Source: Nanopusillaceae archaeon (GTDB lineage: Archaea > Nanobdellota > Nanobdellia > Nanobdellales > Nanobdellaceae). From it: a stretch of 32,000 bases of DNA. Shown here piece after piece: positions 1 through 32,000 of this stretch. The position numbers and the translations under genes were made by a program. The notes beneath the pieces were generated by a model. It was given only the letters and a program-made list of their open reading frames with translations, ran no database searches and was not told the origin of the DNA. The DNA lies in assembly GCA_038735675.1 (NCBI GenBank), contig JAVYNJ010000002.1, positions 1-32,000 of the forward strand, in the 5' to 3' direction. Within the stretch, counting starts at the first letter, position 1, and the number at the start of each line of letters is the position of its first letter.

Positions 1-958
1 GATAGATTTCTTGATATTTATAATATATTGGTAAAGATACATTAGATAAGCCGTAAAGTATTCTTAAAAGATTTAATTTTTCAGATTTTTCTGAACGATT
101 TTTATAAAAAACTAAGAATGTTTTTTCTTCATTAGATATTCTAAATGAACCATCAATATATTCTTTAAATTTTGAGATATTATATATATTTCTTTCTCTA
201 ATTTCTTCTAGCGCATTTTTTAAGATATTTTTATAATCTTCCGCAAAAAATTTTATATAAAGAATTATACTAGGAACTAAACTATATGAAACTGATAAAT
301 TAAAACTTCTAGTAAATTTTTCTTTTTTTCCTTTATAAAAGTATTCTAATTCTTGACTAAACAAAATATCGTCATTTTTTATAGTAAATTTCTTTTGTTT
401 AATATCAATAGTAAAATTTGTATAATTATAAATCGCTTTTGCATGTCTTTCAAAAATATTACTGTTTAAATAATTTGATTCTAACTTGTTTACAAAATTT
501 TTATTAAATTCTGAATGAAAATTAATTATTGGTGGAAATTCAAAACATGGAAAATATAAAAATATTGTATATGAATTTCCAGATGCATCTGTATAATTGT
601 CCACAACGAATTCAAATATGTTTTCGCATCTAAGTAAATATGAATTTATCTTCGAATTATTTAATAAAAGTTTATTGTATATCCATGGATTTAAAGTTCC
701 ATTAAGTATACTAATACTTAAAATCTCTCTATAAAGAGTTTCAAAAAATATTCTTCTTACCTCATAATCTGATAAAACATAAGTATAGAATTGAAAATAA
801 TTATAATTCATGAAATCTTTCAATAAATCCAGGCCATATTCTCTCTTTTCTTCCAAATAAATATTCACACCAAATATCGAAATCGCAAAACCAGAAATTA
901 AAATTATTAGAGATATTAAAAGGGCTATTGCTGGATATGAAGTAGATTTAATTTTCAT
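1..958 (-). CDS. Hypothetical N-terminally membrane-anchored/secreted protein, C-terminus beyond window edge (>=319 aa); missing from ORF track
   Basis: Hand translation of the minus strand from ATG 958-956 stays open to position 1: MKIKSTSYPAIALLISLIILISGFAISIFGVNIYLEEKREYGLDLL...YYKYQEIY. The start forms an ATGA overlap with the stop of ORF 955..1464. K-S followed by ~22 hydrophobic residues. No catalytic motif recognised. Confidence 0.7.
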   Translation of the reverse strand, partial: MKIKSTSYPAIALLISLIILISGFAISIFGVNIYLEEKREYGLDLLKDFMNYNYFQFYTYVLSDYEVRRIFFETLYREILSISILNGTLNPWIYNKLLLNNSKINSYLLRCENIFEFVVDNYTDASGNSYTIFLYFPCFEFPPIINFHSEFNKNFVNKLESNYLNSNIFERHAKAIYNYTNFTIDIKQKKFTIKNDDILFSQELEYFYKGKKEKFTRSFNLSVSYSLVPSIILYIKFFAEDYKNILKNALEEIRERNIYNISKFKEYIDGSFRISNEEKTFLVFYKNRSEKSEKLNLLRILYGLSNVSLPIYYKYQEIY

Positions 959-1464
959 TGTCCACATTCTTTTCCATAACCAAAAGTAGATTCAAAATTA
1001 ATCCCACATATTCTAATATATCCATAAGCAGATGGAAGTATATATTCTGATTCGCAATTTCCAGAACAGAACACATCAGTGCAATATTCAAAATTTATTG
1101 AGTTATTTCCATAATATAATTTTGTAGAATATAATATATTGTCTATTTCAGAAAATTCATTGTTATCAAAAAATGTTGCAGAAATTATTAAATCTATAAT
1201 CGGAACAGTAAAATTATAAGAATTATCTGCTCGAGAAGATAATAAAGAGTTAATGTTTCTAATTACCATAGAAGCCACAGCCATCGAAATTTGTTGATTT
1301 AAATTTGATGGAATAGTAGAGTTAACATTAATCATTATAACAAATATTAAAATTGAAATCGCCAATAAAAAAGTAAGAACTAAATAAAAGGATATATATC
1401 CTCTTTTATTTTTAAAAATTCTATTATTCATACTTATTTTATTGTTATTTATAATTTTTAACAT
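955..1464 (-). CDS. Hypothetical prepilin-like protein (class III signal-like N-terminus, Cys-rich C-terminus)
   Basis: N-terminus ...RIFKNKRG|YISFYLVLTFLLAISILIFVIM has a basic tip, Gly, then a ~22-residue hydrophobic helix. 5 Cys lie in the last 45 aa (EYCTDVFCSGNC...RICG...KECGQ). Overlaps the upstream gene by 7 nt; an alternative start at M12 is possible. Confidence 0.6.
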   Translation of the reverse strand: MLKIINNNKISMNNRIFKNKRGYISFYLVLTFLLAISILIFVIMINVNSTIPSNLNQQISMAVASMVIRNINSLLSSRADNSYNFTVPIIDLIISATFFDNNEFSEIDNILYSTKLYYGNNSINFEYCTDVFCSGNCESEYILPSAYGYIRICGINFESTFGYGKECGQ

Positions 1465-2237
1465 TTTTCTTCTTTAACTTCTATTGTTCTTTTTCCTGTC
1501 TCTGGATTTTTTATAAAAGTATATATTACTTTTTTACATTCTTTTCCTCTTATTCTAATAAATTTATAAGTATTAATTGCGTAAAGTTCTCTTTTTGTAT
1601 TTATAGCTAAAATTGGAAGAGACATAATAGTGCTAATATAATATGTTCTATCTGTATCACAACTTAATAAATTTTCTATATTCGATTCGTATTCCAACAT
1701 GCTTATTGCTTTATCCATTAATTCTATATTTTTCATAAACCAATTAATTGGATTTATATAATCTAAAAAAGAATTCCATATGTTTTTTTGTTCATCATAA
1801 AACAAATCTTTTCCATGTTCCTTTATCCAAATTTTTCTTTTATTTTTTAAATCATAAAAAAGAAATATAGGGACCTCTGAAACGTTTCTAATATTATATT
1901 TAATAATAATACTGTCTATTTCAGTTTTATTTTCCAATAGTTCTTTATATTCATTAGAAATTATAGTAAAACAATTTTTTAAGGAACTATAATCATTTAT
2001 TTTCTCTATTTCTGCTGGAAAATAAAATAAATAATAAGGATCTTTGATTTCATCGTAGATGCAATAATATAATCTTTGAACATAAATTGTATTTAAAAAA
2101 TAACCGTAAGAATTAGTATCAAAAAGAACTTGATTTTCTACTTGAAAAAAAGCAGATAGATATATAGCAACTCCAACTACTGAAAATATTGAAATTAAAT
2201 ATAATATAATATCTGTAAATGATAAAGATTTTTTCAT
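1458..2237 (-). CDS. Hypothetical N-terminally anchored protein (259 aa)
   Basis: MKKSLSFTDIILYLISIFSVVGVAIYLSAFF: K-S followed by a hydrophobic helix. The rest is Y/N/K-rich with 5 Cys. Lies 2 nt downstream of the preceding gene. Confidence 0.6.
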   Translation of the reverse strand: MKKSLSFTDIILYLISIFSVVGVAIYLSAFFQVENQVLFDTNSYGYFLNTIYVQRLYYCIYDEIKDPYYLFYFPAEIEKINDYSSLKNCFTIISNEYKELLENKTEIDSIIIKYNIRNVSEVPIFLFYDLKNKRKIWIKEHGKDLFYDEQKNIWNSFLDYINPINWFMKNIELMDKAISMLEYESNIENLLSCDTDRTYYISTIMSLPILAINTKRELYAINTYKFIRIRGKECKKVIYTFIKNPETGKRTIEVKEEKC

Positions 2238-2239
2238 TT

Positions 2240-3304
2240 TTATTTTTTAACTTTTTCATAACTTGGCCATATAATTATTTTTCTCTTACTTTCATTCTTA
2301 TAAATCGCTATATTTTTCAACAGATATGCCCACTGATCCTCACAAGGTTGATAGCCTGTAATTTTATATATTTTATTGTTCTCATATTTACTTAGACTTT
2401 TACATTCAAAAACATCTATAAAGTTCAACTCTATATTTAAATTAGGTGTATATTCTATTCTTTCCATTTGATTATATATAACTTGTTTCCCAAATCCATC
2501 TATTAAAGAATACAAGCAATTATATTCTACATCAAATGATCCTCTTATAATAGAGACTATATTATCTATTGTTTCTATAAAAAAGTTAGCAATAAATGCT
2601 ATTACAATTCCTATACCAGTAGAACTTAAAGCTTTAGTTATTATCATTCTTATAGCTCCAGATAATACTACTTTTCCGGCCGTCTCCGCATAATTAGAGA
2701 GAAAATCATTTTTAATTTCATCAGCCAACTTTGCTGGATTGGAAAAATAAGATTTTGTTCTAATAAAATTTGCAAGCATTTCTTGCATTTCCATTGGTCT
2801 CTTTGAACCAAAAATAGGTAATAAAACAAAAATTCCTTCAAAAATTTTAGAAAATATGTATGCTCTTGTAATCTCTATAAAAGAAACTTTTAAAAATGCT
2901 TTAATCATATCTATTCTAAAAGGCATTTTTCCAATTCCTGCAAAAGCTCCACCAGCAATAGTATACATCAATGCGTTAATCGCATCAACCGATATCTCTT
3001 GTAGATGATCTTTCAAAATACAAATTCCTGAAGATACATATGCCGGATAATATCCTAAAGATCCTTTAGAATAAGAAGATATTCTGTATTCTATAAATTC
3101 CATTCCCGGAGTATCTATTAATGAAGAAAATTCTCCTATATTAGAAGAAAAATAGTTTATAGAAACTGCAATCTGATAAATAGTGAAAGGATTTAATGAT
3201 GTCAAATATTTCATATTTAGAAATGCAAGCTTAGCTGTAATTATTATTGAAAAAGAGATTATTAAAAACATTAAAATAACGTTTAAAAACTCTCCAATAT
3301 CCAT
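2240..3304 (-). CDS. Hypothetical multi-pass membrane protein (354 aa)
   Basis: N-terminus MDIGEFLNVILMFLIISFSIIITA plus further hydrophobic/Gly-rich segments (AINALMYTIAGGAFAGIG, IFEGIFVLLPIFG, STGIGIVIAFIANFFI). The N-terminal motif is shared with two micro-ORFs in the cluster. Confidence 0.6.
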   Translation of the reverse strand: MDIGEFLNVILMFLIISFSIIITAKLAFLNMKYLTSLNPFTIYQIAVSINYFSSNIGEFSSLIDTPGMEFIEYRISSYSKGSLGYYPAYVSSGICILKDHLQEISVDAINALMYTIAGGAFAGIGKMPFRIDMIKAFLKVSFIEITRAYIFSKIFEGIFVLLPIFGSKRPMEMQEMLANFIRTKSYFSNPAKLADEIKNDFLSNYAETAGKVVLSGAIRMIITKALSSTGIGIVIAFIANFFIETIDNIVSIIRGSFDVEYNCLYSLIDGFGKQVIYNQMERIEYTPNLNIELNFIDVFECKSLSKYENNKIYKITGYQPCEDQWAYLLKNIAIYKNESKRKIIIWPSYEKVKK

Positions 3305-3314
3305 TAACCTATAT

Positions 3315-4151
3315 TTAAGTTTTGGGAATTATAAACCTTATTTCTCTTTTGCTAGAATTTACGAAAACATTAAAAGGTATGGCCATTAATAATCCTTTTT
3401 CAACTAAATCTGACTTAGGATCTAATTCTTGTATTTCATTATTGCAAACATCCAAATTAAACTCTTTTATTGTTCTATTTATCCAAACTTTTGAAGATTC
3501 CCCGAACAAAAAAGAACCCAAGCTTTTTCTTACAGTTGAATTGTTTATTTCAAATTTATTATTTATATCTTTTATTTTAATTGAACAAATATCTTTAAAA
3601 TCTCCTATTCTACCATTAAATATATAAACTTTTTCTAAATCATAAATATTACTTTCGTACATAAAGTAATATTTTTTTCTTTCTGTTTCTATTTTCAAAG
3701 TATAAACGGATATGTTTTTTCCATTATTTTCAATTATTATCGTCGTACTAGAATTTAAAATTGGCCTAGTTCTCTTTAAAACTCTACAATTTTGACTAAA
3801 AACTCTGTATAAATCTTTATCACTAACTGAAAAATACATCTTTCCTTCAATCTCCTCACATTTTATTAAATATATTCTTCCGTCACTAAAATTAAAATAA
3901 AAATCATATTTAACTGGATTATAATAAAATTCTTCCGTCCAAAGTCTTTCCTCACAGATTTTATTATAAATACAATCCACAAAAGATTTTTCAATAAAAT
4001 TCATTAATTTAATATAACTAATGTCTTCGAAAATTGCTAAGCTAGCAATAGAAGAGATTGCATAAGATATTAATACAATTAGAATTATTAATATAAAAAT
4101 ATCAAATAAAACTTTCAGAAATAAAGTACCTATCAGTAAAGACTTTTTCAT
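3315..4151 (-). CDS. Hypothetical N-terminally anchored protein (278 aa)
   Basis: MKKSLLIGTLFLKVLFDIFILIILIVLISYAI. The stop of the upstream gene abuts its start (4152/4151). Ectodomain contains 6 Cys. Confidence 0.6.
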   Translation of the reverse strand: MKKSLLIGTLFLKVLFDIFILIILIVLISYAISSIASLAIFEDISYIKLMNFIEKSFVDCIYNKICEERLWTEEFYYNPVKYDFYFNFSDGRIYLIKCEEIEGKMYFSVSDKDLYRVFSQNCRVLKRTRPILNSSTTIIIENNGKNISVYTLKIETERKKYYFMYESNIYDLEKVYIFNGRIGDFKDICSIKIKDINNKFEINNSTVRKSLGSFLFGESSKVWINRTIKEFNLDVCNNEIQELDPKSDLVEKGLLMAIPFNVFVNSSKREIRFIIPKT

Positions 4152-4496
4152 CTAAATATTTTTATTAAGTAACTCTTCGGCCCTTTCTTCTATTTTATAG
4201 GAAATTATTCCTCTATAAATTAGATAATATATCATAACCATAGCAACTATTACTACTATAGCTAAAATTAAAAAAACAAAAAATGACATTGAATTTGTTC
4301 TCTTATTCTTCAAATTCTTTTTTGGATATAAAATTATAGGAGAAGATATAGATAATATTTCATCCATTTTTTTTGACACATTTAATACATCTGCTCTTCT
4401 AACTACTGCTCCATAATAATAAATTATTAAAGCTAACATAATTAACAACCCAACAAATGTGAGAATTATAATAACTATAGATCTATCTACTCCCAT
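4152..4496 (-). CDS. Hypothetical small two-TM membrane protein (114 aa)
   Basis: Two hydrophobic helices (IVIIILTFVGLLIMLALIIYYY and FFVFLILAIVVIVAMVMIYYLIY) separated by a basic loop (KKNLKNKRTN). Confidence 0.55.
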   Translation of the reverse strand: MGVDRSIVIIILTFVGLLIMLALIIYYYGAVVRRADVLNVSKKMDEILSISSPIILYPKKNLKNKRTNSMSFFVFLILAIVVIVAMVMIYYLIYRGIISYKIEERAEELLNKNI

Positions 4497-4627
4497 CCTA
4501 TTATTTTATCTCTTAGGTTTTGTATAGCTTCATTTATATTTGGCAATATATAAAATACTAAAAAAAACAACAATAAAGCTAAAATTAATATCGAAATAAA
4601 AAGTTTGATAAATTCTCCAATCTCCAT
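4487..4627 (-). CDS. Unannotated micro-ORF, 46-aa single-TM protein
   Basis: Hand translation: MEIGEFIKLFISILILALLLFFLVFYILPNINEAIQNLRDKIIGWE*. Its ATG overlaps the upstream TAA (TAATG at 4625-4629). Its 3' end overlaps the next ATG by 10 nt. Below the ORF-track length cutoff. Confidence 0.5.
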   Translation of the reverse strand: MEIGEFIKLFISILILALLLFFLVFYILPNINEAIQNLRDKIIGWE

Positions 4628-5688
4628 TATTGGGGTAATTTATTTGAAATAACAACAATTTCTCCTAATCCAGTATATTTGATCAAAATTATATAAACAT
4701 TCTCATTTGCTTCATCATCATAAATTATATAATCCTCTTTCTCTTGTTCATTATCTAAATCGTAATACATACCTATCAATTTTATGCTTCCTCTTTCTCT
4801 GTTTATAGAAAAACTATCTGATTTTGCGCTACAATACTTGTTATAAATATAATAAATACTTCCAACGGGCTCTGCATTCGCTTCTGATTTTTGATAAAAT
4901 ATCTCATAAAAAGTCTTATTTTCTTTAATATCTATTAGATCAAAAACTGTAATTATATCTGCTACAGACAGATTTAAGGGTATTGAACTTTTTAAGATTA
5001 TAACATAATGTACATGGGCAAATGGCATATTTACGCTTGTTCCTATAGTTTCTCCAAAACTATAAATTATATACTTTGATATTTGATATGCTAAACATAA
5101 TTTAATTTTTTCATTTTTATTAGAATTATTCATAAAATACTGATCAACCCAATTATTTTTCGCTTGAACTTTAATTTCCTTTTTAAGATCTATTATGCAT
5201 TTATCTAAATAAGAATCGTCCCACTTATTCATATCTATGTTTATAACACTCGTTCCACACATATTTTTTATAATTGGCTTTTGTAAATTAGATAAACCTG
5301 CATTTACTGTATTACCTAACGCATATAAACCAATTCCTCCAATAATTGCTCCAGTTAATGCTGTTTTAGCATATTTATTCGTAATTACTCTCTTTGCAGC
5401 ATTCATGAGAGTTGGAATATTAAATTTTTTTCCCACAAAATATGCCGAGACTGTTCCAGCTAAAATTGTTACTGCAGCTGTTGCCATTGTAAATCCAACA
5501 TTACTAATTGCTGCATTTTGATCCATAAATAACCCCAAAGGTGCTGCTATTGCATATGATAACTTACAATTCCATCTTCCAGCATATCCAACACTTTTTA
5601 GAACATAATAAAAAATAATAAATATAAAGGTAAAAGATATTATTGCAACTAAAAGCTTTACTAAAGTTGGTGCACTAAGGTTTTTCAT
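4627..5688 (-). CDS. Hypothetical membrane-anchored protein, paralog B of tandem pair (353 aa)
   Basis: N-terminal TM, then AGRWNCKLSYAIAAPLG, a Gly/Ala-rich hydrophobic stretch and conserved Cys. Alignable by eye with 5728..6831 along its whole length. Confidence 0.65.
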   Translation of the reverse strand: MKNLSAPTLVKLLVAIISFTFIFIIFYYVLKSVGYAGRWNCKLSYAIAAPLGLFMDQNAAISNVGFTMATAAVTILAGTVSAYFVGKKFNIPTLMNAAKRVITNKYAKTALTGAIIGGIGLYALGNTVNAGLSNLQKPIIKNMCGTSVINIDMNKWDDSYLDKCIIDLKKEIKVQAKNNWVDQYFMNNSNKNEKIKLCLAYQISKYIIYSFGETIGTSVNMPFAHVHYVIILKSSIPLNLSVADIITVFDLIDIKENKTFYEIFYQKSEANAEPVGSIYYIYNKYCSAKSDSFSINRERGSIKLIGMYYDLDNEQEKEDYIIYDDEANENVYIILIKYTGLGEIVVISNKLPQ

Positions 5689-5727
5689 ATTATTAAATTA
5701 TTTTATTTTCAAAAAATATATTTTTTA

Positions 5728-6831
5728 TTAATTATTAATTTTTATAGAAATCAACAAAATTGATCCTTGACCATCATATCCTATAGTAATTCTATAAACT
5801 CCAGGAGAATCAAAAATAATTTCATTTTTCGGATCATTTATATTATTCAAATCAAAATAAAATGATATAATTTTATTTATACCGTCTTCAGGATAACAAA
5901 CAGGTCTTCCAGTTCCTTTTCTCAAATAATATTGATAATTATATTCTAAATACAAATTTGCACTTAAAATTTCTTTGCAATATTGCTTATCTTCTCCATA
6001 AATTTCATCATAAAACGAGGTTATTTTTTCATTTTTTCTAAATTCTATAATGTCTAAAAATGCTAAAAGATCTGCTAAATATATTTTTTGATCTAAAGTA
6101 TAATTTACAAAGAGAACGTAATGAGAAACTCCTTCTCCAAGCTTAACAGAAGATTTTAAACTTTCTAAATAAGTATTTCTAACATAATCAGATAAAATAT
6201 ACATTAAACATGTTAGGTTTGAATTTTCTGAAAAAAAACCATTCAAAATTTCTTTTTTATCTTTATCTAAAACCTCTTTATAGAGAGCACTCTTACATTT
6301 ATCTATATTAATACTATTTAATAAAATAACGTGTTCTTCAACTAAAGTAGGACATAATGACTTTAATAATCCCTTTTGCAAACGTGCAATCATTTCTGTT
6401 AATCTAATATTGAAATTATCTGTCTTTAAAGTACCTTTAATAACTCCAGAATAGATATAAAGCTTATTTTTACTATAAGTATTTTTTAAATTATAAGAAA
6501 AAATTGCTCTAAAATATGGTGGATCTACACTTTCTTCATAAATCCTTTGTAATTTCGTAGATTCTAATTTAGATTCAGTTAATGTACCTAATAAACTTAC
6601 AAAAGCATCTGCAGATATTAAAATCATTGGTAACCATTCATGTGATTTTTCTACAACTGCCATAGAAGAAGTAATTGTTCCTAAAGGAGCACTAAAGGCA
6701 TAAGCAAGTTTACATTCAAATCTTCCTCCGGATTTAATTAAAGGTAACAAATTGAAGAAAATATAAAATAAAATTATTAAAAAAACGAATATTGAAATTA
6801 AAATACTTAAACTAATTTCAGATTTTTTCAT
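5728..6831 (-). CDS. Hypothetical membrane-anchored protein, paralog A of tandem pair (367 aa)
   Basis: MKKSEISLSILISIFVFLIILFYIFF..GGRFECKLAYAFSAPLG. Motifs shared with 4627..5688 include INIDKC / INIDMNK..DKC, HYV(L/I), ADL(L/I)..(L/F)D(I/L)I(E/D) and a C-terminal beta-like Y.I.I.Y.G.G.I..IS.K. Confidence 0.65.
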   Translation of the reverse strand: MKKSEISLSILISIFVFLIILFYIFFNLLPLIKSGGRFECKLAYAFSAPLGTITSSMAVVEKSHEWLPMILISADAFVSLLGTLTESKLESTKLQRIYEESVDPPYFRAIFSYNLKNTYSKNKLYIYSGVIKGTLKTDNFNIRLTEMIARLQKGLLKSLCPTLVEEHVILLNSINIDKCKSALYKEVLDKDKKEILNGFFSENSNLTCLMYILSDYVRNTYLESLKSSVKLGEGVSHYVLFVNYTLDQKIYLADLLAFLDIIEFRKNEKITSFYDEIYGEDKQYCKEILSANLYLEYNYQYYLRKGTGRPVCYPEDGINKIISFYFDLNNINDPKNEIIFDSPGVYRITIGYDGQGSILLISIKINN

Positions 6832-6850
6832 AACTATAATCTATATTTCT

Positions 6851-6958
6851 TTATTTAAATTCTTTAAGAACTCTAGAAAAAAATGAAAACAAAAGAGCAA
6901 CTGCTAAAATAAATAAAATAATGTAAAGTAATAATTTTAGAATATCTTCAAACTCCAT
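6851..6958 (-). CDS. Unannotated micro-ORF, 35-aa single-TM protein
   Basis: Hand translation: MEFEDILKLLLYIILFILAVALLFSFFSRVLKEFK*. Starts 2 nt after the stop of the 55-aa ORF. N-terminus resembles MEIGEFIKLF (4487..4627) and MDIGEFLNVI (2240..3304). Confidence 0.4.
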   Translation of the reverse strand: MEFEDILKLLLYIILFILAVALLFSFFSRVLKEFK

Positions 6959-6960
6959 TT

Positions 6961-7128
6961 TTACTTTAAAGTTTTATTTAATGTTTCATTAATCGTTTTA
7001 TTAACTCTTTCTATATTTATAGATCCAAATTGATATAATCGGTATATTATAACAATTCCTAAAACCAATAATAGAATGCTCAAAATAATAATTATTGTTT
7101 TTTCTATAGCTAAACTTTTTCTTTTCAT
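6961..7128 (-). CDS. Unannotated micro-ORF, 55-aa Flp/Epd-sized pilin-like protein
   Basis: Hand translation: MKRKSLAIEKTIIIILSILLLVLGIVIIYRLYQFGSINIERVNKTINETLNKTLK*. ATGA overlap with the stop of 7125..7526. Basic tip, K-S, then an A-I-E motif and a hydrophobic helix. Confidence 0.5.
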   Translation of the reverse strand: MKRKSLAIEKTIIIILSILLLVLGIVIIYRLYQFGSINIERVNKTINETLNKTLK

Positions 7129-7526
7129 CTTACTTTACAAGTTTCTATATTTATTATCTTTTTTTCACAATCATAATAAACATCACATAAATATGTTAAT
7201 CTACCTAAATTTGAAATTTTTATGCACTCTACTTCAAACTTTATTAAATTTTCTTTAATTTCATTTATGACACTATAACTTATTTGATTACATCCATACT
7301 TTGTTTTAATAAAATTGGAGACATCATTTGATATTTTCATGACGTTTTCCAAATAACATGTATTAGAAAAATTTACGTTTTTCCATGATTCATTTGTAGC
7401 ATTATATATTCTTGTCTCACTTTTACTATAACTATTATAATAGATATACATTAAAATAATAACTGTAATTAAAACTATTAAAGATAAAAGAATTGTAGCT
7501 ATCTTATTGAAAGCAAATTCAGACAT
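7125..7526 (-). CDS. Hypothetical N-terminally anchored Cys-rich protein (133 aa)
   Basis: MSEFAFNKIATILLSLIVLITVIILMYIYY, then a domain with 6 Cys and several N-x-S/T sequons. 1-nt overlap with the upstream gene. Confidence 0.6.
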   Translation of the reverse strand: MSEFAFNKIATILLSLIVLITVIILMYIYYNSYSKSETRIYNATNESWKNVNFSNTCYLENVMKISNDVSNFIKTKYGCNQISYSVINEIKENLIKFEVECIKISNLGRLTYLCDVYYDCEKKIINIETCKVR

Positions 7527-7735
7527 TATTTAATTGAAGAAATATTAGTCATATTTTTTATCAATTTATTTACATCAACTGTTTGATTTTCAACTGTCTT
7601 TGTAATATCTCCAATCGATTTGGTACCTGATGAGTACATTGAAAAGTAATATATTAATATAGTTGTTAAGATTATTATAACTAACAGTAAGATTGCTAAA
7701 GTTCCAAAAGCAATCTCTACTGTTCTTTTTTTCAT
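7526..7735 (-). CDS. Hypothetical small pilin-like protein (69 aa), first gene of the array
   Basis: MKKRTVEIAFGTLAILLLVIIILTTILIYYF: basic tip, E-I-A-F-G, a 25-residue hydrophobic helix and a short polar tail. Confidence 0.6.
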   Translation of the reverse strand: MKKRTVEIAFGTLAILLLVIIILTTILIYYFSMYSSGTKSIGDITKTVENQTVDVNKLIKNMTNISSIK

Positions 7736-7773
7736 TTAATAAATAAATATTTTTTGTTTTTTATAAGATTTAT
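7736..7773. promoter_or_regulatory. 38-bp divergent intergenic region with two interleaved TATA-like boxes
   Basis: ttaataaataaatattttttgttttttataagatttat. The A/T box near 7742-7750 is centred ~27 nt upstream of the argS ATG (7774). The box ttataag near 7759-7766 is ~27 nt upstream of the minus-strand ATG (7735). The AT-rich background limits certainty. Confidence 0.4.
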
Positions 7774-9717
7774 ATGCAAATCTTAAAAGATTATTTAAAA
7801 GATTTCGAAATTGAATTTTCAGAAGCTAGAAAGAATTCTGAATTTGATCTAACTATAAAGATTTTCAAGGAAATAAAAAAAGGTAAAAAACCTGAAGATA
7901 TATCCAAAAAAATTTTAGAAAATATAAAAGAATTTGTAGACAAGCATGAACTAATTAATGGATATTTAAATATAAAACTAAAATATGACAGAATTATAAA
8001 AGAATATAAAAAATTATTGGATTTTAAAGATATTGAAAAGAAAAGTATAATAATAGAACATACTTCTGTTAATCCAAATAAAGCTTTACATATAGGACAT
8101 TTAAGAAATGCAATTTTAGGAGATTCCTTAAATAGATTATTAAGCTTTTTAGGAAATAAAGTTACTGTATTAAATTATATTGATGATACCGGATCTCAGG
8201 TAGCAGATATAGTTGTTGGATTTTATTATTTGGGTTTTTCCCAAAACCCAGATGAGTTTAATGAAAAGAATTTAATAGAAAATCTAAAAAAATATGTAAA
8301 AAATCTAAAAGAAGAAGAAATAATTGAAATTATAAAAAGTAGAAAAAATAGCTTAAAAAACTTATATGGATATGAAATACCTAAAAAATTTGATCATTAT
8401 TGCGGAGATTTTGTTTATGTTATTATAAATAAACTTTATGAAAAATTTCCAGAAATAGAAAAATTAAAAAAAGAGGTATTAAAAAAAATAGAAGAAGGTA
8501 ATAATGAAATATATTTTTTCTCTCAAAATATAACAAGAAAAATAATTCTTGATCAATTAAAAACGCTATGGAATTTTGATATATATTATGATTTATTAAA
8601 TAAAGAATCAGATATAATTAAACAAGGATTCTGGGATAAAGTCTTCAGTATATTAAAAGAAAAAAACATAATAAAATTTGAATCAGAAGGAGATAAAAAA
8701 GGAACTTGGATAATAGATTTATCTAGATGGAAAGAGTTCGATGGTTATGAAGACAAGAAAAAAGTTTTAGTAAGATCTGATGGAACTACAGTATACTTAG
8801 CCAAAGATATTGCTTATGCTTTTTGGAAACTAAATATAATTCAAAGTGATTTTAAATATTCTGTATTTTCGATACAACCAAATGGAAAAATATTATATGA
8901 AACTTCACCAAATGGAGAAATAGATAACTTTAAGTTTAACGATTGTGATGTATCTATAAATGTAATAGGAGCTGAACAATCTTATTTACAATTAATAATC
9001 AAAAAAATTATCGAAGATATGTATCCAAATAAAACATACATACATTATAAATATAATCTCGTAATGTTATCAAAAGATACAGCAAAAATATTTGGAATAG
9101 ATAATGAAAAAAAATTATTTAAAATGTCTGGAAGAAAGGGAATATTTATAAATGCTGATAATCTTTTAGAAAAAACAAAAGAGTTTACATATAAAAAGCT
9201 AATTGAAAGAGGTTTTAATGAAGAAGAAGCAAAAAAATTAGCTTTTTATATAGCTAGAAGTACAATATGCTTTGAAATATTAAAGTATGACACCAATAGT
9301 ATTGTAGCTTTTGATATAAATAGAATGACGAATATTGAAGAAGGAAACGCGTTGTATTTAATGTATACTTATGCTAGAATACTTTCTTTAATTGAAAAAT
9401 CGGGAATAGATGAAAAAGAAATAGAAAAACTTAATAAATTCAGTATTGATAACCTAAATGAATATGAAAAAAGATTAATTTTAAAACTATTTTTGTTTAA
9501 AGATATTATATTAGAAACATATAAATCTCTAGAAATAAATAAATTAGCTAAATATGCCGTTGATTTAGCCAAAATATTTAACGAATTTTATCAAAATGTT
9601 CCAATAATTCCAGAAATTTCTAATAAACCTTACAGACTGTTTTTAGTATTCCTAACTAAAAAGATTTTGGAAAACTTATTTTACATATTGAAAATAGATA
9701 CTGTTAGAAAGATATAA
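7774..9717 (+). CDS. argS: Arginyl-tRNA synthetase
   Basis: Class I HIGH region NPNKALHIGHLRNAILGD, ArgRS-type KMSKS equivalent FKMSGRKG, C-terminal helical anticodon-binding region. 647 aa. Confidence 0.9.
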   Translation: MQILKDYLKDFEIEFSEARKNSEFDLTIKIFKEIKKGKKPEDISKKILENIKEFVDKHELINGYLNIKLKYDRIIKEYKKLLDFKDIEKKSIIIEHTSVNPNKALHIGHLRNAILGDSLNRLLSFLGNKVTVLNYIDDTGSQVADIVVGFYYLGFSQNPDEFNEKNLIENLKKYVKNLKEEEIIEIIKSRKNSLKNLYGYEIPKKFDHYCGDFVYVIINKLYEKFPEIEKLKKEVLKKIEEGNNEIYFFSQNITRKIILDQLKTLWNFDIYYDLLNKESDIIKQGFWDKVFSILKEKNIIKFESEGDKKGTWIIDLSRWKEFDGYEDKKKVLVRSDGTTVYLAKDIAYAFWKLNIIQSDFKYSVFSIQPNGKILYETSPNGEIDNFKFNDCDVSINVIGAEQSYLQLIIKKIIEDMYPNKTYIHYKYNLVMLSKDTAKIFGIDNEKKLFKMSGRKGIFINADNLLEKTKEFTYKKLIERGFNEEEAKKLAFYIARSTICFEILKYDTNSIVAFDINRMTNIEEGNALYLMYTYARILSLIEKSGIDEKEIEKLNKFSIDNLNEYEKRLILKLFLFKDIILETYKSLEINKLAKYAVDLAKIFNEFYQNVPIIPEISNKPYRLFLVFLTKKILENLFYILKIDTVRKI

Positions 9718-9718
9718 T

Positions 9719-9808
9719 TGGGCCCGGGGGGAATTGAACCCCCGACCTCCGGCTTTCTTAGGAGCCCGACCATATAAGGCCGGCGCTCCACCACTGAGCT
9801 ACGGGCCC
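9719..9808 (-). tRNA. tRNA-Ile, anticodon UAU, with 18-nt intron (9755-9772) at the canonical 37/38 position
   Basis: Reverse complement is GGGCCCG-TA-GCTC-AGTGGTG-GAGC-G-CCGGC-CTTATA[TGGTCGGGCTCCTAAGAA]A-GCCGG-AGGTC-GGGGG-TTCAATT-CCCCC-CGGGCCC-A. C32-A35 pair with intron UAAG to give a 4-bp helix flanked by 3-nt bulges UA|U and AA|A (bulge-helix-bulge). No encoded CCA. Confidence 0.9.
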
Positions 9809-9901
9809 ATTAGAAATATTAATAAAATATAATCTTTTTTAATTTCACCTTCACTTTTACCAAGGATCTTATTTTATAAAAATTTAAATAAAATATGAAA
9901 A

Positions 9902-11917
9902 ATGGAAGAATTAATTGAAAAAACAAAAGAAATATCTGAAGAAAAGCTTTCTAAATTGTTTGAAAATTGTAAAGATGAAATTAACGATTATATAAATAAT
10001 ATAACTTCTTCTATTGTAATATCACATAAAAAAATTCTAACTTTTTTAGGAATAGAAGCTGCAGAAAAAATTATCGAAAATCCAGAATTATATTTAGATC
10101 TCTTATCCGAGTACTTTTCTATAAGATTAGGCATAAATAAAAAAGTCAAAGTAAGAATCAAAGACATATCTGATAAAACTAGAATAAAAAGAATAAGGGA
10201 CATAAGATCTGAAGATACTGGAAAAATTATACAAGTAGATGGAATTATAAAAATCTCCTCTAGCGTTGTTCCAGTAATAAACAAAGTCAAGTATAGGCAT
10301 GATGAATGTGGAGGAGAGTTTTGGTTAGAATCTAAAGAATTTAATATAGAAAGCTTAAAACCAAAGAGATGTCCTTTATGCAGGAAATTTGGTGGAAAAT
10401 TTTTTAAATTAGAAGAATCGTATATCGATGTTCAAAGATTATTAATAGAAGAACCTGCAGAACAAATAGAAAAAGGGGAGCAGCCAGATCAAATAATTGT
10501 AATATTAAAAGAAGATCTTTGTGAGCCCAGAATGGAAAGAAAAACAATTCCAGGAACTAGAATAAGAATATCTGGCATAGTTAAAAGTTTTAAGAAGCAA
10601 AAAGAAAGACTTTTCTTAGAAAAATATATAGATGCTATATATATAGAGCCTTTAGATAAGGATATAGAAGAGATAAAGATAACACAAGAAGATGAAGAAA
10701 AAATAAAAGAAATAGCTAAATCAGAAGATGTTTTATCTACAATAGCTAGATCAATAGCTCCCGATATATTTGGATATCAATACGAAATTATAAAACAAGC
10801 AATTGTTCTTCAATTAGTTGGAGCATCTGAAAAATCTGAAAAAAGATTCAGAAAAAATATTCATATTCTTTTAGTAGGAGATCCTGGTACTGGTAAATCT
10901 TCTCTATTATTCAAAGTCCATGAAATTGCCCCTAAATCAAAATTTGTAACAGGTATAACTGCAACTTCGGTTGGTTTAACTGCTTCTGTAAGAAAAGACG
11001 AAATTCTAAAAGGAGGATGGGTTTTAGAGGCAGGTGCTTTGGTTTTAGCTTCGGGAGGTATAATATGTATAGACGAACTAGACAAACTTTCCGTAGAAGA
11101 ACTCCAACATTTGCATGAAGCAATGGAACATCAAACAATAACTATAGATAAAGCAAACATTCATGCAACATTAAGAGCGGATACTGCTGTTTTAGCAGCA
11201 GCTAATCCAAAATTTGGTAGGTGGGATAGAATGAAAAATATAGCCGATCAGATAGATTTACCAATAACAATAATAAATAGATTTGATTTAATATTTATAT
11301 TACAAGATGTTCCAGATCCAAATATAGATGGCAAAATCGCAGAAGAAATATTAGGAACTTTAAAACAAAAACCAAATCCACCAATACCTATTGATTTATT
11401 AAGAAAATATATTGCATATGCTAAAAAAATAAATCCTATTTGGACAGATAAAGCTATAGAAAGAGTAAAAAAGTTCTATATTGATTTGAGATCTAGAGCT
11501 AAAGAAGAAGCTATACCCATTACTCTAAGGCAATTGAATTCTATAATAAGATTATCTGAAGCTTCAGCCAAGATAAGATTATCTGAAATTATAACAGAAG
11601 AAGATGTGATGATTGCTGAAAAATTATTATTACATAGTTTAAAACAAGTAGGAATAAATCCAGAAACATCACAACTAGATATAGATTTAATAACTACGGG
11701 ATTCTCATCTACAGAAAGAAAAAGAGGAGGAATTATATTAGATACAATCAAAAATTTGGCAAAAGATTTTCCATCTGGTGTTCCAATCTCTGAGATAACT
11801 AAATACGTAGAAAAGTACAATTTATCAAAAGATGACGTCCTTAGTACTATAGAGAAACTTCTTAAGGAAGGATATATCTATGAGGCTGCACCAGAGAAAT
11901 ACTTGCCTACATCATGA
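9902..11917 (+). CDS. mcm: MCM replicative helicase
   Basis: Zn finger (HDECGGEF...CPLCRKFG), Walker A GDPGTGKS, Walker B CIDELDK, arginine-finger region NRFDLIFIL, C-terminal winged-helix-like tail. 671 aa. Confidence 0.95.
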   Translation: MEELIEKTKEISEEKLSKLFENCKDEINDYINNITSSIVISHKKILTFLGIEAAEKIIENPELYLDLLSEYFSIRLGINKKVKVRIKDISDKTRIKRIRDIRSEDTGKIIQVDGIIKISSSVVPVINKVKYRHDECGGEFWLESKEFNIESLKPKRCPLCRKFGGKFFKLEESYIDVQRLLIEEPAEQIEKGEQPDQIIVILKEDLCEPRMERKTIPGTRIRISGIVKSFKKQKERLFLEKYIDAIYIEPLDKDIEEIKITQEDEEKIKEIAKSEDVLSTIARSIAPDIFGYQYEIIKQAIVLQLVGASEKSEKRFRKNIHILLVGDPGTGKSSLLFKVHEIAPKSKFVTGITATSVGLTASVRKDEILKGGWVLEAGALVLASGGIICIDELDKLSVEELQHLHEAMEHQTITIDKANIHATLRADTAVLAAANPKFGRWDRMKNIADQIDLPITIINRFDLIFILQDVPDPNIDGKIAEEILGTLKQKPNPPIPIDLLRKYIAYAKKINPIWTDKAIERVKKFYIDLRSRAKEEAIPITLRQLNSIIRLSEASAKIRLSEIITEEDVMIAEKLLLHSLKQVGINPETSQLDIDLITTGFSSTERKRGGIILDTIKNLAKDFPSGVPISEITKYVEKYNLSKDDVLSTIEKLLKEGYIYEAAPEKYLPTS

Positions 11918-12507
11918 AGCAATACAAACCTATTTTTTCTAATGAAATAGAAAATAATAAAGATGCTTTTGTTGCTCTAATTGGAAAAATTTTAGAGATT
12001 TATAATGAAAGAAAATATATAAAAATTAATTGTATTGATAGCAAAGGATATTTTTCTATAATTTCATATGAACCATTAGATATCGATAAATTTGCTACTA
12101 TATTAGTTTTAGGAAAAATAAAGGAATTTAACGGTCAAAACTTTGTTTACTCCAAGAAAATAATTATTTTAAAAGATCCAAATGATGAATTAATATGGAG
12201 AGAATTTTTCATTAGAGAAAAAGCAAAAAAAAGAATAAAATTAAACAAAAAACCAGAGGAATATTCTAAAAAATATGATAAATTTGATATAAAAGAAAAA
12301 AAAGAAGTTGTTGAAGATAAAGATATAAAAATTAAAAAAGAAATATTGGAATTTATAAAAGAAAATGATAGAGGTGATGGAGTTTCTTTTGAAGAAATAA
12401 GAAAATACTTTGAAATACCTGAAGAATCGCTAAAAAGATATATTGAAGATTTATTATCAATAGGTGAAATTTATGAATTTTCTCCTAATAAATACAAAGC
12501 AATATGA
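11914..12507 (+). CDS. OB-fold + C-terminal winged-helix protein, RPA32/Stn1-like (putative ssDNA-binding subunit)
   Basis: FVALIGKILEI...IKINCIDSKGYFSII...ILVLGKIKEFNGQNFVYSKKIIILKDPNDELIWREFF follows the RPA32 OB-D pattern (V.IVG....Y.IDD.TG...YV.V.G.L..F.....L....I..L.D.NE...H). A K/E linker is followed by the wH-like ILEFIKENDRGDGVSFEEIRKYF...LLSIGEIYE. ATGA overlap with the MCM stop. Confidence 0.5.
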   Translation: MKQYKPIFSNEIENNKDAFVALIGKILEIYNERKYIKINCIDSKGYFSIISYEPLDIDKFATILVLGKIKEFNGQNFVYSKKIIILKDPNDELIWREFFIREKAKKRIKLNKKPEEYSKKYDKFDIKEKKEVVEDKDIKIKKEILEFIKENDRGDGVSFEEIRKYFEIPEESLKRYIEDLLSIGEIYEFSPNKYKAI

Positions 12508-12929
12508 CAGATTATCTTATACTTTTAGAAAAAGCATATGAAAAATTAAAAAAATTAGGAAAAGAATTAAAAAGAGGGGAAGAGGTCGTAATTCCACTTC
12601 CAAAGATTACATATTATAAAAAGTGGACATATATAGAAAATGCAAAAGATATCTTAGAAATATTAAGGAGAGATATAGAATTTTTATCTAAATTTTTGCA
12701 AAAAGAATTAAATATACCTTGTAGAGTTGAAGAAAATAGAATTCTAATACAAAAAGAGGTTAGTTTAGATATTTTAAAGAATAAAATAGATAAATTCATA
12801 GATATATTTGTAAGATGTCCTGTTTGTAAAAAGTTAGATACTCAAATAATAAAGGTAGATAGAAATTTAATATTGAAATGTGAAGCATGTGGTGCTGAAT
12901 CTTCAATTGTCTATAGCATTAAGAAGTGA
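12504..12929 (+). CDS. eif2b: Translation initiation factor aIF2 beta subunit
   Basis: 141 aa, helical N-terminus and C-terminal Zn ribbon CPVCKKLDT...KCEACGAES, typical of aIF2-beta/eIF5 family. ATGA overlap with the upstream gene. Confidence 0.85.
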   Translation: MTDYLILLEKAYEKLKKLGKELKRGEEVVIPLPKITYYKKWTYIENAKDILEILRRDIEFLSKFLQKELNIPCRVEENRILIQKEVSLDILKNKIDKFIDIFVRCPVCKKLDTQIIKVDRNLILKCEACGAESSIVYSIKK

Positions 12930-13222
12930 TTTTTCTAAAGATAATAGATTCTCCGCAAGGAAAAATATTAATTTTATGTGATGAAGATTTATATGGCAAG
13001 GAGTTTCGTAATGGAGATTGCATTCTTAAAATAACTTCCTTTTATAAAGGAAAAATCGTAGAAGATGTCGATCAAAGCATATTAGAAGAAGCTAATATGA
13101 TAAATGCTATAGGAAAAAAATCATTGGAAATTTTAGTAAAAAAAAATATAATTTCAAAAGAAGAACTAAAGGAAGTAAAATATATAGAAGAAATACCCTA
13201 TGTTTTTATAGTAAAAGAATGA
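12926..13222 (+). CDS. Small conserved archaeal protein, DUF424-like
   Basis: GTG start in a GTGA overlap. MIFLKIIDSPQGKILILCDEDLYGKEF resembles the DUF424 N-terminal pattern (..K......V.A.CD.EL.G). From memory, this family often follows aIF2-beta. Confidence 0.5.
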   Translation: MIFLKIIDSPQGKILILCDEDLYGKEFRNGDCILKITSFYKGKIVEDVDQSILEEANMINAIGKKSLEILVKKNIISKEELKEVKYIEEIPYVFIVKE

Positions 13223-13740
13223 TTTACAAAAGATTTTGTGCTAATTGTGGAAGAGAAACAGAAAAATTAATAGAAAATTTATGTGAATCTTGTTATAATA
13301 AAATAAAAAATGGTAAAAAGCTTGTAAGAAAAGTGAAAATCTGCAAATATTGTGGAAAGTATTTTTATAAAAATAAAATAATAAAAAAAGAAGAATTAAA
13401 AAATTTAGAAATAGAAAAAGAATATTTTATATGCGAAAGTTGTAAAAAGATTTATAGTAAGAAATACAACACCATTATACAATTAAGAAAATTTCTTGAA
13501 AATGAAATAACTATATTTTTAGAATTTTTAAATAAAGAAAATATCATTATAAAAAAATACAACCAAATAAATAATGATTCTTTAGATTTATACGTTTTCT
13601 TAGAACGAAATATTTTGAAAAAATTTATAAAATTCTTAAAAAGGAATAAATTTAACGTAAAAATAACAAAAAAACTAAAAACATATGATGCACAACATGG
13701 TAAGAAGATATACATTTTAACTTTGCGTATACAAAAGTAG
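13219..13740 (+). CDS. Zn-binding protein, NMD3 N-terminal-domain-like (short, 173 aa)
   Basis: Four CxxC pairs (CANCG, CESCY, CKYCG, CESCK) with NMD3-like spacing. About half the length I recall for archaeal NMD3. Confidence 0.45.
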   Translation: MIYKRFCANCGRETEKLIENLCESCYNKIKNGKKLVRKVKICKYCGKYFYKNKIIKKEELKNLEIEKEYFICESCKKIYSKKYNTIIQLRKFLENEITIFLEFLNKENIIIKKYNQINNDSLDLYVFLERNILKKFIKFLKRNKFNVKITKKLKTYDAQHGKKIYILTLRIQK

Positions 13741-13771
13741 AGTAAGCTTTTTAATTATTTCGAAATATAAT

Positions 13772-13942
13772 ATGGCTATGAAAGTTTACGTTGCTAAGTG
13801 GGACGAAGAGGAGAAAAAGAAAAAAGAAGAAGAGGAAGAAGATTGGGAAGAAGAGTGGGAGGAAGAAGAATGGGGTAACGAAGAGTGGGAGGAAGAGGAG
13901 TGGGAGGAAGAAGATTGGGACGAAGATTGGGACGAGGAATAA
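13772..13942 (+). CDS. Unannotated 56-aa hyper-acidic Trp-periodic micro-protein
   Basis: ATG-initiated frame: MAMKVYVAKWDEEEKKKKEEEEEDWEEEWEEEEWGNEEWEEEEWEEEDWDEDWDEE*. Uses GAA/GAG/GAT/TGG codons. Preceded by ttaattatttcgaaatataat and followed by a T-rich tract. Competes with the TTG-initiated K/R-rich frame shown in the ORF track. Confidence 0.5.
   Translation: MAMKVYVAKWDEEEKKKKEEEEEDWEEEWEEEEWGNEEWEEEEWEEEDWDEDWDEE
13803..13939 (+). repeat. GA-rich degenerate tandem repeat (12-15 nt units, approx GAAGARGAKTGGGAS), local GC island
   Basis: Direct reading: gaagaagattgg / gaagaagagtgggag / gaagaagaatggggtaac / gaagagtgggag / gaagaggagtgggag / gaagaagattgggac / gaagattgggac. The plus strand is almost entirely purine. 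Confidence 0.7.
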
Positions 13943-13984
13943 AATAAGAGAAACTTTCTTTTCTTTTTTTATGTTATTATATTA

Positions 13985-14275
13985 ATGGGTGAAGAAGAAA
14001 AAATTTTGATACCAAAAGAAAAGCAAGTTATCGGCATAATTGAAGAGGTAGTTGGATGGGCACATGCTAGAGTAAGATGCTTTGATGGAAAAGTAAGGAT
14101 TTGCAGAGTTCCTAAAAAATTGTCGGGAAGAGTTTGGTTAGTTAAAGGAGCATACGTTTTAGTAGATCCTTGGGAAATAGAAGGAGATAAAAAAGGAGAT
14201 ATATTATACACTTATTCAAACACAGAAGTCGAATGGTTAAAGAAAAAAGGATATATTAAATTTGAAGAGATATAA
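13985..14275 (+). CDS. eif1a: Translation initiation factor aIF1A
   Basis: S1-like OB pattern GIIEEVVGWAHARVRCFDGKVRICRVPKKLSGRVWLVKGAYVLVDPWEIEGDKKGDILYTY...VEWLKKKGYI. 96 aa. Confidence 0.9.
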   Translation: MGEEEKILIPKEKQVIGIIEEVVGWAHARVRCFDGKVRICRVPKKLSGRVWLVKGAYVLVDPWEIEGDKKGDILYTYSNTEVEWLKKKGYIKFEEI

Positions 14276-14284
14276 ACTCTTAAT

Positions 14285-14357
14285 GGGCCCGTAGTCTAGC
14301 CAGGAAGGATGTTGGGCTCCAGACCCAATGACCGGGGTTCAAATCCCCGCGGGCCCA
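14285..14357 (+). tRNA. tRNA-Trp, anticodon CCA, intron-less
   Basis: GGGCCCG-TA-GTCT-AGCCAGGAA-GGAT-G-TTGGG-CTCCAGA-CCCAA-TGAC-CGGGG-TTCAAAT-CCCCG-CGGGCCC-A. Full cloverleaf, no encoded CCA. Starts 9 nt after the aIF1A stop. Confidence 0.92.
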
Positions 14358-14367
14358 TTAAGAATTA

Positions 14368-14667
14368 TTAAGATCTAATTTGCTTTAAATGTGCCGGATG
14401 TACTATAATGATTTTTTCTTTACCTTTATCTTCTATTAGGACCTCGTAACAATCCCCTCTTTTGTTAATAACTTTTCCACTTAATCCATGAAATTTTGGA
14501 TGTGGCATACCTCTATGATATGAAGGATCTATTACTATAGATACACTATCTCCACTATTAAATTTTTTTAATATGTTTTTTATTTTGATTTTTCCTTTTT
14601 CTCTAATTTTTTTTGATAATTTATCCCTACTTTTTCTTCTAGATCCCTTTCCTTTTCTGTCAACCAT
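14368..14667 (-). CDS. rpl21e: Ribosomal protein L21e (eL21)
   Basis: GSRRKSRDKLSK...GDSVSIVIDPSYHRGMPHPKFHGLSGKVINKRGDCYEV matches the L21e SH3-like core. 99 aa. Confidence 0.9.
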   Translation of the reverse strand: MVDRKGKGSRRKSRDKLSKKIREKGKIKIKNILKKFNSGDSVSIVIDPSYHRGMPHPKFHGLSGKVINKRGDCYEVLIEDKGKEKIIIVHPAHLKQIRS

Positions 14668-14719
14668 TAAGTATAACTATTACAAATATATTTTTATTTT
14701 TTCTCTATGATGTAATAAA

Positions 14720-15037
14720 ATGAATGTATTAGAGATGAAACCTATACTTCCTGGAGAGATCTTAAAAATACTTGAAGAATATAGGAAAGAAAGAGAATTA
14801 ACTTATGTAGAGGATAGATTACTAAAATTCTTGAATACTACAAGAAATATAGATCCTGAAAACGAAAAAAAACTTTATGAAGAGCTAAAATCTATAAATA
14901 TTCCTGAAGATATAAGAATAAAAATTGTTGAAATGCTACCAAAAGATGAGGAAGATCTAAAAGCAATTTTATACACTTATACACTATCAAAAAATGAAAT
15001 AGATAAAATTTTATCTATAGTTAAAAAATATATTTAG
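14720..15037 (+). CDS. rpoF: RNA polymerase subunit Rpo4 (RpoF)
   Basis: 105 aa. ..EILKILEEYRKERELTYVEDRLLKFLN...ELKSINIPEDIRIKIVEMLPKDEEDLKAI...EIDKILSIVKKY follows the RpoF/Rpb4 helical pattern. Sits in the conserved L21e-RpoF-DUF655 neighbourhood. Confidence 0.75.
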   Translation: MNVLEMKPILPGEILKILEEYRKERELTYVEDRLLKFLNTTRNIDPENEKKLYEELKSINIPEDIRIKIVEMLPKDEEDLKAILYTYTLSKNEIDKILSIVKKYI

Positions 15038-15059
15038 TTATAGATTATAATAATATATA

Positions 15060-15605
15060 ATGATTCAAAAAAAGAAAGAAAACTTCGCAATAATACTTGA
15101 TTTTCTTCCACTAGGAGATTCATCAAAAAATATTTCAGAACCTACTGCTTACGCAATTGGCATAGAATACTTTACTCTTCTTTTACTAATAGTAAAACCT
15201 GGAATAAAAGTTGATATTTTCGAAGAAGTATATATAGGAGAAGGAAAAAGAGATAAAATAAAATCCGTATTGAGAAAACTATCAATAAATGATTTATCCC
15301 TATTGGCAAAAGAGAATCTAGAAAAAGCAATAATAAAAATAATAGAAAAAAATGAATCTAAGTTTGTTGAATTTTTTAATAGAGCTGGTCCATTAAATTT
15401 AAAAATACATTCCCTGGAATTAATTCCAGGAATAGGAAAAACGGTATTAGATAGAATTTTGGAAGAGAGAGAAAAAGAACCCTTTAAATCGATTTTAGAT
15501 ATAGAAAATAGAGTAAAGGGATTTAAAAATGTTAAATTAGCGCTATGCAAAAGAATTATTGACGAACTTTATGGAAACGAAAAAATAAAATTATTTACAG
15601 CTTGA
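15060..15605 (+). CDS. DUF655-family putative RNA-binding protein (OB + HhH)
   Basis: FAIILDFLPLGD....AYAIGIEYFTLLLLIVKPG...EEVYIGEGKRDKIKSV...NESKFVEFFNRAGPLNLKIHSLELIPGIGKTVLDRILEEREKEPFKS matches the DUF655 pattern as I recall it. Confidence 0.7.
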   Translation: MIQKKKENFAIILDFLPLGDSSKNISEPTAYAIGIEYFTLLLLIVKPGIKVDIFEEVYIGEGKRDKIKSVLRKLSINDLSLLAKENLEKAIIKIIEKNESKFVEFFNRAGPLNLKIHSLELIPGIGKTVLDRILEEREKEPFKSILDIENRVKGFKNVKLALCKRIIDELYGNEKIKLFTA

Positions 15606-15861
15606 TATTATTAAATTTTGCGATCATTTTTAATATTTTCTCTCTATTTGTAATTTCAATTCCATTTTCTTCTTTTATCTTTATAATTAATAATTTTTTG
15701 TTCATTTTTTTCCTTTTTCTATTATCTTTATTCAATTTTCTTAAATGAGATTTATTCAGATGCTTTGTATATTTTTTGTTATTCATAAACACATGTCCGC
15801 ATAAAGGACAAGTATATACTTTCTTTCCAGATCTAGTAATCTTTATCATACTCCCGATCAT
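15595..15861 (-). CDS. Small C2H2 zinc-finger protein with basic tail (88 aa)
   Basis: YTCPLCGHVFMNNKKYTKHLNKSH is C-x2-C-x12-H-x4-H, followed by RKLNKDNRKRKKMNKK. The 3' end overlaps the convergent DUF655 gene by 11 nt. Confidence 0.5.
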   Translation of the reverse strand: MIGSMIKITRSGKKVYTCPLCGHVFMNNKKYTKHLNKSHLRKLNKDNRKRKKMNKKLLIIKIKEENGIEITNREKILKMIAKFNNIKL

Positions 15862-15895
15862 TATTATCTCAATATTTGGATAAAAAATAAAAATT

Positions 15896-16564
15896 TTATT
15901 TTTGCAACAAAAACATCATATGCTCTTTATGGAAAGGTTCTAATCTAACTTTATTAATTATCTTTATTCCATATTCTGATATTTCTTTGCTAACTTCATC
16001 AAATATTACTTTAGAATCTTTTCTAACATCTATTGATTTAGCTTTGACAGCATAAAATATGTATCCTTTGCTTTTTAAAAACAAATCCATATTATTGATA
16101 AGTATTTTAGTTTGATGTGGTTGTGCTATATCTTGATATATAACATCTACTTTGGAAACTAAGTGAACATAATTGTAGGGGTTTGATGCATCAGATAATA
16201 TCGGAATTATATTTCTTCTTTCCTTCACTATTTTCATAAGTTCCATTAAAATTCTAGCAGAAACATCTATACCATATATTACTCCTTTCCATCCAATAAT
16301 ATCAGAAATGTGTGATGCTGTTGTTCCAGAAGCTATACCTAAATATAGTATCTTATCTCCTTCTCTTATTGGAATCTCTCCTATGTTTTTCTTAATTGCT
16401 GCCGCTAATTTGGATCTATTAGCTATCCATTCTCTATATTCTTCTCCCTTAAATTCTACTAATCTTTCTCCATATACTACTTGCCCCCTTACTAGATTTT
16501 TAGTATATAATTTTCCTTTCTTATCAATATATATTCTTGGATTTTCTTTTAATGCTTTCATCAT
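15896..16564 (-). CDS. flpA: Fibrillarin (rRNA/tRNA 2'-O-methyltransferase)
   Basis: YREWIANRSKLAAAI, SAM motif ILYLGIASGTTASHISDI, VIYGIDVSAR, NIIPILSDA. 222 aa. Paired with Nop5 through an ATGA overlap. Confidence 0.95.
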   Translation of the reverse strand: MMKALKENPRIYIDKKGKLYTKNLVRGQVVYGERLVEFKGEEYREWIANRSKLAAAIKKNIGEIPIREGDKILYLGIASGTTASHISDIIGWKGVIYGIDVSARILMELMKIVKERRNIIPILSDASNPYNYVHLVSKVDVIYQDIAQPHQTKILINNMDLFLKSKGYIFYAVKAKSIDVRKDSKVIFDEVSKEISEYGIKIINKVRLEPFHKEHMMFLLQK

Positions 16565-17562
16565 TATTTTTTTTCTGATTTTAATTCGTTAAATCTGTCC
16601 TCTAATTCTCTTAACAACTCTTCATATATTAATTTACCTGAATTAAAGGCATCCATTCTTGCTGCGATAGCTATTTTGGCTGCCAAAGTTCTCGCCATTG
16701 CACCCCTAAGCTTTTTCGGTAACCTTTGTATATAAGGATGATTAAATATAACACCGTGTTTTGGTGGCGGTGTTTTCTTTGTTAAATGTTTAAAAAGTGC
16801 TTTTTCAGCACCTAAAACTTGAATTGTTGATGCTGGCAACATTGCTAATTCTTTCAGTCCACCCGCAATAGCTATTAGTCTAGCACCTATAGTCGGAGTT
16901 GCTATTTTTGATAAGTTAGGACATATTTCTTCCATTAAATTTTCAATATAGTTCTTTAAAGAATCTCTTAACTTATAAAGTCTTATTATTTCTTCTCCTA
17001 TTTTATTTAATTGCTCTATATCCTTTGCTTCAAATTTTCCACCCATAGTTTTTTCTATTTGGTACTCTTTCATTAATTCTTCTCTCTTTTTATTAAAAAC
17101 GATCTTTAAAAATTTTTCATGATCTTCAATCATTTGAGATAATTCTGGAAAATATAAATTGTATATTTCTCTAAATCTTTCTACAATAAGATTAATTGTC
17201 TTATTTAGATCATCTAAAAGCATTACTGTCTGTATTATGATGTTATCTCTAGTAATAGATTTAGAAATGACATCCTTAGTCAAATTATATACTTTTTCTT
17301 GATTTAACTCTTTTTCTTCTTCAGAAATAATTTCTATTGCTTTTTTTAATTTATTTTTATCTTTCTCAACTTTATAATTTTCTATTTCTTGACCTAAGAA
17401 TACGTAATCTTCCTTTATGTATTCTTTAATTCTTTCTGGCAATTTTCCAAAAGAAATTTCTTTTAATTCTTCTTCGTTTAAATCCAATTTTATAAATTGT
17501 TCCTTTTCTATTTTTTCATTAAAAATATATATTCCGTCGTGTCTTATAATAACATACTTCAT
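16564..17562 (-). CDS. nop5: Nop5 (Nop56/58) C/D box sRNP core protein
   Basis: Nop domain IAGGLKELAMLPASTIQVLGAEKALFKHL...PPKHGVIFNHPYI...RGAMARTLAAKIAIAARMD. Coiled-coil middle region. 332 aa. Confidence 0.95.
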   Translation of the reverse strand: MKYVIIRHDGIYIFNEKIEKEQFIKLDLNEEELKEISFGKLPERIKEYIKEDYVFLGQEIENYKVEKDKNKLKKAIEIISEEEKELNQEKVYNLTKDVISKSITRDNIIIQTVMLLDDLNKTINLIVERFREIYNLYFPELSQMIEDHEKFLKIVFNKKREELMKEYQIEKTMGGKFEAKDIEQLNKIGEEIIRLYKLRDSLKNYIENLMEEICPNLSKIATPTIGARLIAIAGGLKELAMLPASTIQVLGAEKALFKHLTKKTPPPKHGVIFNHPYIQRLPKKLRGAMARTLAAKIAIAARMDAFNSGKLIYEELLRELEDRFNELKSEKK

Positions 17563-17591
17563 AAAAAATATTTATTGAAAAAATAAATAAA

Positions 17592-17900
17592 TTATTTCTT
17601 AACAACTTTCATTAATAATTTAACGTCTGGAGGAATTTGTAATCTCAAAAAATTTTTGATAAATCTATCATCATAAGCCACGTCTATAAATCTTCTATAT
17701 ATCTTCATTTGATAAGTTTCATAAATTTTTGTTCCTCTTTTTCCAAGAGTTCTCATAGATGGAACTCTTAAAACTTTGGTTGGAAGATTTATTGGTCCTC
17801 TCTTCTCGATTCCAAGTTGCTCAACTATTTTAATTATATCACTAGTAAAAGAATTTATTGGTTCTAATTTTGTCCCCCAAATTTTTATTCTAAGATACAT
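17592..17900 (-). CDS. rps10: Ribosomal protein S10 (uS10)
   Basis: LRIKIWGTKLEPINSF...GPINLPTKVLRVP...YETYQMKIYRRFIDV. Immediately downstream of EF-1alpha, which is the conserved order. Confidence 0.9.
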   Translation of the reverse strand: MYLRIKIWGTKLEPINSFTSDIIKIVEQLGIEKRGPINLPTKVLRVPSMRTLGKRGTKIYETYQMKIYRRFIDVAYDDRFIKNFLRLQIPPDVKLLMKVVKK

Positions 17901-17923
17901 TTTTGATTAAAAAAATAAAGATG

Positions 17924-19255
17924 TTACTTCAGCTCAACTTTTCTTTCTTTTATTTCTAATATTTGTCCTACTGCTACTGTCTTACCCATATCTCTAATTG
18001 CGAATCTTCCTAAAGAGGTATTTGGGAAATCTTGATATCTTTCGGCTGCTAATGGTTTTAGTGGAACAATTCTTACTATTGCTGCATCTCCTGTTTTTAA
18101 GAATTGTGGATTTTTCTCGATCTCTTGACCAGTTCTAGGATCTATTTTTGCAACTATTTCAACTATTTTAACTGGAACAGATGCTGTATGTATGTGTAAT
18201 ACTGGAGAATATCCAACTGCTACAGCTGAAGGATGCCATAATATAAATATTCTTGCTGTTAATTCTTCTACTAATTTTGGTAATTGTTCATTTAATTTTC
18301 CTACCAAATCTCCTCTTCCTATATCTTGTTTTTCAATACCTTTTACGTTGAATCCTATGTTATCTCCGGCAATTGCTTCCTCTAAATCTTGATGATGCAT
18401 TTGTATAGATTTTACTTCTCCTATAACACCATTTGGCTTTTTAGATGGTAAAACAACTATTTTATCACCCGCTCTTAATCTTCCAGCTTCTACTCTTCCG
18501 ACTGGAACTATTCCTACTCCTTTTATAGAATATACATCTTCTATAGCCAATCTAAATGGTTTATCTACTAATCTAGGAGGTTCATCTAGCAAATCTAAAG
18601 CTTCATATATTGTTGGACCATTATACCATGGCATCTGTTGAGATTTTTGAACAATATTATCTCCATTATATGCTGAAACTGGAACTATTGCTTTTATATT
18701 TTTATTTGGATCATATCCTATACTTTTTGCTAGATTTAAAACCATCTCTTTAACTTGTTCAAATCTCTTTTGATCATAGTTAACTGCATCCATTTTGTTT
18801 ATTGCAACAATAAATTGTGATATTCCTAAAGTTCTAATTAATAATAAGTGCTCTCTTCCCTGTCCTTCTGGTCCTAAAGCTGTTTCTGCTTCTCCAGGCT
18901 TCGAAGATACTACTAATATTGCTGCATCTGCTTGGCTAGCACCAGTAATCATATTTTTAATGAAATCTCTATGTCCGGGTAAATCTCCAAAAGTTATTTC
19001 ATATTTTTTTGTTATTATTTTGTAGAATGTAGGATCTATTGTTAATCCTCTTTCTCTCTCTTCCTTTGTTTTATCCATAACAAATGCAAACTCGAATGTT
19101 TCTTTTCCTAATTGCTTTGCTAGCTCCTTTAGTTGATTTAATACTTTTTCATCTATTAGCTTCAAATCCCACAACATTCTACCTAACATTGTTGACTTTC
19201 CATTATCTACATGTCCTATAGTTACTACATTAAGATGTGGTTTTTCTCTTGGCAT
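17924..19255 (-). CDS. tuf: Translation elongation factor EF-1 alpha
   Basis: KPHLNVVTIGHVDNGKST (G1), DLPGHRDF (G3), NKMD (G4). 443 aa. Confidence 0.97.
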   Translation of the reverse strand: MPREKPHLNVVTIGHVDNGKSTMLGRMLWDLKLIDEKVLNQLKELAKQLGKETFEFAFVMDKTKEERERGLTIDPTFYKIITKKYEITFGDLPGHRDFIKNMITGASQADAAILVVSSKPGEAETALGPEGQGREHLLLIRTLGISQFIVAINKMDAVNYDQKRFEQVKEMVLNLAKSIGYDPNKNIKAIVPVSAYNGDNIVQKSQQMPWYNGPTIYEALDLLDEPPRLVDKPFRLAIEDVYSIKGVGIVPVGRVEAGRLRAGDKIVVLPSKKPNGVIGEVKSIQMHHQDLEEAIAGDNIGFNVKGIEKQDIGRGDLVGKLNEQLPKLVEELTARIFILWHPSAVAVGYSPVLHIHTASVPVKIVEIVAKIDPRTGQEIEKNPQFLKTGDAAIVRIVPLKPLAAERYQDFPNTSLGRFAIRDMGKTVAVGQILEIKERKVELK

Positions 19256-19288
19256 TCTTTTATAAATCTGTGTAAAATTTAAAAATAT

Positions 19289-20083
19289 CTAAGATAAAGA
19301 AAGAACCTGATCAAAAAATTCTATTGGTAATGCCCCTGAAAATCCCAAAATAAAATACTTTCTATCGGAAGATATCCACATGTTATATGAAAATCCATAG
19401 GGTTTTAATTGATCTAGGATATTTTTCACTTCTTTTATTCTTTCTTCAGATATCTTGTTAATATTTATGGCTATAATAAAAGATGGCGTTCCCATCATTC
19501 CATAGATTTTAACAGCTTCATATGTTTCTGCGTCAATTAACTTCTCTATTTCGTTGTTTTTAATACAATCCTCAACATCCTTATATTTATTTAGCGTTTC
19601 ATTAATAGATATTTCTAAATTTGTACCGTTTTTTAAGTATAAAACATTATTATATACTTCTCTCAAAATTTCTGATTTATAATTAATATATTCCTCTAAA
19701 CCTTTTTCTTTATAGATACAAGCTGCATATAAAGATAGTTTTTTTGCTAAATCCCCATGAACTATAAGATTTTTATATACATAACTTATCTTTCCACTAT
19801 CTATATATTTTTTCTTAATCTCTGGAAAAACTTCAAAATAAAAGGCCGCACAAAAGGGACATAAATATTCCATATATTCATAAATAATTATATCTGAGGA
19901 ATTTCCATACACTGCATTATAATATTCAATTTTTGGTAAATCAATAGGCTTCAAGCTATGTAAGATACTTTTTTCCAATTGTAATTCTCTAATTAATACA
20001 TAATTATATATACTAAAAACCATAGCCAAGATTGATGACGACAAGCTTATGTACATTAAAAATTTGTCATTAAATTTGCTCAT
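19289..20083 (-). CDS. Membrane-anchored DsbA-like thiol:disulfide oxidoreductase (thioredoxin fold)
   Basis: N-terminal TM (FLMYISLSSSILAMVFSIYNYVL) followed by SDIIIYEYMEYLCPFCAAFYFEVFPEIKKKYIDSGKISYVYK, i.e. a CPFC active site in a DsbA/Thioredoxin_4-like context. Confidence 0.7.
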   Translation of the reverse strand: MSKFNDKFLMYISLSSSILAMVFSIYNYVLIRELQLEKSILHSLKPIDLPKIEYYNAVYGNSSDIIIYEYMEYLCPFCAAFYFEVFPEIKKKYIDSGKISYVYKNLIVHGDLAKKLSLYAACIYKEKGLEEYINYKSEILREVYNNVLYLKNGTNLEISINETLNKYKDVEDCIKNNEIEKLIDAETYEAVKIYGMMGTPSFIIAININKISEERIKEVKNILDQLKPYGFSYNMWISSDRKYFILGFSGALPIEFFDQVLSLS

Positions 20084-20128
20084 TTAACTATTAATAAAAA
20101 AAGATTTATAAAGCAAAAATTTTTATAA

Positions 20129-23353
<3,225 letters not shown>

Positions 23354-23388
23354 GGATATTTATAAATTTTATTTTTTAATGTTTATAA

Positions 23389-23943
23389 ATGGCTAAATGG
23401 GAGGCTAACAATGTTGTAGTAAATGTTGATCTAAAAACAAAGTTGCCACTAGATAAGATTGCTTCAAAATTGGAAGATGCAACATATGATCCGGAACAAT
23501 TTCCAGGTTTGATATTCAGGACGGAAAGGGACCAAAAAAAGGTAACAATTCTAATGTTTAATAGCGGAAAAATGGTAGTAACTGGACTTAAAAGTATTAA
23601 AGAAGCAAAAGAATACGTTGAATATATAAGAAAAATTTTAAAAGAAATCGGAATAGAAACTCCTAAAGATTACAATGTTTCTCCAAAAAATTATGTAGTA
23701 AACGGAAAGTTTGATTATGATAATATAGATGTTAGCAGAATGCTAGAAGAATTAGAAGCTGCAGAATATAATCCAGAACAATTTCCGGGAGTAATAGTAA
23801 AATACAAAAAAGATGATATAAAAGTTACTTTCTTAATATTCCACACGGGAAACTTTGTATGTACTGGAGCAAAGACAGAAGAAGAAGCGGATTATATTAT
23901 ACATGAGTTTGAAAAAGAGATTATAAGCAAGTATGCTAAATAA
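23389..23943 (+). CDS. tbp: TATA-box binding protein
   Basis: Two direct repeats with YDPEQFPGLIFR / YNPEQFPGVIVKY and ...MFNSGKMVVTG / ...IFHTGNFVCTG. 184 aa. Confidence 0.95.
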   Translation: MAKWEANNVVVNVDLKTKLPLDKIASKLEDATYDPEQFPGLIFRTERDQKKVTILMFNSGKMVVTGLKSIKEAKEYVEYIRKILKEIGIETPKDYNVSPKNYVVNGKFDYDNIDVSRMLEELEAAEYNPEQFPGVIVKYKKDDIKVTFLIFHTGNFVCTGAKTEEEADYIIHEFEKEIISKYAK

Positions 23944-24571
23944 TAATAAAATGGAAACTAAAACTGGAACTACAATAGTAGCTATAAAATTTAAAGATGG
24001 AGTTGTAATAGCGTCTGATAAAAGAGCTTCTGCTGGAGCTTTAATGACAATAGATAAAAATACTCAAAAAATATATGAAATTACAGATACTATACTGTTA
24101 GGAACTGCCGGCTTAGTTGCTGATGCACAAATGTTAGCAAAATTTTTATCATCTGAATTAAAATTAAAAGAGCTTAGAAGCAAAATAAAAGTAACTGCAG
24201 AAGAAGCTGCAAACTTATTAGCAAGAATAATGTATTCTTATAAATACTTTCCATTCTTAACACAATTAATCATTGCTGGAAAAAATAAGAATGATTATTC
24301 AATATATATGCTAGATGAGTTGGGAGGTTTAACGAAACATGATAACTTTATAGCTGTGGGATCCGGAATGATGTATGCTTTGGGAGTTCTAGAAACTGGA
24401 TATAAAAATGATATGACAAAAGAAGAAGCAAAAGAACTTGCTAAAAAGGCAATAATTGCTGCTATAGAAAGAGATTTAGGAAGTGGAGAAGGCATAGATA
24501 TATATACAGTAAGCGATTCTGGAATAGAAAAAGAAACCATAAAAATAGAAAAAAAGATTGAAAAGATTTAA
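23933..24571 (+). CDS. psmB: Proteasome beta subunit
   Basis: Short propeptide then active-site Thr, G|TTIVAIKFKDGVVIASDKRAS. An alternative start at M7 (23951) would remove the 11-nt overlap with tbp. Confidence 0.93.
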   Translation: MLNNNKMETKTGTTIVAIKFKDGVVIASDKRASAGALMTIDKNTQKIYEITDTILLGTAGLVADAQMLAKFLSSELKLKELRSKIKVTAEEAANLLARIMYSYKYFPFLTQLIIAGKNKNDYSIYMLDELGGLTKHDNFIAVGSGMMYALGVLETGYKNDMTKEEAKELAKKAIIAAIERDLGSGEGIDIYTVSDSGIEKETIKIEKKIEKI

Positions 24572-24637
24572 ATTTTTTATTTTTTTAATAAATGAATTTA
24601 GATAAGTTAAACTAGCAAACTGGTAATTTATAAATTT

Positions 24638-26506
24638 ATGATGAATAACATAAAAGAAGAGTTATTAAAAGAATTTAAAAAAGAAGACATAGAAAAAGTA
24701 GTCTTTGAAGCAGCTAAAATTGTAATTTACGTGAATAATAAAGATATATTCTTAAACGGATATGAAATTGGTAAAAATTTAGCTCAAAAATACAAAAAGA
24801 GAGTTGAAATTAGATATAATCATAAGCTTTTAGATAGCAAGGAATCTATTCTGAATTCTTGTGAAAAAATATTACAAGAAAATGGCGTAAAAGTAAAAAG
24901 AATCTTTTTAGAGAGACATAGATCAATAATCGTTATAGATACATACGAACCAGAAAAAATAAATTTAGAAATAATTAACAAGATAAGAGAAAGAACACTA
25001 TGCAATGTTGTAATAAAAAGATCTCCATTAAAATCTTCGAGGATAGTAGATCTAGTCAGATCTTATTTACATAAAAACTCAAAATATAGAACTTCTTTTT
25101 TAGATTCCGTAGGAGAAAGGATAATAAAAAGAAAATACGAGAGGTCTAAAGGGATATATAAATTGTTTATCTTAGGAAGCGGAAGAGAAGTAGGAAGATC
25201 TTGCTTCTTACTAAAAACTGATGAAAGTAATATTTTAATTGACTGTGGAGTTGGAATGGATATTGGAAGTGAAAAATATCCATTGATAAATTCTGAAGAT
25301 TTTAATATTTTAGATTTAGATGCAGTAATTATTACTCATGCTCATTTAGATCATGTAGGTTTTTTACCATATTTATTCAGATTGGGATGGAAAGGTCCTA
25401 TATACTTAACAGAGCCTACTAGAGATATTGCTGCATTATCTATGTTAGATTTTACGAAAGTTAGCAAAAAAACAGGTAAAGAATATTTATATGGGATAAA
25501 AGAAATAAAAGAATTTATAAAACATAGCATAACTTTAAGTTATGAAGAGGTAACTGATATAACTCCAGATATAAAAATTTGTTTTTATGATGCAGGACAC
25601 ATTTTAGGATCTTCAATGGTTCATATCAATATAGAAAACAAACATAATCTACTCTATACAGGAGATTTTAAATTTTTTCAGTCAAAATTTCTTAATAGAC
25701 CAAAAACAATCTTTCAAAGGTTAGAAACACTGATAATAGAATCTACATATGGAGGAAACAACGATTTTCACCCAAATAGAGAAGAAACAGAGGCTAATTT
25801 TATAAAAGAAATAAAAAATACTATAGAAAATGGAGGAAAAGTAATAATACCGGTTTTATCCGTTGGAAGAGCTCAAGATGTTTTATTGACTCTATCCGAA
25901 AATATTGAAAATGGTTCTATTCCCAAAGTAAATATTTATATTGAAGGAATTTTATGGGAAACGTCATTAATACATACTTCCTATCCAGAATATTTAGGAG
26001 AAAACTTAAAACAGAAGATATTAGAAGGAAAAAATCCTTTTGATAAAGAATATATAATTAAAGTGAATCCAAAAGAGAGAGATCAGATAATTGAGTCAAA
26101 AGAACCTTACATTGTTGTTGCTACATCAGGAATGATGCAGGGAGGACCAGTTGTAGAATATTTTAAAAAATTGGCAAGTGATGAAAAAAATCTTCTATCT
26201 TTTGTTTCATATCAAGCAGAAGGAACTCTAGGAAGAAGAATATTAAATGGAGAAAAATCTTTCATCATAGATAATGAAAAAATTGATTTAAGAATGAAGT
26301 ATATTAAATTTGAAGGTTTTTCTGGTCATGCAGATAGAAGAGAAGCTATTAGCTTTATAGGAAGGCTCAAACCAAAACCAAAACAAATTTTTGTAGTTCA
26401 TGGAGAATATCCGAAATACTTTGAATTAGTAAATTCGATAAGAAGAAAATTTAATATCGAAAGTTACGCTCCAAAAAATGGAGACGGTCTTTTGTTAAAC
26501 ATATAA
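24638..26506 (+). CDS. aCPSF1-type RNA endo/exonuclease (KH domains + metallo-beta-lactamase + beta-CASP)
   Basis: N-terminal KH-like region, then LGSGREVGRSCFLL, HAHLDHVG, DAGHILGS, ESTYG and the C-terminal FSGHAD...VHGE. 622 aa. Confidence 0.88.
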   Translation: MMNNIKEELLKEFKKEDIEKVVFEAAKIVIYVNNKDIFLNGYEIGKNLAQKYKKRVEIRYNHKLLDSKESILNSCEKILQENGVKVKRIFLERHRSIIVIDTYEPEKINLEIINKIRERTLCNVVIKRSPLKSSRIVDLVRSYLHKNSKYRTSFLDSVGERIIKRKYERSKGIYKLFILGSGREVGRSCFLLKTDESNILIDCGVGMDIGSEKYPLINSEDFNILDLDAVIITHAHLDHVGFLPYLFRLGWKGPIYLTEPTRDIAALSMLDFTKVSKKTGKEYLYGIKEIKEFIKHSITLSYEEVTDITPDIKICFYDAGHILGSSMVHINIENKHNLLYTGDFKFFQSKFLNRPKTIFQRLETLIIESTYGGNNDFHPNREETEANFIKEIKNTIENGGKVIIPVLSVGRAQDVLLTLSENIENGSIPKVNIYIEGILWETSLIHTSYPEYLGENLKQKILEGKNPFDKEYIIKVNPKERDQIIESKEPYIVVATSGMMQGGPVVEYFKKLASDEKNLLSFVSYQAEGTLGRRILNGEKSFIIDNEKIDLRMKYIKFEGFSGHADRREAISFIGRLKPKPKQIFVVHGEYPKYFELVNSIRRKFNIESYAPKNGDGLLLNI

Positions 26507-26528
26507 AAACTATTTTTAATAAAATTTT

Positions 26529-27119
26529 ATGTTTATTGTAATCGAAGGAATTGATGGCTGTGGAAAAACAAGAGTTATCGAGGAATTAAAAAAGAGATTA
26601 GAAGAAAAAGGAAATAAAGTATTTTTAACAAAAGAACCTTTTGATAATAGAATTAAAGAATTAATAAAATCTATAATAAAAGAAGAACACCCAAAGAATA
26701 AATATTTTGGCCTCTTTTTAGCATGTTTATTTGCTGCAGATAGATATTTACATCAAATTGAAATAGAAGATAAACTAAATCAAAATTTTATTATTATATC
26801 TGATAGATACTATTATTCTTCATTTTCCTATCAATCCAATTATGAGAACTTTGATTTGGAATGGTTAAAAAATTTGCATAAATACATAAGAAAGCCAGAT
26901 ATAGTCTTTATATTGGATGTTCCAGTTAAAATAGCTCTTGAAAGACTTAAAGAACGTTCTGAAAAAAATTCTTATGAAACAGAAGATTTCCTAGAAAAAG
27001 TTAGAAAAAAATATTTGGAACTTCCGAAAATATTAAAAGATGAAAAAATATATATAATAGATAATTCTGGAAAAATAGAAGATACTGTAAATAAAATACT
27101 AAGTATTATTAGCATTTAA
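26529..27119 (+). CDS. tmk: Thymidylate kinase
   Basis: P-loop FIVIEGIDGCGKT, the DRY motif (SDRYYYSS) and a lid region. 196 aa. Confidence 0.88.
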   Translation: MFIVIEGIDGCGKTRVIEELKKRLEEKGNKVFLTKEPFDNRIKELIKSIIKEEHPKNKYFGLFLACLFAADRYLHQIEIEDKLNQNFIIISDRYYYSSFSYQSNYENFDLEWLKNLHKYIRKPDIVFILDVPVKIALERLKERSEKNSYETEDFLEKVRKKYLELPKILKDEKIYIIDNSGKIEDTVNKILSIISI

Positions 27120-28856
27120 ATCTTTTATTACTTTATATATTTCTTCTCCTATTTTTTTCTCATCAACATTACTACAAATATTTTTTATTATTTCTTTTGC
27201 CTCATCTAAAATTTTATCTTTTATACTAAAATCTTTATATGTTGCAATTTTTTCCAAAGAATCTTCCATTTTTCTAGTGAAATCTACATCTAAAATTTCT
27301 GGAAAATATTTTTCAAAAATATCCAATATTTTTTCTCCTAATTTAGTAATTCTTATAGATCTTCCATCAATATATTTTCTATTATAGAGTGTTACTATAA
27401 TTTCTGCTCTAGTAGATTTTGTACCTAAATTCTCCTCTTCCATTTTCTTAATTAAACTAGCTTGGTTATATCTTGGAGGTGGAGAAGTTTTTCTTTGTCT
27501 TATGTATTTCTTAAGAACGTCATAATATTCACCTTCTCTGAAATCAATATCTAAAAATCTATCTTTCAAAAAATCTAAATATAAAATAATCCATCCCTTT
27601 TCCAAACATTTTTCATATTCAAAATAAAAATTTTCTTCAAAAACGATTTTATTTTTTTTGATAATTGCAGGGTCCATAAATGTAGCAAAAAATCTTCTAA
27701 CAACTAAATCATATATTAAAAATTCACCCTTATTTAAATCATAAGGTATCTCACCTGTAGGATATATTGCTGGATGTATATCTTCTTTTTTCCCATTGTT
27801 TGGCTTTAAAATACGCTTACTTTTAAGCAAATCATAATAAAAAGAATATTTTTTAAATCTAGCTAAATTTTCCATTATTTTTCTAAAATTTATAGTATCT
27901 GGTAATATTTCTGAAGAGGTCCTCGGGTATGAAATATATCCTTTCTCATAAAGTTTTTGGAGAATACTTAATGTTTGTTTCGGAGTTATTTTATATATTC
28001 TATATGCATCTATTTGTATATTAGTTAAATTATAAGGATGTGGGGGTTTTTCTTCATATTTTTCAGAGATAACTTTCAAAACCATTATTTTATTTTTTAT
28101 TTTACTCTTTATTCTTTCCGCTTCTTCTCTACTTTTAATTTTTCCGCCATATATCAATTTTAATATTTCTTTTTCCTTTTTTATATCTAAATAGATTAAA
28201 TAGTAAATTTCTGGTTTGAATTCTTTTATTTCTTTCTCTTTTTCAAATATCAATTTCAATGTTGGCCCTTGAACTCTTCCAATACTTAAAACATAATCCT
28301 TAGTATATTTTCTTAAAGATCTTGTTAATATTCTTGATAAATTAATACCATAAAGCCAATCTAATATATGTCTAGTTTCTCCAGCTATTGCTAATCCATA
28401 ATCAATGCTTTCTCTAATATTTCTGAATGCATTAGATATATCTTGCTTAGTTATGGCAGAAAAAATCATTCTCTTAGCATTTTTCTTTCCTAAAGAAAAT
28501 CTAATAATATTATAACCTATTAATTCCCCCTCTATATCGTAGTCTGTAGCTAAAATAATATTATTTTCGTCAGAAAATTTTCTAAACATATCTATATAGG
28601 CTTTTTTTATAAATATTTTATCCTCAAAATATGAAGGAACCCATTTATAGTCAAAAGTGGGATATTTATATGTTTTATCAAGATCCGAAATTGTATATAA
28701 ATGTCCAATTGATGGAACTACATAAAAGTTTACTCCATTAAGATTAAAATAGTAATAATAAACACCTTCTCTAAATTTAATTTTTTTAAAACTAGAATTA
28801 GATAAAAACAAAGCAATATTTCTAGCTACAGATGGTTTTTCAGCAATTATTAGCAT
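27099..28856 (-). CDS. topA: DNA topoisomerase IA (Topo III-like core, no C-terminal Zn-finger domain)
   Basis: Toprim MLIIAEKPSVARNIA and ATDYDIEGE. Active-site Tyr context GYISYPRTSSE. 585 aa. The 3' end overlaps convergent tmk by 21 nt. Confidence 0.85.
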   Translation of the reverse strand: MLIIAEKPSVARNIALFLSNSSFKKIKFREGVYYYYFNLNGVNFYVVPSIGHLYTISDLDKTYKYPTFDYKWVPSYFEDKIFIKKAYIDMFRKFSDENNIILATDYDIEGELIGYNIIRFSLGKKNAKRMIFSAITKQDISNAFRNIRESIDYGLAIAGETRHILDWLYGINLSRILTRSLRKYTKDYVLSIGRVQGPTLKLIFEKEKEIKEFKPEIYYLIYLDIKKEKEILKLIYGGKIKSREEAERIKSKIKNKIMVLKVISEKYEEKPPHPYNLTNIQIDAYRIYKITPKQTLSILQKLYEKGYISYPRTSSEILPDTINFRKIMENLARFKKYSFYYDLLKSKRILKPNNGKKEDIHPAIYPTGEIPYDLNKGEFLIYDLVVRRFFATFMDPAIIKKNKIVFEENFYFEYEKCLEKGWIILYLDFLKDRFLDIDFREGEYYDVLKKYIRQRKTSPPPRYNQASLIKKMEEENLGTKSTRAEIIVTLYNRKYIDGRSIRITKLGEKILDIFEKYFPEILDVDFTRKMEDSLEKIATYKDFSIKDKILDEAKEIIKNICSNVDEKKIGEEIYKVIKDLNANNT

Positions 28857-28887
28857 AAAATTCTAATTTTAATCAAATTTTATAAAA

Positions 28888-28971
28888 TGCGGGGGCGGGG
28901 ATTTGAACCCCGGACGGATCTAATCCATCGGGACCTAAACCCGACCCCTTTGACCTCTCGGGCACCCCCGC
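28888..28971 (-). tRNA. tRNA-Leu, anticodon UAG (class II, long variable arm)
   Basis: Reverse complement is GCGGGGG-TG-CCC-GAGAGGTCAAA-GGG-G-TCGGG-TTTAGGT-CCCGA-T(GGAT-TAG-ATCC)GTC-CGGGG-TTCAAAT-CCCCG-CCCCCGC-A. No encoded CCA. Confidence 0.92.
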
Positions 28972-28975
28972 AAAA

Positions 28976-29028
28976 TCAGAATGGGAACTTTTCTTCATTT
29001 ATCCTGAACCCCGAATCTTCATCATCTT
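28976..29028 (-). ncRNA. Candidate C/D box sRNA, ending 4 nt upstream of tRNA-Leu
   Basis: Minus strand: aag-ATGATGA(C)-agattcggggttc-AGGA(D', degenerate)-taa-ATGAAGA(C', 1 mismatch)-aaagttcccatt(12 nt)-CTGA(D)-tttt-[tRNA-Leu +1]. The C-to-D span is 50 nt. Guide segments are GC-richer than the flanks. Confidence 0.6.
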
Positions 29029-29060
29029 ATATATAATTTTTCTTTTGGAAAAATATTTTT

Positions 29061-30056
29061 ATGATAACTTATATCGATCTTTTAAAATGGTTTATTGAAA
29101 ATCAAGAAAAAATAAATAACTCAATCGTTAGAGATGTTTTTTCAATAAAAAACGGTTTAGTTTTAGAAATATACAAAAAGGATTTAGAAAAAAGATATCT
29201 TTATATAATTCCGGGTAAAATAATTTTTTTATCTGACAAAAAATTAGAAAAAATAAAAAATAAATTTTCGGATAAATTAAAAAAAGATTTGATAAATAAA
29301 AAAATTCAAATATCTTTAGAAGATGATAAAATTTTAATAATAGAATCTGAAAACATCAAAATATATTGTGAATTAATTCCTAATGGATTAATAGTTGTAA
29401 CTGATATGGAAAATAAAATATTATATGCTACAAAATACAAGGATTTCGGATATAGAAAGATAAAATCAAATGAAAAATATCTTAAACCCCCAAAAAATTT
29501 TATTGTTGCAATAGAAATTTCTAAATTTAAGGAAAAGTTAGAAAAAACAAATAAAAAAGATATTGTTAGATTTTTAGCTATAGATTTAGGATTATCTGGA
29601 AAGTATGCCGAATATATACTAGAAAATCTAAATATTGAAAAATCAAAAAGTCCAAAAGATCTTTCCGATACAGAAATTGTCAATATTTTTAACCTTTACA
29701 AAAACTTATTTGAAAAAAAAGAAGTACTTTATGAAAATCAATGGTATTCTGATGTAAATTCTCTTTTTGAAAAGATATATTTTGATGAAGAAATAGAAAA
29801 TAAAAAGAAAATTATTGAAAAAAAGAAAGAAGAAATTAAAAAAATACTTGAAGATCAAAAACAAAAACTTTCAGATTTTGAAGAAGAAATAAAAAATTTA
29901 ATGGATATAGCCAACTTAATAAAGGAAAATTATTGGATATTTCAAGATTATAACATCGAAAATATAGAAAAATTTCTTAAATCTAAAAATTTAGATTTCT
30001 CAGTCGAAAAAAAAGATGGTAAAATATTTATAAAAATTAAAAACATAAATTCTTAA
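29061..30056 (+). CDS. NFACT-N/HhH/coiled-coil protein (N-terminal half of an Rqc2/NEMF/FbpA-like ribosome quality-control factor)
   Basis: IDLLKWFIENQEKINNSIVRDVFSIKNGLVLEIYKK...YLYIIPGKIIFLSD...KIYCELIPNGLIVVTDMENKILYATKYKDFGYRKIKSNEKYLKPP follows the NFACT-N pattern. HhH-like LAIDLGLSGKYAEYILENLNI, then a K/E coiled coil. No NFACT-R/DUF814 part; 331 aa. Confidence 0.6.
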   Translation: MITYIDLLKWFIENQEKINNSIVRDVFSIKNGLVLEIYKKDLEKRYLYIIPGKIIFLSDKKLEKIKNKFSDKLKKDLINKKIQISLEDDKILIIESENIKIYCELIPNGLIVVTDMENKILYATKYKDFGYRKIKSNEKYLKPPKNFIVAIEISKFKEKLEKTNKKDIVRFLAIDLGLSGKYAEYILENLNIEKSKSPKDLSDTEIVNIFNLYKNLFEKKEVLYENQWYSDVNSLFEKIYFDEEIENKKKIIEKKKEEIKKILEDQKQKLSDFEEEIKNLMDIANLIKENYWIFQDYNIENIEKFLKSKNLDFSVEKKDGKIFIKIKNINS

Positions 30057-30124
30057 TTTTCATATACAAAAATATGAGAAATATATATCGAAAGATTATT
30101 AAATTAACTTGTAATATATTATGA

Positions 30125-30283
30125 ATGGTAGGAGAAAAGTACACTGGATTTTGTGTTAAATGTAAAAAAAATGTAGAGATAAAAAACGCCGAAATGGTTA
30201 CTTTAAAGAATGGTCGAACTGCTGTAAGAGGAGTATGTCCAAATTGCGGCACGAAAGTATTTAGATTTATAAAATCTTCTTAA
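30125..30283 (+). CDS. Unannotated 52-aa zinc-ribbon protein (CxxC...CxxC)
   Basis: Hand translation: MVGEKYTGFCVKCKKNVEIKNAEMVTLKNGRTAVRGVCPNCGTKVFRFIKSS*. The pattern C-V-K-C-K...K-N-G-R...G-x-C-P-x-C-G-T-K-x-F-R matches a widespread small zinc-ribbon family (DUF5679-like, from memory). The ORF track shows only an antisense ORF here. Confidence 0.7.
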   Translation: MVGEKYTGFCVKCKKNVEIKNAEMVTLKNGRTAVRGVCPNCGTKVFRFIKSS

Positions 30284-30288
30284 TTTTT

Positions 30289-32000
30289 TTAAATATAGTA
30301 TTCTTTTCTTAACTTTTGCATTCTATCTAGATAGCTATTTAATTTGTTTATCTTCGGAATCTTATTAACTTCATCTCTTCTTATGGTAACATTTATAATT
30401 TCTAAAAATTTGTTAAACGCAATTTTATTATCTAAAGGTCCATATATAATACCTTTAACTCCTGGCTCTCCATCAAAAATCAACATATTATCGGCTATAT
30501 AATCTAATAAAACAATATCGTGGTCTATAACTAGAGCTGCCTTATCTTTAGATTTAATTATATCTCTTATAAATTTTGCTAAATTTATTCTTTGTTCTAT
30601 ATCTAAAAAAGCAAAGGGTTCATCTAATACATATAAATCTGCCTCCTTTACTAAGGTAGAAAAACAATATAAAGTTTGTAATTCTCCTCCAGATAGTGTA
30701 TTAACCTTATGATCTAGCAAATCGGATAAATTAAGTCTTATTAAATATTCTTCATAATATTTCCTATAATCTGGATTATATTGACGTATAAACTCTTCTA
30801 CAGTAATATTCAAATCTGAAAAATCAAAATACTGTTTTTTATATGATAAAGTACATTTTTTACTTAAAATTCCTTCAAAATTTAATTCTCCAGATATTAA
30901 TTTTGCAAAAGTTGATTTTCCTATTCCATTTCTGCCTATAACGCCTATTATTTCTCTTTCTCTTATAAAACCACTTTCAGATTCTAAAGTAAAACCATCT
31001 AATTTTACTTTTAAATTCTTCCATTCTACTATTTTTTCTCCTATTTTTTTATCAGTATATGGCTTTACTTCAAATCTTATTGCTTTATCTCTTATTTTCA
31101 GATTTTCCTTTTTAATATATCCCTCTAAATATTGATTTATTCCCTCACTAGTTCCGATAGGAGTAGAAAAAATACCATATGCTTTTTGTACACCATAAAC
31201 AATATGAATTATATCAGCAAGAGAATTTATAAATGAAAGATCATGATCAATTATTAAAATTGAATCTCCAAGATCTTTTAACTCAAGTATTTTGGACGCT
31301 AACTTTATTCTTTCGTATATATCTAAATAGTTTGTTAGCTCATCTATTAATAAAACATCGTGTTTTTTGTATATAGAAAATATAAAAACTATCTTTTGTA
31401 ATTCTCCTCCAGATAGTTCTTTTATTCTTCTATTTAAAATTTTTTCTAAAGAATATTCCTCTATTATTTTATTTTGATCATCTCCAGATAATTCTCTAAT
31501 TAATTCATTAACAGTTTTATCTCCGTAAAACTTCAGGAAAATAAAAATATTCTGCGGCTTATAGGAAATTTTTATTTGATTATTATATAATCTTTCAAAA
31601 TATTTCTGCAATTCAGTTCCTCTAAAATTAGAAATTATTTCTTTATTTTCAAAATTTTTATTATACTGACCAAAATTTGGTTTTAATATTCCAGCTAACA
31701 AAGATATAGCTGTAGATTTTCCTATTCCATTTCTTCCAATTATTCCAACTATATTTCCTTCTTTAATTAAGGGTAAACCATACAATCTAAAAGTATTAGG
31801 ACCATATTGAAATACTAATCCGCTATTTGGTTCTTTTGAGATATTTATAATATTTATAGCCTTAAATGGACATTTTTTAACGCATATTCCACAACCGATA
31901 CAGAGAACTTCATCTATTGTTGGTTTTTCATTTACTATATTGAAAATTGGTTTTTTATTCCTTTGAACAGGACAAACTGATATACAAATGTAGTTACATT
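30289..32000 (-). CDS. abce1: ABCE1 / RNase L inhibitor (ribosome recycling ATPase), N-terminus runs past window edge
   Basis: Two ABC cassettes (GIIGRNGIGKST / LSGGELQK..LLIDE and GVIGRNGIGKST / LSGGELQT..YVLDEP). The frame stays open upstream of the track's TTG 'start' (31785) to position 32000. That extension encodes the Fe-S domain ..CNYICISVCPVQRNKKP...CIGCGICVKKCPFKAI. Confidence 0.95.
   Translation of the reverse strand, partial: CNYICISVCPVQRNKKPIFNIVNEKPTIDEVLCIGCGICVKKCPFKAINIINISKEPNSGLVFQYGPNTFRLYGLPLIKEGNIVGIIGRNGIGKSTAISLLAGILKPNFGQYNKNFENKEIISNFRGTELQKYFERLYNNQIKISYKPQNIFIFLKFYGDKTVNELIRELSGDDQNKIIEEYSLEKILNRRIKELSGGELQKIVFIFSIYKKHDVLLIDELTNYLDIYERIKLASKILELKDLGDSILIIDHDLSFINSLADIIHIVYGVQKAYGIFSTPIGTSEGINQYLEGYIKKENLKIRDKAIRFEVKPYTDKKIGEKIVEWKNLKVKLDGFTLESESGFIREREIIGVIGRNGIGKSTFAKLISGELNFEGILSKKCTLSYKKQYFDFSDLNITVEEFIRQYNPDYRKYYEEYLIRLNLSDLLDHKVNTLSGGELQTLYCFSTLVKEADLYVLDEPFAFLDIEQRINLAKFIRDIIKSKDKAALVIDHDIVLLDYIADNMLIFDGEPGVKGIIYGPLDNKIAFNKFLEIINVTIRRDEVNKIPKINKLNSYLDRMQKLRKEYYI

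Follow-up and report, generated by a model that had tools for sequence, protein, structure and literature searches.

What does an archaeal symbiont build from a run of genes whose products all look anchored in the membrane and match no known family? The question is raised by the window analysed here, a 32,000-nucleotide stretch of a Nanopusillaceae MAG contig (DPANN), in which positions 1-7735 hold 13 open reading frames that adjoin or overlap one another on the minus strand. In the list below, a slash marks the start of the N-terminal hydrophobic helix, and sequons are N-x-S/T sites.

7736..7773, no strand: presumed promoter spacer, 38 nt, A+T-rich, divergent between g1 and the arginyl-tRNA synthetase (ArgRS) gene
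7526..7735, minus: g1, 69 aa, tiny, single helix, MKKRT/VEIAFG..., short tail with 3 sequons
7125..7526, minus: g2, 133 aa, N-terminal helix and ectodomain with 6 Cys; the hypervariable "position 2" of the cluster
6961..7128, minus: g3, 55 aa, tiny, single helix, MKRKS/LAIEK..., 3 sequons in the tail
6851..6958, minus: g4, 35 aa, tiny helix, acidic tip MEFEDIL, basic C-terminal tail
5728..6831, minus: g5, 367 aa, MKKS/EISL..., lineage-specific duplicate and paralogue of g6
4627..5688, minus: g6, 353 aa, signature family of the cluster, N-terminal helix and alpha/beta ectodomain
4487..4627, minus: g7, 46 aa, tiny helix, acidic tip MEIGEF
4152..4496, minus: g8, 114 aa, two transmembrane helices, tip DRS/I
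3315..4151, minus: g9, 278 aa, MKKS/LLIGTLFLKVLFD..., N-terminal helix and ectodomain with 6 Cys and 7 sequons
2240..3304, minus: g10, 354 aa, acidic tip MDIGEF, N-terminal helix and more hydrophobic segments at ~148-166 and ~220-249
1458..2237, minus: g11, 259 aa, the best prepilin-like start of the cluster
955..1464, minus: g12, 169 aa, ...NKRG/YISFYLVL...
1..958, minus: g13, first 319 of 571 aa in the window, MKIKS/TSYP..., largest gene of the operon, 10 Cys and 13 sequons

The first-pass annotation had described a minus-strand train of 13 genes at these positions, and all 13 reading frames were confirmed. Its gap range of -10 to +39 nt matches the computed junctions, which from g1 to g13 measure -1, -4, +2, +19, +39, -1, -10, 0, +10, +2, -7 and -4 nt. 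The array had also been thought to run beyond position 1; it does not, as g13 (full length 571 aa, 11280-12995 on the source contig L001) is the last gene of the operon and is followed by a convergent TYW3 gene. The operon promoter is presumed to lie in the 38-nt spacer at 7736..7773. ArgRS was assigned through Pfam, and an identical ArgRS/cluster junction occurs in the lineages L012 and L013.

Every product (13 of 13) has an N-terminal 19-residue window with a mean Kyte-Doolittle hydropathy of 2.4-3.4. Only one of the 24 other genes in the window, encoding a DsbA-like protein, starts comparably, so the run of 13 consecutive hydrophobic starts is not a matter of chance. The hydrophobic helix originally assigned to all products is borne out; the charged tip before it is acidic, not basic, in three of them (g4 MEFED, g7 MEIGEF and g10 MDIGEF). 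Cysteine makes up 1.7% of the cluster proteins versus 0.8% of housekeeping proteins, and the tails of the small members carry 2-4 sequons per ~30 aa. Besides the DsbA-like gene in the window, a VKOR gene lies directly upstream of the cluster in YN1. Taken from their sequences, the products look membrane-anchored, with their bulk extracytoplasmic, in line with the earlier view of them as membrane-anchored proteins. That view had also held them to be unassignable, and profile searches bear this out for every member: apart from weak hits of g1, the 13 products have no match in Pfam, NCBIfam, PHROG or PDB, and no enzyme or transporter signature is present in them.

The cluster lies between ArgRS and TYW3/primase in at least nine lineages, among them the cultured Nanopusillus acidilobi, Nanobdella aerobiophila MJ1 and YN1. 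Gene order is kept in L012, L013, YN1, MJ1 and N. acidilobi and partly in L004, L005, L008 and L009; TYW3, primase and FBPase are neighbours in all lineages, and a conserved single-helix protein of 152-158 aa is always found just downstream. The first-pass annotation had placed the array among housekeeping genes of a reduced symbiont genome and proposed that conservation in related DPANN genomes be checked; source, neighbours and synteny all agree with it. The gene set and its order persist across lineages despite only 20-30% protein identity. Database searches did not detect the cluster in N. equitans or outside the nanoarchaeal clade. Two Sulfolobales genomes, one of them that of the cultured host of YN1, hold captured fragments of the homologous locus.

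Such a constant chromosomal position and gene order in many lineages argues against a mobile element, such as an integrated virus or plasmid, that mimics a cellular apparatus, an origin that we consider extremely improbable. Archaeal viruses do typically carry runs of small homologue-less membrane proteins, g1 weakly matches a PHROG "Rz-like spanin" (E 7e-5), and host genomes have picked up a portion of the homologous locus. Against this, the G+C content of the array (21-26%) resembles that of its flanks, integrase, capsid and replication genes are absent, the large proteins have no PHROG match, the BFVD Foldseek search is empty, and no relative is found among IMG/VR contigs.

Between the window and YN1 or MJ1, cluster proteins share 22-29% identity and flanking genes 48-74%, a two- to threefold faster divergence of the cluster. 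Selection on it is nevertheless purifying, with dN/dS of 0.23-0.36. A housekeeping envelope complex of the clade, serving S-layer anchoring, surface-protein export or insertion, or host-lipid uptake with no specific host-recognition role, would fit this selection, the strictly vertical inheritance next to constant housekeeping neighbours and the conserved protein downstream. The rapid divergence relative to the flanks, a position-2 protein that is hypervariable in size and sequence, the lineage-specific g4/g5 duplication and the missing enzyme or transporter signature speak against such a complex, and we regard it as quite unlikely.

The small members illustrate how families persist in place while their sequences drift. 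The g1 orthologue in L013 has 61 aa (MRS/VEISIS, E 2e-9), and its counterparts by position in MJ1, YN1 and N. acidilobi have 60-62 aa. The g3 protein is 85% identical to the L004 copy, and its positional counterparts in L012 and L013 measure 58-62 aa. Equally close to its L004 copy (86% identity), g4 is a lineage-specific extra gene that is missing from the 11-gene clusters of L012, L013, YN1 and MJ1. Orthologues of g7 (dN/dS 0.33, hhalign probability 95%) with 43-44 aa are present in L013, YN1, MJ1 and L009, and an uncalled one in L012. g8 (dN/dS 0.23-0.36) consists of two small proteins fused, which are separate genes in YN1, MJ1 and L009; its second half aligns with genes of 49-52 aa (hhalign 95%), and the charge pattern implies a flipped orientation for one of its helices. 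At position 2, the gene encodes 140 aa in L012, 500 aa in L013 and 778-847 aa in YN1, MJ1 and N. acidilobi; none of these position-2 proteins is detectably similar to g2.

Among the large members, g5 and g6 align over their full length at 26% identity (E 9e-25), and g5 has a dN/dS of 0.27 versus L004. Members of the g6 family share a Y-x-G-R-x-x-C-K-x-A-Y-A motif and have a hydrophobic stretch, rich in Ala/Gly, that varies between them; in the ectodomain, Glu213 and Tyr228 are invariant. The family comprises only 24 representative clusters in 1.84 billion proteins; those with a source name are nanoarchaeal, except for one sequence filed under Aenigmatarchaeota. The AlphaFold2 model of g6 (pLDDT 81, pTM 0.79) shows an N-terminal helix at residues 6-32, followed by a break. 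Neither a sequence search of PDB nor Foldseek with this model revealed a relative (best PDB E 2.6, best BFVD E 0.26). g9 (dN/dS 0.27) aligns with genes of 273-304 aa in YN1, MJ1 and L008 (hhalign 93%). Hydrophobic segments beyond the N-terminal helix are found in g5, g6 and g10. The last of these has homologues in YN1 (E 1e-5) and L012 (E 3e-8) with a shared N-P...Y-x-[ST]-S-x-P-G motif in the family translations, and is the member most likely to stay embedded in the membrane. Relatives of g11 occur in 13 GTDB species genomes, nanoarchaeal in every case; its AlphaFold model is unreliable (pLDDT 36). The g12 orthologues (155-174 aa, KKS/QIGFF and KRS/YFSYF) keep their cluster position at weak similarity (E 0.01-0.03). 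For g13, L012 holds a homologue of 484 aa (E 1e-5), and positional orthologues elsewhere have 487-570 aa.

We consider it likely that the 13 genes form one operon building a single, multi-subunit, lineage-specific envelope apparatus. The products fit a class of "hypothetical external" proteins described in Yellowstone Nanoarchaeota, which have one N-terminal helix and elevated non-synonymous diversity and were proposed to bind the host (Jarett et al. 2018, PMC6142677); the cluster proteins share the N-terminal helix and diverge fast. That study handled these proteins as a category. Neither it nor the other literature searched picks out this operon, its conserved order or its families.

How such an apparatus might work is suggested by the tips. 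Class III signals combine a basic residue at -2, Gly or Ala (rarely Ser) at -1 and a hydrophobic stretch of ~20 residues, and are cleaved by PibD, FlaK or EppA. A [KR][GAS] pair stands directly before the helix in 7 of the 13 window products, with mostly Ser at -1 and leaders of 2-5 residues; the first-pass annotation had listed six K-S or R-G tips, and the recount gives seven because g8 has DRS/I. Eight families (g1, g3, g5/g6, g8, g9, g11, g12 and g13) have a short basic tip ending in G, A or S before the helix. Of 26 g6-family members, 18 show the motif, as do ~26 of 35 basic-tipped cluster proteins from four lineages. In the housekeeping baseline, G, A or S follows K or R in 11% of cases and the motif occurs at 2 of 24 N-termini. 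Conservation within families indicates that the motif is not an accident of A+T-rich sequence. The g11 family, in an alignment of eight sequences, starts with [KR][SA]/[LF][SG][LF]x-D-I-[IV]-x-Y, in which Asp9, Ile10 and Tyr13 are invariant and the Asp occupies position +5. Prepilin leaders usually have 6-12 residues and G or A at -1, and PibD cleaves leaders down to 3-4 residues (PMC4307647).

On this basis we tentatively propose, at somewhat less than an even chance, that the apparatus works by a type-IV-filament mechanism with pilin-type subunits. Most of each protein would lie outside the cell, disulfide-bonded and N-glycosylated. The eight basic-tip families would be pilin-type subunits, several of which conserve an acidic residue a little further in. 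Both tiny and putatively glycosylated, g1 and g3 may serve as repetitive filament units, and the larger Cys-rich g2, g5/g6, g9, g11, g12 and g13 as minor or tip subunits bearing binding domains. Processing and polymerisation would depend on an ATPase and a platform encoded elsewhere in the genome. We considered g4, g7, g8 and g10 as pilins and set them aside, since their tips are acidic, they have two helices or they carry additional hydrophobic segments; they may form a membrane-retained base. The structure would work on the outside of the symbiont and probably serve contact with the host.

The prepilin-like reading of the first-pass annotation thus survives in part: the tip is conserved within families, and neither pilin HMMs, nor the fold of the one confident model, nor linked motor genes lend it support. 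Searches with the Pilin_N, Class_IIIsignal, Arch_flagellin and TIGR pilin models gave no match, either to the 13 proteins (E up to 1) or to the 26 members of the g6 family (E up to 10). The one trace is g1, which scores 14 bits against TIGR04205, a family of class III signal proteins with a cut-off of 65 bits (E 0.03). As a candidate pilin fold, g6 was rejected because its helix breaks after residue 32 and its ectodomain has no PDB neighbour. Further observations count against the pilin reading: the leaders, of 2-5 residues and mostly Ser-ended, fall outside the usual length and -1 residue, MKKS-type starts are also typical of ordinary signal anchors, g8 fuses two small "pilin-like" genes with one helix seemingly flipped, and proteomics of N. 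acidilobi did not pick up the orthologues of that species.

Extending the contig had been proposed as a way to find an ATPase, platform or peptidase; none lies within 10 kb of the cluster in the eight lineages with flanks read (10 kb on each side in L001, L006, L010, L012 and L013, contig sequence in L008 and L009, and ORF layout in L017). ATPase and platform genes are present elsewhere in N. acidilobi, e.g. Nps_02245/02250 and Nps_00520. The table for this species includes an arCOG01818 ATPase and TadC, no annotated pilin, and signal peptidase I as the only peptidase listing. Nanoarchaeal genomes contain several homologues of FlaJ/TadC as well as ATPases of type IV pili (PMC6142677), and a recognisable prepilin peptidase is reported to be missing in two nanoarchaea (Makarova et al. 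2016, PMC4858521). A second run of single-helix proteins in N. acidilobi (Nps_00470-00525), beside a TadC-like gene, contains pilin candidates at least as good as those of the cluster.

Compared with known systems, the cluster shares its tight one-strand layout with archaeal type IV filament operons such as the Methanococcus maripaludis epd pilin locus, and with the bacterial operons fimU-pilVWXY1E and gspG-K. Like pilin, minor-pilin and pseudopilin operons, it encodes products that open with a short basic tip and a small residue ahead of a helix at least 20 residues long, mixes small and large subunits, and sits apart from ATPase and platform genes, as pilin operons may. The acidic +5 residue of pilins is found in one cluster family, g11. 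Unlike pilin operons, however, the cluster has 2-5-residue, mostly Ser-ended leaders, three acidic leaderless families and one two-helix fusion, and HMM and fold searches gave no sign of pilin ancestry. It also differs from pilin systems in having no linked motor, platform or peptidase in the lineages examined.

A different assignment comes from cryo-imaging of the Nanobdellales "attachment organelle", a layered cone that replaces the S-layer and has a portal and a membrane complex; images of it exist for N. aerobiophila, YN1 and YN4, with no gene assigned to it so far (PMC11420986, PMC11104419, 10.64898/2026.06.04.730037). Since the organelle genes are unassigned, a conserved, unassigned envelope operon is a natural place to look. 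The operon could encode structural parts of this organelle as ordinary uncleaved bitopic proteins, with no type-IV-filament mechanics, which we judge somewhat unlikely. Organelle and cluster have organisms in common, as the cluster occurs in N. aerobiophila MJ1 and YN1, both with imaged cones (PMC11104419, PMC11420986), and both are envelope-level, multi-component and clade-restricted, the cluster going undetected in N. equitans and beyond the clade. Very small membrane peptides, a protein with several hydrophobic segments and large ectodomains together make a mix that fits an envelope-embedded machine; the g6 fold without a neighbour in PDB or BFVD, the fast evolution expected of a host interface, where the organelle lies, and the fragments captured by Sulfolobales point the same way. 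On the other side, the organelle is defined by images only and is linked to the cluster by co-occurrence alone, so that any clade-specific gene would look alike. The organelle filament crosses the cytoplasm, which exported cluster proteins would not explain. A cone of ~85,000 nm2 made of repeating monomers should also be abundant, yet proteomics of N. acidilobi picked up none of its 11 annotated orthologues (Nps_00205-00255), an argument that bears only if N. acidilobi makes cones. A fuller version, which we hold to be unlikely, would assign the operon to the organelle cone, portal and bridge-opening membrane complex; the A/G-rich hydrophobic stretch of the g6 family and the hypervariable, Cys-rich position-2 protein would engage the membrane and the surface of the host, and the captured fragments would be host counter-measures, e.g. 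decoys.

The operon is of interest for the question of how nanoarchaea attach to their hosts and take resources from them. In three cultured systems, cryo-ET has revealed an elaborate attachment organelle along with additional filaments, none of them tied to a gene so far, and one nanoarchaeal type IV pilus ATPase is without known pilins. The operon offers a testable lead for host attachment, as it is clade-specific, vertically inherited, fast-evolving and made up entirely of envelope proteins without known relatives. The captured locus fragments in two Sulfolobales genomes give an independent hint of a role at the interface. Because the cultured N. aerobiophila, YN1 and N. acidilobi carry the cluster, proteomics, antibodies and tomography are applicable. 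If the genes are a pilin set, they would widen the range of archaeal type IV filament subunits to include leaders that are very short and end in Ser, as well as acidic tips with no leader; if they are organelle parts, they would represent a new kind of intercellular machine.

The cluster consists of 13 open reading frames, g1 to g13, numbered from position 7735 downwards and joined at junctions of -1, -4, +2, +19, +39, -1, -10, 0, +10, +2, -7 and -4 nt. All 13 products carry a hydrophobic N-terminal stretch (best 19-residue Kyte-Doolittle mean 2.4-3.4), which bears out the single-strand train with a helix at every N-terminus described in the first-pass annotation.

Features of the window discussed here
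1-7735, minus strand: cluster g1-g13, running from 7735 down to 1
2240-3304, minus strand: g10, acidic start MDIGEF
4152-4496, minus strand: g8, 114 aa, two helices
4487-4627, minus strand: g7, 46 aa, acidic start MEIGEF
6851-6958, minus strand: g4, acidic start MEFEDIL
7125-7526, minus strand: g2, 133 aa, position 2 of the cluster
9718-9809, minus strand: tRNA called by ARAGORN, 92 nt, between ArgRS and MCM
19289-20083, minus strand: thioredoxin/DsbA-like protein, 264 aa, N-terminal membrane helix
29061-30056, plus strand: 331-aa ORF among housekeeping genes, without a Pfam match

The rest of the window is given over to 24 housekeeping genes (ArgRS, MCM, eIF2-beta, NMD3, IF-1A, L21e, RpoF, fibrillarin, Nop56, S10, EF-1alpha, IleRS, TBP, proteasome, FttA, Tmk, topoisomerase and an RLI-like ATPase), and a comparable N-terminal helix occurs in one of them, the DsbA-like protein. 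G+C content is 21-26% across the whole window. The tRNA, whose anticodon was not called, is probably intron-containing or otherwise atypical. On a 92-kb MAG contig, g13 is read at its full length of 571 aa. Beyond it come a convergent TYW3 gene, the gene for a 154-aa single-helix protein, and then those for primase and FBPase, so that g13 is the last gene of the array, which does not run on past position 1 as first proposed. The secretion ATPase, platform and peptidase sought in that direction are not found after g13 on this contig. Immediately beyond TYW3, every lineage has a conserved single-helix protein of 152-158 aa (31-37% identity; 13581-14045 in L001, a MAG contig of the window's species); encoded on the cluster's strand, it may be a fourteenth member split off by the TYW3 gene.

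An exact match to g11 is present on three NCBI MAG contigs, GCA_038823625.1 among them, and the NCBI labels of g11 and the proteins closest to it are Nanopusillaceae or Nanoarchaeales. Compared with L001-L003, the MAG contigs of the same species (positions 1-12000), 0-0.9% of bases differ per gene, so that the window represents a further strain. All 13 ORFs are intact in those of the three strains that cover them. Synteny, proposed earlier as a check on the cluster, holds in relatives: the same gene train occupies the same place in two further loci, L012 and L013, and in YN1, Nanobdella aerobiophila MJ1 and Nanopusillus acidilobi, the last three having an equivalent gene set with one or two additional reverse-strand genes after position 2.

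Gene order in two relatives' loci (product lengths in aa)
L013: ArgRS / 61, 500, 62, 412, 43, 114, 286, 367, 306, 174, 570 / TYW3
L012: ArgRS / 79, 140, 58, 394, (43), 118, 227, 309, 250, 172, 484 / TYW3

Homology is demonstrable for g1, g6, g7, g8 (second half), g9, g10, g11 and g13, while the orthology of g3 and g12 is positional. The ancestral cluster comprises 11 genes; g4 and g5, the latter a paralogue of g6, were gained in the window's lineage. Against L004 and L005, relatives with 60-75% identity, dN/dS is 0.23-0.36, including the 46-aa g7 and g8. At strain level (window versus L001-L003), pN/pS is 0.47 for the cluster and 0.30 for the flanks, based on 38 and 11 changes, which are too few to use. 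Genes g1 to g13 are thus real genes of a conserved operon, and it is scarcely credible that they constitute a mobile element.

The family of g6, a 353-aa signature protein, yields only 24 representative clusters in an exhaustive profile search of 1.84 billion proteins. Those with a source name are nanoarchaeal except for one sequence filed under Aenigmatarchaeota, and the family includes MJ1_0042 of N. aerobiophila and YN1_3840. With the g6 profile, contig collections from genomes, metagenomes and viruses gave no confirmed relative, the motif patterns being too specific. The g11 profile did succeed on genome contigs: 13 GTDB species genomes carry its family, each of them Nanopusillus, Nanobsidianus, Nanobdella or YN1. 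Cluster proteins share 22-29% identity between the window and YN1/MJ1, compared with 48-74% for flanking genes. We consider it probable that the cluster forms one lineage-specific, co-translated envelope apparatus; that it is a housekeeping envelope complex appears improbable. No earlier description of the cluster was found in papers on YN1, N. aerobiophila, N. acidilobi, Nst1, the archaeal type IV pilus or, from 2026, TFF.

When the large protein that MJ1, YN1 and N. acidilobi encode at position 2 served as query, a match appeared in Sulfurisphaera ohwakuensis YN1HA, in which YN1 is cultured. The matching gene, of 497 aa, is on the 2.76-Mb host chromosome; its product shares 66% identity with residues 318-778 of YN1_3820 and only 40% with MJ1_0040. 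The matching segment of about 2.3 kb spans the 3' two-thirds of the 778-aa position-2 gene and the adjacent reverse-strand gene, with 79-93% DNA identity to the YN1 locus, and lies in a G+C trough (27.5-30% versus 34-40% around it). The 497-aa ORF is without a membrane anchor. In a second Sulfolobales genome, a contig of Stygiolobus sp. with host-type genes (36-47% G+C) carries a 3.5-kb insert of 26-31% G+C; its identity to the same two genes is 75-79% in N. acidilobi and Nanobsidianus stetteri.

Segments matching the position-2 region in Sulfolobales
S. ohwakuensis YN1HA, chromosome AP031374.1: L027 10016-12343, versus 7473-9628 of L006, the YN1 locus
Stygiolobus sp. RP850M, contig JBBHKU010000053.1: L028 5641-9346, flanked by aldehyde oxidase, Mrr and ABC transporter genes

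The YN1HA segment looks like a recent symbiont-to-host transfer, of which the YN1 paper makes no mention, and the Stygiolobus insert suggests a second capture of the same piece; the two look like independent transfers of one part of the locus. As g2 of the window is not homologous to the captured protein, these transfers bear on the locus in general and not on the window's genes. Two more matches carry host labels (P0073, P0090). Position 2 itself is hypervariable across lineages (133, 140, 500 or 778-847 aa); its proteins are Cys-rich in all cases, with no detectable similarity between size classes.

None of the cluster members is assigned by Pfam, NCBIfam or PHROG scans, which gave only sub-threshold noise traceable to the hydrophobic helix, in agreement with their initial description as unassignable. 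From 26 aligned g6-family sequences, AlphaFold2 gave a confident model (pLDDT 81, pTM 0.79). One helix spans residues 6-32, and a second, at 39-52, bears a Y-x-G-R-x-x-C-K-x-A-Y-A motif; residues 57-122 form an Ala/Gly-rich hydrophobic region modelled with low confidence, and residues 125-353 a well-defined alpha/beta domain. In Foldseek searches the model has no neighbour in either the PDB (best E 2.6) or BFVD (best E 0.26), and g6 and g11 profiles match no PDB sequence. The g11 model (6 sequences, pLDDT 36) is unusable. A Glu...His-x-His metal site considered in g6 was dropped, since invariance is limited to Glu213 and Tyr228 and does not extend to the His residues.

The cluster proteins have twice the Cys frequency of the housekeeping proteins, and the tiny ones have tails of 25-35 residues that hold 2-4 N-x-S/T sequons each, an estimated several-fold excess over composition-based expectation. 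The window's DsbA-like protein corresponds to the N. acidilobi 'protein-disulfide isomerase' Nps_00090. A VKOR homologue is located immediately upstream of the YN1 cluster, where N. acidilobi has a 188-aa ORF. The DsbA-like and VKOR genes fit oxidative folding of the Cys-rich cluster proteins, and together with the Cys content and sequons they point to putatively extracytoplasmic, disulfide-bonded and glycosylated domains.

The first-pass annotation had also proposed prepilin-like signals, with a basic tip and a small residue ([KR][GAS]) preceding the helix. An M-(x)-[KR]-[GAS] start, often followed by [IV]-S, is found in 18 of 26 g6-family members. Relatives of g11 keep [KR][SA]/[LF][SG][LF]x-D-I-[IV]-x-Y with an invariant Asp, those of g1 keep [KR][ST]/V-E-I, and those of g12 and g13 keep [KR][GS]. 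Among housekeeping proteins, only 11% of K/R residues are followed by G/A/S and the motif occurs at 2 of 24 N-termini. Because it is conserved within families across lineages, the tip is more than an A+T-rich accident, and it fits archaeal class III signals. Taken over all families, acidic residues at +1 to +6 do not exceed the background; meaning attaches only to their invariance within particular families, g11 and g1.

This conservation upholds the motif, yet pilin, archaellin and class-III HMMs match no cluster member. The N-terminal helix of g6 is short, and its fold has no counterpart, pilin or other, in the PDB and BFVD searches. The would-be leaders are 2-5 residues long and mostly Ser-ended, and MKKS-type starts are typical of plain signal anchors too. 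Usual leaders have 6-12 residues with G/A at -1, and PibD tolerates 3-4 residues (PMC4307647). A further point against pilins is an acidic tip with no leader in three families: the otherwise unrelated g7 and g10 share M-[ED]-x-G-E-[FL], and g4 has a similar tip, as does the 500-aa L013 protein (MEIGIK). Such a tip might be the sign of an N-out anchor, or imitate the N-terminus of a mature pilin with Glu5.

The two-helix g8 is a single gene here and in L004, L005, L012 and L013, and corresponds to two separate 49-63-aa genes in YN1, MJ1 and the related locus L009 (L006 11426-11763, L010 11293-11633, L009 11388-11743). Since fused forms have lost the positive charge of the first tip and kept the second basic stretch in the linker, their first helix may have the opposite orientation to that in split forms, which would be awkward for an extractable pilin. 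Further counts against pilins are another run of single-helix proteins beside a TadC-like gene in N. acidilobi (Nps_00470-00525), and its proteome, in which only about 200 proteins were detected and the 11 annotated orthologues, Nps_00205-00255, are all missing.

The main rival is that the cluster makes the attachment organelle, a structure to which no gene has yet been assigned; we regard this as possible if doubtful, and it is compatible with a filament. One nanoarchaeal type IV pilus ATPase has been described without identified pilins (PMC4858521), and nanoarchaeal genomes hold several TadC/FlaJ homologues (PMC6142677), as does the N. acidilobi gene table. The [KR][GAS] set fits this gap, and we tentatively postulate, as the best single reading of mechanism, that the cluster would supply a type-IV-filament-like set of subunits served in trans.

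Follow-up and report, generated by a model that had tools for sequence, protein, structure and literature searches.

A box C/D guide RNA gene abutting the 5' end of tRNA-Leu(UAG) in a Nanoclepta-type archaeon

Several arrangements are known in which a box C/D guide RNA is encoded next to, or within, a tRNA gene. In Nanoarchaeum equitans, sRNA8 lies directly downstream of tRNA-Val and sRNA3 downstream of tRNA-Gly, and RNase Z has been proposed to form the sRNA 5' end (PMC3491384). The same organism, which is without RNase P, has sRNA14 preceding tRNA-Gly, but there the two are separated by a 32-nt spacer that contains a T stretch together with the box A belonging to the tRNA (PMC3491384). Pyrobaculum sR44 is linked to elongator tRNA-Met and lies at most 8 nt from the tRNA 3' end (Lui et al. 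2018, PMC6009581). The tRNA also comes first in plant tRNA-Gly/snoR43 genes (Kruszka et al. 2003, as cited in PMC3491384). In Euryarchaeota, the intron of pre-tRNA-Trp contains a C/D sRNA that the splicing endonuclease sets free and whose target is its own tRNA (Clouet d'Orval et al. 2001, as cited in PMC3491384). In a limited literature search we found no description of the sRNA-first order; the archaeal and plant dicistrons that we found have the tRNA first and involve RNase Z.

Here we describe a locus in a 483-kb assembly (28 contigs, 25% G+C, 83% complete). The window, meaning the whole 32,000-nt stretch that was analysed, belongs to contig C2, and the sequencing runs matching the locus stretch are all DNA runs from hot-spring metagenomes, with no RNA run among them. 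The host is a Nanoclepta-type member of the Nanobdellaceae, in the same taxonomic order as N. equitans (taxonomy as in PMC13718433). On the minus strand a box C/D sRNA (28976..29028) is followed after 4 nt by tRNA-Leu(UAG) (28888..28971). As in the N. equitans dicistrons (Randau 2012), a C/D sRNA abuts a tRNA and a tRNA-processing enzyme would free the sRNA. There, however, the tRNA comes first, whereas here the sRNA does, so that with a 4-nt spacer the cut must fall at the tRNA 5' end. The classical dicistron, in which the tRNA leads and RNase Z makes the sRNA 5' end, is thus reversed at the tRNA-Leu locus. An earlier interpretation of this DNA, made from its letters alone (hereafter the sequence-only reading), had named N. 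equitans as a precedent. The existence of tRNA-C/D sRNA units in that organism bears this out in part, but their tRNA-first order and RNase Z cut are the opposite of what is found here.

The other linkages can be compared in the same way. Pyrobaculum sR44 and, in the account available through PMC3491384, plant snoR43 are guides co-transcribed with a tRNA, as we propose here, in linkages that are lineage-specific and evolutionarily fluid; in both the guide sits at the 3' side of the tRNA, whereas here it sits at the 5' side. The sRNA of the pre-tRNA-Trp intron, as that source presents it, is physically part of a tRNA precursor and is freed by tRNA maturation, which is again what we propose for the present locus, but it targets its own tRNA, whereas the guides described below are matched to 16S rRNA and have no good tRNA match. 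We propose that the locus encodes a functional C/D guide RNA of about 53 nt that is co-transcribed as the 5' leader of tRNA-Leu and separated from it by an RNase P cut at +1, and we put the probability of this reading at roughly 0.65. Such a gene arrangement, in which a guide RNA forms the tRNA 5' leader and RNase P is the releasing enzyme, is likely new.

Anatomy of the locus and identity of the sRNA

Read 5' to 3' on the minus strand, the sRNA opens with the C box AUGAUGA (29019..29025), which is identical in Ca. Nanoclepta minutus Ncl-1 (G001, of the same GTDB genus) and in two further relatives, G006 and G018. It continues with a 13-nt D' guide (29006..29018; AGATTCGGGGTTC as DNA, AGAUUCGGGGUUC as RNA) and the D' box AGGA (29002..29005), which is degenerate in its first two bases with GA kept. 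A 3-nt loop, UAA, leads to the C' box AUGAAGA (28992..28998; GUGAAGA in N. minutus), the 12-nt D guide (28980..28991; AAAGTTCCCATT as DNA, AAAGUUCCCAUU as RNA) and the D box CUGA (28976..28979). The spacer UUUU (28972..28975) joins the D box to G+1 of the tRNA at 28971 and brings the sRNA of about 53 nt to 57 nt. The tRNA was called both by ARAGORN and by the Rfam tRNA model (55.2 bits) and is the sole UAG isoacceptor gene in the assembly. The sequence-only reading had placed boxes, guides, spacer and the +1 G of tRNA-Leu(UAG) correctly to the base, and had rightly called the guides GC-richer than their surroundings (44% G+C in a genome of 25% G+C).

Downstream of the tRNA lies topA, encoding topoisomerase I (27099..28856, minus strand; Pfam Topoisom_bac 370 bits plus Toprim), and T4 tracts occur 3' of tRNA-Leu itself as well. 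On the other side, a divergent 331-aa ORF without a Pfam match (29061..30056, plus strand) starts 35 nt from the C box. The interval between the two coding regions (window positions 28856-29061) is extremely packed: about 200 bp accommodate the sRNA and the tRNA, apparent promoters for the sRNA and for the divergent ORF, and a T-rich element that resembles both a terminator of the unit and the TATA box of a near-leaderless topA. The locus thereby illustrates how far gene packing goes in 0.5-Mb nanoarchaeal genomes.

Because box-like words are frequent in A/T-rich DNA, we tested the whole architecture rather than single boxes. A strict pattern (C box, 10-14 nt, NNGA, 2-8 nt, NTGANGA, 10-13 nt, CTGA) matched five times genome-wide and not once in any of 20 Markov-shuffled genomes. 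A looser pattern gave about eight distinct candidates genome-wide, all with canonical 12-nt guides. At the present locus we find an RUGAUGA-type C box near the 5' end, a CUGA D box near the 3' end, internal D' and C' boxes with a short loop between them, and a Watson-Crick pair at N+5 for both guides; boxes and guide-target pairing are kept in relatives, the full unit being present in two genomes only.

Seven archaeal sR families from Rfam align to 28974-29029 at full model length, all below threshold, the best being sR5 with 21.1 bits and E 0.013 against a gathering threshold of 40. Neither sR5, sR11, sR33 nor any other named sR family reached its gathering threshold, which, at the level of these alignments, shows shared architecture and not family membership. 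The sRNA has the C/D'/C'/D order, the guides of 12-13 nt, the 3-nt loop and the length of about 53 nt of archaeal box C/D methylation guides, among them the sR5, sR11 and sR33 families, together with a 10-bp rRNA pairing, a Watson-Crick pair at N+5 and the encoded partners L7Ae, Nop5 and fibrillarin. It differs from them in not being a sequence member of any Rfam sR family, in its degenerate D' box and in lacking a terminator of its own, since it runs into the tRNA. Fibrillarin (15902-16531; PF01269, 282.6 bits) and Nop5 (match at 16588-17220; PF01798, 209.9 bits) are encoded together on the minus strand at 15902..17220, so that Pfam confirms both partner proteins that had been noticed in the window, and L7Ae is encoded on another contig (C5). 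Overall, we regard this RNA as a true box C/D sRNA with two guides that joins an established class, and the assignment is well supported.

Pairing of the guides with 16S rRNA

The sequence-only reading had suggested looking in rRNAs and tRNAs for complements of at least 10 nt. The D guide provides one, and rRNA sites were found for both guides; the tRNA half of the suggestion failed, as nothing above chance was seen among the genome's tRNAs, the linked tRNA-Leu included. The 16S and 23S rRNA genes lie on contig C6. With 16S 929-938 (E. coli 958-967, helix 31) the D guide makes an uninterrupted run of 10 Watson-Crick pairs, the first of which lies beside the D box. This pairing was reached by 0/300 and 1/500 shuffled guides in two shuffle runs. 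Position N+5 falls on G933 (E. coli 962), in a G-C pair. In N. minutus, where the helix-31 site reads AAUGGGACCUUA in the rRNA and the guide AAAGGUUCCAUC, pair 8 has changed from A-U to C-G by an A to C change in the rRNA and a U to G change in the guide, which is compensatory. Pair 6 has become G-U by a one-sided change that keeps the pair, pair 11 is gained and pair 1 is lost. The D-guide pairing of N. minutus taken alone is not significant (66/500 shuffles reach it), and the compensatory change is a single one, observed between the two genomes that carry the unit.

For the D' guide, pairing is found with 16S 1176-1185 (E. coli 1206-1215), consisting of nine Watson-Crick pairs and one G-U pair with a C-G pair at N+5. 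The same 16S site is paired by 10 Watson-Crick pairs in N. minutus, a result reached by 5/500 shuffles, and the site is invariant between the two species. Since the D' box is degenerate (AGGA), and since relatives have UUGA or CUGA after a 12-nt guide, the register of this guide is uncertain by 1 nt, which leaves C1178 or C1179 (E. coli 1208 or 1209) as its target. From these pairings we predict that the sRNA, assembled with L7Ae, Nop5 and fibrillarin, would 2'-O-methylate two sites in the head of 16S rRNA, namely G933 (E. coli 962, helix 31) by the D guide and C1178 or C1179 by the D' guide.

Two matches in 23S rRNA were set aside. A perfect 10-nt match of the D guide at 23S 117-126 was dropped because the N. 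minutus guide is unpaired there with the rRNA site unchanged, and we treat it as probably coincidental or secondary. The best-scoring D' match, at 23S 1653-1665 (12 pairs, two of them G-U), was equalled by 30-40/300 shuffles and is lost in N. minutus. The published sRNA table of N. equitans contains no sRNA with matching guides, and a search for a helix-31 guide in other genera found none, the pattern matching a different sRNA family (AUUUUACCCAUU) instead.

Conservation and origin of the fusion

In N. minutus, a species that grows in co-culture, the sRNA unit is likewise followed by a 4-nt spacer and a tRNA-Leu, there with the anticodon GAG. The C box, the C' core and the D box are kept, the D' guide is identical over its first 10 nt, and 3/12 positions of the D guide have changed. 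The N. minutus spacer is GAGA, so the UUUU tract is not a conserved terminator. In both species topA lies 3' of the tRNA, with 65% protein identity.

Outside the genus, conservation is confined to one half of the sRNA. Conservation across the order covers the D' guide over its first 10 nt: the sRNA 5' half (C box plus AGAUUCGGGG) occurs in G018 and G006 and, in close variants, in G007, G011 and G012. In all of these the D' box is UUGA or CUGA after a 12-nt guide, the D guides differ, and no tRNA lies 3' of the sRNA homolog. Orthologs of the 331-aa ORF are divergent and adjacent to the sRNA homolog in G007, G011, G012 and G006. Judged by this distribution, the sRNA 5' half is older than the fusion, and the adjoining divergent ORF is also ancestral. 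No sRNA precedes a tRNA-Leu gene among those from 28 loci of other relatives. Because the 5' half occurs in relatives without a downstream tRNA, the fusion of sRNA, tRNA-Leu and topA arose in the Nanoclepta lineage. A metagenome scan for a C'-guide-D segment joined to the start of tRNA-Leu returned one unrelated match, which has no C box. Collectively, conservation, rRNA targets and partner proteins back the original proposal that a C/D sRNA abuts the 5' end of this tRNA-Leu.

The tRNA behind the sRNA is Leu(UAG) here and Leu(GAG) in N. minutus (L004:1585-1669), with orthologous flanks. In each genome the other tRNA-Leu isoacceptor is found elsewhere, 96-99% identical. These observations point to gene conversion or exchange among paralogous tRNA-Leu genes, or to a shift of anticodon.

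A further case is found in another genus of the family (G004; locus L155 on its contig C41, minus strand, around 1462-1540), where a canonical C/D sRNA lies 3 nt 5' of tRNA-Arg(CCU). Its layout is AUGACGA, 12 nt, CUGA, UAU, AUGAUGA, 12 nt, CUGA, and by this layout it is a second, independent sRNA-first fusion. When the search for the sRNA-first order was made stricter and covered tRNAs with all-G/C acceptor stems in 20 genomes of the order, the two Nanoclepta cases were the only ones returned.

The classical order also occurs in the present genome. At G000:C7:3247-3374 and G000:C15:10255-10382, a C/D sRNA lies 2-3 nt downstream of tRNA-Asn(GUU) and is composed of AUGAUGA, an 11-nt guide, GGGA, a loop, AUGAUUA, an 11-nt guide and CUGA; its guide was not found in 19 relatives. 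The contig pairs C7/C15 (tRNA-Asn, sRNA, tRNA-Ile) and C5/C10 (tRNA-Gln, sRNA) are near-identical with few substitutions, and these duplicates could be co-binned strain variants or recent duplications.

Transcription of the unit and formation of the tRNA 5' end

We built a promoter weight matrix from the 36 other tRNA genes of this genome and scored each gene leave-one-out. At 25% G+C the matrix is weak, the best score lying within 2 nt of the canonical place in 10/36 tRNAs only, and we used it as a comparison and not as a promoter finder; strictly fixed-distance promoters for all tRNAs of this genome are weakly supported, and we do not claim them. The 36 tRNAs have a weak but positioned TTWTAWAA-like A/T signal at -33..-26, and their median score at this fixed place is at the 96th percentile of random genome windows. 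The score of tRNA-Leu(UAG) at the fixed place, -7.0, is lower than that of any of the 36 and corresponds to the 36th percentile of random windows, and the N. minutus tRNA-Leu copy scores -13.5 on the full window. By this comparison tRNA-Leu(UAG) appears to have no tRNA-type promoter at the usual distance, leaving an internal promoter unsupported. Among the 36 tRNA genes, position -1 is T in 27 and position -2 is A in 23. At the only N. equitans tRNA-Leu locus examined (L010) the box is about 6 nt closer to the tRNA, which fits short tRNA leaders in the present genome.

Three other elements score well. P1, a candidate BRE/TATA element with the core AAAAATATTTTT (29049..29068, minus strand; score 3.1-4.0, 97-98th percentile), implies a start at 29029-29031, 4-6 nt before the C box. 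N. minutus retains the core AATATTTTT, with an implied start 1-4 nt before its C box, and we regard P1 as a candidate promoter-like element for the sRNA-tRNA unit. P2, a TATA-like element (TTATATATAA, 29027..29040) that abuts the C box, was scored on both strands. On the plus strand it scores 4.2 with an implied start at 29060, next to the ATG of the divergent ORF at 29061, and in this genome it is probably the promoter of that ORF. On the minus strand it scores 6.0 (99.8th percentile) with an implied start at about 29003, and it could start transcripts inside the sRNA. A T-rich element (TTTTATAAAATTT, 28875..28887, minus strand; score 3.0-4.6) lies directly 3' of the tRNA with an implied start at 28852-28854, the topA ATG being at 28856, and is likely, from its position, to be both the terminator of the unit and the topA TATA box.

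With these elements the pathway that we propose can be stated as follows. Transcription would start a few nucleotides before the C box and continue across both RNA genes as far as the T-rich stretch behind the tRNA. RNase P would then cut at the tRNA +1, an event that would make the tRNA 5' end and free the sRNA with a short 3' tail, and the assembled proteins would shield the sRNA from trimming.

The enzyme that this pathway calls for is encoded. The sequence-only reading had asked how the tRNA 5' end is formed and had named RNase P genes as the thing to look for; the RNase P RNA and two of its proteins were found in this genome, unlike in N. equitans. The RNase P RNA (G000:C6:17396-17630, 235 nt) lies near the 23S rRNA gene and matches the full model span with 81.9 bits and E 8e-24, just below the 84-bit Rfam threshold, as in most genomes of the family. 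Rpp29 (67.2 bits) and Rpp21 (65.1 bits) are present, RNase Z is encoded as well (284 bits), and searches of this 83%-complete assembly for Pop5 and Rpp30 gave no match. Two order-level relatives gave no match to RNase P RNA; one of them is a 98%-complete single contig of 0.5 Mb, for which such a result fits the published case of N. equitans (PMC3491384).

A different transcription pattern would have two overlapping units, in which the upstream promoter drives the sRNA, whose transcript stops at UUUU, while the tRNA is made mainly from P2, with a start near the D' box. The tRNA leader would then be about 32 nt long, comprising the C' box, the D guide and the D box, and would still be removed by RNase P. 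The high minus-strand score of P2, with its implied start near 29003, is what this pattern predicts, and the N. minutus homolog of P2 scores 6.1, even though the ortholog of the divergent ORF lies some 780 nt off in that species. In the present genome some transcripts could end at the UUUU spacer, and T4 tracts follow the tRNA too. However, P2 in the present genome fits the divergent ORF, which is the ancestral neighbour of the sRNA; N. minutus has GAGA and no U tract after the D box; and TATA-like strings are common at 25% G+C. We consider two overlapping units unlikely. Both this pattern and the single transcript that we favor give the tRNA a leader of at least about 30 nt, so that RNase P is needed in either case.

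The sequence-only reading had also raised an internal promoter, gataaatg, which does occupy -32..-25 of tRNA-Leu. From it a leaderless or nearly leaderless tRNA could be made in the manner of N. equitans, with the sRNA as a separate, terminated transcript and no endonuclease involved. The A/U-rich D'-C' loop does lie about 27-31 nt before the tRNA +1, where tRNA TATA boxes lie, and G004 has GATATATG at the equivalent place. When the 8-nt core alone is considered, gataaatg scores -3.5, and 4/36 tRNAs are lower. Over the full fixed position, however, tRNA-Leu(UAG) has the lowest score of 37 tRNAs and does no better than random genomic windows, and the G at -32 is found in 0/36 tRNAs. N. minutus does not share this box; its counterpart there, TGAATGGT, has a core score of -5.6 and is poor on the full window too. 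Leaderless tRNA genes of the N. equitans type have a promoter at the fixed place and no RNase P; here no promoter-like score is seen at that place, and RNase P RNA, Rpp29 and Rpp21 are retained. An internal promoter of this kind is thus very unlikely.

The idea that the boxes arose by chance, or are decayed remnants, in a normal tRNA leader and that no functional guide RNA is made is scarcely credible: the degenerate D' box, the lack of an Rfam family at its threshold and the unremarkable predicted fold of the 146-nt precursor (z = -0.72) would agree with it, but the pattern counts in real and shuffled genomes, boxes kept between species while guides vary, significant rRNA complementarity that includes a compensatory change, and a 5' half kept across the order all speak against it. 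C/D sRNAs are not expected to form stable folds.

Where the sRNA comes first and the spacer measures 3-4 nt, the tRNA 5' end has to be formed by a cut, and RNase P would thereby take part in the biogenesis of guide RNAs. The locus also sets up a contrast within one order, between N. equitans, which is without RNase P and has a promoter-bearing spacer between sRNA14 and tRNA-Gly, and Nanoclepta, which has RNase P and no room for a promoter. Tentatively, and at somewhat less than even odds, we suggest that functional guide RNAs of the Nanobdellaceae repeatedly became 5' leaders of essential tRNAs (Leu in Nanoclepta, Arg in another genus), that RNase P forms the 3' ends of these sRNAs, and that such fusions, together with close tRNA-tRNA pairs, could help to keep RNase P indispensable in this family, its sister N. 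equitans having lost it.

Two smaller observations concern other RNA genes of this genome. At G000:C4:1930-2028, another C'-guide-CUGA segment and a UGAUGA lie no more than about 25 nt 5' of an sRNA (C4:1980-2028), a layout that resembles C/D sRNA genes in a tandem pair or a cluster. At 9718-9809 on the minus strand of the window, a 92-nt tRNA to which ARAGORN assigned no anticodon matches the Rfam tRNA model with 66.8 bits and is probably an intron-containing tRNA.
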